Source: Acidimicrobiia bacterium (GTDB lineage Bacteria > Actinomycetota > Acidimicrobiia > Spongiisociales > ZC4RG35). Taken from it: a stretch of 64,000 bases of DNA. The notes under the pieces are model-generated. The model worked only from the letters and a program-made list of their open reading frames with translations, was not told where the DNA came from and searched no databases. Numbering within the stretch: position 1 is the first letter of the stretch; every line of letters begins with the position of its first letter. The DNA is taken from contig CBDCGI010000001.1 of NCBI GenBank assembly GCA_965216725.1, positions 36,595 to 100,594 on the forward strand. The letters are read 5' to 3'. This document shows positions 1 through 64,000 of this stretch, one piece after another. The translations under genes were made by a program, and so were the position numbers.

Positions 1-507
1 CAGGAACACCCGATCGATGCGCAATTGGCGATCTTGACGAGGGAGCTTGCCGACTATTCCGCTGAGTTGGCAGAGCGGCCGAGGGTGATCGTGGTGAACA
101 AGGTCGATGCGGCACGCCCCGAGTCTCATGAGACCGAAGCAGGTTGGCATCTGATCTCAGCCGTCACTGGTGAGGGAATCCGGGACATGCTGCATACCGT
201 GGCTGATCTGATCGAGGAGTCGGAGCGGGCCGCGCCGGAGCGGCAGGGGTATGCGCTCTACCGCCCATTGGGGCCGCGCTTCACAGTGAGGCGAGATGAG
301 GGGATGTGGGTGGTCGAAGGTCTCGCCGCCGAACGTGCGGTGGCTTTCGCTGACATGACCACTGAAGAGGCTGCCGACATGGCGGCTCAACGTCTTTCCC
401 GACTCGGGATTGATGAGGCTCTCGCCGATGCGGGGGCGAGGGAGGGTGACGATGTGAGAATCGGAGAGATCATCTTCGAATACACGACCTCAGACGAAGA
501 GGAATAG
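1..507 (+). CDS. obgE: GTPase ObgE/CgtA, C-terminal part (5' end outside window)
   Basis: G4 motif NKVD, G5 ISAVTGEG, and the Gram-positive-type Obg C-terminal domain (GAREGDDVRIGEIIFEY). Confidence 0.9.
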   Translation, partial: QEHPIDAQLAILTRELADYSAELAERPRVIVVNKVDAARPESHETEAGWHLISAVTGEGIRDMLHTVADLIEESERAAPERQGYALYRPLGPRFTVRRDEGMWVVEGLAAERAVAFADMTTEEAADMAAQRLSRLGIDEALADAGAREGDDVRIGEIIFEYTTSDEEE

Positions 508-534
508 GCCCTTGTTTCCGATCTTCCCTTTTCC

Positions 535-2028
535 CTATCGGCGCCAGAGGTCTTTGGTGAACAGGACGAGTACCGGGAAGATCTCCAACCGGCCGACGAT
601 CATGAGTCCAGAGAGCAGCCACTTGGCCAGGTCCGGCACCGCCGCATAGTTGGAGGCAGGCCCGACATCACCCAGGCCGGGGCCAATGTTGCCCAGCGAA
701 GCGGCCACGGCCGACGTGGCGGTCACCAGGTCGAGCCCCTCCGAGAGGTTGGCGTCGATGAAGGCCAGCAGGAATGTCGACGTCATGAATAGGAATATGT
801 AGAAGAGGAAGTACGACTGCACTGACTCGACAACCGGATCGGAAACACGGGTGTTGCCAAATCTGGTGACGAACACACCGCGGGGATGAACCAATCGTCG
901 CAGATCGTTGAAAGCCGATTTCGAGAGAACTCCGATGCGGAAAGTCTTCATTCCTCCCGCCGTTGAGCCGGCCATGCCGCCCAGGAACATCAGGCCAACG
1001 ACCATTATCTGAAGGGCGGGGCGCCATAGGCCGAAGTCAGCAGACGCGAACCCGGTGGTGGTTGTCAACGAGATGGTGTTGAAGGCAGCGTCTCGGATTG
1101 CCTCTGATGGCGTCAGGTCGCTCCACAGGCCTCCGGCGACAATCACTACCGCCACGACCGTGATGAACAAGTAGAGCCTGAACTCTTGTGACTCCCAGTA
1201 CTCGGCCGGTCGGCGAAAAGCCCTGAAATGGAGGGCAAAAGAGACACCAGCCAGGAACATGAAGACCGTTATCACCCACTGTGTGTATGCGCCGAAGCCG
1301 GCGATGGAAGTCGCAGCGGTACCGAATCCGCCTGTCGACATGGTCGTGAACGAGTGGATGAGAGCCTCAAACCCGGTCATGTCCCCGAAGTAGAGGAACA
1401 CGAACTCGACAGCGGTGATGAGGGCATAGACGAGCCATAGTCGTTTCGCCGTCTCTTGAAATCTCGGAGTGAGGCGGTCTGGGGTTGGCCCGGGTGATTC
1501 TGCCCTCGCCAGCTGCATGCCACCGGTGCCCAACAACGGCAGCACTGCCACTCCGAGAACGATCACGCCCATGCCCCCCAACCATTGGGTGAGCGCGCGC
1601 CAGAACGAGATCCCGTTGTCGAGGACGCTCGGGTCCGGGAGGATCGAGGCGCCGGTGGTGGTAAAACCAGAAGCCGTTTCGAAGACGGCGTCGGTCACGT
1701 TGGGGATGGCCCCGCTCAACAGATAGGGCAGCGCACCGAAGATCGAGAACACAAACCATGCCAGGCCGACTGTCGCAAACCCTTGTTTGACAGTTATGGA
1801 TCGCGGGCGTCTGACGAATCGGCGGATCAGGTAGCCAGCCGAGGCTGTGATCAACGCCGAGAAGGCAATCCACAAGGCGGTCTCATACTCCTGCGAGACA
1901 ACGGAGACTCCGGCCGATGAAGCCATCGCCACCGCAACGAACAGCAGGATCGACCCCAGCACGTATGCGACGGTGAGAAGCAGCGAGGCGGCGGGTCGCA
2001 TCCCGGTCCGAGACGGATCGAGTCTCAT
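535..2028 (-). CDS. trkH: Trk potassium uptake system membrane protein
   Basis: Selectivity-filter motifs FETASGFTTTGAS, TMSTGGF, TTTGF and GNIGPG; many TM segments; overlaps trkA stop. Confidence 0.93.
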   Translation of the reverse strand: MRLDPSRTGMRPAASLLLTVAYVLGSILLFVAVAMASSAGVSVVSQEYETALWIAFSALITASAGYLIRRFVRRPRSITVKQGFATVGLAWFVFSIFGALPYLLSGAIPNVTDAVFETASGFTTTGASILPDPSVLDNGISFWRALTQWLGGMGVIVLGVAVLPLLGTGGMQLARAESPGPTPDRLTPRFQETAKRLWLVYALITAVEFVFLYFGDMTGFEALIHSFTTMSTGGFGTAATSIAGFGAYTQWVITVFMFLAGVSFALHFRAFRRPAEYWESQEFRLYLFITVVAVVIVAGGLWSDLTPSEAIRDAAFNTISLTTTTGFASADFGLWRPALQIMVVGLMFLGGMAGSTAGGMKTFRIGVLSKSAFNDLRRLVHPRGVFVTRFGNTRVSDPVVESVQSYFLFYIFLFMTSTFLLAFIDANLSEGLDLVTATSAVAASLGNIGPGLGDVGPASNYAAVPDLAKWLLSGLMIVGRLEIFPVLVLFTKDLWRR

Positions 2029-3356
2029 GCAGTGAAGAGGGCCACCGATTCGTCGATATCGCGAGGGAGGGAAAAGAAGATGATGTGGTCGCCGGCGCGG
2101 ATCACGGTTGACCCGTCGGGGACAAAGGTGGTTCCATTTCGGGACACGCCGCCGATGATCACGCCGATCGGCAGGTCCAGATCGAGAAGCGTACGGCCGT
2201 CTGCCTCGGCACCTCTGCTCACCTCGATCTCGATTGCCTCGGCGTCGGTGTCAGAGAAGGTGGCCACCTGCTCAACCTGACCTTGTCTCACGAAACGCAA
2301 GATCGCGCCCGCGGCCAAGAGCCTGCTGGACACCGCGGCATCGATTCCCACTCCGGCCAAGAGCGAAACGTAGGAGATTCGGTTGAAGCGGGATATGACC
2401 AATCCGGCGCCACTCGCCTTGGCGACAAGGCAGGCCAGCAGGTTGACCTCATCCCAACCGGTTAGACCAATGACCACATCCTTCGGCCCCAGGTCGAGCT
2501 CTCTCAGGACGTCGGGATCGGTAGGGTCTCCACAAACCACCAGGGCTGAAGGGTGTTTGCTGGCCAGCTTGGTGCATCGGTCAGAGTCGGAGTCGACAAG
2601 AACGACTTCCAGCCCCGCCTTACGCATTTCCCTGGCTGTCAGCCGGGCGAGGCGAGTACCTCCCACTATCACCACCCGGTCGATCTGTCTCCGCTTGAGA
2701 CCGAGCATCTTGGTTGCCGTTTCGACCTGCTCTTCGGTGGTCATCAGGAGTGCGTGGTCGCCGGCACGAACCGCGGTGTCACCGTGGGCGACAATGGTGC
2801 GGCCATCTCTGACCAGAGCCGCCACGACCCAACCCCATTCGGCGCTCCGCACACGTAGCTCCTTGAGCGGAGCGGCCGTGATCGGGGCGTGGGGTGCCAC
2901 AGTCCCGCCCACCATGACCAGTTGGCCGTCGGCGAACTGGATCAGTTCGCTGGCGCCACCGGCACCCACGATGCCAACCAGCTCCTCGGCGGTGGTGGCA
3001 GACGGATCGATGACGACATCAACTCCGAGATGAACCGATCCCTCACGGATCTCGGGGTCTTCGATACGGGCGATTGTCATGGGCACCCCGAGCTCCTTGC
3101 CTGTGTGGCAAGCAAGGACGTTGGCGCCATCGGAGTTGGATGCTGCGATCAGAAGATCGGCCTGGGAGATGCCTGCGTCTTCCAGCGTGCTCGCGCTCGC
3201 CCCGTTGCCGGTGATGACCAATGCGTCGATTTCTTCTTGTATCTCGGCGGCACGAGCCTCGTCATCTTCGATGACGACGACATCCTGACCGTCGTGGGCC
3301 AGACGCTCCGCCAAATATGAGCCAATCGCGCCGGCACCGACAATGATGATTCGCAT
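2025..3356 (-). CDS. trkA: Trk potassium uptake NAD-binding protein
   Basis: Two RCK_N/RCK_C repeats; N-terminal GAGAIG Rossmann motif; adjacent to trkH. Confidence 0.92.
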   Translation of the reverse strand: MRIIIVGAGAIGSYLAERLAHDGQDVVVIEDDEARAAEIQEEIDALVITGNGASASTLEDAGISQADLLIAASNSDGANVLACHTGKELGVPMTIARIEDPEIREGSVHLGVDVVIDPSATTAEELVGIVGAGGASELIQFADGQLVMVGGTVAPHAPITAAPLKELRVRSAEWGWVVAALVRDGRTIVAHGDTAVRAGDHALLMTTEEQVETATKMLGLKRRQIDRVVIVGGTRLARLTAREMRKAGLEVVLVDSDSDRCTKLASKHPSALVVCGDPTDPDVLRELDLGPKDVVIGLTGWDEVNLLACLVAKASGAGLVISRFNRISYVSLLAGVGIDAAVSSRLLAAGAILRFVRQGQVEQVATFSDTDAEAIEIEVSRGAEADGRTLLDLDLPIGVIIGGVSRNGTTFVPDGSTVIRAGDHIIFFSLPRDIDESVALFTA

Positions 3357-3453
3357 CTCTTACCTGGAAAAGTGAAACCGCGGGAACAGGCTAACCACGA
3401 TATCTCGGTGCCCGTAGAATGGTCGCAGTCCCTGTTGTCAGGAGTTTTGCCCG

Positions 3454-4317
3454 GTGTCCTTTGAATCTCCCGCCGCCGTCTCAGGTGCCCTGCGAGAAGT
3501 GGGCTATCTGCCTGACGAGAGGATCGCCCAGGTCGTCTTTCTTGCGATTCGCCTCGGGAAGCCGATTCTGGTCGAGGGTCCCGCTGGGGTGGGCAAGACC
3601 GAGCTGGCAAAGGCGCTGGCTCAGGCCGCCGAAAGGCCGCTGATACGTCTTCAGTGTTACGAGGGGCTCGACGAGGCCAAGGCGCTGTATGAGTGGAACT
3701 ACAAGAAACAGCTGCTTCGAATTCAGGCCGATGTAGACCACGAATGGGACCAGATCTCCCAGGACATCTTCTCCGAGGAATTCCTTCTCACCAGGCCGTT
3801 GCTACAGGCCATCCGCTCCCAGGAACCCGCACTTCTGCTCATTGACGAGGTCGACCGGGTCGAGGTCGAGACGGAAGCTTTGTTGCTCGAGGTCCTCTCG
3901 GATTTTCAGGTTTCGATTCCGGAGCTGGGCACAATCGAGGCTGCCACCCACCCTGTGGTCGTTCTCACGTCCAACAACACTCGCGAGCTCAGCGAAGCAT
4001 TGAAAAGGCGATGTCTGTTCCTCCACATCGACTATCCGGATCCGGCGAGGGAGCAGGACATCCTCAGCACCCGTGTTCCCGGGCTCTCCGACCACCTCGC
4101 GGCGCAAGTGGCCAAAGTCGCGAGGTCGATTCGAAATCTCGACCTGAAGAAGGCGCCTTCTGTCTCGGAGACAATCGATTGGGCAAGGACACTCATCGCG
4201 CTGTCGATCGACGACGTCGACGAGTCAGTCCTGGGAGACACGCTTCACGTGCTGCTCAAGTACCAGGGCGACATCGAGAAGGCCGCCAAGGAGCTGGTGC
4301 CGCCCTCAGGGGGATAG
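3454..4317 (+). CDS. MoxR-family AAA+ ATPase (CoxD-like)
   Basis: Walker A GPAGVGKT, RLQCYEGLD motif, Walker B LLIDEVDR, LSEALKRRC. Confidence 0.9.
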   Translation: MSFESPAAVSGALREVGYLPDERIAQVVFLAIRLGKPILVEGPAGVGKTELAKALAQAAERPLIRLQCYEGLDEAKALYEWNYKKQLLRIQADVDHEWDQISQDIFSEEFLLTRPLLQAIRSQEPALLLIDEVDRVEVETEALLLEVLSDFQVSIPELGTIEAATHPVVVLTSNNTRELSEALKRRCLFLHIDYPDPAREQDILSTRVPGLSDHLAAQVAKVARSIRNLDLKKAPSVSETIDWARTLIALSIDDVDESVLGDTLHVLLKYQGDIEKAAKELVPPSGG

Positions 4318-5729
4318 TGGTGCTGGGGGTGCTGACAGGATTCATCGATGAGCTTCGGGCAGCCGGAGTCCCCGTGTCCATGGTCGAGGCGATCGACTCC
4401 ATGGAGGCCGTTGAAGTCATCGACCTCGGCGATAGGACCGAGCTGCGAGAGACGCTGCGGTCGACTCTCGTGAAGAGTCTCAGGCACGAGCGCGCCTTCG
4501 ACACCGCTTTCGACGTCTACTTCTCGACGATTCCGCCTCCAACGGAAGCCGCGGACCCAGCCGATGATGAGCTCGGCGCCGAGACCGGTGGTGGCGAGGA
4601 CTTCGATCTGGACAGGCTGGTGGCAGACCTCGCCCGCGCCCTCGAAGACATGGACCTCGATGAGCTTCGGCGGCTGGCTCGGGCGGCGGTCGACGAGCTG
4701 GCGGGAATGGAGCCCGGGCGACCCGTGGGCGGGACTTACTACCTCTATCGGACTTTGAGGCGGCTTGACCTGGCGAGTCTCGAGCAAGCGCTTCTAGAGG
4801 CCCTGGGCGAACAGGACGACCTATCGAACCTCGAGCGAAGACTCCTGGAAGAGGAAGTGAAAGGCCGTATTAAGGAGTTGCGAGAGGAGATCCAGGATGA
4901 GATCCGGCGGCGGCTTGTCGCTGACCGCGGGCGGGACGCGGTGGCTCGAACCTTGAGGCGGCCACTACTCGAGGACGTGGATCTGATGCACGCCACGGCA
5001 CTGGATCTGCAGGAGATGGAAGCTGCCATCGGGCCTCTAACTCGGAAGCTGGCGGCGAGACTGGCGAGAAGGCGGAAGAAGCGCACCGGCCGGCTCGACT
5101 TTCGGAAGACGGTGCGCCGGTCTTTGGCGACCGGCGGCGTCCCCGTCGAGCCTCAGTTCCGTCATCCGAGACCACATCGACCAGAGGTATGGCTCCTGTG
5201 CGATATCAGCGGGTCCATGGCGACGTTCAGCCGCTTCACCCTTCAGTTCACCCACGCCATGGCTACTCAGTTCTCGAGGCTTCGCTCCTTTGCATTTGTG
5301 GACACCGTGGACGAGGTCACCGGCTACTTCGGTGCGGGGGTCGACTTCGCAACCGCTCTGCGGCGGGTCATGACCGAAGCCGAGGTGGTATGGATGGACG
5401 GGCACTCCGATTACGGCAACTCACTGCAAACCTTTCGCAACGACTTCGAGCGGCAGCTGACACCGCGGACCACGGTCATAATCACAGGAGATGCCCGGAA
5501 CAACTATCGGCCTTCGCGGGCGCCCATCCTGGGCGAAATCGCCCAGCAAGCGCGTGCTGTCGTATGGCTGAATCCTGAACCGATTGCCTATTGGGACACC
5601 GGCGACTCGGCCATGGGCGAATACGCTCCTTTTTGCACCTCGGTTCACGAGGTGAGAACTCTTCGACAGCTCGAGGCTTTCGTCGAGGAACTGGCCTTGC
5701 CAGGTCGCTCGACCTATGCGAATCCCTAA
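4317..5729 (+). CDS. VWA-domain CoxE-like protein
   Basis: MIDAS-like DISGSM, TGDARNN, WLNPEP; GTG at 4317 overlaps the ATPase stop. Confidence 0.88.
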   Translation: MVLGVLTGFIDELRAAGVPVSMVEAIDSMEAVEVIDLGDRTELRETLRSTLVKSLRHERAFDTAFDVYFSTIPPPTEAADPADDELGAETGGGEDFDLDRLVADLARALEDMDLDELRRLARAAVDELAGMEPGRPVGGTYYLYRTLRRLDLASLEQALLEALGEQDDLSNLERRLLEEEVKGRIKELREEIQDEIRRRLVADRGRDAVARTLRRPLLEDVDLMHATALDLQEMEAAIGPLTRKLAARLARRRKKRTGRLDFRKTVRRSLATGGVPVEPQFRHPRPHRPEVWLLCDISGSMATFSRFTLQFTHAMATQFSRLRSFAFVDTVDEVTGYFGAGVDFATALRRVMTEAEVVWMDGHSDYGNSLQTFRNDFERQLTPRTTVIITGDARNNYRPSRAPILGEIAQQARAVVWLNPEPIAYWDTGDSAMGEYAPFCTSVHEVRTLRQLEAFVEELALPGRSTYANP

Positions 5730-5754
5730 ACCTGACCACTCAGAGTGCCGATAG
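5727..5754 (+). promoter_or_regulatory. Putative sigma28/SigD/WhiG-type promoter
   Basis: TAAA (5727-5730) - 16 nt - GCCGATAG (5747-5754), upstream of the response regulator. Confidence 0.5.
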
Positions 5755-5801
5755 CAGCGCGTAGCAAACCCGTGCGGGTCGAAGCGAGCAGAGGAAGCTG
5801 A

Positions 5802-6167
5802 ATGGGATCTCGGATTCTCGTAGTGGAGGACTCAGCCGTGATCAGACGGCTGATAGAAGTGTGTCTCCGTGCGGCCGACCTAGAGATCATCACCCGCGAT
5901 GATGGCCGGAACGGCCTCACCGCAGTCAGCACCGAATCGCCCGATCTGGTGGTGCTCGACATCGGTCTCCCGGGGATGGATGGCTGGGAAGTCCTCGATC
6001 GCATCCGCACCGACGAGACGACCAGCACGATACCGGTTGTTGTGCTGACCGCCCACGCCGAGGAGGAGTCGAGGCGCAGGGCCAATGAGGGCGGCGCAGA
6101 CGCTTTCGTCACGAAGCCATTCCAGCCCAACGACTTTCGCAGCACAGTCCTCTCCCTCCTCGAATGA
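5802..6167 (+). CDS. Single-domain (CheY-like) response regulator
   Basis: ILVVED, phospho-acceptor DLVVLDIGLPGMDG, LTA, FVTKPF; no output domain. Confidence 0.9.
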   Translation: MGSRILVVEDSAVIRRLIEVCLRAADLEIITRDDGRNGLTAVSTESPDLVVLDIGLPGMDGWEVLDRIRTDETTSTIPVVVLTAHAEEESRRRANEGGADAFVTKPFQPNDFRSTVLSLLE

Positions 6168-6198
6168 GAGGCTGACGGCAGGGCGTTAACCTGCCGTT

Positions 6199-10504
<4,306 letters not shown>

Positions 10505-10589
10505 CTGTTTCCTTTCATACGAGAGACGCTAGCGACGTGCCCCTTCTCTTCGATAGTTGGCGGAGATATGTTGGCGTTGTGGGGGAAAG

Positions 10590-11258
10590 ATGTTGAGTGC
10601 GATGGCGGTTGTCGCCTTTTGTCTGGTGGCCCCCGTGAACGGTCCGATCACACACGGGTATTCCCCAGTTGGCGAGTACGGGGGTCACTGGGGAGTCGAT
10701 TATGCGGTCCCCGCAGGTGCCCAAGTGTTCGCGCCGGCGTCCGGCGTGGTTACGTTCGCGGGCTCGGTGGCTGGGATGAGGTCTGTGACGATCGAGCCCA
10801 TTCCGGGGCTAAAGGTCTCGGTGTCTTATCTGAGCTCCATCGCGGTCGCCAGTGGTCGCTACGTCCGTCGGGGTGAAGTCCTTGGCTCAGCTGGTTCCCC
10901 GCATGGCGTCGATGGGGTCCACATGTCGGTGCGCATTGGCGGGCGCTACGTTGATCCCGAGGCCCACTTGGGATGTATTGCAACGGATATCACCCGTGCT
11001 CTCAGGTTGGTTCCAGTTGACCCGCCCTATCCTCGCCGGCGTGCGCATCGGAATCCTGGGGGGAACCTTCGACCCCGTCCACAACGGTCACTTGGCAGTC
11101 GCCGAAGCGGCGATGGGCAGCGGGAGGCTGGACCGAGTGCTGATGATGCCTGCGGGCGATCCATGGCAGAAGATTGGCCGGGCGGTGACGCCAGCCCGGA
11201 ACAGGTTGGAAATGGTGAGGCTGGCCGTCGCCGACACGCCGGGCCTGGAAGTCGATGA
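10590..11258 (+). CDS. M23 family metallopeptidase (EnvC/NlpD-like); C-terminal extent uncertain
   Basis: HWGVDY zinc motif, VFAPASGVVTFAG, HMSVR, YVDP; the reading frame runs about 218 nt into nadD. Confidence 0.7.
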   Translation: MLSAMAVVAFCLVAPVNGPITHGYSPVGEYGGHWGVDYAVPAGAQVFAPASGVVTFAGSVAGMRSVTIEPIPGLKVSVSYLSSIAVASGRYVRRGEVLGSAGSPHGVDGVHMSVRIGGRYVDPEAHLGCIATDITRALRLVPVDPPYPRRRAHRNPGGNLRPRPQRSLGSRRSGDGQREAGPSADDACGRSMAEDWPGGDASPEQVGNGEAGRRRHAGPGSR

Positions 11259-11655
11259 CCGTGAGGTCAGGCGACAGGGCCCGACGTTCACGATCGATAC
11301 GTTGGAGTCGTTCCCGGATTCCGACGAGCTCTATCTGGTCCTTGGCGCCGACACTGCAATGGGCATCCGAACCTGGCATCGGGCTTCCGACTTGCTGCAC
11401 CGAGCCGAGGTGATGGTGGTGCCTCGGTCCGGTTTGACGCGGGAAGACGTGGCGTCCGTATTGGATCACTTCCATTTTCTCGAAATGGAACCGGTGGAGA
11501 TCAGCGCTACTTCGATCAGAGAATCCCTGGCGAACGGTGAGGACGTGACTGACCTTGTGCCCGAGCCAGTGTTGTCGTACATCGGCTTGCACAATCTCTA
11601 CAACAACGCTGGGAACGACGATATGGTGGAGCCACCAACGAACCTGGAGGAATAG
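11041..11655 (+). CDS. nadD: Nicotinate-nucleotide adenylyltransferase
   Basis: GILGGTFDPVHNGH, FTIDTL, LGAD, ISATSIR; GTG at 11041. Confidence 0.93.
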   Translation: MRIGILGGTFDPVHNGHLAVAEAAMGSGRLDRVLMMPAGDPWQKIGRAVTPARNRLEMVRLAVADTPGLEVDDREVRRQGPTFTIDTLESFPDSDELYLVLGADTAMGIRTWHRASDLLHRAEVMVVPRSGLTREDVASVLDHFHFLEMEPVEISATSIRESLANGEDVTDLVPEPVLSYIGLHNLYNNAGNDDMVEPPTNLEE

Positions 11656-12026
11656 TCGTAGAGACGAGCAACCAACTGGCACGGCTTACAGCCGATGCAC
11701 TGTTCGCCAAGAAAGGCACCGACATCGTGCTGTTGGATGTCGAGGAGTTGTTTGCCCTCTCCGATGTGTTCGTGATCGCAACGGGTTCGTCACGCCCCCA
11801 CGTCCAGTCTTTGGGGGAGGCCGTGATCGAGCGGTTGTCCCAGGACGAGGGTCTGAAGCCGATTCGCTCCGAAGGGATGAATGAGGGGGAGTGGGTCCTT
11901 CTCGACTACGGAGACATCATTGTTCACGTGTTCCAAGGCGGGCCACGAGAGTTCTACGGGCTGGAGCGTCTGTGGGCCGACTCAGGTCGGATCGAGTGGT
12001 CGGAACCTGCGGTGGCCGACGGCTGA
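11652..12026 (+). CDS. rsfS: Ribosome silencing factor; start codon uncertain and probably non-canonical
   Basis: KKGTDIVLLDV, FVIATGSS, WVLLDYGDIIVHVF, REFYGLERLW; follows nadD as usual. Confidence 0.9.
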   Translation: MVVETSNQLARLTADALFAKKGTDIVLLDVEELFALSDVFVIATGSSRPHVQSLGEAVIERLSQDEGLKPIRSEGMNEGEWVLLDYGDIIVHVFQGGPREFYGLERLWADSGRIEWSEPAVADG

Positions 12027-12131
12027 ATCACTCACGCCAGACCGAACCAGCCCAACTGCCAATCGACCCCAGCCTCCCGGTACCGGGACTCGTTCTTCAA
12101 CCCGGCCGCCAGTATCATGACCGGTCCCACT

Positions 12132-12205
12132 GGGGCTGTAGCTCAGTTCGGCAGAGCACTTGACTGGCAGTCAAGGGGTCAGGGGTTCAAATCCCCTCAG
12201 CTCCA
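12132..12205 (+). tRNA. tRNA-Ala(GGC)
   Basis: Acceptor GGGGCTG/CAGCTCC with G3.U70, anticodon arm CTTGA-CTGGCAG-TCAAG, T-loop TTCAAAT, A73; CCA not encoded. Confidence 0.95.
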
Positions 12206-12208
12206 CCC

Positions 12209-12237
12209 GGAAACCTCCTCGTCAGAGGGGGTTTTCC
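12209..12237 (+). terminator. Hairpin terminator after tRNA-Ala
   Basis: GGAAACCTCCTC-GTCA-GAGGGGGTTTTCC inverted repeat. Confidence 0.6.
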
Positions 12238-12446
12238 ATATTCTGGATTCTGTTGACGCGGCGAGATTGCTTTTCGTTCATGGGTTGAGGCCGTCTAATA
12301 CGCACAGCCTGGGGTGTGAAGTGATCATCTTGGATGAGCGTTTCAAGTCATAGATTCGCCGCTCTCTAACGCGTACATAATGCCGGTTATGGAGCGTAGG
12401 ACTTCGGTGTTGGCGTAGTTTTCAGAGACCGACCGGGAGGAGGATC

Positions 12447-13175
12447 ATGATGACAACGTATCGATTCAGCTTGTTGGTCGTTCTTGTTCTGGTGGTTGTG
12501 GCATGTGCTGGGGTGAGTCCAGATTCGAACACGGCTGACCCTTCTCCCGCCGCAGATAGTGAGTTGACGATCTTGGTTCTCGGGGATTCGATCTTTGAAT
12601 CGAACAAGGCTCAAGGAGAATCGATACCGGAGGTTTTGGGGAGAGCGCTCGGCACTGCGGTTCACAACGCCGCTCAAGGGGGCGCCCATTTCTCAATCTC
12701 TGATTCGGCTATCACTCAAGCACTCGACGTACGGAGCCAATACCAAGAGGGTGACTGGGAGTGGGTTGTGATCCAGGGGGGCGGAAACGACTACATGGAT
12801 GACTGTGGTTGCGGAGAATGCGACGCACAGATTGAAGAGCTGGTTTCGAGCGATGGGTTGGCCGGAGAGATTCCGGAATTCGCGCGGAACCTGGTTAAAA
12901 GTGACACGCATGTGATGTTTGTCGGCTATTACGAAGTGCCGTCGGATGCTGAATATGGGTTCGACGTTTGCGATGACGAAGTGATAGAGCACAATGCTCG
13001 GCTTGCTCTGATGGCAAAGGCCATCGACGGTCTTTGGTTCGTTTCGGCAGCGGATGTGGTCATGGCAGACGACCGGGCCGCATACGCTGAAGATCGTGTT
13101 CACCCTTCTGTCGAAGGATCAAGACTTGTCGGCGAGCACATCGCCGCTGCGATTACTAACGCCGAAACAGGCTAA
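12447..13175 (+). CDS. SGNH/GDSL hydrolase lipoprotein
   Basis: Lipobox-like VVAC, LGDS, GGGND, DRVHPS; RBS GGAGGA. Confidence 0.85.
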   Translation: MMTTYRFSLLVVLVLVVVACAGVSPDSNTADPSPAADSELTILVLGDSIFESNKAQGESIPEVLGRALGTAVHNAAQGGAHFSISDSAITQALDVRSQYQEGDWEWVVIQGGGNDYMDDCGCGECDAQIEELVSSDGLAGEIPEFARNLVKSDTHVMFVGYYEVPSDAEYGFDVCDDEVIEHNARLALMAKAIDGLWFVSAADVVMADDRAAYAEDRVHPSVEGSRLVGEHIAAAITNAETG

Positions 13176-13189
13176 CGAGCCAGCCCGGT

Positions 13190-13652
13190 GGGAGTCTGTC
13201 GCAGGAGAGCATTGCGGCAGGTATGGGCGACAGAGGTCAGTGCAGGGAACTGCTTTCGAAGCGGTTCAGCCTGCTTGTTTTCGGGAGAAGAATTTCACGG
13301 TTCCAAGGATGAACGAGGCAACCGCCAGAATCCAACTTAAGAGCCAGGGGAAGTACAGAAGCTCCAGATTCACGTTCGTTCCGGCCGGCTCAACGAGACG
13401 GACCAGAGAAACCCAGAAGGACCGGACGTTCACATGTTCGTCAAAGACCCCAAGGCCATCCCCGAATATGAATACGACGTCCCATCTGACCCGTCTCGGT
13501 CCCTTCCCGCCGACGCCGAGAAACTAGGCACAGGCGACCACGAGCAGTACGAATTGTGGTATTCGCCAACTGACCCTCACTACATCTACCTAGTCGATGA
13601 AGACTCAACCCAAGCATGGGTACGAGCCACCGACTGGGGACTTTGCTCATAA
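13190..13652 (+). pseudogene. Fragmentary hypothetical gene; only the C-terminal frame 13434-13652 looks protein-like
   Basis: ORF MFVKDPKAIPEYEYD...WGLCS has protein-like composition but no convincing start; upstream frames are broken. Confidence 0.3.
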
Positions 13653-13794
13653 CGATCACCCGGAAATATCGGCGACGATATGTACCGGGCGGGTGTCAAT
13701 GTGCTGTACGACGACTGTGCGTCATCGGACTGACACCAGCTTCTAGATGGGGAGGATCCCCTATTGAGGCGAAACGGGAGCCCATGTCTAATGG

Positions 13795-14262
13795 GTGACA
13801 AAAAGGGAGTTGTGTGCGGAACAAGCCGGCATGGTGAGGCGGTTGAGATGGCGCTTGGTCGGGGGTGCATGCCTTCTTGCGCTGCTGACCGTGGGTTGTT
13901 CGCCTGGAAGCATCGACGAGGGGGTGTATCTAGCTGACGAGGGCGGAGACCTGGCAAGGCTGGAATTCAAAGTGGACACGTGGGTGTATCAGAGTGGATC
14001 CCGATCTGAAGTAGCTGGCTCCTATACGGTCGAGGACGATCAGATCACCGTCTTTGACGACGGCCTCTGCCCAGACATCGGGGAAGGCACTTACGTCTGG
14101 ACGGTCGACGGAGACACCCTCTCCTTCACCGTCTACGCAGTCAGCATCCGCAGTGGCGACAATGTGTTGGCCCGGTTCCCAGCTGATACGTGTGCAGAAC
14201 GCCTCGCAATCTTTGACGGCAGGATCTACCGACTGCATGCGCCGAACCCGGAATCAGGATAG
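13795..14262 (+). CDS. Hypothetical lipoprotein
   Basis: Signal peptide with lipobox LTVGC; beta-rich with a Cys pair. Confidence 0.6.
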   Translation: MTKRELCAEQAGMVRRLRWRLVGGACLLALLTVGCSPGSIDEGVYLADEGGDLARLEFKVDTWVYQSGSRSEVAGSYTVEDDQITVFDDGLCPDIGEGTYVWTVDGDTLSFTVYAVSIRSGDNVLARFPADTCAERLAIFDGRIYRLHAPNPESG

Positions 14263-14308
14263 AGGTAGCCACGAACGCCCAACGCGGAGGCCCGGTCATA
14301 ATGCCGTT

Positions 14309-15343
14309 GTGGATGACAGGGATTGGTCGAAACCCGGTGAACCAGATGATTTGAGTGACCTGCCGAAGGTCGAGCTTCACGTTCACCTGGGCGGGACCAT
14401 CAACGAGACCACCGCCTCGGACCTGGCGCGTCGTCACGGCCTGGAACCCTCCGAGGTGCTCCGACTCGAGGAAGGCCGATATCCAGGGACATACCGGGAT
14501 TTTCCTCACTTCCTTGACGCGTTTCTCGCTTCCAACTCGCTTGTGCAGACTCCCGACGACCTGTATCTGGTCGCCCACCAGTTTGCCCGTCGCCAGGCTG
14601 GGGAGCGGATCGTTTGGTCCGAGGTGCTGTTCACCGCGATGAATTACGTGCGTAACGGATTGGAGCCGAAGGCCATGTGGGATGCGCTCAAGGCAGGATT
14701 GAATGAAGGTGCCGGAGACGACGTCCGGATCGGAGTCGTAGTGGATGCGATCAGGGATTTCGGCCGGGAGGAGGCGGAGGCGACGATCCGGTTGGTCGAG
14801 TCAGCGGAAGCACCAATCGTTGGTCTTTGTCTCACCGGAATCGAGGGCACAGTCCCAACATCGGAATTCTCGGTGCTCACCGACGCCCGCAACGCCATGG
14901 GGTTGGGTCTGCAGGTGCATGCCGGGGAAACGGGACCTCCTTCAAGCGTCACTGAAGCTCTCGACATCCTCCAGGCGGATCGAATTGGACATGGTGTAGC
15001 GGCGGACCGCGATCCCAACCTGCTGGCGCGGCTTGTCCGAGAGCAGGTGCCGCTTGACGTGTGTCCAACATCAAACGTGGCGATCCTCCCCGAATATCCC
15101 TCCTTTGATGACCATCCTGTGGCTCGTTTCTGGGGAGCCGGTGTGAACTTCACCGTTTCCTCTGACGATCCGCCGTTCTTTGCGACGACTCTCACCGATG
15201 AGCTGCATCTGGTCGCCCGTCTGGCCCGTCTCAGCCGAGAGGACCTGTTAGAGCTTCAGAGGCGCGCTGTCTCCAACTCTTTCGCATCCAGTGACACAAA
15301 GGATTGGTGCTTCAGGCAGATCGATGCCGTTGACGCTCCCTAG
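14309..15343 (+). CDS. add: Adenosine/adenine deaminase family protein
   Basis: LPKVELHVHLGG, VHAGE, RIGHG, CPTSN, SSDDPPFF. Confidence 0.88.
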   Translation: MDDRDWSKPGEPDDLSDLPKVELHVHLGGTINETTASDLARRHGLEPSEVLRLEEGRYPGTYRDFPHFLDAFLASNSLVQTPDDLYLVAHQFARRQAGERIVWSEVLFTAMNYVRNGLEPKAMWDALKAGLNEGAGDDVRIGVVVDAIRDFGREEAEATIRLVESAEAPIVGLCLTGIEGTVPTSEFSVLTDARNAMGLGLQVHAGETGPPSSVTEALDILQADRIGHGVAADRDPNLLARLVREQVPLDVCPTSNVAILPEYPSFDDHPVARFWGAGVNFTVSSDDPPFFATTLTDELHLVARLARLSREDLLELQRRAVSNSFASSDTKDWCFRQIDAVDAP

Positions 15344-15412
15344 CCAGGAGACTGGACCTATGCAGGACTGTTGAGCCCTTGTCCTATCCGGCAGAAAGGC
15401 GTTGCCACCGAA

Positions 15413-15706
15413 TCAGGTGGGGCCGATCAGGATGCGGATGTGGGCTGTATCACCCGGATCCACCCGCTCTGCTTGGCGAATCTCCTTCTTGATCGGTAGC
15501 ACGAACGAGCCGGACGCCTTGTCGGGGAAGATGGAAGTTCTCCAGGTGCTGTCGCCGATGGTCGATTCCACCTTGACCGACCCAAAACCGCGGCGCTCCG
15601 TTACGTAGTCGTCGATCTCGTCGGCCAGGTTCTTGGGAAGGGTTACGAAGACCCAAGGCGCCTCGCCCTCGTATTCCCAAAGCCGACCGGTGAATTCCAA
15701 TTCCAT
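15413..15706 (-). CDS. DUF1905-family protein
   Basis: WVFVTLP...RGFGSVKV..IG...WRTSIFP...FVLPIKK pattern. Confidence 0.75.
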   Translation of the reverse strand: MELEFTGRLWEYEGEAPWVFVTLPKNLADEIDDYVTERRGFGSVKVESTIGDSTWRTSIFPDKASGSFVLPIKKEIRQAERVDPGDTAHIRILIGPT

Positions 15707-15804
15707 CAGCGCAACGCTAGAGGTCGCTGATCAGATTCTGATAGGGGGCCGACAGAACGTGCCGGGTGCGGACTGACAATGGGTGAGTTGCTACGTTTGA
15801 TTCG

Positions 15805-16742
15805 GTGCCTGGAGAGCCACCTTCGGGGAGAGCCGCCACTTGGGATGAGTTTGGTGAGCGGATGGCGATTCTCTTCGGATCGGAGGGGGAGGCCTATCGC
15901 AGTTACGTACCCCAGCCGAGCGACGTGATCATTTTCCCCTTTCGCCAAGGGCGGCACCACCTGGTTGCAGCAGATCGTTCACAGTCTCCGCACCGGTGGC
16001 GATATGGATTTCGACGACATCTACGAAGTGGTGCCATTCATCGATATCGCCCCGAATATCGGCGTCGACCTAGACGCCCCGCAGAAGGCGCATCCCAGGG
16101 TCTTCAAATCGCACCATGGGTGGGATGCAGTGCCGTAAGGCTGTCGTTACATCGTTTCCTTCCGAGACCCACAAGACGCGGTCGTTTCCTTCTATCACTT
16201 CATGACCGGTTGGATCATCGAACCGGGCGCGATTCCCATCGACGAATTCGTGCGCCATCGAGCGCTGGATCGTGAACACGGAACCGACTACTGGCGCCAT
16301 CTCTCATCCTGGTTGCTTCAGAAGGACAACCCGGATGTTCTTCTGCTCACCTTCGAGCAGATGAAGGATGACCTGGAAGGCGTAGTAGACGGCATCGCAG
16401 CTTTCCTTGGCATTGAAGACGAAGCCATGGTCGAAGTCGGTGTCAGACACTCGACTTTTGAGTTCATGTCGGCACATCCAGAACCGTTTGCTGAACCCCT
16501 CACCCAAGCCTTCATGGCAAAAGCGGCAGGGATTCCTATGGATGGCGGGACGGGGCAAAGTACGCACAGGAAGAGTTGGCGCCAACCGACGGGAGCTCTC
16601 ACCAGATATCCGCCAACGGCTTGACGAAGTGTGGAGCCAGACAATCGCGCCCGATTTTGGCTACGACACCTACAACGACCTCGACGCCGCGATCCGAAGG
16701 ACGTCTTCTCAGAGGCAGTTAACCGACCTCACACCGCGTTAG
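15805..16742 (+). pseudogene. Sulfotransferase, disrupted by two frameshifts and an in-frame TAA
   Basis: PAPS loop (F)AKGGTTW after a frameshift near 15935; FKSH; TAA at 16136-16138; RDPQDAVVSFYHF; second frameshift near 16550 before KVRTGRVG. Confidence 0.8.
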
Positions 16743-16805
16743 GTGCCGTTTGGGCGCGGTCATCGTGTCCGCCACTTGGTGCTCGATGTTGAGAGATAGG
16801 GTGCG

Positions 16806-17237
16806 GTGATGGAACAGACGATTGCGATGGCGCTCCCAAGTGACGCAGCCTGGAAACACTCCTTCGATGCCACCGAAGGGGGAGGCGGAGATGTCAATGG
16901 GGGCCTTGGACGAGCTGACGCATTTCGAGAGATCATGGAAGCGGCAGGGGCGGCCTCAGATCAGGTCACGGTTGCGATCGTGGTGCATGGCAAGGCTGTC
17001 TTGGACGTTGTGAACGCCACCAGGCACGCCACCGAATTCGAAGGATCGGATCATCCAAACCAAGCACTGGTGCGCCGAATCATCGATTCCGGAGGCGAGA
17101 TTTGGGTCTGCGCCCGGAGTGCCGCTTGGCAGGACGTCGGCGATGGCGATCTGCTTCCCGGAGTTCGTTTTGCGCCATCTGCGATGGTTGCCCACGCCGA
17201 ACTGCAGCGGAGGGGCTTCTCGCTGAACCCATATTGA
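16806..17237 (+). CDS. DsrE-family protein (possibly N-terminally degenerate)
   Basis: AIVVHGKA...IWVCARS...LLPGV..APSAMVAHAELQRRGF pattern. Confidence 0.7.
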   Translation: MMEQTIAMALPSDAAWKHSFDATEGGGGDVNGGLGRADAFREIMEAAGAASDQVTVAIVVHGKAVLDVVNATRHATEFEGSDHPNQALVRRIIDSGGEIWVCARSAAWQDVGDGDLLPGVRFAPSAMVAHAELQRRGFSLNPY

Positions 17238-17286
17238 CCAACCCAGCCGTGCGGATGAGGTTTGCAGCGTGTCGCTTCGTCGGGAT

Positions 17287-18147
17287 CTACTGGGCGGCCA
17301 GGAACTTGATGGCGGTTGTGGTGAAGTCGTCGGCGTCTTCGATGAAGCAGTGGTGGGAACTGTTCTCGAACACCTTTATCGCTGAGTTTGGGGTCAGCGA
17401 CGCATAGAACTCGGTGGTTTGCGGCGTGGCGGAGTCGTAGCGACCACAGAGGTAGAGGACTGGCACGTTGAGGCGTGGGAGATCGTCGGCGCGTTCGTAA
17501 TCCTTGAGCGGTCCAGTAGGGGTAAATTCGTTTGGCCCCCACATCGTCGTGTAGACCTGAGGTCCGAAGCCTTCCCTGGCGCGTTTCACCGGTTCGGGGT
17601 CTTCTCGAATCCGCAGAAAGTGACGGCTCATGTACTCGGCCGTGAGCCTCTCGACCTCCTCCGCACTGGCGTGTGGATCGGCGTGAATCTCTCTGAGCTC
17701 CGGGGTGAATGCTGAGATGAGCCGTTCGCTGTCATCTTCCCAGCGGCTGGCGCTGAGAGCGGGGCTCACGAGAATCATCGATCGTATGGATTGTGGGCGG
17801 CGGAGGTAGAAGTCGACGGCCAGCATCGTCCCCCACGAGTGGCCGAGCAGGTGGACGTATTCGAAGCCCAAGTGGTCGAGCAGTCGCTCCAGCTCGTCTA
17901 TGAACCGTTCCATTGTCCAAAGACTGGGGTCGTCAGGTCGGTCTGAGTTGCCGCAACCCAACTGGTCGTAGAAGACAAGCCTTCTGCCCGACGCCAGCCC
18001 TTCAAGGGGTTGAAGAGACGCCGACGGGTACCCCGGACCTCCATGCAAGGTAACCAAAGGCGGACCATCGCCATCTCCCACCAGCCGGTACCAGACCGAC
18101 CCGCCTCTAACTTCAATCCGACCTTCCACGACATCATTGGCCAACAT
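17287..18147 (-). CDS. Proline iminopeptidase-family alpha/beta hydrolase
   Basis: LHGGPG, YDQLGCGNS, GHSWG nucleophile, MWGPNEF, SSHH. Confidence 0.88.
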   Translation of the reverse strand: MLANDVVEGRIEVRGGSVWYRLVGDGDGPPLVTLHGGPGYPSASLQPLEGLASGRRLVFYDQLGCGNSDRPDDPSLWTMERFIDELERLLDHLGFEYVHLLGHSWGTMLAVDFYLRRPQSIRSMILVSPALSASRWEDDSERLISAFTPELREIHADPHASAEEVERLTAEYMSRHFLRIREDPEPVKRAREGFGPQVYTTMWGPNEFTPTGPLKDYERADDLPRLNVPVLYLCGRYDSATPQTTEFYASLTPNSAIKVFENSSHHCFIEDADDFTTTAIKFLAAQ

Positions 18148-18240
18148 GGAGAAGAAATCTACGCGAACAAGCTTTGGGCGGAGCTGAGCCCATACGAGGG
18201 GAGGCTCATAATGGGCCGTTGTCCTCTGGCAAATCCTCGA

Positions 18241-19206
18241 ATGGTGCCTAGCCTGAGTAGCCAATTGCCACAGGGAGGACCGATTCTGGATTCCGGAAGC
18301 CACAGCACGAGCTCACAAACCGTCGACGGCGCCGATGAATCAATCAGCCTCGACGATCCCCAGGCTGAGCTTGAGCGCCTTCGAGAAGAGAACGAACGTC
18401 TCAGGAAAGAGCGAGACAAGCTCGGCGAATCTGTCGCCAAGGATCAGTCACTTCGTCCCTACCAGGTCGAGCTTCTCAAGCTGCAACGACACCTCGAGGC
18501 GACCCAGACTCCGATGATGGTGCTCTTCGAGGGACGTGATGCTTCAGGTAAAGGCGGGACGATTCGCCGGGTGGATCGCTATCTGAACGAGAAGCGAGCA
18601 AGGGTGGTGGCTCTCGGCAAGCCCACCGAGGCACACCGGACTCAGTGGTACTTCCAAAGGTATGTCGAGCATTTCCCCGCCGGTGGAGAGATCGTCCTCT
18701 TCGACCGGTCGTGGTACAACCGTGCCCTCGTCGAGCCGGTCTTTGGCTTCTGCACCAAAGGGGAATATCGAGATTTTCTCAAAGGAGTTGTTGGTTTCGA
18801 GAAAGACCTTGTCCGCCAGGGAACGGTGCTGGTAAAGCTCTACTTCAGCGTGGACAAGGAGACCCAGGCGAAACGATTCGCTCGCCGCAGAGACGATCCC
18901 CTCCGGCAGTGGAAACTGAGCGAGATCGATGTACAAGCTCAGGATCTTTGGGACGACTTCACCGAGATGAAACATCGGATGCTGGAACGCACATCGACGG
19001 GGTCGGCTCCGTGGACCATCATCCGTTCCAACTCGAAGCCCAGGGCGCGCATCAACGCCATGAAGGTGATCCTCAACGCCGTCAACTACGTGGGACGGGA
19101 CCCTGAACTGGACTTCACCCCGGATCCTGAGATCGTCATCTCAGGCGAAGATGAGCTGAAGAGGATGGACGAGGAGCGCGATCGGTTGGGCAGGCCGGCT
19201 CGCTAG
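18241..19206 (+). CDS. ppk2: Polyphosphate kinase 2 (class I-like); start uncertain
   Basis: FEGRDASGKGG Walker A, WYFQRY, FDRSWYNRA, WKLSEID. Confidence 0.9.
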   Translation: MVPSLSSQLPQGGPILDSGSHSTSSQTVDGADESISLDDPQAELERLREENERLRKERDKLGESVAKDQSLRPYQVELLKLQRHLEATQTPMMVLFEGRDASGKGGTIRRVDRYLNEKRARVVALGKPTEAHRTQWYFQRYVEHFPAGGEIVLFDRSWYNRALVEPVFGFCTKGEYRDFLKGVVGFEKDLVRQGTVLVKLYFSVDKETQAKRFARRRDDPLRQWKLSEIDVQAQDLWDDFTEMKHRMLERTSTGSAPWTIIRSNSKPRARINAMKVILNAVNYVGRDPELDFTPDPEIVISGEDELKRMDEERDRLGRPAR

Positions 19207-19453
19207 TCAAAGAGTCGTAGCCCTACGTTTGCGTAGTGGCGAGACTCGTAGAAACCGTGTCCGAGGCTGCTACCCACCACATGGTGATCTTCACCTCCTT
19301 CATCGACTCCGCATCTAACGAAGATCGGCCCGGTGGAGACGCCGAAGGACGGCCCTGGCAACGGCTGACGCACGGATTTCTGCTCGGTTAACCATCTGGG
19401 CCCAGCGGTTCATTCGCCTTGACCAGGCTCGGTCGGACGCCGATGCATGATCC

Positions 19454-19873
19454 ATGGTGGTTGTCTCCAAATCGCTGAGACGCACCGCTTCACGGTCGTC
19501 GGGTCGCGGCCGCCTGGAGCGGACGCTTCTCCATGCCGAGCGTCGACTGGTCGATCCCGAAACCGCGTTCACTCCCGAACTGCTGGAGCAGACGCTGCAT
19601 CCTGACTACGTGGAGACCGGAAGCACGGGCAACGTCTATAGCCGAGAGAAAATCATGGAGATGATGCTCACCGCCGACCACGGCGGCGTGGTGATTCGCG
19701 ACTTCCGTGCCCATTCGTTGGCTGAAGACATCGCCTTTGTCACATATCGATCCATCGGAACCAGCGGCCAGGAGGCGAGACGCACCTCCATCTGGGTTCG
19801 CGACGGCGAGTCGTGGCGGATTCGATATCACCAGGGGACTCGCATTCCCAACAGTTGGGGCCACGTCAGCTGA
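19454..19873 (+). CDS. NTF2-like DUF4440 protein
   Basis: LHPDYVETGSTG...RRTSIWVR...WRIRYHQGT pattern. Confidence 0.75.
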   Translation: MVVVSKSLRRTASRSSGRGRLERTLLHAERRLVDPETAFTPELLEQTLHPDYVETGSTGNVYSREKIMEMMLTADHGGVVIRDFRAHSLAEDIAFVTYRSIGTSGQEARRTSIWVRDGESWRIRYHQGTRIPNSWGHVS

Positions 19874-19929
19874 GTCGAACTGAACGGGACGGGTTGCAAC
19901 CCCTGGGCGCACCCACCCGAGACCTCGCT

Positions 19930-20142
19930 CTATCCCGGCGACGGGATATCGGGCAAGAAGAAGGCCCCTCCGGGTGAATCCCCAGGACCACTTCCGTCGA
20001 GCTCATATCCGGCCGCGGCCCAATCCGAGACTCCTCCTGCATAGCGCCGAACGTCGTTGTAGCCCGCCTCCTTGAGCCAGCGGTAGGCGTATTGACTGGC
20101 CACACAGGCGGGGTCGGTGCAATAGACCACGATTTCGTCGTC
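19930..20142 (-). pseudogene. Rhodanese-domain gene, 3' half (interrupted by IS)
   Basis: DDEIVVYCTDPACVAS...GYNDVRRYAGGVSDW; rejoins the 5' half in frame when the IS and one TSD copy are removed. Confidence 0.9.
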
Positions 20143-20154
20143 GGTAATTATCCC

Positions 20155-20183
20155 TTGACTGTAGAAGCGTTTTCCTATACAGT
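20155..20183 (+). promoter_or_regulatory. Transposase promoter (leaderless); -35 lies inside the left TIR
   Basis: TTGACT-17 nt-TACAGT, with ATG 6 nt downstream. Confidence 0.6.
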
Positions 20184-20189
20184 GAGGGT

Positions 20190-21128
20190 ATGCCTCCCGC
20201 TGACAGGAAGAACCCCCAAAGAGCCAAATCGTCTGATTCACAGTATTCGCTGATGGAGTTCATGCGGGACTTCCCCGACGACGACACCTGCTTGGAGTGG
20301 TTGTGGAACACCCGCCACGCCATTGACGGGGATAAGGCGTACTGCCCCAAATGTGAAGACAAGACCACGTTCAAGAAGTACTCGACTTCTCAGCAGCGTC
20401 AGTCGTGGACATGCACCAAATGCGGCCACCATTTGCATCCGACCGCGGGGACGATCTTCCACAAGTCCTCAACATCACTCCATCTCTGGTTCTACGCCAT
20501 GTATCTCATGTCGAGTACACGCTGCGGTATCTCGGCCAAACAACTAGAGCGAGAACTAGGCGTCACATACAAGACCGCATGGCGCATCTTCCATCTGATC
20601 CGGAATGAACTGATGGACCAGGACGACGACCAATTCACAGGAGAGGTCGAAGCCGACGAAACATACGTCGGTGGCAAGCCCCGCGGCGGCAAGGGCAACC
20701 CAGGCCGTCCCGGTGCATCAAGTAAGAAGGTTCCCGTATTCGGAATCGTGGAACGCGGAGGGAAGGTCACCGCCATGACCGTTCCCAACGTCACCGCAGG
20801 AACCCTCCTAGGGCAAATCGAGAAGAAGGTTCTCCCCGAAACGATGGTCTACACCGACGAATACCCCTCCTACGGCCGGCTGTCGGATCGTGGCTTCCGC
20901 CATGAGCGGATACGTCATAAGGAAGGCGTCTACGTGAGTGGAGAAGTACACACCAACACGATTGAGGGCTTCTGGTCGCTGTTCAAGAACGGCTTGCGCG
21001 GTGTCTACCACTCAGTCTCAGCCAAGCATCTACAGGGCTATCTGAATGAGTATGTGTGGCGGTACAACCACCGCGACGACGACGCTGCCATGTTCTTGAA
21101 CATGATCCTCAGAGCAGCGAAGGCGTGA
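20190..21128 (+). CDS. IS1595-family DDE transposase
   Basis: Zn ribbon CPKC...CTKC, HTH (ISAKQLERELGVTYKTAW), EADETY, YTDE, HTNTIEGFW, YLNEYVWRYNHR. Confidence 0.95.
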   Translation: MPPADRKNPQRAKSSDSQYSLMEFMRDFPDDDTCLEWLWNTRHAIDGDKAYCPKCEDKTTFKKYSTSQQRQSWTCTKCGHHLHPTAGTIFHKSSTSLHLWFYAMYLMSSTRCGISAKQLERELGVTYKTAWRIFHLIRNELMDQDDDQFTGEVEADETYVGGKPRGGKGNPGRPGASSKKVPVFGIVERGGKVTAMTVPNVTAGTLLGQIEKKVLPETMVYTDEYPSYGRLSDRGFRHERIRHKEGVYVSGEVHTNTIEGFWSLFKNGLRGVYHSVSAKHLQGYLNEYVWRYNHRDDDAAMFLNMILRAAKA

Positions 21129-21324
21129 GTTTGCGAGCAAGTTTGTGGTCGCGAGCTACACAGCTTCAGTTGCGTGTTATATAATGCGATAACAACAAGG
21201 TCACATAACGCGAGAGCGTGAGTGAGCACCGACAGCTGGCAAGCCGTACTGTAAGAATGAAATCGAGCTTGTCTCGCCCAAAGGTAACGATGGGTGAATG
21301 TGGCTACAGCGGTGATGCTTAGAA

Positions 21325-21356
21325 AGAGAAGGGCAAGGGTTTCCTTGCCCTTCTCT
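21325..21356 (-). terminator. Strong hairpin terminator immediately 3' of the cargo tRNA
   Basis: AGAGAAGGGCAAGG-GTTT-CCTTGCCCTTCTCT, a 14-bp perfect stem. Confidence 0.75.
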
Positions 21357-21361
21357 CATTG

Positions 21362-21449
21362 CGGAGCGTGTGGGATTCGAACCCGACGGGACCTGTAAGA
21401 GTCCAAGCGATTTTAAGTCGCCCGCCTTAGACCACTCAGCCAACGCTCC
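21362..21449 (-). tRNA. Atypical tRNA: serine-type body with UAA (Leu) anticodon
   Basis: GGAGCGT TG GCTGAGTGGTCTAAGGC G GGCGA CTTAAAA TCGCT T GGACT CTTACA GGTCC C GT(C)GGG TTCGAAT CCCAC ACGCTCC G; anticodon TAA at 21415-21413; G73; long variable arm; one bulged C in the T-stem. Confidence 0.88.
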
Positions 21450-21455
21450 ATCGCA

Positions 21456-21596
21456 TCACTCTTCCTCAGCCTGGTCTGACGTGGCGATCTTCTCGAAATC
21501 AGTCATGATCTGCGACTTGATCGGCACAGGGATCTCTACCGGGTCGCCCGTCTTGGGCTGCGTCTTCTGAGTGTTTTCGTCCTGTGTCTGATTCAC
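21456..21596 (-). CDS. 46-aa micro-ORF (not in the ORF track), probably leaderless and cotranscribed with the tRNA
   Basis: GTG...TGA encoding MNQTQDENTQKTQPKTGDPVEIPVPIKSQIMTDFEKIATSDQAEEE; TAGGCT -10-like box 7 nt upstream; stop 6 nt before the tRNA 5' end. Confidence 0.55.
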   Translation of the reverse strand: MNQTQDENTQKTQPKTGDPVEIPVPIKSQIMTDFEKIATSDQAEEE

Positions 21597-21739
21597 GTCG
21601 ATCAGCCTATCGGTCGATGATGTCTGTACACTGTTCGATGTGAGGGCCGGGGGATCATCCCGACCCTCGACACCGGTTTAACGCCCTACCGCCGCCTGGA
21701 GCTACCAAGGTTCTTCTGACGACGGGGCTCAGTCACTGC

Positions 21740-22426
21740 TCACGACGAAACCTCCTGCTTCGGGACACCTAGAACCCGTTCGATACGATCCAACAATTCG
21801 GGATCGGGTTTCCCGTTGGATTCCTCAGCCAGGCCCATCAACAGATCTAGATACCGCTCCTTTGCCGATGACATTGCTGGCGCAAACTGTGGTTGTGGTG
21901 TCGTCTTGGGCTTGGACTTCTCAGGGTTCTCAGCCTTTGGCCGAGGCGCCGATCCAATAGGGGTCTTGGACATACCTCGAGGTTTGTTTGGGATCTCATC
22001 GATGAAGCCCGCTGCGCGAGCAAGGTGTAGGAACAGACGAACCATCTTTTGACGCTGGCCCTCAGGTGTGTAGGTCCGAAAAGCATCCTCGATGGTGTCG
22101 AGGTCGTCGGTTGGCGAAATGAAATTGAGAACCGGCTTATATGCTTCTTGGAACCACTCCGCGAGCGTCGCTTGTAGTTGGTCGGAGCGCTCCTCCTTGA
22201 TCTTCACCAGTGTTGGCGTTGCTCTTTGGGTGTCGGGGTCCACCAGGTCCAACTGTTCCAAAGCGCGGAGCACACGACGAGCGTAGGACTCGCCTATGGC
22301 AGGAATCCGACCAATGTAATCCTGTTCAACGGGGTCGGGAATGCCACGCTCTCGAACGTGCTGTATGAACGCCATGACTCCTGAGCCAGGTGCGTATGGG
22401 GCTGGTCCTTTGTCGGGTATCGGCAT
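21740..22426 (-). CDS. DUF5343-like protein (IS passenger)
   Basis: PYAP...ARRVLRALEQLDLVD...T......L...F.EAY......AF...KMVRLFLHLARAAG pattern resembles DUF5343 (from memory); RBS AAAGGA. Confidence 0.7.
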   Translation of the reverse strand: MPIPDKGPAPYAPGSGVMAFIQHVRERGIPDPVEQDYIGRIPAIGESYARRVLRALEQLDLVDPDTQRATPTLVKIKEERSDQLQATLAEWFQEAYKPVLNFISPTDDLDTIEDAFRTYTPEGQRQKMVRLFLHLARAAGFIDEIPNKPRGMSKTPIGSAPRPKAENPEKSKPKTTPQPQFAPAMSSAKERYLDLLMGLAEESNGKPDPELLDRIERVLGVPKQEVSS

Positions 22427-22440
22427 GGTCTTGTCCTTTA

Positions 22441-22509
22441 GGTTTAGTACTTACAACGATGTAGTTCGGAAACTTTAGACCACTATCCGAACACGGTCAA
22501 CCCTAAACC
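22441..22509 (-). promoter_or_regulatory. Sigma70-type promoter of the DUF5343-like gene with an operator-like palindrome
   Basis: Minus-strand TTGACC (22500-22495)-17 nt-TAAAGT (22477-22472); inverted repeats GTTCGGA (22464-22470)/TCCGAAC (22486-22492) and GGTTTAG/CTAAACC. Confidence 0.6.
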
Positions 22510-22575
22510 GTTCGCGCCTCGTACGCCGTTCCAAGATTTCCGGAGTTCGCCCGAGAAGATGGGTAGAAAACCACT

Positions 22576-22770
22576 ATGGCAACCACAACACCGACGCTCA
22601 TGGAGCGCGCTAATGGTCTCGGTTGGTACGCATCCACACCGAGAGCACACCCTCTCCGATTTGCTGTCTATGGGGCAACCAAGCAACAGGCCATAGAGCG
22701 GTTTCGAGAGCGCCTGCTCTACTGGGAGTCCATCGGAACGGACCGGCCCGTCAAGCAACCCTCAGACTAG
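22576..22770 (+). CDS. 64-aa hypothetical protein resembling a HicB N-terminal domain (IS passenger)
   Basis: GWYASTP......VYGATKQQAIERFRE resembles the HicB-type G-Y-A-x-x-P...G-x-T-x-E-E-A pattern; stop abuts the right TIR. Confidence 0.45.
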   Translation: MATTTPTLMERANGLGWYASTPRAHPLRFAVYGATKQQAIERFRERLLYWESIGTDRPVKQPSD

Positions 22771-22795
22771 CTTATACAGAGAAGGTATACTTACC

Positions 22796-22974
22796 TCGTC
22801 GTCCATCTGGAGGTTCTCTCCGGCTTCTTCCACCGTGTTGAAGTGCAAGGAGCCCGGAATATGGGCGACTCTGAACCCCCACTCATGCATGGCCATGACC
22901 AGCTTGAAGTCGTCGCCTCGGTCGATCTTGGCCTTGAGTTCATCTCGGTCGATAGTCTCGATCTCATAATCCAT
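22796..22974 (-). pseudogene. Rhodanese-domain gene, 5' half (interrupted by IS)
   Basis: MDYEIETIDRDELKAKID...AHIPGSL...QMDD; continues in frame at 20134. Confidence 0.9.
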
Positions 22975-23047
22975 GGGCAAACAATAGGAGACACGACGTC
23001 GTGCGGTCAGGAGCCAAACTCCAGGGTCGGATGCGTAGGTTGAGCTG

Positions 23048-23371
23048 ATGGACAGACTTCGCCGCTTGGTGTTCCAGCGCTCCATGGCACGCCGTGTTTG
23101 TGCCCATCTCGACCAGGTCGCTGTTATCGAGGGCAAAGAGCCGGTTTGCCCGGAATGCATCAAGGAGGGCAGCGAGTGGGTCCACGTTCGGATGTGCATG
23201 GTCTGCGGCAATCCCGCCTGTTGCGACAGCTCGAAGCGACAGCACGCCCGTCAGCACTTTGAGGACACCGGTCATGCCCTCATGCGCTCTATCGAGCCTG
23301 CGGAGACATGGGCGTGGTGCTACGTAGACAAGGCCTATCTCACCGAGGACGAATACGTTCCGGCCAGCTGA
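23048..23371 (+). CDS. UBP-type zinc finger protein
   Basis: CAHL, CPEC, WVHVRMCMVCG..ACCDSS..HARQH, WAWCYVD. Confidence 0.85.
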   Translation: MDRLRRLVFQRSMARRVCAHLDQVAVIEGKEPVCPECIKEGSEWVHVRMCMVCGNPACCDSSKRQHARQHFEDTGHALMRSIEPAETWAWCYVDKAYLTEDEYVPAS

Positions 23372-23382
23372 AGTGCGTTTTC

Positions 23383-23757
23383 CTACGCGGTTCGACTCTG
23401 GGGACTTACGAACTCGAGCCGGTTCCAAAACGGGTCATATGAGTAGAAGCGGTCGAATCCGGGAAGCGGCTGATCGTCGGCGGTTTCAACTCCCGCCTCT
23501 TCGAGCCGCGTTCTCAAGGCGACGAGATCCGTGACCACGAGTGCCACATGAGCTTTCGTGGAAGCCTTGAAGCCTGGTTCGACTCCCATGTGAATCCGTA
23601 TCTCTTCGGATTCGAACCAGCACCCGCCTCGGGGCGCCAAGTGTGGCGGCTTAGGGATTGTCGGGATGCCCAACAGACCGTCGTAGAACTCGATCGCCTG
23701 TTCTTCGCCGCCCTCGGGCATCGCCATGAGCACGTGGTGGATTCCCTCGACCTTCAC
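23383..23757 (-). CDS. VOC/glyoxalase family protein
   Basis: IHHV...FYDGLLG...KPPHLAPRGGCWF...AHVAL...DPFWNRLEF. Confidence 0.85.
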   Translation of the reverse strand: MKVEGIHHVLMAMPEGGEEQAIEFYDGLLGIPTIPKPPHLAPRGGCWFESEEIRIHMGVEPGFKASTKAHVALVVTDLVALRTRLEEAGVETADDQPLPGFDRFYSYDPFWNRLEFVSPQSRTA

Positions 23758-23844
23758 TTGTCACCACTCTCCGTCGCAGCTGACCACTCATCGGTGTAGG
23801 GTACGGGAAGTGAGAGGACTTGGTCGGGAATCAAGGCGATTTGC

Positions 23845-24297
23845 TCAATCACAAAGAGGTTGCGTGGACACTGACAAGTCTGGGCTGTATGTGACCGCGA
23901 ACACATCGTCGCCAGCGGTTACAACGAGTGTGGAATCGTCGATCAGATTGAACTCCGCCTCGATCGATTCCGGACGGGGACCGTCAGGCAGCCATCCAGT
24001 GGGGACCGCTCCAGTCCAGGTCTCGCTGATCTCGGCGCGCCACGCCTGCCCGTTCAACCACAGGAAGTCCACACCGCAATGTGTAGCCACGGTAAAGCGA
24101 GTGGGCGAGCCAACTTCGATTGCGGCTTGCGGCGTCAGGAAAGGCGCCGATCCGGGTTCAAAAGCCGTCTGCTGCGTAGACGAAGCGTCGACCGGCGGCA
24201 GAACAGAGGTTGCAGTACCAGCGTTTTCGGTCCCACAGGCCACTACCACGATGGCCACGGCGACGAAGCTGGTTGACAGTCTGGCGTTCAGTCTCAT
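23845..24297 (-). CDS. Hypothetical lipoprotein
   Basis: Lipobox VVAC; THCG motif; preceded by an ECF-type promoter. Confidence 0.6.
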   Translation of the reverse strand: MRLNARLSTSFVAVAIVVVACGTENAGTATSVLPPVDASSTQQTAFEPGSAPFLTPQAAIEVGSPTRFTVATHCGVDFLWLNGQAWRAEISETWTGAVPTGWLPDGPRPESIEAEFNLIDDSTLVVTAGDDVFAVTYSPDLSVSTQPLCD

Positions 24298-24302
24298 GGC
24301 AT

Positions 24303-24332
24303 TTAGACGAGGCCCGATTGGAATCTGGTTCC
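24303..24332 (-). promoter_or_regulatory. Putative ECF sigma promoter
   Basis: Minus-strand GGAACC-17 nt-CGTCTAA, a few nt before the lipoprotein ATG. Confidence 0.45.
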
Positions 24333-24441
24333 CGCCGGGACCCCGAGGCGCATGGCGCTTCGCTTATTTGTTAGGTTCGCATTTGAAAAACCCATCGGTA
24401 TCGACAACTCATATGCCAGATCGGCATCAAGGGAGAGCAAC

Positions 24442-27400
24442 ATGAAACGCCAACTCGAGCGACTGACGATCCTGATGTCAAGCATCGCGCTCATCGTCCC
24501 GCTGGTTGGTGTTGCTCCTGTCGTGTCGGCGACTACTAACGCGCCTGAGCAGATTGACACCGACTCGTCCGTGGGCGACGCATCAGTCGCGGCCTCAGAA
24601 CCTGGAATTGCTGACGGCTCTCTGGCCACCGTACCGGGGGATCTCCCGTCTCAAGCTGCGATGGATGCTGCGGCAGCCAACGATTTGATCGAAGAGGCTG
24701 CCTTGGCCGCAGCTCCGATCCCCATTGGCGACCCGATCGTTCCTCAGAGCGACCCGGTGATACTCGACATCGAGGATGGCAGTGAATCGGATCCGCTGGC
24801 GAATACCGCCCCGCAGGCATTTCCGAAAGCGTCGAAGACGGCGTCGCCAATCTATCGTGCCCCGGTGTCGGGGACCTTCGCGAGTTTCAGCATGTCTGAG
24901 GTCTCGCCGGCGGGATTAGACGTCGCCGCGCTGCCGGAGAGCGTCCAGATCGAGATCGACACAGCCGCGCAGTGGCAGTTGGTCGAGTTCGACACATCGC
25001 TTTTTGCTGACGCGCTGGAAGCATCCAATGTCAGCCTGGACCTGTTCCATGGAATCACTCTGGACATGGATACCTCGGTGGCGCCCAGCCCGGGGGCCCT
25101 CGACACAACGCTATACGTCGCGGGAGTTGGGGAGGATTCCGATGCCGCCGTTATCACCATCTCGGGTGACGAGGTAATCGGCCAGTTCTGGTCCGATGGC
25201 AAGCAATTCGGTCTCCAGCCGGTGGGCGCAGGTCAACACGCGGTTTTTGAGATAGCGCGCGATTTTGACAACAGCACCGAGCCCGACGCGGTGCCCGGTC
25301 CGTCGAACGGGCCCAGTGGTCTCACAGTGCAAGAGAGCGGCGGGGAAGCCGACATCATCGGGTTGCCCGCTGTCGAGGTCATGGTCGCCTATGACGATGA
25401 GGCGTTCGCCTTCTATGGCAACGATATCGACACGGTGCGGGCTAACGCTGCAGCCATGGTCAACCTCACCAACGCCATCTATCGGAATACCGATCAGCAG
25501 CAGCACATGAACCTGACCCACATCTACGCCACCAACACCACGCCGAACACCAACGACATCTTCACCTACCGCAACCAGCTCGCATCCAAGTCCGATGGCA
25601 ATTTCGACGGGGTCCATGTATCGCGCGATATTGGAGGCTCTGACATCATCGTCTTGCTGTCGGATAGGTTTGTCAACGCCCAAGGATTCTGTGGAGTCGC
25701 CTTTTTCCCGGTCGGGGCAAGCCCAGCGGAGGACAACGCATACAACGTGACCGAAGCCAGCTGCGCTCTGTTCGGCCTCACTTTTCCCCACGAGTTGGGT
25801 CACAACCAGTGTGCCGGACACGACCTCGACACGCCCAATGCGTGCGGCTATACCGACGGCACAGGGCATGTGGATGCGGCCGCGGGCAAGCGGACGGTGA
25901 TGGCCCGCAACTCCAACACATGTTGTGAAAGGCAGCCGGTTTACTCCAATCCCGGCCACGAATACCTGGGCTGGGAGACCGGAGTAACTGGCGTCTCTGA
26001 TAATGCCGGTGTCCTGGAGATCGAGGATCTCGCAGGCGTCTCAGGGGGTGTCGCCAACTACCGAGTGGGCAACGGGGTTGTAACGTCTGTCGCCGGGATC
26101 GATGGCAAGAGTTGCATCTACGGCTCACTCGAAGCCGCCTTTGCCAATGCCCCAGCGGGTTCGACGATCTATGTCGCCCCCGGCATCCACGTGGGACAGG
26201 ACCCAGTGTTCAACTTCAACATCACCTGGGATCTCGACGTTGTACAGGGCACGCCACAGTGCGAGCCCACGGGGAGCCCGCAGCCGGCGACCAACGTCGT
26301 CATTCAGCCCGCCCCGGGATCTGCAAATGACGGGGTCATCGAGATCAGGAACGGAGCCAACGTTCGGTTCGAGAGAATCACCATCGAGAATGGGATCAGC
26401 GCCGAAGGCAACATCGAACTGGAGAACGGTCCGGGCACGACTCTGATCCTTGACGGGGCCATAGTCCGCAACGGCAACAACCCGGCCAACGGTGGGGGAG
26501 TTCGAGTATTGGCAGACAACAGCCTCACCATGGTCAACAACGGCCAGATCACTAGTAATACCGCGGTGCTGGGCGGCGGTGTCTACGTCGACGGTGGCAC
26601 GTTCACCATCGCCGATGTGGACGATGTCGAAGACAACAACGCCACGCATGGTGGCGGTATCTATGCAACGAATGGTTCCCAAGTCCGGGTTGAGAACGAC
26701 GGCGATGTCAATAACAACACCGCGACCGGAGACGGTGGCGGGGTCTATCTGACTGGCGACTCGGATCTCGAGGTGACTGGCTCGAGCAGCCATATCGGAT
26801 TCGGTGGCCAAGGCAATTCCGCCAACCGAGGTGGCGGAGTCTTCATCGCGCAAGGTTCGGTCGGCTCGAAAGTAACCATAGGCGAGCTGGGGGCCGTTGA
26901 GGCGAACACCGCCAGCTTCGGAGCCGGGGTCTATCTGCTCAACGGTGAGGTCGAAATCAACGACGATGGCGCGATCATCGACAATGTTGGGGGCAATGGC
27001 GGAGGCATTCTCGCCGTCAACGACCCAGATACCTTCACGGTGGTAGACCTCAATCGTGGGGCGCTAGTGAGCGGGAATACAGGAGGTTTTGGTGCAGGGC
27101 TCTTCATGAGCACAAACTCCGAGCTGCGCGTCGACGGTGGCACCACCGGGGGAGTATTCAATCCGGTCGTCATATCGGGCAATGCCTCAACCAGCAACGG
27201 GGGCGGCCTCTACATGGACAGCGCTAAGCCGGCGGTGTTGGACACGGTCCACTTCCACTCCAACAGTGCGGTCAACGGCGGTGCGATCAATCTCTCGACA
27301 GGAATGGATGTCACCGTGGACGATCTGAGCAACTGCGGCCCGGACAACCTTGCTTTCGAGCAGTATTGCTCTGAGTTCCGCGACAACTCGGCGGACTTCG

Positions 27401-28413
27401 GGGGTGCTGTCTACGTGAACGGAGCGACTTTCATTGCCGATCGAACCGCCTTCTTTGCTAACACCGCCACCACGGGGGCCCAAGCCGTGCAGGTGGTGGG
27501 AGCGTCAACGGTTGAACTGACTGCGATGCTGGCCGTGGGGCATGATTCGCTGGGAACCGGCGATGGTTCATTCACCGCAGCGGACACATCGCAGTTGACG
27601 ATCAAGGCGGCCACCTCTGCCGACGGAGCGGGTGCATGGCTCGACTTCGACGGGTCGGCTACGGGTGATCTGAAACGCATCATCGCCGACACTGCAGTGC
27701 TCACGCCAGAGCAGTCCACAGGGACCTGCAATCTGAATGCGCTTCCGGGCGGCTCGGGGCTCCCGAATGCGGTCACCGCGGAAGCCGGATTCGTTACAAC
27801 TTCCCATTCCGATTACGTGCCCAATGCCGCTTCGCCAGCGGTTGACAACTGCAAGAGGAAGGGCGTCCCTCGAGACATACTTGGTCGTACCGTCAAGAAC
27901 GGCGACGGCATCGACTCAAGCAAGGAATATGACTTTGGGGCGTTCGAGGCCAGTACCGGGCTTGGTCACTCCTGCGCAGGCAAGCCGGCGACAATCGTCG
28001 GCGACGACGGAGCCAACGTCATAGAGGGCACCGCTGGGCCCGACGTCATTGTCGCCCTTGGTGGAGCCGACGACGTTGACGCCAAAGGCGGCAAAGACAC
28101 GATCTGTCTTGGCAGCGGGTCAGACACTGCCGACGGTGGCTCGTCGGGCGACACCATCAAAGGTGGTTCGGGAGCCGACACCATTGTCGGTGGCAGCGGC
28201 CACGACACCATCGACGGAAACGGCGGCAGCGACGACATCCGTGGTGATGACGGCAACGACGAGGTGAACGGAAACAAAGGCGCTGACATAGTTCGCGGAG
28301 GCGACGGAGACGACCTGATTTCGGGTGGGCCGGGCTCGCCGGACATTTGTCGTGGTGGTTCGGGGACCGACCAGGCCACCGGAGGGTGCGAAGTAAAGAC
28401 CGGGATTCCTTAA
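24442..28413 (+). CDS. Large secreted multidomain protein: reprolysin-like (M12) metallopeptidase, beta-helix repeats and RTX-like Ca-binding tail
   Basis: Signal peptide; HELGHNQCAGH zinc motif with downstream TVMA Met-turn; many N-x-A-x-x-GGG(V/I)Y repeats; DFGAFE; GGxGxDxI nonapeptides. Confidence 0.8.
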   Translation: MKRQLERLTILMSSIALIVPLVGVAPVVSATTNAPEQIDTDSSVGDASVAASEPGIADGSLATVPGDLPSQAAMDAAAANDLIEEAALAAAPIPIGDPIVPQSDPVILDIEDGSESDPLANTAPQAFPKASKTASPIYRAPVSGTFASFSMSEVSPAGLDVAALPESVQIEIDTAAQWQLVEFDTSLFADALEASNVSLDLFHGITLDMDTSVAPSPGALDTTLYVAGVGEDSDAAVITISGDEVIGQFWSDGKQFGLQPVGAGQHAVFEIARDFDNSTEPDAVPGPSNGPSGLTVQESGGEADIIGLPAVEVMVAYDDEAFAFYGNDIDTVRANAAAMVNLTNAIYRNTDQQQHMNLTHIYATNTTPNTNDIFTYRNQLASKSDGNFDGVHVSRDIGGSDIIVLLSDRFVNAQGFCGVAFFPVGASPAEDNAYNVTEASCALFGLTFPHELGHNQCAGHDLDTPNACGYTDGTGHVDAAAGKRTVMARNSNTCCERQPVYSNPGHEYLGWETGVTGVSDNAGVLEIEDLAGVSGGVANYRVGNGVVTSVAGIDGKSCIYGSLEAAFANAPAGSTIYVAPGIHVGQDPVFNFNITWDLDVVQGTPQCEPTGSPQPATNVVIQPAPGSANDGVIEIRNGANVRFERITIENGISAEGNIELENGPGTTLILDGAIVRNGNNPANGGGVRVLADNSLTMVNNGQITSNTAVLGGGVYVDGGTFTIADVDDVEDNNATHGGGIYATNGSQVRVENDGDVNNNTATGDGGGVYLTGDSDLEVTGSSSHIGFGGQGNSANRGGGVFIAQGSVGSKVTIGELGAVEANTASFGAGVYLLNGEVEINDDGAIIDNVGGNGGGILAVNDPDTFTVVDLNRGALVSGNTGGFGAGLFMSTNSELRVDGGTTGGVFNPVVISGNASTSNGGGLYMDSAKPAVLDTVHFHSNSAVNGGAINLSTGMDVTVDDLSNCGPDNLAFEQYCSEFRDNSADFGGAVYVNGATFIADRTAFFANTATTGAQAVQVVGASTVELTAMLAVGHDSLGTGDGSFTAADTSQLTIKAATSADGAGAWLDFDGSATGDLKRIIADTAVLTPEQSTGTCNLNALPGGSGLPNAVTAEAGFVTTSHSDYVPNAASPAVDNCKRKGVPRDILGRTVKNGDGIDSSKEYDFGAFEASTGLGHSCAGKPATIVGDDGANVIEGTAGPDVIVALGGADDVDAKGGKDTICLGSGSDTADGGSSGDTIKGGSGADTIVGGSGHDTIDGNGGSDDIRGDDGNDEVNGNKGADIVRGGDGDDLISGGPGSPDICRGGSGTDQATGGCEVKTGIP

Positions 28414-28452
28414 GGGTTGCCAGGTGAAAGCCAACGACATCGAGGTGTTGAT

Positions 28453-30020
28453 ATGAAACGGATCATGGTTGCCTTGGCACTGGTGACCTCCATCGTCGCC
28501 ATCCCGGTCCAGGGCGTGGCGCAGGGGGGTGGCGGCAAGTGCGACTTCGACGGCGATGGCCACGACGACGTCCCCATCGGAGTCCCGTTTGAGGACGTGG
28601 ACGTGATCGGATCTGCGGGGGCGGTGAACGTCATCTACGGGTCGGCTGATGGGTTGACCGACGCTGGGGACCAGCTGTGGCACCAGGACACTCCCGGTGT
28701 GCTGAATGCGGCAGAGCCAGACGACGTGTTTGGTCGCGCAGTCGAGTGTGGCGACTTCGACAACGATGGCTATGACGATCTTGTGATCGGAGCCCCCGGG
28801 GAAGATGTGTCGGGTGTGGTTGACGCCGGAGCGATACATGTGCTGTTCGGATCATCGGAGGGTCTCATCGCCGCGGGAGACCTGTTTCTCCACCGGAACT
28901 CCAGTGGAGTCAATGGGTCGGCCGGCTCCGGCGATTTCTTCGGACGCTCGTTAGCAGTCGGGGACTTCAATGACGACGGGCGTGACGATCTCGCCGTGGG
29001 TGTCCCGTTTGACCACGTGAGCGGCGTCTCCGATGCCGGAAGTGTGCACGTCTTTTACGGAAACGCCAGCGGGCTCTCCACCTCCAACGACGAGATATGG
29101 CACCGGGGAACCACTGGAATAAACGGGCCGCTGCAGACATCGGGCAATTTTGGACGAGCATTGGCGGCCGGCGACTTCGACGGCGACGGCTATCACGATC
29201 TCGTGGCCGGCGCGCCATTCGATGGCGTCTCCGGAGTCGGCCAAGCAGGTTCGGTGTCGGTGATATACGGGTCAGCCAGTGGTTTGACCCAGGCAGGCGA
29301 CGATTACATCCATCGGGATAGCTCCGGGATAAAGGGATCTCCAGATTGGTTGGACCGATTTGGGTTCGCGGTGGCTGCTGGAGACTTCGACGGCGACGGA
29401 TACGACGAACTAGCGGTTGGTGTGCCGCAGGACGATATCGGTGGTGAGATATACGCTGGTTCGGTCCACGTGATCAACGGAAGCAGCACCGGTCTTACCG
29501 AGGCTGACGAAATCTGGCATCGAAACTCGGATGGAATAAGGGGCTCTGCCGCTGCCGGCGACTTGTTCGGGTGGTCCCTCACCACCGGGCGGTTCGACTC
29601 AGGCAACAAGGAAGATCTCGCTATCGGAGTCCCCAAGGACGATCCACAGGGGTTCGAGGACACCGGGTCTGTCCACGTCTTGTACGGGTCCAGTAACGGC
29701 CTGACCAAAGTCGGTGACGAGGTTTGGCACCAGGGAGTCGATGGCATTCGGGGCAACAACGAGGACGGCGACCAGTTTGGCTACTCCCTTTCGCGGGGAG
29801 ACTTTGACGACAACGGCAAAGCACGATCTGGTGATCGGCGTTCCCATTCGAGGACGGGACCGCGACCACCGACTCTGGCAAGACGTCGATCATCTATGGC
29901 CGCAACGGTGGTCTCACCGACAAGGGTGATCAGGGTTGGGACCAGGAGACGCCGGGTATCAAAGGGACACCCGAAGACTTCGACAACATGGGTTATTCGG
30001 TCAACGGGCACAGCTCCTAG
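28453..30020 (+). CDS. Secreted FG-GAP (integrin-alpha beta-propeller) repeat protein; two apparent +1 frameshifts near the 3' end
   Basis: Seven repeats of FG...GDFDGDGYDDLxxGxP...GxVxVxYG; frame breaks near 29820 and 29847, then resumes to TAG at 30018-30020. Confidence 0.8.
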
Positions 30021-30151
30021 CGGCCGGTCCGGTAACAACCCGCATCATCCTGTGTCGTGAACGGGGGCGGCTGTTTCCCGCTGGCGCCCCCTCCTTTACT
30101 GACCTTGTGTCCGGTCTGGCATCATGGTGAGCCAGCGGACGAGAAGATCTC

Positions 30152-31060
30152 TTGAACAGAACTGCAATCGCCACCCAGAACCTGACCAAGCATTACGGCG
30201 ACGTCCGGGCGCTCGAAAACCTGACGCTCGAGGTCTTCATGGGGGAGGTGTTCGGGTTTCTCGGCCCCAACGGAGCCGGCAAGACCACGATGATCAGAAC
30301 GGTTCTCGATCTCATCCATCCCACCTCGGGCTCGGCGCAGCTATTGGGCCTCGACAGCCACCGTGATTCAGTCGAGATTCGCAATCACGTCGGATACCTC
30401 CCGTCCGACCTTGCGATGTACGACAACCTCACCGGCAAGGACATGATCAAGTACTTCGCCAACCTCCGGGGAGGGGTCGACTGGGGATATGTCGATCAGC
30501 TTTCGGAGCGCCTCAAGGCCGACCTATCCAAGAAGATCGGCGACTACTCCTCGGGCAACCGTCAGAAAGTCGGTCTGATTCTCGCCTTCATGAGCAGGCC
30601 GGCGCTCATCATCATGGATGAGCCGAGCTCAGGGCTCGACCCGCTGGTTCAGAGGGAGTTTCAGACGATGATGAGAGAAGCCGCTTCCGAGGGTCGTTGC
30701 GTCTTTCTCTCGAGTCACACTCTCTCCGAGGTGCAGAGGGTGGCGGACCGGGTTGGGATCATCCGGTCGGGTCATCTGATCGATGTCGAGTTTGTCGATG
30801 ATCTGCGCTCAAAAGCGGTGAGAAAGGTCGAGCTGTACTTCACCGGACCCGTCGACCCAGGTCCGTTCCAGGAAGTGCCGGGGGTTCGTGAGGTTGCAGC
30901 TGCCAGTCATCACGTCGAGATGTCCTTCGACGGCAACATGGACGCTCTTCTGAAAGTGGCCACCGATCACTACAGCCTGGTCGACATCAACACTCAGGAG
31001 GCGGATCTCGAAGAGATCTTCCTCGAGTATTACCGGGATGGAGGACCCGTCGGAACTTGA
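30152..31060 (+). CDS. ABC-2 type exporter ATP-binding protein
   Basis: GPNGAGKT, YSSGNRQK, MDEPSSGLD, SSH. Confidence 0.9.
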   Translation: MNRTAIATQNLTKHYGDVRALENLTLEVFMGEVFGFLGPNGAGKTTMIRTVLDLIHPTSGSAQLLGLDSHRDSVEIRNHVGYLPSDLAMYDNLTGKDMIKYFANLRGGVDWGYVDQLSERLKADLSKKIGDYSSGNRQKVGLILAFMSRPALIIMDEPSSGLDPLVQREFQTMMREAASEGRCVFLSSHTLSEVQRVADRVGIIRSGHLIDVEFVDDLRSKAVRKVELYFTGPVDPGPFQEVPGVREVAAASHHVEMSFDGNMDALLKVATDHYSLVDINTQEADLEEIFLEYYRDGGPVGT

Positions 31061-32712
31061 TGTTTGCCAACGTCTTCACGAAATCGTTGCGAGACCGCCT
31101 GCCCGCGGGGCTGGTCGGTGCGTTTTCTCTTGCGGTCTTTCTTCTCTTCGCCCTATGGGTCTACGGCGATGTCGACACGTCGTTCTATTACGACCTCCCA
31201 CAAGGAATCCTCGAGCTGGTCGGGATCAACCCCGAAGGTGACGGAGCCGGTGGAATCGCCTTCGGCAGCATCTACAACTTCATGGGGGCTTTCACTGTGG
31301 CCGGCCTCGCCATCAGTTGGGGTGCTGGTGCCATCGCCGGGGAAGAACAAGCTGGGACTTTCGGCCTGTTGCTCGGCAATCCTGTCAGCCGACGCGGAGT
31401 CTTGTGGTCGAAGACACTCGCAATCCTGATCGTCGTTGGCCTCATGTCAGTCTTGCTTTGGATTCTCGGGCTTGGCTCGGCAACGCTCGTGGACGTCGAC
31501 ACCGAGGGTCTTTTCATCGGGTCGATGACCTTTGCGATGTTCATGAACAGCCTCTTCTACGGATTCCTCGCATTGGCGATCGGCTCTTGGACGGGAAGAA
31601 GGGCGGCGGCTTCGGGTTGGGCGGCGGGGTTGATGATCGTTGGCTACCTGGCGGCCTCGTTGCTACCGCTCGCAGATCTGGAATGGCTGGCTCAGCTATT
31701 CCCCTGGTATTACTACAGCTCAGGCGCACCGATCAACAACGGGCTCGACTGGTCTCACATACTGATCCTGGCGATCCTGTCAGCTGTTGCTCTAGCAATG
31801 GCTCACGCCGGTGTGGGGCGCCGGGACCTGAAAGAGAAAGGGACCGACATCACGCTTGTCGACCGGATGCGTACCTACCCGGTCACGAGAAAGGCGATTG
31901 AGCGTCTGGCCGGGTCGGCGAGAGTTTCCCGGATCTCGATCAAGACCTATTCCGACCACCAGGGTCTTCTCACGGTCACCGCGGCCATCATGTTCTACAT
32001 GGGGGTCTTGATCCCCCCTCTGTACACCTTCATCCCTGATGACTTCATCAATATCTTCGCCACGTTCCCCGACGCCCTCGTGGCGATGATCGGTGGGGTG
32101 GACATGGGCACTCCGACCGGCTTCCTGACCGGGGAGGTGTTTGCGCTCGTCGGGCCGATCTCGATCATCGTCCTCGTGGCGTCGATCGGGTCGCGTGCCC
32201 TGGCCGGGGAGGAAGAGGCGCGCACGATGGGATTTCTGCTGTCAAACCCGGTGCCTCGCTCGACGGTCATCCTGGAGAAGGCCCAAGCCATGACCGCCCA
32301 TGTCCTGATCTTTGGGGTCGTGACATTCGCCGGCACTTGGATCGGCGTGAGGATCGCCGGACTCGACGAGGTCGGAGTGTCCGGCATCGCCGCAATATCG
32401 CTCCTTCTCTCTTTGTTCGGATTGACCTTCGGATTTGCTGCCCTCTTTGTCAGCGCCCTCAGCGGGCTGAAGCGAGTGGCCGTGTGGGGCGTCACTGGAT
32501 TGGCCGTGACCACCTGGTTCGTGTTCTCCTTCTTCCCGCTTTCTGAGTCATTCGAGCCTTTGGTGCGTTTCTCTCCCTGGGACTGGTATCTAGGCGGAGA
32601 TCCGCTACTCAACGGGATGGACTGGGCGGGCGCCGGACTGTTGCTGGGAGTGGCACTCGTCCTCCTGGGGGCCTCCATCCCTGTCTTCAATCGGCGGGAC
32701 CTCCGCGGTTGA
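31060..32712 (+). CDS. ABC-2 type permease with two fused membrane domains
   Basis: Duplicated AGEE..GT..LL.NPV.R motif; about 12 TM segments. Confidence 0.85.
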   Translation: MFANVFTKSLRDRLPAGLVGAFSLAVFLLFALWVYGDVDTSFYYDLPQGILELVGINPEGDGAGGIAFGSIYNFMGAFTVAGLAISWGAGAIAGEEQAGTFGLLLGNPVSRRGVLWSKTLAILIVVGLMSVLLWILGLGSATLVDVDTEGLFIGSMTFAMFMNSLFYGFLALAIGSWTGRRAAASGWAAGLMIVGYLAASLLPLADLEWLAQLFPWYYYSSGAPINNGLDWSHILILAILSAVALAMAHAGVGRRDLKEKGTDITLVDRMRTYPVTRKAIERLAGSARVSRISIKTYSDHQGLLTVTAAIMFYMGVLIPPLYTFIPDDFINIFATFPDALVAMIGGVDMGTPTGFLTGEVFALVGPISIIVLVASIGSRALAGEEEARTMGFLLSNPVPRSTVILEKAQAMTAHVLIFGVVTFAGTWIGVRIAGLDEVGVSGIAAISLLLSLFGLTFGFAALFVSALSGLKRVAVWGVTGLAVTTWFVFSFFPLSESFEPLVRFSPWDWYLGGDPLLNGMDWAGAGLLLGVALVLLGASIPVFNRRDLRG

Positions 32713-32724
32713 AGCCCCCCAACC

Positions 32725-32852
32725 TTGACCGCTCAGATCTCACGGGCAATACTCTTCACCTGATGAACGGCACAACTGCTCTCATCATTATCGGCTAGGC
32801 GCAGACCACCCAGGTCTGTGCCCTTAACCCTCTGCCTGGCAGGGGGTTTTCT
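32725..32852 (+). promoter_or_regulatory. Promoter, leader peptide and attenuator upstream of cimA
   Basis: TTGACC-17-AATACT; leader ORF 32763-32798 MNGTTALIIIG*; terminator AACCCTCTG...CAGGGGGTTTT at 32826-32850. Confidence 0.8.
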
Positions 32853-32870
32853 CATTCCCGGGAGCAACAT

Positions 32871-34433
32871 ATGGAACTCGAGATATACGACACAACTCTG
32901 CGAGACGGGTCCCAGCAAGAGGGGATCACCCTGACGGTGGGTGACAAGCTCCGCATCGCCTCGCTCCTCGACGATCTCGGTGTCGCATTCATCGAGGGTG
33001 GATGGCCGGGAGCGAACGGAAAAGACACCGAGTTTTTCCACCGGGCCGGAAAGGAGCTGCATTTGCGCAACGCAAAGCTGACTGCTTTCGGATCGACCAG
33101 ACGACCCAACGGCGTTTCCGACGACGATGCACAACTCCGCGCCTTGCTCGACTCGGGAACCGAGCACATCTGCATTGTCGGCAAGAGTTGGGACTACCAC
33201 GTGTCAGGCACCTTGCGCGTCGGTCTCGACGAGGGAGTCCGCATGGTTGGGGACTCGGTCCGCTTCCTCGCGGACCGCGGTCATAAAGTCTTCTTCGACG
33301 CCGAGCACTTCTTCGACGGTCACAAGTCCAATCCCCAATTCTCATTGGAGGTTCTTCGCGTCGCCTTGGAGAACGGTGCGGAGCGATTGGTTCTCTGCGA
33401 CACCAACGGTGGCACCCTTCCGAGCGAGGTTCTCGACGCCATCAACAACGTCAAGGCTGAGCTTCCCGAAGCAGAGGTGGGCGTCCATTTTCACAACGAC
33501 GTAGGCACGGCTGTCGCTTCGTCGATCGCCGCGGTGGAAGCCGGTGTCCGACAGGTCCAAGGATGCATCAACGGATACGGCGAACGCACCGGCAACGCCA
33601 ACTTGTCGACGCTCATCCCCGACTTACAGCTGAAGATGGGACGAAAGGTGGTCACGGGCGACCTGACCCTCCTTTCGCCCATCTCGCACCACATCGCAGA
33701 GATCGTCAATCTCACTCTCAGCCCACACCAGCCTTACGTCGGATCGTCCGCCTTCACTCACAAAGCCGGGCTCCACACGTCGGCCCTGACGCGCCGTCGG
33801 GACGCCTACGAGCACGAGCCACCCGAAGCTGTCGGCAACGCCACCCGCATGGTTGTCAGCGAGCTGGCAGGTCGTGCCGCCATACAGCAGAAAGCGAGCG
33901 ACATGGGCCTCATGGTGAGTGATGATCTCGCCAAGGAGATCGTGAACCAGGTCAAGGCCTTGGAGCACTCGGGCTATCACTTCGAAGCAGCTGACGGCTC
34001 ATTCGAGCTTCTCGTGAGAAAGATGACGGGCTGGGTCAACCCCTATTTCGTCCTCGAATCGTTCCGGGTCCATTCCGATCGCCGGGCCGGTGCCGAGATC
34101 ATCAGCGAGGCGACCCTCAGACTGCAGACGGGGACGGAGAGCGTCCTCAGTGCCGGCGAGGGAGTAGGCCCAGTTCATGCACTCGACAACGCTTTGAGGT
34201 CGGCTCTCCGCGAACGGTATCCCCAAGTCGATGAGCTGCGTCTCACCGACTACCGGGTGCGTGTGCTCGACAGCGACGAGGGGACGTCAGCCAGGGTGAG
34301 AGTGTTGGTGGAGACGTCCGACAGGGATGGGTCGTGGGGAACTATCGGGGTGCACGAGAACGTGATCGAGGCGTCTTGGGAGGCCTTGTCCGATGGCATT
34401 GTCGTCGGGCTGATCCGGCAGGAAGCTCAATGA
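32871..34433 (+). CDS. cimA: Citramalate synthase
   Basis: YDTTLRDGSQ, IEGGWPGAN, FDAEHFFDG, HFHND, HKAGLH, LeuA-type regulatory domain; Ile-rich leader. Confidence 0.88.
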   Translation: MELEIYDTTLRDGSQQEGITLTVGDKLRIASLLDDLGVAFIEGGWPGANGKDTEFFHRAGKELHLRNAKLTAFGSTRRPNGVSDDDAQLRALLDSGTEHICIVGKSWDYHVSGTLRVGLDEGVRMVGDSVRFLADRGHKVFFDAEHFFDGHKSNPQFSLEVLRVALENGAERLVLCDTNGGTLPSEVLDAINNVKAELPEAEVGVHFHNDVGTAVASSIAAVEAGVRQVQGCINGYGERTGNANLSTLIPDLQLKMGRKVVTGDLTLLSPISHHIAEIVNLTLSPHQPYVGSSAFTHKAGLHTSALTRRRDAYEHEPPEAVGNATRMVVSELAGRAAIQQKASDMGLMVSDDLAKEIVNQVKALEHSGYHFEAADGSFELLVRKMTGWVNPYFVLESFRVHSDRRAGAEIISEATLRLQTGTESVLSAGEGVGPVHALDNALRSALRERYPQVDELRLTDYRVRVLDSDEGTSARVRVLVETSDRDGSWGTIGVHENVIEASWEALSDGIVVGLIRQEAQ

Positions 34434-34526
34434 GTCATCTCACTCCTGGCCGATTGAGCCGACCGACTCGGCTTCGGCGGCAAACAAGTCCCAACTAGTA
34501 CGGTGTCGCCCAGCCGACCTGGAGGA

Positions 34527-34898
34527 TTGGGCATTATCAAGGAATTCCGCGAATTCATCGACCGAGGCAATGTCGTCGAGGTTGCGGTGGCCTTTGTCAT
34601 GGGTGTCGCTTTTGCGGCCGTGGTCTCCTCGTTCACCGAGCGAATCATCAACCCGGCAATCGGCTTGGTGTTCGATTTGGACAGTCTCGACGAGGTGTGG
34701 ACCTTTGCCAACGGCGAGGGGAGTGTGGGTGCGTTCCTGGGAGCATTGATCAACTTTGTGCTCGTTGCTCTGGTCCTGTTCCTGGTGGTGAAGGCATACA
34801 ACTCCTCCAGGCGTGACCAGGATGAGGCCGAAGGCGGTGGCCCATCCGAAGAGGTGACCCTGCTACGGGAGATTCGCGACTCCCTGGCACGTCGCTGA
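34527..34898 (+). CDS. mscL: Large-conductance mechanosensitive channel
   Basis: IKEFREFIDRGNVVEVAVAFVMG...GAFLGALINF...LLREIRDSL. Confidence 0.93.
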   Translation: MGIIKEFREFIDRGNVVEVAVAFVMGVAFAAVVSSFTERIINPAIGLVFDLDSLDEVWTFANGEGSVGAFLGALINFVLVALVLFLVVKAYNSSRRDQDEAEGGGPSEEVTLLREIRDSLARR

Positions 34899-34918
34899 CG
34901 CCGGAGGCATAAACACCC

Positions 34919-35710
34919 GTGGCTCTCGAAGTCCTCGAACATCGGTCGGGCAGGGAGTATTCGGGCCAGGCCCCGTTGCTCTTTGTTCACGGCTATTGGC
35001 AGGCGGCGTGGTGCTGGGCGGAATTCATCATGCCTGAGCTGGCAAGAAGGGGCCACGACTGTTTCGCAGTGAGTCTCACCGGGCACGGCGGGAGCCCGGG
35101 CAAGATCCGTGGGCGGTCGGTTCGTGATCACGTCGAGGATGTCTACGAGGTAGTGGCCCGATTCGACAGGCCGCCGATTGTCGTCGGTCACTCGATGGGA
35201 GGTTTTGTCGTCCAGCATTACGCGGCTCACGGCCACCCCGCAACCGGTTTGCTGCTTGTTTCGCCGGTCCCTCCCCAAGGGGCGTGGAGAGTCACATGGC
35301 GCGTGGCAACAACACATCCCGGCAAGTTCATAAAGGCAAACCTGTTGTTCGACATCGGGGCTGTGGTCGAGAAGCCCGACCATGCCTACGAATGGCTGTT
35401 CAATGCCCGCTTTCCGCGGGAGGAAGCGGATCAATACGTCGACCGATGGGAGCGGGCCTCGTACCGGACGTTCCTCGATTTGTTGTTCCGCAAGCCGAAG
35501 ACCGAGTCGATCGGCGTCCCGCTGCAGATTGTGGGGGGCGACGAGGACGCGCTGTTCGCCGTCGGGGAGTGGGAGCAGGCGGCCGAGCGTCTCGGAGCGG
35601 AACTGCACGTGCTCTCCGGGACCGGTCATCAGGTGATGTTGGAGCCGGCGTGGCGTCAGTTGGCCGACGCGATCGACTCGTTCGCTTCGGAATTGAATCG
35701 GCGCGGCTAG
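34919..35710 (+). CDS. Alpha/beta hydrolase
   Basis: FVHG, GHSMGG, GGDED, GHQVML. Confidence 0.85.
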
Positions 35711-36708
35711 ACGCTGACCTCGGCCCGTTCACCGGCCCGGAGATGACAGGCCGCGAGATGGTGCTCGCCGTACGGAGACGTCATCAACTCTGGGACCTCC
35801 ACGTCGCACAAACCCGACCTGGCGATGGGACACCTCGGGTGGAAATGGCATCCGGGCGGCGGATCAAGCGGCGAAGGTATCTCACCTTGCAGAATCGTCC
35901 TGTCCCGGGGACGGTCGGGGTCGGGGATCGGGATCGCCGAGAGCAAAGCTTCGGTGTAGGGATGAAGGGGTTTCTTGTAGAGAGTGTCCCGATCGGTGAT
36001 CTCGACGATTCTGCCCAGGTACATGACTGCTACGCGATCGGAGATGTGCTCCACGACTGCCAGGTTGTGGGCGACGAATAGGAGCGTGAGGTCGAGCTCG
36101 GATTGCAGTTCTTTCAACAAGTTGAGGACCTGGGCCTGAACCGACACGTCCAGGGCTGACACAGGTTCGTCGGCCACGACGAAATCGGGACGCAGGATGA
36201 GGGCTCGGGCGATGCCTATTCGTTGCCGCTGGCCACCTGAGAACTCGTGTGGATAGCGGCCGATGTGATCACGTTTGAGGCCAACAAGCTCCAGCATTTC
36301 TGCGACCCGCTCTTCTCTCTCGTCCCGGTCGGAGACGCCGTGGAGACGCAACCCCTCTGATATCGAAACTCCCACCTGGGCGCGGGGATCGAGCGATCCG
36401 AAAGGGTCCTGGAAGATGATCTGGACCCGCCGCCGGAATGGCTTGAGGTTCTTGTCTTTGATGTGGGCGATCTCCTCGCCGTCGAACTTGATCGAGCCGC
36501 TGGTTGGCTCGAGGAGACGAACCAGCATCCTTCCCAGAGTGGTCTTGCCACAGCCGGACTCGCCGACAAGGCCCACGGTCTCGCCCCTCTTGATGTCGAG
36601 GTCGACTCCCGCCACCGCGTTCACCTCTGCGACTGTCTTCTGCAGCAGGCCGGCCTTCACCGGGAACTGCTTCACCAAATCACGGACCTCGATCAGATTC
36701 TCAGTCAT
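35707..36708 (-). CDS. dppF: Oligo/dipeptide ABC transporter ATP-binding protein
   Basis: [29 protein letters not shown]-terminal Cys cluster. Confidence 0.85.
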
Positions 36709-37753
36709 CCGGTGCATCTTGGTAGAGCCAGCAGCGGACTTTGTGTCCTTCCTCGACCTCGACAAGGTCGGGCTCGCGCTGATTGCAGACCTCCAGACCG
36801 TGTTCCACCCTGCTCACGCATCGCGAGGCAAACCGGCAGCCGGGTGGTAGATCGACCAGCGAGGGGACCACACCGGGGATGGTGGCGAGCCGCTCCTTGA
36901 GATCTCCCAGGATGGGGATCGATCCGATGAGACCCTCGGTGTAAGGGTGCATCGGGTTGTTGAACATGGAGCGGACGTCCGTCTCCTCGACTATCTGGCC
37001 GGCATACATCACCGCCACTCGGTCCGCCATCTCCGCTACGACTCCCAGATCATGGGTAATGAGGATGACCGCGGTCCCGGTCTCGCTCTTCAGGGCACGC
37101 ATCAGATCCAAGATCTGGGCCTGAATCGTCACGTCGAGAGCCGTGGTCGGCTCGTCGGCGATCAGCAACTCGGGCTCGCATGCCAGAGCCATGGCAATCA
37201 TGATGCGCTGGGCCATTCCGCCGGACAACTCATGGGGGTACGCCTTGGCCCGTCTGGCGGGATCGGGGATCCCCACCCGGGCCAGCATCTCAACCACCCG
37301 CTCCTCCTCGATGTCCTCTTTCCAATCTCTGTGGAGCTCGAACACCTCCTTGATCTGGAGACCGGCCCGGTGGACGGGGTTGAGAGCTGATGTCGGCTGC
37401 TGGAAGATCATCGAGATGTGCTCACCCCGCAGTGCCCGCAGCTCCTTCGCGGACATGTCAACGATGTTGCGGTCTCCGAAGATGATGTCACCGGCAACCA
37501 CCTCTCCCGGTAGGGGGACCAGCCCCATGATGCTCAGCGAAGTGACCGACTTCCCGCAGCCCGACTCGCCGACGATCCCCAGCACCTCGCCGCGATCGAC
37601 ATGAAAGTCGATGCCATCTACTGCTTTCACCAACCCGTCGCGAGTGTCGAAGTGGGTCTTCAACCCTTGAACCTGGAGCAGGCGCTCTCCAACCTCGACC
37701 GGGACTTGGACGTCGAGATCGATTGCGGCTTCGGAGGCAGGCTCGGCGGTCAT
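36701..37753 (-). CDS. dppD: Oligo/dipeptide ABC transporter ATP-binding protein
   Basis: [28 protein letters not shown]. Confidence 0.85.
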
Positions 37754-38742
37754 CGGTTCAGTGTGGGGTCGAGTGCATCGCGGAGGCCGTCACCCATGAG
37801 GTTGAAGCCGAGAACGGTGATCATGATCGCCAAACCGGGGAAGAAGACGAGGTGAGGAGCGGTGAACACGTTGTTCCGCTCTTCGGAGAGCATCGAGCCC
37901 CACTCCGGGATCCGGGGGTCGTCGCCGAGGCCTAGGAAGGAGAGCCCGGCGGCTTCGAGGATGGCGGTGGCGACTCCGAGGGTTGCCAGCACCACCAGGG
38001 GTGTGAGTGCGTTGGGGATTATCCGGCGGAACAGAAGCTGTCTCGGCGCCGATCCCAAGGCCCGCGAAGCCGCGACGTAGTCTGCCTCTTTGATTGCGAG
38101 CACCTGGGCGCGCATCACCCGCGCGTACTGGGGAATGGTGACGATGGCGATGGCAATGAGGGCGTTGTTGAGCCCGTTGCCGAGCACGGCCACGATGGCG
38201 ATCGCCAACAGCAGCGCGGGGAAGCCGAGGATCACATCCATGATTCGCATGATCACGTTGTCGAGCCATCCTGCCCGGTACCCGGCGATGGCGCCGAGAG
38301 TGCTCCCTACCAGAAGAGCGAGGGTGACCGTGAAGAACCCGAGGCGGAGGCTCACCCGTGATCCGAAGATGATCCGGGAGAACTCGTCGCGCACATTCCC
38401 GTCGATGCCCATGATGTGCTGGGGCTGGTCCTCGGGGCAGCCCAGCAGATGAATGCACGGCGGGTCGCGTCTCTGGACGTCCTGTTTGCCGATGAAATCC
38501 TCCTGAGGGTCGTAAGGGGCCAGGACGGGGGCGAATATGGCCACAAGAATCAAAGAGACGACGATGACCAGACCCACCATGCCCGATTTGCGGCCTCGGA
38601 ATCGGCGGAGCGCCAACCGCCACTGACTGAGTGGCTTCTCATAGAGCCTCTCCACGTCTCCAGCCTGACTCTGCAGAGCCTCGATGGCCGCGGTCCGGGA
38701 CATGACGGGCGAAGAGCGGAAGCGGGACCGTTCGTCGGTCAT
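37750..38742 (-). CDS. dppC: Peptide ABC transporter permease
   Basis: EAA loop YVAASRALG, LSFLGLG, PEWG, GDGLRDALDP. Confidence 0.85.
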   Translation of the reverse strand: MTDERSRFRSSPVMSRTAAIEALQSQAGDVERLYEKPLSQWRLALRRFRGRKSGMVGLVIVVSLILVAIFAPVLAPYDPQEDFIGKQDVQRRDPPCIHLLGCPEDQPQHIMGIDGNVRDEFSRIIFGSRVSLRLGFFTVTLALLVGSTLGAIAGYRAGWLDNVIMRIMDVILGFPALLLAIAIVAVLGNGLNNALIAIAIVTIPQYARVMRAQVLAIKEADYVAASRALGSAPRQLLFRRIIPNALTPLVVLATLGVATAILEAAGLSFLGLGDDPRIPEWGSMLSEERNNVFTAPHLVFFPGLAIMITVLGFNLMGDGLRDALDPTLNR

Positions 38743-39818
38743 TCCAGCCGAATCCTCGGGTCGAGATAAGCGTAAGAAAGGTCAACCAGCAGGTTGACGA
38801 GGACATAGACCGAAGCCACGACAACCGTGAAGCCCTGGACCACCGCGTAGTCACGGCCCAGAATCGCGTCGAATAGGGCGCGGCCGATCCCGGCAAGGTT
38901 GAAGATCGTCTCGGTGAGCACCGCTCCGCCGAGGAGGGTACCCAATTGCAGACCCACGATGGTGACCACCGGGAGCATCGCGTTTCTCAGGGCGTGGCTG
39001 CGGACAACTGTGCCTTCTTTGGCTCCCTTGGCACGGGCGGTCCGGATGTAATCCTTCCCCATTGCCTCGAGAAGCGATGACCTGGTGATTCTGGCGATGA
39101 TGGCCAGCGGGATGGTCGCCAGGGCGACAGCGGGGAGGATCATGTGCCTTACCGCGTCCCAGAAGACTTCCCACTGCCCGGTTATGAAGTTGTTGAAGAT
39201 GTAGTGGTTGGAGATGTATTCGTTGATCCCATACCAGGTGGTTCCCTCTTCCAGGTCCCATCCCCAGTGCTCAAAGTAAGGGATGGAGAACACTCCCGCC
39301 TGGAGCCGTCCAGAAGGTGGAAGTTCGAAAGGAGTGTCCTGTAACACGAGTGCGAAAACGTAAGCCAGCATCAGACCCAGCCAGAAGACCGGCATCGACA
39401 CACCGATGTTGGCGAAGGCCATGGTGCCGGTATCGACCACCGTGTTGTGGCGACGTGCGGCGATGACACCGAGCGGGACTCCTACGGAGACAGCGATGAA
39501 GAGAGCCGACACGGCGAGTTCGGTGGTGAGAGGGAGGCGCTGGACCAGCAGCTCGCTGACGGGTATCGAGAACCGGATCGACTCCCCGAGGTTGAAGGTC
39601 ACCACGTTCTTCATGTAGATCCCGAGCTGGACCCAGATGGGCTCGTTCAGCCCGTTGGCTTCGTTGAACCTCTCGCATGCCTCCTCCGTGGCGCGTTCGC
39701 CAAGAAGTGCGATGCAGGGGTCTCCGGGAATGGCCCGGATGAGGAAGAAGACCACCACCATGATCCCGACGAGCACCGGGATGGCCAGAGTGATTCGGCG
39801 TGCGATGTAGGTGAGCAT
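38739..39818 (-). CDS. dppB: Peptide ABC transporter permease
   Basis: IPGDP, DYIRTARAKG, HALRNA, LDPRI. Confidence 0.85.
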   Translation of the reverse strand: MLTYIARRITLAIPVLVGIMVVVFFLIRAIPGDPCIALLGERATEEACERFNEANGLNEPIWVQLGIYMKNVVTFNLGESIRFSIPVSELLVQRLPLTTELAVSALFIAVSVGVPLGVIAARRHNTVVDTGTMAFANIGVSMPVFWLGLMLAYVFALVLQDTPFELPPSGRLQAGVFSIPYFEHWGWDLEEGTTWYGINEYISNHYIFNNFITGQWEVFWDAVRHMILPAVALATIPLAIIARITRSSLLEAMGKDYIRTARAKGAKEGTVVRSHALRNAMLPVVTIVGLQLGTLLGGAVLTETIFNLAGIGRALFDAILGRDYAVVQGFTVVVASVYVLVNLLVDLSYAYLDPRIRLE

Positions 39819-39841
39819 TGGTGGCGGCTATCGAGAGTAGG

Positions 39842-39873
39842 CAAGGGGGAGGCGCCGATGGCGCCTCCCCCTT
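39842..39873 (-). terminator. Stem-loop between the SBP and permease genes
   Basis: CAAGGGGGAGGCGCC-GAT-GGCGCCTCCCCCTTG perfect inverted repeat. Confidence 0.7.
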
Positions 39874-39897
39874 GATTGTCTTGTATCCGCTAGAGGA

Positions 39898-41613
39898 TTA
39901 CTCCTCAGCCGGAGGTGGGTTGATGAGGCTGTCCCACAGGTAGGCGTAGTAGTCGAACGCACCCGAGTTACCCACATGGAGCTCACTCGCTGCGTCGAGT
40001 CCCGCCGTGAATGTGGCGACAACGTCGTTGGCGTCGAAGTCGGAGCCGTCGTGGAACTTGACGCCCTGCTTCAGGGTGCAACTCCACTGCGACAGATCGT
40101 CGTTCGGCTCGCAGGCCTCGGCCAGCTGCGGCTGGACTTCGCCAGTCGGGCTGTACGAGTACAGGGGCTCGACGACCTGAGCGCATGCCCGGAGCGACTC
40201 ACCGTCGGACTCGTCGGCGCAGTACAGCGAGATCGGCTCGTTGCCCTGCATGAAGACGTAGGTGTCTTCGCCGTTGTCCATCAGGTTGAACAGCACCTGA
40301 CCCCATGGCGGTGCGTAGGCACCGTCGACATCAGCACCAAAAGCAAAAGCTGTGGCGCCGTGGACGACCGGGATCATCGGCACGACCTCCTTGAGGGCGT
40401 TGTTCGCCGCTGCATACAGAGCCGGGTCTGCGTCGGCCTGCTTCGAGGCCTCCGAAAGTGGATCTGCATACGACGCGTCGTTCACCCCGAACTGCGGGTT
40501 GTCAGCGTTGAAGTGGAAGTCCAAGAAGTTGGTGATGTGCGGGTAGTCACCCGTCCACCCCAGCAGATGGATCCCTTCGTACTGGCCCTGGGTCGTGGTC
40601 TGGATGAATTCGCCAGACTCGATGACCTCGACAGTCGCGTTGATGTTCAGGTTTGCCGCCAGCTGAGCTGCGATGTCTTGGGCGACAGCGCCAGGCTCAG
40701 GCAGGTAGCCACGGAACACATCGCGATAGGCGATGGTGGTCTCGAACCCGTTCGGGAACCCGGCGTCGGCGAGCATCTGCTGCGCCGCATCAACATCGAA
40801 TTCGTACCAAGAGTCACCTTCACAACCGAATTCGACCGAGCACGGCGTGAAGTGTGATGCAACCTCAGACCCTGGCGGGTAGAAGGTGTCCACAATCCGC
40901 TGCCGGTCGATGCCGAGTGCGATCGCCTTGCGAACGTCGACATTGTCGAAGGGTGCGAACGTGTTGGTGAAGCCGATGTAGAAGATGTTCGGCTCGGGCT
41001 TACCGATCAGGCTGAGGTCGGGGTCTTCGTCGATCACCGGGTAATCGTCGGTGCTCGGGAAGGTGATCCCATCCACGTTGCCAGACTGCAGTTCGAGCAG
41101 ACGCTGCGCACCCTCGGTGGCCCAGCGAAGGACCGCCGTCTGGTGTGCCGGCTGCTGTCCGTAGTAATCCGGGAACGCCTCGTAGACGACGGAGTCACCC
41201 CGCACCCACTCGACCAGGCTGTAAGGCCCGGTGCCGATCGGGTTGTCGAGCGGAGCGCCACCTGTGGCCTGGAGATGCTCAGACGGCTGGATGCCGAAGA
41301 CGCTGAAAGCCATCTTCGCCAAGAAAGCCGGGTCGGGACTACAGAGCTGGAAATCGACGGTGAACTCGTCGACGGCAGTCACCGATTGGATCTTGCCGCC
41401 GTAGTCACATCCGCCTGCGTCCAACACGAGGCCTTCAAAGTCACCGCCGGGGGCCGCCGTTGTGGTGGTGTCCCCGTCCGATGGCGGTGCAGTGGTGTCG
41501 GCCCCGCCGCCCGCGGTGGTGGTCGTGTCGTCGCCATCGCCGTCGCCGTCGCCACAAGCGGCGACGATCAACGCGAGGACGCCGACAAACGCCAACCAGC
41601 GCAGTCGTTTCAT
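39898..41613 (-). CDS. Family 5 peptide ABC substrate-binding lipoprotein, circularly permuted
   Basis: Lipobox VAAC; PIGTGPY; VRKAIALGIDR; canonical N-terminal motifs (PQLAE...LKQGVKFHDGSDFDANDV) located at the C-terminus; RBS GGAGG. Confidence 0.88.
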   Translation of the reverse strand: MKRLRWLAFVGVLALIVAACGDGDGDGDDTTTTAGGGADTTAPPSDGDTTTTAAPGGDFEGLVLDAGGCDYGGKIQSVTAVDEFTVDFQLCSPDPAFLAKMAFSVFGIQPSEHLQATGGAPLDNPIGTGPYSLVEWVRGDSVVYEAFPDYYGQQPAHQTAVLRWATEGAQRLLELQSGNVDGITFPSTDDYPVIDEDPDLSLIGKPEPNIFYIGFTNTFAPFDNVDVRKAIALGIDRQRIVDTFYPPGSEVASHFTPCSVEFGCEGDSWYEFDVDAAQQMLADAGFPNGFETTIAYRDVFRGYLPEPGAVAQDIAAQLAANLNINATVEVIESGEFIQTTTQGQYEGIHLLGWTGDYPHITNFLDFHFNADNPQFGVNDASYADPLSEASKQADADPALYAAANNALKEVVPMIPVVHGATAFAFGADVDGAYAPPWGQVLFNLMDNGEDTYVFMQGNEPISLYCADESDGESLRACAQVVEPLYSYSPTGEVQPQLAEACEPNDDLSQWSCTLKQGVKFHDGSDFDANDVVATFTAGLDAASELHVGNSGAFDYYAYLWDSLINPPPAEE

Positions 41614-41836
41614 ATTTTCATCCTCCCTTGTTTGGGTTAGATCGCTGCCGGTCTCCCGGCCGCGAGCAGGCAACGGTACATCTTTCGCCCGCAACCTGCG
41701 ATATGTCTTTGCCCGCGACACGTCTGGCGTGTCATCCCATACTCTCGCTCCTTAGGAGGAGAGCGTCATATGTGGGACTTTTGCCGAGGAGAATGAGGGA
41801 TTCTTGAGCTCGAGGCGTAACTACCCTCCACTGCCA

Positions 41837-44257
41837 ATGAAGTACGACCATCAGGCGATCGAGGCCAAGTGGCAGCAGCGCTGGGAGGCCGAGCGGGTCT
41901 TCAATGTCACTGAGGATCGCTCGATGCCCAAGTTCTACAACGTCTCGATGTACCCCTATCCCTCCGGGGAGCTCCACGTCGGCCACATCCGCAACTACAC
42001 CTACATCGATCTGATCACCAGGTACAAGAAGATGCAGGGCCTGAACGTCTTGCCTCCGATGGGTTGGGATTCCTTCGGGCTCCCCGCTGAGAACGCGGCC
42101 ATCAAGACCGGAATACACCCCCGGGTCAACGTGAACTCCCAAATCGAGAAGATGAAAGAGCAGTTCCGGAAGCTGGGGGCCGCTTTTGATTGGGACAGAG
42201 AGCTGGCGAGTCACGATCCGGGCTACTACCGGTGGGACCAATGGCTTTTTCTCGAGCTCTACGACCGTGGCCTTGCTTACAAGAAAGAAGCGCCGGTCAA
42301 TTGGTGCCCCAACGACAACACGGTGCTCGCCAATGAACAGGTCGTGGACGGTCGGTGCGAGCGCTGCGACACGGTGGTGGTGAAAAAGGATCTTTCGCAG
42401 TGGTTCTTCAAGATCACCGACTACGCCGAACGTCTTCTCGACGACCTCGATTCACTGAGCGAGTGGCCCGACCGCGTGGTGACCATGCAGCGCAATTGGA
42501 TCGGTCGCTCCGAGGGGGCGAGGTTCGACATCCAGGTTGCTGACACCGATCTCCGCTTTGATGTGTTCACAACCCGGCCCGACACGATCTTCGGGATGAC
42601 CTTCTGCGTCCTTGCCCCCGAGCATCCTTTGGTCGATCAGCTGATCACTGATGGCGATCACGAGGAGGAAGCCCGCGCATACATAGCGTCGGCGGCGTCG
42701 CATACCGAGATCGAGCGGATGGCTGAAGGTGAGAAGACCGGTGTTTTCACGGGCCGCTACGCGGTCAACCCGGTGAATGGTGCTCGGGTCCCCATCTACA
42801 TCGCCGACTACGTGCTCATGGGATACGGGACCGGCGCCATCATGGCGGTGCCCGGCCAGGACCAGCGAGACTGGGACTTCGCCGCGAGATACGGGATCGA
42901 GATAATCCGGACGGTCGAACCGCCCTCCAGCTGGGAGGGCGAGGCCTATCTGGGTGACGGAGTGACGATCAACTCGGGTTTCCTCGACGGCCTCAACCAG
43001 ACCGAAGCCAAGAAGAGCATCATCTCGTGGCTCGAGGAGAGAGGTGTGGGTGAGGGCACCGTTGAATACCGCCTGCGCGACTGGCTGATATCACGTCAGC
43101 GCTATTGGGGTTGCCCCATTCCGATGATCAGCTGCTCGGAATGCGGGCTGGTGCCGGTGCCACGGGATGAACTCCCTGTCGAGTTGCCAGACATAAGCGA
43201 TTGGCGTCCAGAAGGGAAGTCCCCCCTCGAGGCGGCTGACGACTTCGTCAACACCACTTGCCCCGACTGTGACGGGCCGGCCCGCCGCGAGACCGACACC
43301 ATGGACACTTTTGTTGATTCCTCGTGGTACTTCCTTCGGTATGCCGACCCCCGGAACGATCGCGAGATCTTTGATCGTGACAAGGCCGAGTATTGGATGC
43401 CTGTCGATCAATATGTCGGAGGGGTCGAGCACGCCATTCTTCATCTCCTATACGCCAGATTCATCACCAAGTTTCTCCACGACATCGGGCTAAGCCCGGT
43501 CGAGGAGCCGTTCGCACGTCTATTCACCCAGGGGATGCTGGTGAGGGACGGGGCCAAGATGTCAAAGTCGAAGGGAAACGTGGTCCCGCCCGACTTCTAC
43601 TACGAGAGTTACGGAGCCGATGCGCTGCGTCTCTTCGAGCTGTTCGTGGGGCCTCCCACCGACGACGCCGTGTGGAACGACTCTGGTGTCCCGGGCACGA
43701 AGCGGTTCTTGGACAAGGTGTGGAAGCTCGGCACCAGCGAGCACTCGTTTGCCCCCGATGCGGGTAACGGTGCCCACGATGTGGTGGGGGAGGCCCATCG
43801 CACGTTGAAGAAGGTCACTGAGGACATCGACAGGTTCCACTTCAACACCGCGGTGCCGGCCCTCATGTCGCTGGTCAACCTGCTGGGAGATTATGTCTCG
43901 GACTCGCCGGACCGTGACACCTTCTCGGAGGTCTATCGGCTGCTTCTTCTGATGCTTTCGCCCATGGCCCCCCACATCGCCCATGAGCTATGGGAGATCA
44001 CCGGTCAAGGCACGATGCTCGCCACCGAACCGTGGCCGAAATGGGATCCAGAGCTGGTGAAACAGGACCGGGTGACGATGGTCATCCAGGTCAACGGCAA
44101 GGTACGGGACCGCGTAGACGTGGCCTCGGGCATCAGCGCCGAAGACGCCGAGCGGTTGGCCCTGGAAGCCGAGAAGGTGCAGGCCTGGATGGAGGGAGTC
44201 GCAGTCAAGAAAGTGATCGCAAGGCCGCCTCACATCGTCAATATCGTGGTCGGGTGA
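41837..44257 (+). CDS. leuS: Leucine--tRNA ligase
   Basis: MYPYPSG-LHVGH, GWDSFGLPAENAA, TTRPDT editing motif, KMSKSKGN, QVNGKVR. Confidence 0.97.
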   Translation: MKYDHQAIEAKWQQRWEAERVFNVTEDRSMPKFYNVSMYPYPSGELHVGHIRNYTYIDLITRYKKMQGLNVLPPMGWDSFGLPAENAAIKTGIHPRVNVNSQIEKMKEQFRKLGAAFDWDRELASHDPGYYRWDQWLFLELYDRGLAYKKEAPVNWCPNDNTVLANEQVVDGRCERCDTVVVKKDLSQWFFKITDYAERLLDDLDSLSEWPDRVVTMQRNWIGRSEGARFDIQVADTDLRFDVFTTRPDTIFGMTFCVLAPEHPLVDQLITDGDHEEEARAYIASAASHTEIERMAEGEKTGVFTGRYAVNPVNGARVPIYIADYVLMGYGTGAIMAVPGQDQRDWDFAARYGIEIIRTVEPPSSWEGEAYLGDGVTINSGFLDGLNQTEAKKSIISWLEERGVGEGTVEYRLRDWLISRQRYWGCPIPMISCSECGLVPVPRDELPVELPDISDWRPEGKSPLEAADDFVNTTCPDCDGPARRETDTMDTFVDSSWYFLRYADPRNDREIFDRDKAEYWMPVDQYVGGVEHAILHLLYARFITKFLHDIGLSPVEEPFARLFTQGMLVRDGAKMSKSKGNVVPPDFYYESYGADALRLFELFVGPPTDDAVWNDSGVPGTKRFLDKVWKLGTSEHSFAPDAGNGAHDVVGEAHRTLKKVTEDIDRFHFNTAVPALMSLVNLLGDYVSDSPDRDTFSEVYRLLLLMLSPMAPHIAHELWEITGQGTMLATEPWPKWDPELVKQDRVTMVIQVNGKVRDRVDVASGISAEDAERLALEAEKVQAWMEGVAVKKVIARPPHIVNIVVG

Positions 44258-44649
44258 ACGCAGCCGACCGCCTCCCACCGCAGATGCTGGAGTCGGCCGC
44301 CCTCTGGTCGGCGCTGATGCCGCTCACCCCAGATGCGGTGCGAGTTCGGCCGGCACCGCGCTGGATGTGGAAGGTGACCCGGGGCCGGGTCGCCGCGATG
44401 ACCTTGGGCTCCACAGTGTTCGTGGACAGACGGTTCCTAACGGATGGCGGCGACCAGGTGCTGGGCCGATTACTGGCTCATGAGCTAATGCATGCCCGTC
44501 AATGGCAGCGATTGGGTGTGGCTGCCTTCCTGGTCTCGTACCTCGGCGATTATTTGAGAGCCAGGATGCGGGGCCTGGGCCATGACGCGTCGTATAGACA
44601 AATCCGCCTCGAGGTGGAAGCGTCGAGGTTCGCCGCCACCCTCATGTGA
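44254..44649 (+). CDS. DUF4157/eCIS-core-like HExxH protein
   Basis: AMTLGSTVF...LLAHELMHARQW...LEVEA. Confidence 0.7.
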   Translation: MNAADRLPPQMLESAALWSALMPLTPDAVRVRPAPRWMWKVTRGRVAAMTLGSTVFVDRRFLTDGGDQVLGRLLAHELMHARQWQRLGVAAFLVSYLGDYLRARMRGLGHDASYRQIRLEVEASRFAATLM

Positions 44650-45454
44650 TCACTATCTGATCGATGCCCTCCTCAGGGTCGGGGAAACGCGGGTTCATCT
44701 TTTCGATGGTGTCGATGAGGATGCTCGAGACCACCAGGTTCCGATACCACTTGCGGTTGGCGGGCACCACGTACCAAGGCGCGTCCTCGGTGGTGGTGCG
44801 GGATATCGCCTCCTCGTAGGCGACCATGTAGTCGTCCCATTTCGCTCTGGTCTCGAGATCGCTGGACTCGAACTTCCAGTTCTTGTTGGGCTCGTCAAGC
44901 CGCGCCTGCAGTCGCTCACGCTGTTCGTCGCGCGTGATATTCAGAAAGAGCTTGACGATCGTTGTGCCTTCGTCGACGAGCATCTGCTCGAAGTCCTTGA
45001 TGTGATCGAAACGTTTCGACCAACGGTCCTTCGCGACCAGCGAATCGACTCTGACTATCAGGACATCCTCGTAGTGCGAGCGATTGAAGATGGTTATCTC
45101 GCCACTGCCTGGTGTCTTGGCGTGAACCCTCCATAGATAGTCGTGTGCAAGCTCGGTCTCCGTGGGACGCCCGAAACTGTGCACCTTCACCCCCTGGGGG
45201 TTCACACCACTGAACACGTGGCGGATGGTGCCGTCTTTTCCCGCGGTATCCATCGCTTGGAGGACGACCAGGAGCTTCTGCCGGGACTCTGCCCATAAGC
45301 GCTGTTGCAAGTCGGCTATGCGGCTGGTGAGGGCAGGCAGTGCTCCTTTTCCCTCCTGCTTGCCGCCTCCATAAGCATGTTTGGAGTCGGGGTCATGAGA
45401 TGCGAGGTCGAAATCGGTGTCGGGAGATACGCGGAAACGCGTGATGTCGAGCAT
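44642..45454 (-). CDS. PPK2-family polyphosphate:nucleotide phosphotransferase (class III-like)
   Basis: LQAMDTAGKDG, HDYLWR, FNRSHYEDV, WYVVPANRKW. Confidence 0.88.
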   Translation of the reverse strand: MLDITRFRVSPDTDFDLASHDPDSKHAYGGGKQEGKGALPALTSRIADLQQRLWAESRQKLLVVLQAMDTAGKDGTIRHVFSGVNPQGVKVHSFGRPTETELAHDYLWRVHAKTPGSGEITIFNRSHYEDVLIVRVDSLVAKDRWSKRFDHIKDFEQMLVDEGTTIVKLFLNITRDEQRERLQARLDEPNKNWKFESSDLETRAKWDDYMVAYEEAISRTTTEDAPWYVVPANRKWYRNLVVSSILIDTIEKMNPRFPDPEEGIDQIVIT

Positions 45455-45524
45455 GGGCGGAGACCCTAACGGGTGGGTTCTCAGCCGGCCTCGGCCCTGG
45501 TAGGAAGCAAGACAAGGGAGATCG

Positions 45525-46085
45525 ATGACCTGCAGTCATGGGAACCGCGGTCTTGCGGTGGTGATATTGGCCGCTGCGTTCGCTGCGGGGGCCGTCCTGG
45601 CCACGAGCCGGCAGCCTCCCGGTCCGATGCCGGTGTTGGCTTCGGTCGCGTCGGCAGCAGCGGGTCAGTCGGAAGGTGCGATGACCGTGCATGTTTCGGG
45701 GTGGGTGCTGCGGCCCGGCCTCGTCCAACTCCCCCCGGGCGCTCTCGTGGCCGATGCCGTTGCTGCTGCTGGGGGCGCAGCAGCGGGAGCCGAATTGTTC
45801 GCTGTCAACTTGGCTTCTCCAGTGGCCGACGGTGACCAGGTCGAGGTTCCTGGTCCAGGCTCCGTTCACGTTGGTGGGCCGGCAGATGGCCAGAGCGTAT
45901 CTCTGAATCGGGCTTCACCGGCCGAACTCGAGACCCTCCCGGGAGTGGGGCCGGTCTTGGCGCAGCGGATCATCTCTCACCGGGAATCCAACGGCCCGTT
46001 TGCCGCAGTCGAAGATCTTCTCGACGTGCCGGGCATCGGAGAGGCCAAGCTGGCCTCTCTTCGGGACCATGTCTCGATCCCGTGA
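45525..46085 (+). CDS. comEA: Competence protein ComEA (SLBB + HhH)
   Basis: VHVSGWV..PG, NLA, LNRAS..ELETLPGVGP..AQRII, VPGIG. Confidence 0.88.
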   Translation: MTCSHGNRGLAVVILAAAFAAGAVLATSRQPPGPMPVLASVASAAAGQSEGAMTVHVSGWVLRPGLVQLPPGALVADAVAAAGGAAAGAELFAVNLASPVADGDQVEVPGPGSVHVGGPADGQSVSLNRASPAELETLPGVGPVLAQRIISHRESNGPFAAVEDLLDVPGIGEAKLASLRDHVSIP

Positions 46086-46098
46086 TCGATCGGAGCGC

Positions 46099-48033
46099 GT
46101 GACGCCATCAAGGATGGCCGTCCCTTGGCTGGCCTGCGCAGGAGCCATTTGGTTGGCGCTGCTGATCTGGCCTCCCAGCGTCCACCCCGTCCCTCTGCCC
46201 GCAGGCTGGGTCACTGTCGAGGGCCAGATGGGTGATATCAACCGGGGGCCTTTTAGGCCCTGGTTCTTTTTGGAGACGGTGGAAGGCCCGGTTCTGGTCG
46301 AAGGCGACCTGTCACAGATGCCTGTCCCAGGAACCACGATCCAGATCTCCGGTAGATCGACCGGGAACGCCGGGATAGCGAGAGGTATTCGACATCGAGG
46401 TGTTCTCCGAATCGATGGGCTCACGGCTCTCGGACATCCCTCTCTCATTCGTCGGGGTGGCGAGGCGATCCGCTCACGGGTAATGGATCGACTCGAACCC
46501 CAGGACAGAGGGCGGGCCCTCCTGGCAGGCTTTCTCATCGGAGAGACGTCGGGTGTAGCGGACATCGATCAGGAGGCGATGCGGGCCGCAGGATTGTCCC
46601 ATTTCACCGCGGTCAGCGGTTCAAACGTCGTGCTCTACCTGGGTGTTCTCTACATCGCCGCGGGGCCGCTGGCGCTCGGGCCCCGGCGCCGGGCCGTGGT
46701 GGGCCTTCTCGGCTTGCCGTTTTATGCCGCGGCCACCGGATTCGAACCTTCGGTGATGCGCGCGTCGGTCATGGCGGCTCTGGTTCTCGCCGGCAAGTAC
46801 GCCGGGCTTGCGCTGGACTCATGGCTGGTGTTGGGGGTCGCGGTCGGGTCGCTCCTGATCCTGGATCCGGAGTTGGCGCACAACGTCGGGTTCCAGCTCT
46901 CCGTCGCGGCGACTTGCGGTGTCCTCGTAGGCGCCAGATGGCGGGTGGACACCAAATGGGGGAGATCGCTCGCCGTGGCGCTGGGGGCTCAGATCGCGGT
47001 CGCCCCACTTCTGGTACTCCATTTCGGCGAGTTGCCGGCGGCGTCGCCATTGGCCAACTTGGCGGCGGCTCCGCTGGTGACCGTCGCGACACTTGCAGCG
47101 TCGGTCGGGGTGCTTGCAGCAGGCTGGCTCATCGGTCCGGCAGCGTGGACGGCGGAACGTGTTCTCGACGTAGCGCATGCCGTTGCAGGCTGGCCAAAGC
47201 TGGATGCGCTCGGGTTCCTGCTCGTCACGACGTTGGGTCTTGTGGTCTGGCGAAGACCTCGGTGGCGCGGCGCTGCCGCTGCCATGGCGAGCGCCGCTCT
47301 CGCACTTTTCATGGTCGTAGACCGCGGACCGCCCCCCGGCTCGGTGGTGGTGCTCGACGTAGGCCAAGGAGATGCGATCCTTCTCTCAGGCGGACACGGT
47401 CGCTTCGCCCTCGTGGACGGGGGCCCAGACCCGGTGACGCTCCACCGCAAGCTCCGCAGCTACGGCGTGACGAGCCTGGACTTGATGGTCGCTACACATG
47501 TGCATGCCGATCACGTGAGCGGGTTGGTGCCCGTGGCGACGAGGATGCCGGTGGGTGAGTCCTGGGTGGCTTTTGATCCGCACTCAACTACGCGGTCCGC
47601 AAGCCTCCTTGGTCAACTCCAATCCCTCGGTGTGCCGATCGTTACTCCGGCCCCGGGTGTCACGTTCGAGCTTGGTGAACTCGTCATCGAGGTCATGGGG
47701 CCCATGCGGCGGTATGCCTCACCCAACGACCAATCGATTGTCCTGATGGTGTCAGGGAGAGAACGGCGGATGTTGCTTCCCGGAGATATCGAGGTGGTGG
47801 CGCAGGCCGATCTGGGCGACCTGAAGGCCGACATTCTGAAGGTTCCTCATCAGGGTGCGGCGACCTCCGACCCCAGGTGGCTTTCTCTGGTGAATTCGTC
47901 TGAAGCCGTGATATCGGTCGGTCCCAACAACTTCGGCCATCCCGCGCCCTGGGTCGTGGATCTGCTCGTCGAGTCCGGGGCGATCGTCCACCGAACCGAC
48001 GTCGACGGAGACGTGGTGGTGGATCTGGGATAG
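46099..48033 (+). CDS. comEC: Competence protein ComEC/Rec2; start approximate
   Basis: GLSHFTAVSGSN, PSVMRA, GFQLS, LDVGQGDA, THVHADH, ISVG.NNFGHP. Confidence 0.88.
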   Translation: MTPSRMAVPWLACAGAIWLALLIWPPSVHPVPLPAGWVTVEGQMGDINRGPFRPWFFLETVEGPVLVEGDLSQMPVPGTTIQISGRSTGNAGIARGIRHRGVLRIDGLTALGHPSLIRRGGEAIRSRVMDRLEPQDRGRALLAGFLIGETSGVADIDQEAMRAAGLSHFTAVSGSNVVLYLGVLYIAAGPLALGPRRRAVVGLLGLPFYAAATGFEPSVMRASVMAALVLAGKYAGLALDSWLVLGVAVGSLLILDPELAHNVGFQLSVAATCGVLVGARWRVDTKWGRSLAVALGAQIAVAPLLVLHFGELPAASPLANLAAAPLVTVATLAASVGVLAAGWLIGPAAWTAERVLDVAHAVAGWPKLDALGFLLVTTLGLVVWRRPRWRGAAAAMASAALALFMVVDRGPPPGSVVVLDVGQGDAILLSGGHGRFALVDGGPDPVTLHRKLRSYGVTSLDLMVATHVHADHVSGLVPVATRMPVGESWVAFDPHSTTRSASLLGQLQSLGVPIVTPAPGVTFELGELVIEVMGPMRRYASPNDQSIVLMVSGRERRMLLPGDIEVVAQADLGDLKADILKVPHQGAATSDPRWLSLVNSSEAVISVGPNNFGHPAPWVVDLLVESGAIVHRTDVDGDVVVDLG

Positions 48034-48063
48034 CTGCAACGCCACCTGTGGGAGACTCAGGAC

Positions 48064-48873
48064 GTGGGATCCAGGGAATTACGACTCGGAGACACCATTC
48101 TGCCGATGGGAGACACCACGTACCTTATGGCCGTTCTCAACGTGTCGCCCGACTCGAAGAACACCCATACCGTCGCCCTCAGCGTCGACGAGGCACTGCT
48201 CATGGCCGATCGCTACCGCGGTTGGGGGGCCACCATCATCGACGTGGGCGGTCAGTCTTCGCATTACGACAATCCGACGATCGCCGAGGCCGACGAGATC
48301 TCTCGCGTGGCGCCGGTAATCGAAGGGTTGGTTGCAGAAGACCACCTGGTGGCGATCGATACCTGGAAGCCCGGAGTTGCCCAAGCTGCCATCGACTCGG
48401 GGGCCATCCTTGTCAACGACACCGGGGGCCTGGCAGACCCCGAGATGCGACGCGTTGTGGCCCGATCGGACGTGGCCGCGGTGGCGGTGTATGTCGAGGG
48501 TCAGAACCCGCACGCGGTTACCGAGTTTGAAATCAAATCAGATAAGGCGGAGCACATCGCCGCGGATTTTCGGAAGGCGCTCTCGGAGCTGGATGCCGCC
48601 GGCATTGGCAACGTGATCCTGGATCCGGGAATAGCGCTCAACTATCGGGGTGACTACGAGGCTTACACCCATCTCCAACTCGAGGTGATAGCCGGCTCGG
48701 AGGCGCTCCATTCGTTGGGCCGGCCCGTTCTGATCCCAATACCTCGAAAGCGTGACTTTCACCGGGTTGCGGCTTACATCGCCCTCGCCCTGGAGCATCG
48801 AGCCGACATCGTCAGAGTTCATGACGTTCCGATTGCGGCGGACCTGGCAGGGCTTTTCCGTCGGCACGTCTGA
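48064..48873 (+). CDS. folP: Dihydropteroate synthase-family (pterin-binding) protein, divergent
   Basis: LNVSPDS, IIDVGG, IDT, VND, ILDPG, RK, IVRVHDV. Confidence 0.7.
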   Translation: MGSRELRLGDTILPMGDTTYLMAVLNVSPDSKNTHTVALSVDEALLMADRYRGWGATIIDVGGQSSHYDNPTIAEADEISRVAPVIEGLVAEDHLVAIDTWKPGVAQAAIDSGAILVNDTGGLADPEMRRVVARSDVAAVAVYVEGQNPHAVTEFEIKSDKAEHIAADFRKALSELDAAGIGNVILDPGIALNYRGDYEAYTHLQLEVIAGSEALHSLGRPVLIPIPRKRDFHRVAAYIALALEHRADIVRVHDVPIAADLAGLFRRHV

Positions 48874-48888
48874 TTACATTCATCCCAA

Positions 48889-49872
48889 GTGCCAGTTGTT
48901 CTCATTTCAGGCCCCTCCAACGCCGGGCCAGGCGAGCGCCAGCAGATGCTCGATGCCGCCGCCAGTGTGTTCCGAGAAGCTGGAATCAGCCACGACCGCG
49001 TGGTCCGGATCGACGTGCCCGGGCGGGGAGCCGGCGACGTCGGCGACGGCGCCCTGAGAAGGGAGTTGGAGCCGGTCATTCCGATCCTGCAGTCAGGTTC
49101 GTTGTTCGACGAGACAACGGCGGCGGAGATAGTCGACGCCCAAAACCTTCAGGCAGCCGAAGCAGAAGTCATCTCCGAGCTGCTGTCGGCCGCCGATCCT
49201 TCGGCAGTCGAGCTCGTCTTCGTTGCAATGGGCTCGGTGCCCAAAGTGCTCTCGAGTTTCGTCTCAGAATCCGGGACGAAGGTCGCGGTCAAGAAGATGT
49301 GGGAACGGCAGGCAAGGGATTGGTTGGGCGCCGAGGTCAAGAGAAGGGGGCTGGCCATCGACCGTGGCGCTTCGGAGGCACTGCTGCAACGCTTCGGCTC
49401 GGACACGGCGGCTCTGGGTCAGGCGTTGGATCAGCTCGAGGAGAGCACCGGCAAGATCACCGCAGAAACCGTGCTCAACAGGTTTCGCAACCGGCCCGAC
49501 GAGCCAACGTTCATGATCACAGATGCGATCGGACGCGGCGACGCCGGACTTGCTGTGCGGCGTCTCTCCGACTTTCTGGTTCACGGGCACCCACTCGTCT
49601 ACCTCGCCGCTGTTGAGACCGACCTGCGAAAGAGGGTGTTGGCGGCTGCAGCTCCGGACGAGGACACCTATCGGGAGTGGCTTGGAGCCCGCCCCAGCGA
49701 TCGCAGTGTGAAACGTTTCTGGTCGATGCGGGGGAGGGTCCGCGAGTCGTCTTTGCGAAAGGCGCAGGCAGCCCTGGTTCGGGCCGACCGGGTGATGAAG
49801 ACGCAGCCCGAGGAGGTTCAGCGAGTGACCTTGGAACGTCTCACCATTGCCTTGTGTCGATGGTACGGGTGA
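48889..49872 (+). CDS. holA: DNA polymerase III delta subunit
   Basis: SLF motif, clamp-loader-like helices, conserved comEC-holA-rpsT context. Confidence 0.8.
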   Translation: MPVVLISGPSNAGPGERQQMLDAAASVFREAGISHDRVVRIDVPGRGAGDVGDGALRRELEPVIPILQSGSLFDETTAAEIVDAQNLQAAEAEVISELLSAADPSAVELVFVAMGSVPKVLSSFVSESGTKVAVKKMWERQARDWLGAEVKRRGLAIDRGASEALLQRFGSDTAALGQALDQLEESTGKITAETVLNRFRNRPDEPTFMITDAIGRGDAGLAVRRLSDFLVHGHPLVYLAAVETDLRKRVLAAAAPDEDTYREWLGARPSDRSVKRFWSMRGRVRESSLRKAQAALVRADRVMKTQPEEVQRVTLERLTIALCRWYG

Positions 49873-49912
49873 GCCACACCTGCTCGAGGCGCAGGCTCAT
49901 GCGCAGCCCTGG

Positions 49913-50164
49913 CTAAGCAGACACCTTTTCGGACAGCCGAGACTTCTTGCGTGCCGCCGTGTTCTTCTTGATCACGCCCTTGGAGACGGCCGTGTCGATC
50001 TTCGACTGGGCGATGCGGAAGAGTTCTTCGGTCGGCTCGCCGGCCGCCGCGGCCTCTTCATAGTCTCTGATCGCCGTCTTCATCTCGCTGCGGACCGACT
50101 TGTTCCGCATCCGACGTTTTTCGTTCTGCCGATTGCGCTTGACCTGAGATTTGATGTTGGCCAT
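49913..50164 (-). CDS. rpsT: 30S ribosomal protein S20
   Basis: [18 protein letters not shown]...[16 protein letters not shown]. Confidence 0.97.
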
Positions 50165-50280
50165 GTGTGAATACTTTCAAAACCTTGGGGTTACGTGAGA
50201 AACCGGCCGGAACGGCCGGGAGCGCCACGATAGCAGTGCCGGGGTTGAAGGTACAATGCGTCAGTCCCTCCAGGTTCACC

Positions 50281-52083
50281 GTGACTGATCAGACGCGCAT
50301 ACGCAACTTCTCGATAATCGCCCATATCGACCATGGGAAGTCGACGCTCGCCGACCGACTTCTCGAGATGACCGGTGCCATCTCCGCCCGTGAGATGAAG
50401 GAGCAAATCCTGGACACCATGGACCTGGAGAGGGAGAGGGGGATCACGATCAAGGCACAGACCGTGCGGCTGACATACGACAAGGACGGCCACACCTACG
50501 TGCTCAACCTGATCGATACCCCTGGACATGTCGATTTCTCGTACGAGGTTTCGAGGTCACTCGCGGCCTGTGAAGGTGCCCTCCTGCTCACCGACGCCGC
50601 GCAGGGAGTTCAGGCTCAGACCTTGGCCAACGCATACCTGGCCATAGAGGCTGGTCTGGAAATCGTCCCCGCGGTCAATAAGATCGACTTGCCGGCAGCC
50701 AACCCCGAAGGGGCGGCCGCCGAGATTGTCGGGATCATCGGCGGCGATCCGGCGGACGTTCTCAGGGTGTCCGCGAAGACTGGGGAGGGTACGGAAGAGT
50801 TGTTGGACCGCCTCATTGGTGAGATTCCTCCTCCCGAAGGGAATCGAGATGCTCCGTTGCGCGCCCTCGTCTTCGACTCCTATTTCGACCCTTTCCGTGG
50901 AGTTGTCTGCTACGTACGAGTGGTCGATGGCGAACTCCGGCCCGACGACAAGCTCAGGTTCATGGCCACTGCGGAGACGCACGCGGCCAACGAGGTCGGA
51001 GTGCTGACGCCCGGTGCAAAACCGGCCGCGGTGTTGGGGCCGGGCGAGGTGGGCTACCTGATCACAGGAGTCAAAGAGATAGACCGCATCAAGGTTGGCG
51101 ACACGGTCACTCTGGCGTCACGGCCCGCCGAGTCACCTCTACCCGGCTATCAGGATCCGAAACCGATGGTTTTCTCCGGACTGTTCCCGACCGACGGAGA
51201 CGAATTCGAGAACCTACGTGAAGCTCTCGAGAAGCTGCGTCTCAACGATGCCTCCTTCGTGTACGAACCGGAGACCAGCAAGGCGCTCGGGTTTGGGTTT
51301 CGGTGCGGCTACCTCGGCTTGCTGCACATGGAAATCGTCCGTGAGCGGCTGGAGCGCGAATACGACCTCGATCTGGTCGCGACGACCCCATCGGTGGCTT
51401 ATCGCGTCGAAATGCCGGACGGGAGCATCACCGAGATCAAATCGCCACAGGAAATGCCCGAGTCGGGGAGTCGTGCCCGAGTCTTCGAGCCTTATGTGAA
51501 GACGATGATCATCACTCCATCGGACTACGTGGGCCCAATCATGGAATTGGTGACCCGAAGACGTGGCATCGTCGGCAACATGACCTATCTGACGCCAGAG
51601 CGGGTCGAGCTCGACTTCGAACTCCCTCTGGGAGAAGTCGTCATCGACTTCTTCGATCAGCTGAAGTCGCGAACCAAGGGCTATGCCTCCCTCGACTACG
51701 AGCCGGCTGACTATCGGGAATCGGACCTGGTCAGGGTCGATATCTTGCTCAACGCAATCCCTGTCGATGCCTTTTCGGCAATCGTTCACCGGGAAAACGC
51801 CCCGGAATACGGAAGACGTTTGACCGCGCGATTGCGGTCTCTGATACCACGTCAGCTGTTCGATGTCCCGATTCAGGCGGCGATCGGAGGAAAGATCATC
51901 AGTCGCGAGACCGTGCGCGCCAAGCGCAAAGACGTCACTGCGAAGTGCTACGGCGGCGACGTGAGCCGGAAGAAGAAGCTGCTTCAGCGTCAGAAGGAAG
52001 GCAAGAAGCGGATGAAGATGGTGGGCTCGGTGGAAGTGCCACCAGAGGCCTTCGTGGCCGCGCTGAGAATCGACGACGATTGA
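50281..52083 (+). CDS. lepA: Translation elongation factor 4
   Basis: [42 protein letters not shown]. Confidence 0.97.
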
Positions 52084-53249
52084 TGGGCCCACAAGAGGCC
52101 GACTCCTTTCGGGATCGACGGGCTGCATACGTGCACATCCCGTTCTGTTCGGCCGTCTGCCCCTATTGCGATTTCGCCGTGGTGGCCGGACGCGACGATC
52201 TGACCGGCCGCTATATCGAGGCTTTGATCGCCGAGATTGGGATGTCGGCTCCTTTGGGCGAGCTGGCCGCCGTCTATTTCGGTGGTGGCACTCCGAGCCA
52301 TGTGTCGCCTGACCTGCTGGGACGGGCATTGGTGGAACTCGGCCACAAACACGGGCTGGACTCATCCGCAGAGGTCAGCGCAGAGATCAATCCCGAGGAC
52401 TTCTCAGTCGAGCTCGGTATCGCTCTCAAGGGTCTTGGGTTCAATCGCCTCAGCTTCGGCGCCCAGAGTCTCGACAATCGGATCCTCGCCTCTCTGGGCC
52501 GTCGACATCAGGCTGAGCAAGTGCTTGCAGCCGTTGCCAGCGCTCGCGATGCGGGATTCGAGAACGTCTCGATAGACCTCATATTCGGCACGCCGGGCGA
52601 GTCCGAGCGCTCTTGGTCTCGGACTCTGGAATCCACAGTCGAGCTGGGTGTAGATCATGTGTCGTGTTACGCCTTGACGGTGGAGCCGGGAACGCCTCTG
52701 GGTCGTGCCGTAGGCGCCGGAGCTGCCGCACCCGACTCAGATCTCCAGGCCGATTACTACGAGCGAGCTGATGCGACGCTGACAGCGGCCGGCTACCAGA
52801 GATATGAAGTATCCAATTGGTCACGGTCCGGGAGAGAGTGTCACTACAACCTCGTCGTGTGGGCTCAAGGTTCGTATGAGGCTTACGGAAACGGTGCCCA
52901 TCGTTTCGTCGACGGGCGGAGGGAGAGAAACATTCGGCATCTCGACACCTACGTCGAAACTGTTGAGTCTGGACGGCGACCGGTCGCCGGCGGTGAGCTG
53001 GTTGCCGGTTGGGAAGCCGAGATCGACCGGCTATTTGTCGGCCTCAGGCGGACCGTCGGTGCCGTGGCTGGTCGGGGCGGGAAGGCCATGCTGGCGAGCG
53101 ACCACGGAAGGCTTCTTGCAGAGTTGGGGGTGTTAGAGGCCCGCAGCGGCCGGCTGCGAGTGGCGAAACCGCTCTTGACCGATGAAGTCCATCGCGCCGT
53201 CTTGTCGCTGGCACCACCCGAGAACCACACCGGCACCGATAACGTATAG
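52083..53249 (+). CDS. hemW: Radical SAM heme chaperone
   Basis: YVHIPFCSAVCPYCDF, GGGTPS, YEVSNW, HYN; lepA-hemW-hrcA context. Confidence 0.88.
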   Translation: MGPQEADSFRDRRAAYVHIPFCSAVCPYCDFAVVAGRDDLTGRYIEALIAEIGMSAPLGELAAVYFGGGTPSHVSPDLLGRALVELGHKHGLDSSAEVSAEINPEDFSVELGIALKGLGFNRLSFGAQSLDNRILASLGRRHQAEQVLAAVASARDAGFENVSIDLIFGTPGESERSWSRTLESTVELGVDHVSCYALTVEPGTPLGRAVGAGAAAPDSDLQADYYERADATLTAAGYQRYEVSNWSRSGRECHYNLVVWAQGSYEAYGNGAHRFVDGRRERNIRHLDTYVETVESGRRPVAGGELVAGWEAEIDRLFVGLRRTVGAVAGRGGKAMLASDHGRLLAELGVLEARSGRLRVAKPLLTDEVHRAVLSLAPPENHTGTDNV

Positions 53250-53253
53250 GTCG

Positions 53254-54255
53254 ATGCTCGAAGACCGCCGTTCCGAGATCCTGAGGGCACTCGTCGAGGA
53301 GCACATCGCGACAGGCGAGGCGGTGAGCTCGCGCGCCATCGTCGAAAAGGCGAGGCTCAACGTGTCGACCGCAACCGTTCGCAACGACCTGTCCGCTCTG
53401 GAGAATGAGGGATTTGTCGTCCAGCCACACCGATCCGCAGGGAGAATCCCCACAGCAACCGCATACCGGTACTACGTGGACCACCTCGGTCCGTCGCGAT
53501 TGCGGGCGGCGTCGCAGGCGAAGGTTCAATTGTTCTTCAGCGACGTCCATTTCGAGCTGTCCAAGCTGCTCGCCGCGACATCCGATCTTCTCGCCGAGAT
53601 CACCGATCTCCCGGCGATAGTGGTTTCTCCCGACATGGGAGGCGACACGGTGCGAGCAGTTCACGCGGTCCAAGTTCTCAACGACCAGATTCTCGTTGTC
53701 TTGGTCACAGAAGGCGGTCGGATCCACCAGCAGCGGGGCCGAACCCGCGTTCCGGTTACGCCTCTCGAGGTGGAGGAAGCGCAGCGAATCCTGGCAGAAG
53801 CTGTTGTCGGCACCGCTCTCGGCTCCGATTTCGTCGTTTCCTCGGACAGCCTCAATCCCCACCCTGAACCGGTTCGAGAGGCTGTCCACACCATCTCGGA
53901 CTGCATCCATCTCGTGGCCACAACTTCCAAAGAGGTGTACGTCGGAGGTACTCAGCGGTTGGCGGGTGCCTGGGAGGATCTGACCTCACTTCGTCAGGTG
54001 CTGAACGTCCTGGAACGGGAGGCCGAGCTCATGAAACTGGTTGCGTCGGCGGCCGAGACCTCAATCCAGATTGGTGCGGAGCTTCCCGTGTCTGATCTGG
54101 ATATGGCAGTCGTTGCCAGACGTTACGAGACGGGGACTGCCGGTGGCTCCGTTGGCGTTATCGGGCCTATGCGGATGAACTACAAGCGCGCCATCTCCGC
54201 AGTGGAAGAGGTGACTCGCGAGCTCGAGGACCTCATCGGATCCGAGACCGAATAG
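53254..54255 (+). CDS. hrcA: Heat-inducible transcription repressor
   Basis: VSTATVRNDL..LE..G...QPHRSAGRIPT..YRYYVD, GVIGPMRMNY. Confidence 0.93.
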   Translation: MLEDRRSEILRALVEEHIATGEAVSSRAIVEKARLNVSTATVRNDLSALENEGFVVQPHRSAGRIPTATAYRYYVDHLGPSRLRAASQAKVQLFFSDVHFELSKLLAATSDLLAEITDLPAIVVSPDMGGDTVRAVHAVQVLNDQILVVLVTEGGRIHQQRGRTRVPVTPLEVEEAQRILAEAVVGTALGSDFVVSSDSLNPHPEPVREAVHTISDCIHLVATTSKEVYVGGTQRLAGAWEDLTSLRQVLNVLEREAELMKLVASAAETSIQIGAELPVSDLDMAVVARRYETGTAGGSVGVIGPMRMNYKRAISAVEEVTRELEDLIGSETE

Positions 54256-54258
54256 GCC

Positions 54259-55326
54259 GTGGCTGACTACTACCGGATTCTCGGGGTGGACCGCGAGGCG
54301 ACTACCGACGAGGTGAAAAAGGCATTTCGCAAGATTGCCAGAGAGACTCATCCTGATGCGAACCCTGGTGACCCCGAAGCCGAGGCACATTTCAGGGCCG
54401 CCGCCGAGGCTTATGAGGTCCTCTCGGACCCGGATCGAAGAAGACGATACGACCGAGGCGACACCTTTGATCTGTCGTCTTTGTTCGGCAGTGGCGGCTT
54501 AGACGACATCTTGCGTTCGGTATTTGGAGACGGCGGCCTTTTCGGGGGACGGCAGGCACGCCCGCAACGAGGTAGGGATGTCCTCGTTCGGGTCGAGATC
54601 GGTCTCGAACAAGCCGCATTCGGAGCCGAGACACCAGTGTCGTACTCAACCCGGCTCGAGTGCCCCCAATGCTTGGGAACGGGCGCAGAAGATCCCGGAA
54701 ATGTCGTGGTATGCCCCGAGTGCGGAGGCGCAGGCTCGCTGCAAGCTGCACGACGATCCGTGTTCGGGACGATGATGACCGTCACCACATGTCCCGTCTG
54801 CGCCGGCGAAGGCTCGGTGATCAGCCGGCCCTGCTCCATGTGTGCCGGCTCTGGCGCAATCGAAAACGACACGAGCCTCAATGTCGAGATTCCCGCAGGG
54901 ATCACATCCGGGACGCGGCTACGACTCAACGGTCGGGGAGAATCGGGAGGGAGGAATGGCGCCTCAGGCGACTTGTACGTGGAGGTCCACGTGGCATCCC
55001 ACGAGACCTTCAGCCGAGTTGGAGACGATCTGGTGGTGAATGCGACAATCGGGATTGCGCAGGCCGCCCTGGGGAAGAGAATCGCCGTTCCTCTTCTCGA
55101 GGGTGGGGAACTGGAGCTCGACATTCCCGGCGGCACTCAACCGGGCACGGTCTTCCGCAATACCGGACTGGGAGCAACCAGGCTCGGCAGGCGGACACGC
55201 GGCGATCTCCTGGTCGAGGTAAAAGTCGAAATCCCCGAAGCGCTGACAACCGAAGCGATGGATCTCCTTGCCAGGTATGCCGAGAAGGTAGGGGAGCCAA
55301 TCGATCGCCCCACCAAAATCGGTTGA
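54259..55326 (+). CDS. dnaJ: Chaperone DnaJ
   Basis: J domain with HPD; four CxxCxGxG repeats. Confidence 0.93.
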   Translation: MADYYRILGVDREATTDEVKKAFRKIARETHPDANPGDPEAEAHFRAAAEAYEVLSDPDRRRRYDRGDTFDLSSLFGSGGLDDILRSVFGDGGLFGGRQARPQRGRDVLVRVEIGLEQAAFGAETPVSYSTRLECPQCLGTGAEDPGNVVVCPECGGAGSLQAARRSVFGTMMTVTTCPVCAGEGSVISRPCSMCAGSGAIENDTSLNVEIPAGITSGTRLRLNGRGESGGRNGASGDLYVEVHVASHETFSRVGDDLVVNATIGIAQAALGKRIAVPLLEGGELELDIPGGTQPGTVFRNTGLGATRLGRRTRGDLLVEVKVEIPEALTTEAMDLLARYAEKVGEPIDRPTKIG

Positions 55327-55967
55327 TGGGACACCGGCCGCATCTCTTCCTCGGCGAGACATGGGCAGATAACCAGATTCCGGTCTCTTCGGACCAAGTC
55401 CGTCACCTGGAGAAGGTGCTCAGGAAGAGAGGGCCGACCTCGGTGACCTACACCGACGGCAGCGGGACAATGGGTGAGGGAATCTACGCAGGCGGGCAGG
55501 TGACTCGCGGCGAAGAGCGGTCAGTGGATCGTTTATCGCAGGTGGTGGTGGCGGTGGCACCCCCAAAAGGCAAGGACCGTCAACGCTTCCTCGTCGAGAA
55601 GCTGCAAGAGCTGGGCGCCAAGCGGCTCATTTGGCTCAATGCGACATTTGGAGAAGGAACACCGCCCAGGGCCGAGCGGTCCCGAGCATGGGCCGCAGAG
55701 GCTCTGCAGCAGTCGCGCGGATCCTGGCTCATTGGCGTCGAGGACTCCCTCTCGGATTGGTCGACACTCCCAGGTCCGCTGGTTGTTTGCGACCCAAGCG
55801 GTTCGAAACGGCCCATCGAGGCGAAAACGGTGGTGATCGGCCCCGAAGGCGGCTGGGCGCCCGGTGAAATCCCTGATGGTGCTGAGACCTGGTCGCTCGG
55901 TCCCAATGTGCTCAGAGTTGAAACTGCCGCGGTGGTTGCTGTTTCGCGTTGGGCACATCAATGGTAA
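55326..55967 (+). CDS. rsmE: 16S rRNA m3U1498 methyltransferase
   Basis: HLEKVLR, EKLQELG, IGPEGG, LGPNVLRVETAA. Confidence 0.9.
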   Translation: MGHRPHLFLGETWADNQIPVSSDQVRHLEKVLRKRGPTSVTYTDGSGTMGEGIYAGGQVTRGEERSVDRLSQVVVAVAPPKGKDRQRFLVEKLQELGAKRLIWLNATFGEGTPPRAERSRAWAAEALQQSRGSWLIGVEDSLSDWSTLPGPLVVCDPSGSKRPIEAKTVVIGPEGGWAPGEIPDGAETWSLGPNVLRVETAAVVAVSRWAHQW

Positions 55968-56017
55968 TGACGGGCCCCGCGCGGTAGTCTCTAGGCGGGC
56001 TTAGGGAGAGCGTTGGT

Positions 56018-56428
56018 TTGACAGACGAATTCAGCGCTTCCTTGGGGGGCAGGCTGCGCGCCGCAAGGCGTCAACGAGGTTGGTCCCTCGGGGAGGTCGA
56101 AAGCTTGACCGAAGGTGAGTACAAGGCGTCCGTCGTGGGCGCCTACGAGCGCGGAGAAAGGGCGATCAGCGTTCAGAGATTCGTCCGGCTCGCCGAGATC
56201 TACCAGGTAGAGGCAGCAAGCCTTCTGCCAGCCAACGGCGACAGCTCAGGGGTCATCATCGATCTCGACCTGGTGTCGGGGGAAAGCGGTGACGATCTCG
56301 TGGATCGCTACCTGGCGGCAATTCAGCTGCTTCGTCGCGACGAGAACCCGCATGAGGTCCGAGACAGCGACAAAGCACTCATCGCTTCCCTTCTCGAGTC
56401 TTCGCAGAAGGCAACCACCAGGACCTGA
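56018..56428 (+). CDS. bldD: BldD-like XRE transcriptional regulator
   Basis: LGGRLRAARRQRGWSLGEVE...KASVVGAYERGERAISVQR matches the BldD DNA-binding domain; C-terminal RYLAAIQLLRRD...RDSD. Confidence 0.75.
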   Translation: MTDEFSASLGGRLRAARRQRGWSLGEVESLTEGEYKASVVGAYERGERAISVQRFVRLAEIYQVEAASLLPANGDSSGVIIDLDLVSGESGDDLVDRYLAAIQLLRRDENPHEVRDSDKALIASLLESSQKATTRT

Positions 56429-56505
56429 CTCCGACCGATAACAGTGGTCGAAATCCCGACAGCGGGTAGAATCTTGGCTGACGTCGCAGTGTTGACGTCG
56501 TTCTT

Positions 56506-57477
56506 TTGTCCTCAGATCAAACCGAATCACGTTTGCGCGTGCCCAGCCAGCATCTGATGCTGGAACTGCTTGGCGACGCGGACCGGCACCTCCGACAGAT
56601 AGAGGAGAACTTCCCCGAGGTGCGATTTGTCGCGCGCGGCGACGAGATCGCTCTCGTCGGTGACCAATCCGACGTCGGTCTCGCCCGAACCGTCCTCGAC
56701 GAGCTCTTGATCCTCGTTCAGGAAGGACAAGCCCTCGATACCTCCCGTGTCACCGAGGTGGTGCACATGGTGAGGAATGACGTTCCGAGCCCGTCAGGCG
56801 TGCTCCGCGACGGGATTCCGGTCGGACGCGGTCGCATGATCCGCCCCAAGACCCACGGCCAGCAGCGGTACATCGAGGCGATCAGAGAGAACACGCTGAC
56901 TTTCGGCATCGGCCCCGCCGGCACCGGCAAGACCTATCTGGCGATGGCGGCAGCGGTGGATTCGCTGGTGAACGGTCGTGTGCGGAGGATCATTCTCACC
57001 CGACCGGCCGTTGAGGCCGGAGAGCGCCTCGGGTTCTTGCCGGGAGACCTCACTGCCAAAGTGGACCCGTATCTTCGTCCTTTGTACGACGCTTTGTGGG
57101 ACATGCTCGGCCCGATGGAGACGGCGGATCTGATCGACCGGGGAACCATCGAGATAGCCCCGCTCGCTTATATGAGAGGTCGAACACTCAACGATGCGTG
57201 TGTGATCCTGGATGAAGCACAGAACACGACGCCGGAGCAAATGAAGATGTTCCTGACGCGCCTCGGCTTCAATTCCAAGATGATCATCACAGGTGACGCC
57301 ACCCAGACCGACCTGGGTGACAACCGTGCTTCTGGTCTCAAGGTCGTTCGCGAAATCCTCCGGGAGATACCTGGCGTCGCCTTCGTCGAGTTGGGGGCAA
57401 GAGACGTTGTGCGACATCGCATAGTGGCGTCGATTGTCGAGGCGTATGCCGCTTACGACCGAGGAAAGACGTCGTGA
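56506..57477 (+). CDS. phoH: PhoH-family ATPase
   Basis: GPAGTGKT, RPAVEAGERLGFLPGD, YMRGRT, DEAQN, DVVRH. Confidence 0.93.
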   Translation: MSSDQTESRLRVPSQHLMLELLGDADRHLRQIEENFPEVRFVARGDEIALVGDQSDVGLARTVLDELLILVQEGQALDTSRVTEVVHMVRNDVPSPSGVLRDGIPVGRGRMIRPKTHGQQRYIEAIRENTLTFGIGPAGTGKTYLAMAAAVDSLVNGRVRRIILTRPAVEAGERLGFLPGDLTAKVDPYLRPLYDALWDMLGPMETADLIDRGTIEIAPLAYMRGRTLNDACVILDEAQNTTPEQMKMFLTRLGFNSKMIITGDATQTDLGDNRASGLKVVREILREIPGVAFVELGARDVVRHRIVASIVEAYAAYDRGKTS

Positions 57478-59987
57478 GCCGTCCGTGGGTCATCAGGGTT
57501 GCCACATTCTTGGCGACTGTGGTTGCAGCGTGGGGCGTTTTGTCCTGGGGCACCGAAGAAGCGTCGACCGAGCTTCAGGTGGGTGACCCAGCAGATCAAA
57601 CGTATGAGGCGCAACGCGCAGCGACCGTTGTCGATTCCGCCGAGACCGAACGGCTCCGGCAAGAGGCACGGGACGGTGTCGAGCCCATTTTGAGTCGAAG
57701 GAGTGACGTCGAAACCGAAGTCTTTGCCCTGATCGAGGCTCTCTTTGGCGACGTGGCCCAGATGACTGTCGCTTCCACTCCCGAGATCGAACCACCTCCC
57801 ACAACAAGCTCGACTACCACTACGACCCAGGCACCGCCCCCGGAAGGGTCCTCGACGACGACCACCGTGCCGCCGGCTCCGGCACAGCTGACGGGGACGG
57901 TGTACCTGGACGTTGATGGCGACGGAGCTTTCAACCCGGAGGCCGAAGGCCCTCAGGCTGATGTCGGCCTTTCGGGTGCCTTGGTCGAGGTGTCCACCCA
58001 TGGGCAATCATTCGTCGCCGAAACCGACAGTGCCGGGGTGTGGTTCGCCGAAACTGACGCTGGGACCTCCATTGTGACCGTTGACATCGGGGCCGAGGCG
58101 GTACCCGACGGTTTTGTCATCGGAACCGACAATCGAAGCCAGACGATCACTTGCGGGTCTGACGACTTGTGTGAGTCGGAGGCAGTCGGCCTGGTGGCCA
58201 ACGTGAAGTCGACGGATGAAATCGTCGCCGAGTTCACCGAGCGCTATGCCTCCTTCTCGCTCGACACCGCTCAAACCCTCGCGATGGCCGCCAGGGACGA
58301 TGTCGTCGCCGCCGCTCTCAACCAACCGAGCCACCTTGCCGTGATCTCGAACGCAGCGGTCAACAGGGCCCAGCAGGAGTTCGGATTCTTGATCCGAGTC
58401 GAAGATCTCGCCGACGCCCGTGCCCGACAGTTGACCAACTCCCCCCGCGTCTTCTATCTGGATCAGCCTGATGACCTGGGCGGCGAGGCGGCGGGCGAGA
58501 TCGTTGCCGAGTATCTCGCCCCGAACTATCTCGAAGACGAAGAGCAGACGAACGCCGCGAGAGACAGGGCGGCGGCCGAGGTAGACCAGGTAGAGGTCGA
58601 GTATCGGCCTAGCCAGGTGATTGTGGTCGAGGGCGAGACCATCACCGCACTCCAGTTACAAGCCCTTCAGGACACGGGGGCGTTGGTCAGTCAGGTGCAG
58701 GCGCAAGGCGGGCTTTTGGCGGTGCTAGCGATCCTGGTTGCGGTCCTGGCCCTCTATCTCAACCGATTCCGGTCCGAGCTTTGGGCGCGTCCGAGGATGG
58801 TGGCTCTAATGGGGATCCTCGTCGTCGCTGCTGCGGCGGCGGTCAGGGCCACGGTGCTCATAAGCGAGGAGACCAGCCTTTACGTGCTTCCGGCGGTGGC
58901 CTTTGGGCTGATGACCGCCGTGTTGTTCGACCAGCGGATCGCCGTTCTTATGGCGGTGGCTGTAGGAGTTCTGACCGCAGCCGGGACCGGCGATCTCGGA
59001 ATCACTGTTTACGCCGTGCTGGCGACCCTGGCACCGATCCCGTTTGTCAGCGCTGTCAGCAGTCGTGGGTCATTCCGTACTGCCGTGGTTTTCTCTAGCT
59101 TCACAGCAGCTGCCGCTGCCGGGGCTACAGCTTGGCTCTTCCACCTCGGGGCCAACGACTCTGCGCTCGAGGTGGTCGGCCTGGCGGCCCTTTGGGCCTT
59201 CGGGATCTCGGCCGTTGCATCACTTGTCGGGTTGGCTGCTCTTCAGTTCTTCGAGTCTGCCTTCGACATCACGACCTCGCTCAGTCTCCTCGATCTGACC
59301 GATCGCAACCATGAGGCCCTCCAATTGCTCCAGGACAAGGCCTTCGGCACCTTCAACCACTCATTGATGGTGGGGACTCTCGCCGACGCCGCGGCCCGGG
59401 CGATAGGGGCCAACGCGTTGCTGGCGCGCGCGATGGCCTACTACCACGACCTCGGCAAGACGGAGAATCCCAGCTACTACATAGAGAACCAATTTGGCAT
59501 CCCCAATCCCCACGATGAGTTGTCTCCGGCCGAGTCGGCCGAGATCATTCGCGGGCATGTCACCGAAGGTGTCCGGCTCGCACGTCGTTACAAAATCCCG
59601 TCCGAAATTGCTGCAGCCATCGTCAGTCACCACGGTGACGGTGTCATGAGGTACTTCTACGAAAAGGCAAGATCCCAAGATCCAGACGTCGACCCATCCC
59701 TTTTCCGCCACATCGGGCACAAGCCCCGGACCTCCGAGACGGCGATCGTGATGCTGGCAGACTCCCTCGAAGCCGCCTGCCGCGCCGTGTTCCAGACCGA
59801 AGAGCCCAACCCCGAGTCGATCGAGAAGGTAGTCAACCGGATCGTCGACGAGAAGCTGAGCGACGGCCAGCTTTCTGAATCTCCCCTGACCCTTGCCGAC
59901 CTCACGAAAGTGAGAAGGGCCTTCCTCGAGTCGCTCGTCGGCCATTACCATCAGCGCATCGCCTACCCGAACTTTCCCGGAAGCTGA
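57474..59987 (+). CDS. 7TM-HD (PgpH-like) phosphohydrolase with an extracellular SdrD-B-like insertion
   Basis: N-terminal TM, large extracellular region, 7TM block, GTFNHS, YYHDLGK, ENQ, HHG, LADS.EAA. Confidence 0.85.
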   Translation: MSRPWVIRVATFLATVVAAWGVLSWGTEEASTELQVGDPADQTYEAQRAATVVDSAETERLRQEARDGVEPILSRRSDVETEVFALIEALFGDVAQMTVASTPEIEPPPTTSSTTTTTQAPPPEGSSTTTTVPPAPAQLTGTVYLDVDGDGAFNPEAEGPQADVGLSGALVEVSTHGQSFVAETDSAGVWFAETDAGTSIVTVDIGAEAVPDGFVIGTDNRSQTITCGSDDLCESEAVGLVANVKSTDEIVAEFTERYASFSLDTAQTLAMAARDDVVAAALNQPSHLAVISNAAVNRAQQEFGFLIRVEDLADARARQLTNSPRVFYLDQPDDLGGEAAGEIVAEYLAPNYLEDEEQTNAARDRAAAEVDQVEVEYRPSQVIVVEGETITALQLQALQDTGALVSQVQAQGGLLAVLAILVAVLALYLNRFRSELWARPRMVALMGILVVAAAAAVRATVLISEETSLYVLPAVAFGLMTAVLFDQRIAVLMAVAVGVLTAAGTGDLGITVYAVLATLAPIPFVSAVSSRGSFRTAVVFSSFTAAAAAGATAWLFHLGANDSALEVVGLAALWAFGISAVASLVGLAALQFFESAFDITTSLSLLDLTDRNHEALQLLQDKAFGTFNHSLMVGTLADAAARAIGANALLARAMAYYHDLGKTENPSYYIENQFGIPNPHDELSPAESAEIIRGHVTEGVRLARRYKIPSEIAAAIVSHHGDGVMRYFYEKARSQDPDVDPSLFRHIGHKPRTSETAIVMLADSLEAACRAVFQTEEPNPESIEKVVNRIVDEKLSDGQLSESPLTLADLTKVRRAFLESLVGHYHQRIAYPNFPGS

Positions 59988-60024
59988 TGGACGACCCCTC
60001 GAGTCGAAAACCCATGGCTCGCCA

Positions 60025-60489
60025 GTGAGCGTCTTCCTGGCGGATGAACAAGGCCAGAATGTCGACCTCATCGGTTTGAGAAGTCTCGCCGAGCTGGTCT
60101 TGAAGGAGGAGTCCTACCCCGATTCTGCCGAATTGACGGTGCTCCTAGTCGAGGAAGGCGAGATGGCCTCCTACAACGCGAGGTTTCTCGAGCGGGATGG
60201 CCCTACTGATGTTCTGGCCTTCCCGGTTGAGGATCTCGAGGCGGGTCGCGTGCCGGATCTCGATCCGTCGGGACCACCTCTGATACTGGGCGACGTGATC
60301 ATCTCACCTCCGTACGTAAACCGTCAGGCCGAGGAACTTGGCGTGCGATTCGAAGACGAGATGGCTCTGATGGTCACACACGGCACATTGCACCTTCTCG
60401 GCTACGACCACGTCGCCGACGGGGACGCCGAAGTCATGGAAAGCCGCGAACGAGAGCTGCTGGCCCTCGTCGGAAAGACGAGGAGATGA
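60025..60489 (+). CDS. ybeY: rRNA maturation endoribonuclease
   Basis: PTDVLAF, LGDVII, HGTLHLLGYDH. Confidence 0.93.
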   Translation: MSVFLADEQGQNVDLIGLRSLAELVLKEESYPDSAELTVLLVEEGEMASYNARFLERDGPTDVLAFPVEDLEAGRVPDLDPSGPPLILGDVIISPPYVNRQAEELGVRFEDEMALMVTHGTLHLLGYDHVADGDAEVMESRERELLALVGKTRR

Positions 60490-61664
60490 TGCCGGCAGTC
60501 ACCGGTCTGTCTGTGCTGGCGCTTCTCGTGGCCTTCTGGCTGCGAGCCTCCGCTACCGCACTAACCCGTGTGCCCCGGGCAGATGCCCTCCGCGACGCCT
60601 CGGATGGCGTCCCCGGGGCGGCGAAGGTGGCCGCTCTCCTCGAAGACCGAGAGATCATCAACCCGGCGGTGGGAGTGGCGGCGTCGGCCCTGTTGGTGTT
60701 GTCGGCGGTGCTGGGTGTGGCGGTGTTCTCCGACGACCGTGACGCCGGCGAGACCTTGGGCATGGCCTTGGTGGTTGGAATGGTGGTCTTCCTGGTTGGC
60801 GATTTGATTCCGAGAGGTGTCGGGCGGAGGGCATCCAGGCCGCTGGCATATCGGTCGGCACGAGCGATAGCGGTGGCCATAGCGGTCGGGGGATGGGCCA
60901 ATGATCTCCTACCCGAGGAGGAGGTGGACGACCCAGAAGCTCAGGAAATCGAAGACGAGTCGGACGAGCAGGAACGGGACATGATCGACTCTGTTCTCGA
61001 GTTCGGCGAGACCATCGTCCGCGAGGTGATGACCCCGCGTCCGGATATGACGAGCGTTGAGGTGACCGCCCGGCTCGACGAGTTGGTAACACGTGCCTCC
61101 GAAGCCGGGTTCTCCAGGATCCCGGTCACCAGCGAGGGAGACGTCGTCGGACTGGTCATCGTCAAGGATCTCCTCCCCGCCTTGTCCGAAGGACACAAGC
61201 CATTGCTGGCGGAGGTGATGCGACCCGTGGAGTTCGTCCCGGAAACCAAACTCGCATCGTCCTTGCTTGCCGAGATGCAGGAGTCGCACACGCACATGGT
61301 GGTGGTCGTCGACGAATACGGAGATGTTGCCGGTCTGGTCACCATCGAGGACTTGCTGGAGGAACTCGTCGGAGAAATCGCTGATGAGACTGATGAAGAG
61401 GAGACGTTCATCGTCGCCAACGGCGAGCAGAATTGGGTTGTCGACGCCCGTCTGGCGGTTGACGATCTCGCAGACGCTGCCGGTATAGAGCTTCCCGGAG
61501 AAGCCTGGGACACAGTCGGCGGGCTGGTGATGGGGCTCGCAGAACGCGTTCCTGAAGAAGGTGAGACGTTCGCGCACGGCGGTCTGGCACTCACCGTGCT
61601 GAAGATGCAGGGTCGGCGCGTGTCAGAAGTAGAGGTCTCCGTCGACGAGGTGGTCGACAGCTGA
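60486..61664 (+). CDS. Hemolysin/CorC-family CNNM-CBS protein
   Basis: TM region, VREVMTPR, FSRIPV, VDEYG..GLVTIEDLLEELVGEI, CorC_HlyC tail. Confidence 0.88.
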   Translation: MMPAVTGLSVLALLVAFWLRASATALTRVPRADALRDASDGVPGAAKVAALLEDREIINPAVGVAASALLVLSAVLGVAVFSDDRDAGETLGMALVVGMVVFLVGDLIPRGVGRRASRPLAYRSARAIAVAIAVGGWANDLLPEEEVDDPEAQEIEDESDEQERDMIDSVLEFGETIVREVMTPRPDMTSVEVTARLDELVTRASEAGFSRIPVTSEGDVVGLVIVKDLLPALSEGHKPLLAEVMRPVEFVPETKLASSLLAEMQESHTHMVVVVDEYGDVAGLVTIEDLLEELVGEIADETDEEETFIVANGEQNWVVDARLAVDDLADAAGIELPGEAWDTVGGLVMGLAERVPEEGETFAHGGLALTVLKMQGRRVSEVEVSVDEVVDS

Positions 61665-62557
61665 TGCGTTCTGGCTTCGTGCCGGTCGTCGGCCGGCCGA
61701 ATGTCGGGAAATCCACGCTGGTGAATCAGATGGTGGGGGACAAGGTCTCGATCATCTCGTCCCGTCCCCAGACCACACGGAACGCCATCCGGGGAGTGGT
61801 GACCGGGCCCGATCCCGACTCGCCTCAATACCAGGTTGTTCTGCTCGACACCCCCGGTCTGCACAAACCGAGAACCGAGCTGGGAAACAGGCTCAATGCT
61901 CTTGTCTATAGGACGCTGGCGGAGGCCGACGCAATCGTCTTCGTGCTAGACGCAACGATGCCGATAGGCCCGGGAGATCGGCGCATAGCCGATCGACTGC
62001 GGCAATCAGAGGCTCGGGTGGTGGTTGCGGTCAACAAAGTCGATCGCGCCGGTCGGGACGCCATTGCCCAACAACTGGCCGAGGCGGGAGCATGGGACTT
62101 CGAGGCCTATGTTCCGGTATCGGCGAAGACGGGAGATGGGGTGAGCTCCCTCGCCGAGGAACTGATTGTGAGGATGCCAGAAGGGCCCATGTATTTCCCG
62201 GCCGGGATGACATCCGACCAGCCGGAGGCATTGGTGATCGCCGAAGTGGTGAGGGAGAAGTTCCTCGACCGCCTTCGCGACGAGGTGCCCCATTCGCTGG
62301 CGGTCCGGGTCGAGGACGTCGAGCAACGTCCCGATGGGTTGATCGACATTGCGGCTGACGTGATCGTGGAGCGCAAGAGCCAAAAGGGGATCGTGATCGG
62401 GAAAGGCGGCTCCCTGTTGAAGAGGGCCGGCATCGAGGCACGTCAGGATCTGGAGAGGATTCTCGGAGCGCAAATCAACCTCATGCTGCATGTCACCGTT
62501 GAAAAGGAGTGGCAGCGGCGGCCTCAGTTGCTGGATCGGCTCGGGTTCGAGAAGTAG
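61664..62557 (+). CDS. era: GTPase Era
   Basis: GRPNVGKSTL, PQTTR, DTPG, NKVD, KH motif VIGKGG. Confidence 0.95.
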   Translation: MRSGFVPVVGRPNVGKSTLVNQMVGDKVSIISSRPQTTRNAIRGVVTGPDPDSPQYQVVLLDTPGLHKPRTELGNRLNALVYRTLAEADAIVFVLDATMPIGPGDRRIADRLRQSEARVVVAVNKVDRAGRDAIAQQLAEAGAWDFEAYVPVSAKTGDGVSSLAEELIVRMPEGPMYFPAGMTSDQPEALVIAEVVREKFLDRLRDEVPHSLAVRVEDVEQRPDGLIDIAADVIVERKSQKGIVIGKGGSLLKRAGIEARQDLERILGAQINLMLHVTVEKEWQRRPQLLDRLGFEK

Positions 62558-62659
62558 CAAGACCCAGTTCACGTGGTCGGATGCCAGGTTTCAGTCCTCA
62601 TTCCACGTCGCAGCCCTGGAATCTCACTTCACGAGTATCGCCGGTCTAGCGTCCCTGAC

Positions 62660-63475
62660 ATGGACCAAAGCGACTACAGGTTTCTCAGGCTCGAACTCGC
62701 CGCGACCGGAGTGCTGGAGGTGACTCTTGGTAACGAGGACAAGCTCAACGCGGTCACCGAGGAAGGGCATGGGGAGCTGACGCGAGTGTGGAACGAAATC
62801 GATGCGGATCCCGAGGTTCGCTCAGTGTTGCTGAGAGCCGATGGACGGGCCTTCTCTGCTGGGGGTGACTACGAGATGATCGAGAGGATCATCGGTGATC
62901 CCCAAACGCATCGTCGGGTCCTCAAAGAAGCGCGGGAATTGGTACGGAACCTGATCGAGTGCTCCAAGCCAATCGTGTCAGCCATAAACGGCCCCGCCGT
63001 CGGGGCAGGCCTGGCAGCAGCTCTCTTGGCCGACATTCCAATCGCGGCGGAGTCCGCTCTCATCCTCGACGGTCACACGACGTTGGGGGTGGCTGCCGGC
63101 GATCATGCAGTGGTCATTTGGCCCCTCCTGGTGGGGATGGCCAAAGCCAAGTACCACCTCCTCATAAATGAGCCGCTGACCGGGGCTGAGGCGGAGCGTC
63201 TCGGGTTGGTGGCCAAGGTGGTTCCGGACGACGAGCTCGACGAATTCGCCCGCAACTTGGCATCGCGTCTTGCAGCCGGCTCCGCGGACGCCGTTCGCTG
63301 GACCAAGCACACGCTCAACCATTGGTTGAGATCGGCCTATGCCGCTTTCGACGCATCAGTGGCCTACGAGTTCCTTGGCTTCCTCGGGCCCGACGCTGAC
63401 GAGGGCCTTGCCGCTGCCAGGGAGAAGCGTGCGCCCGACTTCAACCCACCGAGAGCGGGGGACTCCGGTGGATGA
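62660..63475 (+). CDS. Enoyl-CoA hydratase/isomerase family protein
   Basis: AFSAGGD, AINGPAVGAG, GVAAGDH, AEAERLGLV. Confidence 0.88.
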   Translation: MDQSDYRFLRLELAATGVLEVTLGNEDKLNAVTEEGHGELTRVWNEIDADPEVRSVLLRADGRAFSAGGDYEMIERIIGDPQTHRRVLKEARELVRNLIECSKPIVSAINGPAVGAGLAAALLADIPIAAESALILDGHTTLGVAAGDHAVVIWPLLVGMAKAKYHLLINEPLTGAEAERLGLVAKVVPDDELDEFARNLASRLAAGSADAVRWTKHTLNHWLRSAYAAFDASVAYEFLGFLGPDADEGLAAAREKRAPDFNPPRAGDSGG

Positions 63476-63917
63476 CGGCCTGGTCCTGCAGCCCGGAGAA
63501 GGGGAGACAATCGGAATCGGGGCGTCGACCGTCCGCCTGCTGGCGGTCGGAAAGGACACCGGAGATGTATCGAGCGCAGAGGAGATCGGCGTGCCGCCGG
63601 GTTTCGAAGGACCACCGCCTCATCGTCACGAAGTGACCGCACATGCGTGGTACGTGGCAGAGGGGGCATTGGTTCTCACAGTGGGAATGACCACGGCCGA
63701 GGTTCAAGAGGGCGGGTTCGTATTCGTCCCACGGAACTCGAGACATACGTTTGCCAATCCATCTCACAGCTGGGCCCGGATGGTTCAGTTCAGCACGCCG
63801 TCGGGCTTTGAGACTTACCTTCGCGAATTGAGTGCCAGCTTCCCTCCGGGGAGCGAAATCGAGCGCGATCGAATAGTTGAGATCATGGCCAGGCACGACA
63901 CCTACCCGGTTGAGTGA
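63468..63917 (+). CDS. Cupin-domain protein
   Basis: PPPHRH...WYVAEG...FVFVPRNSRHTFAN. Confidence 0.8.
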   Translation: MDDGLVLQPGEGETIGIGASTVRLLAVGKDTGDVSSAEEIGVPPGFEGPPPHRHEVTAHAWYVAEGALVLTVGMTTAEVQEGGFVFVPRNSRHTFANPSHSWARMVQFSTPSGFETYLRELSASFPPGSEIERDRIVEIMARHDTYPVE

Positions 63918-63937
63918 CGCGTGAGGCTCCGAACCGT

Positions 63938-64000
63938 CTAGGTCAGCCCGTCGAAACGGTCGGCCAGGTCGAGGTCCCGCGCGGTGAGGCCAGCCTCGGA
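63938..64000 (-). CDS. C-terminus of a probable pterin-4a-carbinolamine dehydratase (runs off window)
   Basis: SEAGLTARDLDLADRFDGLT* resembles the PCD C-terminal GLT..D..LA...D pattern; only 20 aa visible. Confidence 0.45.
   Translation of the reverse strand, partial: SEAGLTARDLDLADRFDGLT

Follow-up and report, generated by a model that had tools for sequence, protein, structure and literature searches.

Organization of the transposon

We analysed a window of 64,000 nucleotides, by which we mean the whole stretch of DNA presented above. An IS1595-family transposon of 2,653 bp (20143..22795) interrupts a host gene in this window and carries a tRNA gene as cargo. The features of the element and its insertion site are as follows.

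19930..23211, minus strand: Rhodanese-like host gene split by the insertion into halves 19930-20142 and 22796-23211 (Pfam Rhodanese on 19930-20241)
20135..20142, no strand: target-site duplication, left copy, 8 bp, TCGTCGTC (same 8 nt at both junctions; empty-site joint in run X2)
20143..20169, plus strand: left terminal inverted repeat, GGTAATTATCCCTTGACTGT... (same repeat at both ends of the sibling element in G970)
20155-20183, entered with the left inverted repeat: promoter-like site facing the transposase gene (consensus match)
20190..21128, plus strand: IS1595-family DDE transposase, 312 aa (Pfam PF12762, 2.3e-42, 145.1 bits; NCBIfam NF033547, 212.8 bits)
21325..21356, minus strand: terminator-like hairpin, perfect 14-bp stem and 4-nt loop, then TTTCT (5 nt after the tRNA; kept after the homologous G949 tRNA)
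21362..21449, minus strand: class II tRNA, anticodon UAA, serine-type body, G73, one bulged C in the T-stem, CCA not encoded (ARAGORN, Rfam, direct reading, Ser and Leu models)
21456..21596, minus strand: 46-aa open reading frame (ORF), MNQTQ...IMTDFEKIATSDQAEEE (stop 6 nt before the tRNA; kept in the G970 sibling element)
21740..22426, minus strand: DUF5343 protein, 228 aa (Pfam PF17278, 1.1e-13; AlphaFold2 mean pLDDT 76.8)
22472..22500, minus strand: promoter-like site TTGACC-17-TAAAGT, upstream of the DUF5343 gene (consensus match only)
22769..22795, minus strand: right terminal inverted repeat, GGTAAGTATACCTTCTCTGT... (sequence comparison)
22796..22803, no strand: target-site duplication, right copy, TCGTCGTC (same 8 nt as left)

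Some members of the IS1595 family carry passenger genes, and the usual target-site duplication of the family is 8 bp. The window element resembles these passenger-gene elements in its DDE_Tnp_IS1595 transposase with an N-terminal zinc ribbon, its short inverted repeats (at 20143 and 22795, agreeing at 16 of their first 20 positions), its 8-bp duplication and the presence of extra genes inside; it differs in the nature of the passengers, which here are a DUF5343 gene, the 46-aa ORF and a tRNA. In our literature search, no IS1595 element was described as carrying a tRNA passenger. The transposase is present in single copy, with one PF12762 match in the host genome. The Rhodanese-like gene is uninterrupted in a congener (G003), where both halves align to adjacent DNA, and a contig from sequencing run X2 joins 20134 to 22796, an empty site whose joint shares 8 letters with both sides. 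Both filled and empty sites thus exist in the sampled population, a polymorphism that points to recent transposition. The transposase, the inverted repeats, the 8-bp duplication, the intact gene of the congener and the empty site bear out the first-pass annotation, which had described the tRNA as transposon-borne. A 91-aa ORF at 22483-22758 was also considered but is unlikely to be a gene; the related loci have no homologue of it, and a promoter-like site lies inside it.

Structure of the tRNA gene

ARAGORN called a minus-strand tRNA with anticodon taa at 21361-21449, and the Rfam model RF00005 matched at 21362-21449 with a modest 43.7 bits (gathering score, 29), compared to 68.9 bits for the neighbouring tRNA-Ala on the same model. 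By direct reading, the acceptor stem (GGAGCGU/ACGCUCC) provides the pairs G1-C72, G2-C71 and A3-U70 and is followed by the discriminator G73 and by CAA in place of CCA. The D-arm reads GCU-GAGUGGUCUAA-GGC, with C11-G24 and G15, and its loop (GAGU-GG-UCUAA) places 4 nt before the GG and 5 after. The anticodon loop is CUUAAAA. The variable arm, U-GGACU-CUUACA-GGUCC, consists of a 5-bp stem with one unpaired 5' base and is joined directly to C48, a layout that matches the host Ser tRNAs. The universal tRNA residues U8, A14, G18G19, U33 and GUUCGAAUC are all intact. The cloverleaf drawn in the first-pass annotation, with a serine identity set, G73, G15:C48 and a long variable arm, was confirmed by direct reading, and ARAGORN and Rfam both call a tRNA here.

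The T-arm, GU(C)GGG-UUCGAAU-CCCAC, harbors an extra C that Infernal placed as an insertion and that sits between the pairs 50-64 and 51-63. ARAGORN drew this stem with just 3 regular pairs, and the minimum-free-energy fold of the tRNA gave no clean cloverleaf (z-score -1.4); unmodified tRNA sequences frequently fail to fold into a cloverleaf in silico. The bulge lies in the region contacted by elongation factor Tu, so the tRNA may be poorly delivered to the ribosome. The CAA in place of CCA had been taken as a possible sign of decay, but this carries little weight because several host tRNAs (Leu-tag, Leu-gag, Ser-cga and Ser-gga) likewise lack an encoded CCA.

Serine and leucine identity

In E. 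coli, A73, A15-U48 and G18G19 are leucine determinants, C2-G71 is an antideterminant against SerRS and the anticodon plays no part in serine identity, while G73 is an antideterminant against LeuRS both in E. coli and in H. volcanii (excerpts of PMC9976931). The transposon tRNA carries G73, G1-C72, G2-C71, A3-U70, C11-G24 and G15:C48. It shares GGAG...G73 with all 32 tRNAs of our Ser alignment and the D-loop spacing of 4 before and 5 after the GG with the five Ser tRNAs of the host. In the host, each of the four other Leu tRNAs has A73, A15/U48 and a D-loop with 5 nt before the GG and 4 after (GAAYU-GG-NAGA, as against GAGU-GG-UCUAA with G15:C48 in the transposon tRNA), and A73 is found in 17/17 tRNAs of the Leu alignment. 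A73, A15:U48 and the Leu-type placement of G18G19 are all absent from the transposon tRNA, which has a leucine anticodon (UAA) rather than a serine anticodon (NGA or GCU). Its 7-bp acceptor stem, 3-bp D-stem, 11-nt D-loop and UAA also set it apart from tRNA-Sec, which has an 8-bp acceptor stem, a 6-bp D-stem with a 4-nt loop and UCA. A separate tRNA-Sec is present on contig C7 of the host genome.

We trained a Ser covariance model on 32 tRNA-Ser drawn from the host and 11 relatives, and a Leu model on 17 tRNA-Leu. The transposon tRNA scored 72.9 bits on the Ser model and 42.8 bits on the Leu model, the outcome that the first-pass annotation had named as support for serine identity. All ten independent controls fell on the correct side: the Ser model was higher for four of four Ser tRNAs (Ser/Leu bits of 80.0/47.9, 71.0/40.9, 54.8/49.8 and 46.2/36.3), and the Leu model for six of six phage Leu tRNAs. 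The first of these genuine Ser tRNAs (80.0 vs 47.9) shows the same Ser-over-Leu margin as the transposon tRNA. Leu tRNAs scored 88-100 bits on the Leu model when used for training and 47-82 bits when independent.

The top DNA matches of the transposon tRNA are tRNA-Ser(UGA) genes, which are present at 11/11 best loci in relatives; all eight phage records matched are annotated tRNA-Ser. Identity is 73% to the tRNA-Ser(UGA) of the host and 73-80% to the tRNA-Ser(UGA) genes of relatives, one plasmid record and Rhizobium phages. The likeness to tRNA-Ser(UGA) extends over the acceptor stem, discriminator, D-arm, Levitt pair, long variable arm and T-loop; the differences are the UAA anticodon, the extra C in the T-stem and the location in a transposon instead of the chromosomal Ser tRNA cluster. 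Judged by these sequence features, the body of the transposon tRNA has the bacterial serine identity set and is without the leucine set.

Homologous DUF5343 loci

A class II tRNA lies directly downstream of the DUF5343 gene, in the same orientation, at 4 of the 19 DUF5343 loci that we examined: the window element, G949 (another genus), G298 and the metagenome locus L039. A fifth locus (G134) has a degenerate Sec-like tRNA-like sequence without a workable 7-nt anticodon loop, and the remaining 14 have no such tRNA. An alignment-based metagenome scan yielded 3 loci. A convergent IS1595 transposase adjoins the G298 locus (45% identity) and L039 (C-terminal 36 aa, after which the contig ends), and the inverted-repeat motif was found in G970 and G134 too.

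The four well-formed tRNAs carry UAA, CAA, UAG and UAG anticodons, all leucine, in 7-nt anticodon loops with U33. Position 37 is as in host Leu tRNAs of the same codon box, A37 with UAA or CAA and G37 with UAG. The homologues are neither random in their anticodons nor broken in their stems, outcomes that had been named as grounds for rejecting the mistranslator reading; UAA itself is not conserved among them. The first-pass annotation had also implied an origin one mutation away from tRNA-Ser(UGA). This is not supported: leucine anticodons typify a whole set of transposon tRNAs, and the loop CUUAAAA is equally like that of the host tRNA-Leu(CAA), CUCAAAA. The serine discriminator G73 is present in the window tRNA, as claimed, and in three of the four tRNAs, but it is not fixed in the lineage: the closest homologue, that of G949, has A73. 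Likewise, the T-stem bulge is real in the window copy but private to it, being absent from the G949, G298 and L039 tRNAs.

The G949 and window tRNAs are identical at 73/87 positions (84%). Counting covariation pairwise by script over 25 base pairs, we found 18 unchanged, 3 with compensatory double changes, 3 with one-sided changes that keep pairing and 1 broken; pairing was kept for 9/10 differing bases in paired columns and 6/7 changed pairs. Because of the three compensatory pair changes, we conclude from this sequence comparison that the fold is under selection. The DUF5343-linked tRNAs form two lineages that could not be aligned with each other (MAFFT). The members at G298, L039 and G134 score best on the tRNA-Sec model, those of G298 and L039 below its gathering threshold. 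With two unalignable lineages, and with the G298 and L039 tRNAs scoring best on the tRNA-Sec model, the shared leucine-anticodon trait may have several origins, or it may reflect an exchange of cargo.

We scanned a genome collection of 185,579 species, which may leave out the host's own genome, with the pattern GAGYGGTYNAAGGN7CTTAAAA. The 13 matches compare to about 17 that we estimate to occur by chance, and none of the 13 coincides with a tRNA called by ARAGORN; a second Ser-type tRNA with the same D-loop and a CUUAAAA loop was not found in this collection. The sole tRNA called in the 13 loci was a tRNA-Pro that is unrelated and lies some 740 nt away from the pattern match. In viral contigs, a pattern specific for the window and G949 tRNAs gave 0 matches, and no DUF5343 relative was found among 43 pattern matches.

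Genes next to the tRNA

The best structural match of the DUF5343 model was the FtsK gamma domain (VIA Z 6.8), followed by TubR and MarR-type proteins, all with middling scores, and its N-terminal part looks like a winged-helix DNA-binding fold in the predicted structure. Foldseek returned no match below E 0.25 in the PDB, PADLOC and NCBIfam gave 0 matches, and our literature search found no mention of DUF5343. A role as a synthetase or RNA enzyme is unsupported by these searches, in which VIA returned winged-helix proteins only, at Z 5-7. The 46-aa ORF matched no family. In the closest sibling element (G970), an NYN RNase gene lies exactly in the tRNA slot, which hints, speculatively, that effectors directed against RNA or translation occupy this slot.

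The promoter-like site at 22472..22500 is a candidate start for a transcript of the DUF5343 gene, the 46-aa ORF and the tRNA; our promoter scan found no such site directly upstream of the tRNA. Among the sequencing runs listed for this DNA, none was an RNA run. A terminator had been claimed directly after the tRNA, and the perfect 14-bp hairpin with a 4-nt loop is indeed found 5 nt away, although a simple terminator scan did not list it because its T run is short.

We also considered, and rejected, the idea that the tRNA serves the element's own genes. The transposase, DUF5343 and 46-aa ORF hold 0 TTA in about 590 codons, where about 0.7 would be expected, which is not significant either way. 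The DUF5343 gene has five TTG codons, at invariant or nearly invariant Leu positions (56, 59, 196, 211 and 212), so reading of UUG by the transposon tRNA would damage the element's own DUF5343 protein.

Decoding of TTA in the host

TTA is the rarest Leu codon in the host, as had been assumed, at 1.13 per 1000 codons; CTA stands at 3.8 per 1000. The assembly has no other tRNA with a UAA anticodon, and it is also without tRNA-Thr(GGT), tRNA-Val(UAC) and one CAU tRNA. In 3/3 congeners, tRNA-Leu(UAA) is located between blocks that end here at the starts of contigs C9 and C22. The canonical tRNA-Leu(UAA) of the host is therefore probably in an assembly gap. The idea that the transposon tRNA is the sole UUA decoder is uninformative for the same reasons, with other tRNAs missing too and the place of tRNA-Leu(UAA) falling at contig ends. 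Reassignment of TTA codons was rejected: in 49 host ORFs compared to the DNA of relatives, 10 of 12 TTA codons, a small sample, aligned with Leu and 0 with Ser.

Proposed function and alternative readings

We propose that the tRNA is a real gene, kept in shape by selection, and that as cargo of an active IS1595-family transposon it constitutes a mobile Leu-to-Ser missense tRNA. Charging and decoding are predicted from its sequence, and we give this reading about an even chance. Against it count the private T-stem bulge, the modest Rfam score, the A73 of the closest homologue, the two tRNA lineages, the 14 loci that have no such tRNA, the damage that UUG reading would do to DUF5343, and the translational inactivity of many transposon-associated allo-tRNAs. 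The tRNA would be co-transcribed with the DUF5343 gene and the 46-aa ORF from the promoter near the right end of the element. The transcript would end at the hairpin, RNase P would cut the tRNA out and the CCA-adding enzyme would complete it. SerRS should then charge the tRNA with serine because it ignores the anticodon and the body carries the serine identity set. The charged tRNA would compete with the host tRNA-Leu(UAA), putting Ser at UUA and perhaps UUG codons, in the manner of an allo-tRNA but with an ordinary 7/5 cloverleaf. Possible roles for the element or the host include a toxin-like or addiction function, defence, or adaptive mistranslation; the anti-phage or regulatory role suggested in the first-pass annotation is likewise conjectural.

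A broader model, which we put forward as unlikely on present evidence, is that an Actinomycetota IS1595 family spreads DUF5343 and a serine-charged tRNA for rare Leu codons as a mobile recoding weapon or addiction device. It would corrupt proteins rich in UUA, UUG or CUA codons (e.g. those of lower-GC phages and plasmids) and spare the GC-rich host; DUF5343 would control expression, and the tRNA slot could be swapped for RNA-directed effectors such as the NYN nuclease.

Alternatively, the tRNA-shaped RNA might not be for decoding. It could provide an RNase P cleavage site that gives the DUF5343 message a defined and stable 3' end, have a regulatory role, or act as a toxic or decoy RNA in a module resembling toxin-antitoxin systems. 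We regard this as possible, at somewhat poor chances. The tRNA follows the stop of the small ORF by 6 nt, lacks a separate promoter-like site and has a strong hairpin just downstream; the sibling element has a nuclease gene in its place, the G134 member has no workable anticodon loop and the window copy has the T-stem bulge. According to excerpts of PMC5389517 (Mukai et al.), many transposon- or toxin-antitoxin-associated allo-tRNAs are inactive in translation; most allo-tRNA(UAU) near such genes were unused in translation, and two killed E. coli. However, each of the four well-formed members retains U33 and a leucine anticodon in a loop of 7 nt though the anticodon sequence changes, and position 37 fits the host Leu tRNAs of each codon box. 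A pure processing signal would need none of this.

It is distinctly less probable that the window copy is a decaying member of an otherwise functional family of transposon tRNAs, disabled by the extra C. The bulge-free stem of the 84%-identical G949 tRNA and of G298 and L039, the three regular T-stem pairs in ARAGORN and the poor fold agree with decay. Against it, all other stems are intact, with six of the seven changed pairs still pairing, the transposon is intact and recently mobile, and misfolding in silico is common for unmodified tRNAs. A bulge at nearly the same place (A51a) is also tolerated, and is dispensable, in the functional selC* tRNA-Cys (excerpts of PMC7609411).

A leucine-accepting tRNA, with which the transposon would supply decoders for UUA, UUG and CUA, Leu codons seldom used in GC-rich hosts, appears improbable. 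Phages and plasmids often supply decoders for codons rare in the host. This reading would account for four leucine anticodons, all for rarer codons, for anticodon loops equal to genuine host Leu loops and for the A73 of the closest homologue, and no other UAA-anticodon tRNA is in the assembly. The latter is explained by the gap at C9/C22, whereas the LeuRS antideterminant G73 (excerpts of PMC9976931), the absence of A15-U48 and of the Leu D-loop layout, and a Leu-model score below those of all training and independent Leu tRNAs argue against leucine acceptance. Finally, we find it hardly credible that the gene is an artefact, whether a chimeric contig or a genuine tRNA-Ser(UGA) in which one anticodon base was miscalled. 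Logan contigs from three runs (X1-X3; 2 samples, 1 study) cover the tRNA from end to end with 0 differences, albeit at a depth of 2-4 and from a study that is probably the assembly source and so not independent (a fourth run, X4, covers 21423-21449 only). The 73% identity to the host tRNA-Ser(UGA) does not fit a misassembled copy, and G949, which belongs to another genus, has a homologue with a Leu anticodon. As far as these contigs can show, the anticodon is not an assembly slip.

Relation to known systems

Natural tRNAs whose body and anticodon disagree are rare, examples being the allo-tRNAs and tRNA-ProX. In Streptomyces, the rarest codon is decoded by bldA, a tRNA-Leu(UAA) that is a true leucine tRNA and acts as a regulator from the chromosome. 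The transposon tRNA resembles bldA in its link to the rarest codon of a GC-rich actinobacterium, so that changes of supply or meaning touch few genes, and differs in being serine-bodied and mobile.

Allo-tRNAs with serine identity and non-serine anticodons, including Leu anticodons for UUA, UUG, CUA and CUG, have been described; some are close to transposon-related or toxin-antitoxin genes (excerpts of PMC5389517), and one inserted Ser at UUA in E. coli (excerpts of PMC5389517 and PMC7609411). Allo-tRNAs were first found with the tRNA-Sec model, the model on which the G298, L039 and G134 members score best. Allo-tRNAs differ in their 12-bp acceptor branch (8/4 or 9/3); the transposon tRNA has 7/5 with one bulged base, cannot form an eighth acceptor pair (U8 is opposite C) and in other respects resembles a normal tRNA-Ser. 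The reported allo-tRNAs come from Clostridia, Proteobacteria and Acidobacteria rather than from Actinomycetota (excerpts of PMC7609411), and the excerpts of the two papers report no link to IS1595 or DUF5343. The tRNA-ProX/ProRSx pairs of Streptomyces and Kitasatospora are likewise natural actinobacterial cases in which the amino acids of body and anticodon differ, and they mistranslate when expressed in E. coli; unlike the transposon tRNA, tRNA-ProX is proline-bodied, has A34 anticodons for Ala, Asn or Thr and is encoded alongside a dedicated synthetase (excerpts of PMC11415595). In the window element, the tRNA is partnered by a small winged-helix-like protein instead of a synthetase, and a transposon carries the module.

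The window element adds a body-anticodon mismatch in an ordinary 7/5 cloverleaf, a clear vehicle in the form of an intact, recently mobile transposon with defined ends, and a recurring partner gene, DUF5343. The purpose of mistranslating tRNAs becomes testable with one 2.7-kb element. Together with its bulge-free and A73 relatives, the transposon tRNA offers a natural series in which to study Ser/Leu identity, and these tRNAs may be useful as scaffolds for missense or suppressor tRNAs.

Structure and sequence of the tRNA

Of the two tRNAs that ARAGORN called in the window, the one at 21361-21449 (minus strand) has the anticodon taa. The general tRNA model of Rfam gave 43.7 bits at 21362-21449 (gathering score 29) and 68.9 bits for the adjacent tRNA-Ala. 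The first-pass annotation had described a class II tRNA with serine identity and a leucine anticodon, and all of the structural details it listed were found in the sequence (minus strand, read 5' to 3'):

acceptor 5' side, GGAGCGU, then UG
D-arm, GCU-GAGUGGUCUAA-GGC, then G26
anticodon arm, GGCGA-CUUAAAA-UCGCU, then U
variable arm, GGACU-CUUACA-GGUCC, then C48
T-arm, GU(C)GGG-UUCGAAU-CCCAC, with an extra C in the T-stem
acceptor 3' side, ACGCUCC, G73, then CAA

The extra C that it had noted in the T-stem is present and was aligned by Infernal as an insertion, and the terminator it proposed corresponds to a hairpin (21325-21356) that lies 5 nt beyond the tRNA and has a perfect 14-bp stem. Its suggestion that CAA in place of CCA might be a sign of decay was not borne out, since several host tRNAs likewise lack an encoded CCA.

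We compared 20100-22850 with the Logan contigs of four sequencing runs (two samples, one study). Contigs of three runs covered the entire tRNA without a differing letter, at low depth (2-4), and those of the fourth reached only 21423-21449 of it. A contig-level slip is thus excluded; since the assembly itself probably derives from this study, the agreement is no independent confirmation.

Serine versus leucine identity

The host genome (27 contigs, 2.54 Mb, about 61% G+C) contains 45 tRNAs by ARAGORN. Its four other leucine tRNAs (tag, cag, gag, caa) all carry A73, A15 with U48, and the D-loop GAAYUGGNAGA. Its five serine tRNAs all start with GGAG and carry G73, G15 and C48; the D-loop of the UGA and GCU isoacceptors is GAGCGGUCGAA, and the CGA and GGA isoacceptors have a longer D-arm. 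The focal tRNA follows the serine pattern at every point compared (start, positions 73, 15 and 48, D-loop). It is 73% identical to the host tRNA-Ser(UGA), and its best matches in 40 relatives, 72-78% identical, were tRNA-Ser(UGA) in all 11 loci fetched. One plasmid record and eight Rhizobium phage records, the latter annotated as tRNA-Ser, reached 79-80%. As described for E. coli in a review of tRNA identity (PMC9976931), leucine identity resides in A73, A15-U48, G18G19 and A20a, and serine identity in the variable arm, with no involvement of the anticodon; G73 of tRNA-Ser is an antideterminant against LeuRS, and C2-G71 of tRNA-Leu one against SerRS.

We trained a serine covariance model (R1) on 32 tRNA-Ser taken from the host and 11 relatives (four of these sequences come from the unpublished genome G027) and a leucine model (R2) on 17 tRNA-Leu. 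Both are broad (effective sequence number about 1.2), and it is the margin between them, not the absolute score, that is informative.

Table. Scores on the serine (R1) and leucine (R2) models, in bits
Focal tRNA: R1 72.9, R2 42.8
Homologue in genome G949: R1 73.8, R2 21.8
Independent Ser tRNA (L038): R1 80.0, R2 47.9
Independent phage Ser tRNA (L092): R1 71.0, R2 40.9
Independent phage Ser tRNA (L095), first: R1 54.8, R2 49.8
Independent phage Ser tRNA (L095), second: R1 46.2, R2 36.3
Independent phage Leu tRNAs (n=6): R1 at most 53.0, R2 47.4-82.1
Training Leu tRNAs: R2 88-100

All 10 independent controls fell on the correct side. The focal tRNA scored higher on the serine model, as its proposed identity predicts, with a 30-bit margin equal to that of a genuine tRNA-Ser.

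The tRNA is carried by an IS1595-family element

The tRNA had also been described as transposon-borne, and it does lie inside a 2,653-bp element with inverted repeats, an 8-bp direct repeat and an IS1595-family transposase, which occurs as a single copy in the host genome. The features are:

20135-20142 and 22796-22803, 8-bp direct repeat TCGTCGTC at both junctions
20143 and 22795, imperfect terminal inverted repeats starting GGTAA
from 20143, left repeat, containing a promoter-like site
20190-21128, plus strand, transposase ORF
22500-22472, minus strand, promoter-like site, the first of the minus-strand features
22426-21740, minus strand, DUF5343 gene
21596-21456, minus strand, 46-aa ORF, followed 6 nt further on by the focal tRNA and then the hairpin

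In the congener G003, DNA matching 19997-20143 directly adjoins DNA matching 22792-22973, so the intervening stretch has been inserted and interrupts a rhodanese-like gene. In run X2, one contig connects 20134 with 22796, with 8 letters shared; this empty site shows the sampled population to be polymorphic for the insertion. In runs X1-X3, deeper contigs (depth 10-17) match the element only at its left end (20143-20167) and two short inner stretches (21051-21095 and 22742-22764), and the community therefore seems to contain further elements with related ends. Just downstream of the transposon, 24352-28413 (plus strand) encodes a 1,353-aa ORF that combines a metallopeptidase domain of the M12B/reprolysin-like type with RTX calcium-binding repeats at its C-terminus.

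The DUF5343 module in other genomes

We compared 19 DUF5343 loci including the focal one, two of them weak matches (G923, G1093), drawn from phylum, class and order samples of 401 genomes each, 251 genomes around G298 and a metagenome scan. Relatives were found in 6/401, 5/401, 6/401 and 3/251 sampled genomes; the module is rare. At four of the 19 loci the DUF5343 gene is followed immediately by a class II tRNA on the same strand:

focal window: UAA, G73, bulged C in the T-stem
G949: CAA, A73, no bulge, same terminator hairpin as the focal tRNA
G298: UAG, G73
metagenome locus L039: UAG, G73

These well-formed module tRNAs are restricted to leucine anticodons (4/4 loci), and their position 37 is that of genuine host leucine tRNAs (A37 with UAA and CAA, G37 with UAG). 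At a fifth locus, G134, a tRNA-like sequence has an 8-bp acceptor stem, a 6-7-bp D-stem and no workable 7-nt anticodon loop; ARAGORN did not call it, and the tRNA-Sec model gave it 32.5 bits. No such tRNA was seen within about 1.5 kb at the loci beyond these five. An ordinary tRNA-Ser(UGA) in convergent orientation is present at L038 and an ordinary tRNA-Leu(GAG) upstream at G444, and nothing was found at L101, L102 and L050. Our conclusions do not depend on unpublished genomes: besides G027, G952 is one of the 14 tRNA-less loci, and G038 enters only the tally of relatives' best matches.

The association with IS1595 elements recurs. G298 has a convergent transposase (45% identity) next to the module, L039 shows the 36 C-terminal residues of one before the contig ends, and at G134 a transposase fragment occurs together with the inverted-repeat motif of the focal element. 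A complete sibling element in G970 (L051:4352-7480, G970:C25) shares these repeats (transposase 73%, DUF5343 67% identical); in it, the place of the tRNA after the conserved small ORF is taken by a 223-aa NYN-domain ORF (PF01936, 28.7 bits; 5456-6127, minus strand), which has a terminator hairpin of its own. For the G949 module (L052:5946-6896, G949:C139), no inverted repeat could be recognised and the surrounding 12 kb contain no transposase. Its DUF5343 gene and tRNA(CAA) are flanked by purL and an unknown 679-aa ORF, only a remnant of the small ORF is left, and the copy may have been stranded or domesticated.

With the bulged base set aside, the focal and G949 tRNAs are identical at 73 of 87 positions, and 10 of the 14 substitutions fall in paired columns. 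Among the 25 base pairs, 18 are unchanged, three differ by double-sided changes that keep pairing (5-68, 49-65 and one variable-arm pair), three by one-sided changes that keep it, and one is broken (A31-U39, A.C in G949). Judged from these two sequences, the pattern is characteristic of an RNA whose structure selection maintains. G298 and L039 form a second lineage, which MAFFT could not align with the first and whose members have the acceptor GGAGGGC/GCCCUCC and G73 in common. Their acceptor and T-arm sequence had 11 matches in viral contigs, eight of them called tRNA-Ser by ARAGORN.

DUF5343 had no match in PADLOC or NCBIfam and no mention in the literature searched. Its AlphaFold2 model (mean pLDDT 76.8; above 88 over residues 11-140) retrieved nothing with Foldseek at E below 0.25. 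An all-against-all structural search matched residues 11-81 to winged-helix DNA-binding domains, the best being the FtsK gamma domain (Z 6.8), with TubR and MarR-type proteins next; such middling Z scores speak for a common fold and not for a function. We rejected a synthetase, given the empty database and Foldseek searches and the exclusively winged-helix matches. The protein may be a regulator or a transposition accessory.

Decoding of UUA in the host

ARAGORN found no UAA-anticodon tRNA in the host assembly besides the focal one; tRNA-Thr(GGT), tRNA-Val(UAC) and one CAU tRNA are also missing, and tRNA-Tyr is truncated at the end of contig C25. A strict pattern search detected a canonical tRNA-Leu(UAA) with A73 in 9 of 40 relatives, and BLAST detected it in all three congeners. 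In the congeners it lies between blocks that in the host stop at position 1 of contigs C9 and C22, and the host gene therefore most likely sits in an assembly gap. When host ORFs were aligned with relatives' DNA, 10 of 12 TTA codons faced leucine and none serine, so TTA is, by this comparison, read as leucine in the host. Among 756,278 codons of 2,111 long host ORFs, TTA occurs 851 times (1.13 per 1000), CTA at 3.8 and TTG at 14.8 per 1000.

Most of the roughly 12 kb that separates the C9-like from the C22-like block in congeners is missing from the host assembly. The congener tRNA-Leu(UAA) (L064:1501-1586 in G003, L065:1501-1586 in G002, L066:1503-1587 in G001) has a D-loop two bases shorter (GCGAAAUGYAGACGC) and lacks G18G19, a leucine identity element in E. 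coli that other relatives keep. The shortened loop is common to three species and is thus probably functional.

A candidate Leu-to-Ser missense tRNA

We count as established the identity features together with the model scores, a mobile transposon as carrier, a module that recurs, a fold under selection and anticodons limited to leucine. In the most likely reading, to which we give even chances, the focal tRNA accepts serine and decodes UUA, as a mobile Leu-to-Ser missense tRNA. It would be co-transcribed with DUF5343, processed out of the transcript, serylated and used on the ribosome, perhaps to some benefit. Against this, the nearest homologue (G949) has A73, the T-stem bulge is private to the focal copy and lies in the region read by elongation factor Tu, and Mukai et al. 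(PMC5389517) describe many transposon-associated allo-tRNAs as not used in translation. In its favour, selC* tRNA-Cys tolerates a bulge (A51a) at nearly the same position, and an allo-tRNA inserted serine at UUA in E. coli (PMC7609411). The focal tRNA is predicted to work like an allo-tRNA, with a serine body and a non-serine anticodon, but lacks the defining 8/4 or 9/3 geometry; its similarity to tRNA-ProX is in principle only. In a literature search mostly outside subscription journals, we found no report of a bacterial 7/5 serine-type tRNA with a leucine anticodon or of a tRNA as IS1595 cargo.

Four phage contigs from one metagenome (IMG/VR) encode a serine-type tRNA (L103:1489-1575, L106:1453-1539, L114:1453-1539, L115:1453-1539) with a GGAUAGG acceptor, G73, an encoded CCA and a serine D-loop, scoring 60.6 bits on the serine model. 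It is clustered with tRNA-Ala and tRNA-Thr, and in three of the four loci also with tRNA-Gly. Its anticodon loop has 6 nt (CUUAAA; ARAGORN '?(Stop|Leu)(ta)'), and it may be another serine-bodied UUA reader, or a frameshift or suppressor tRNA.
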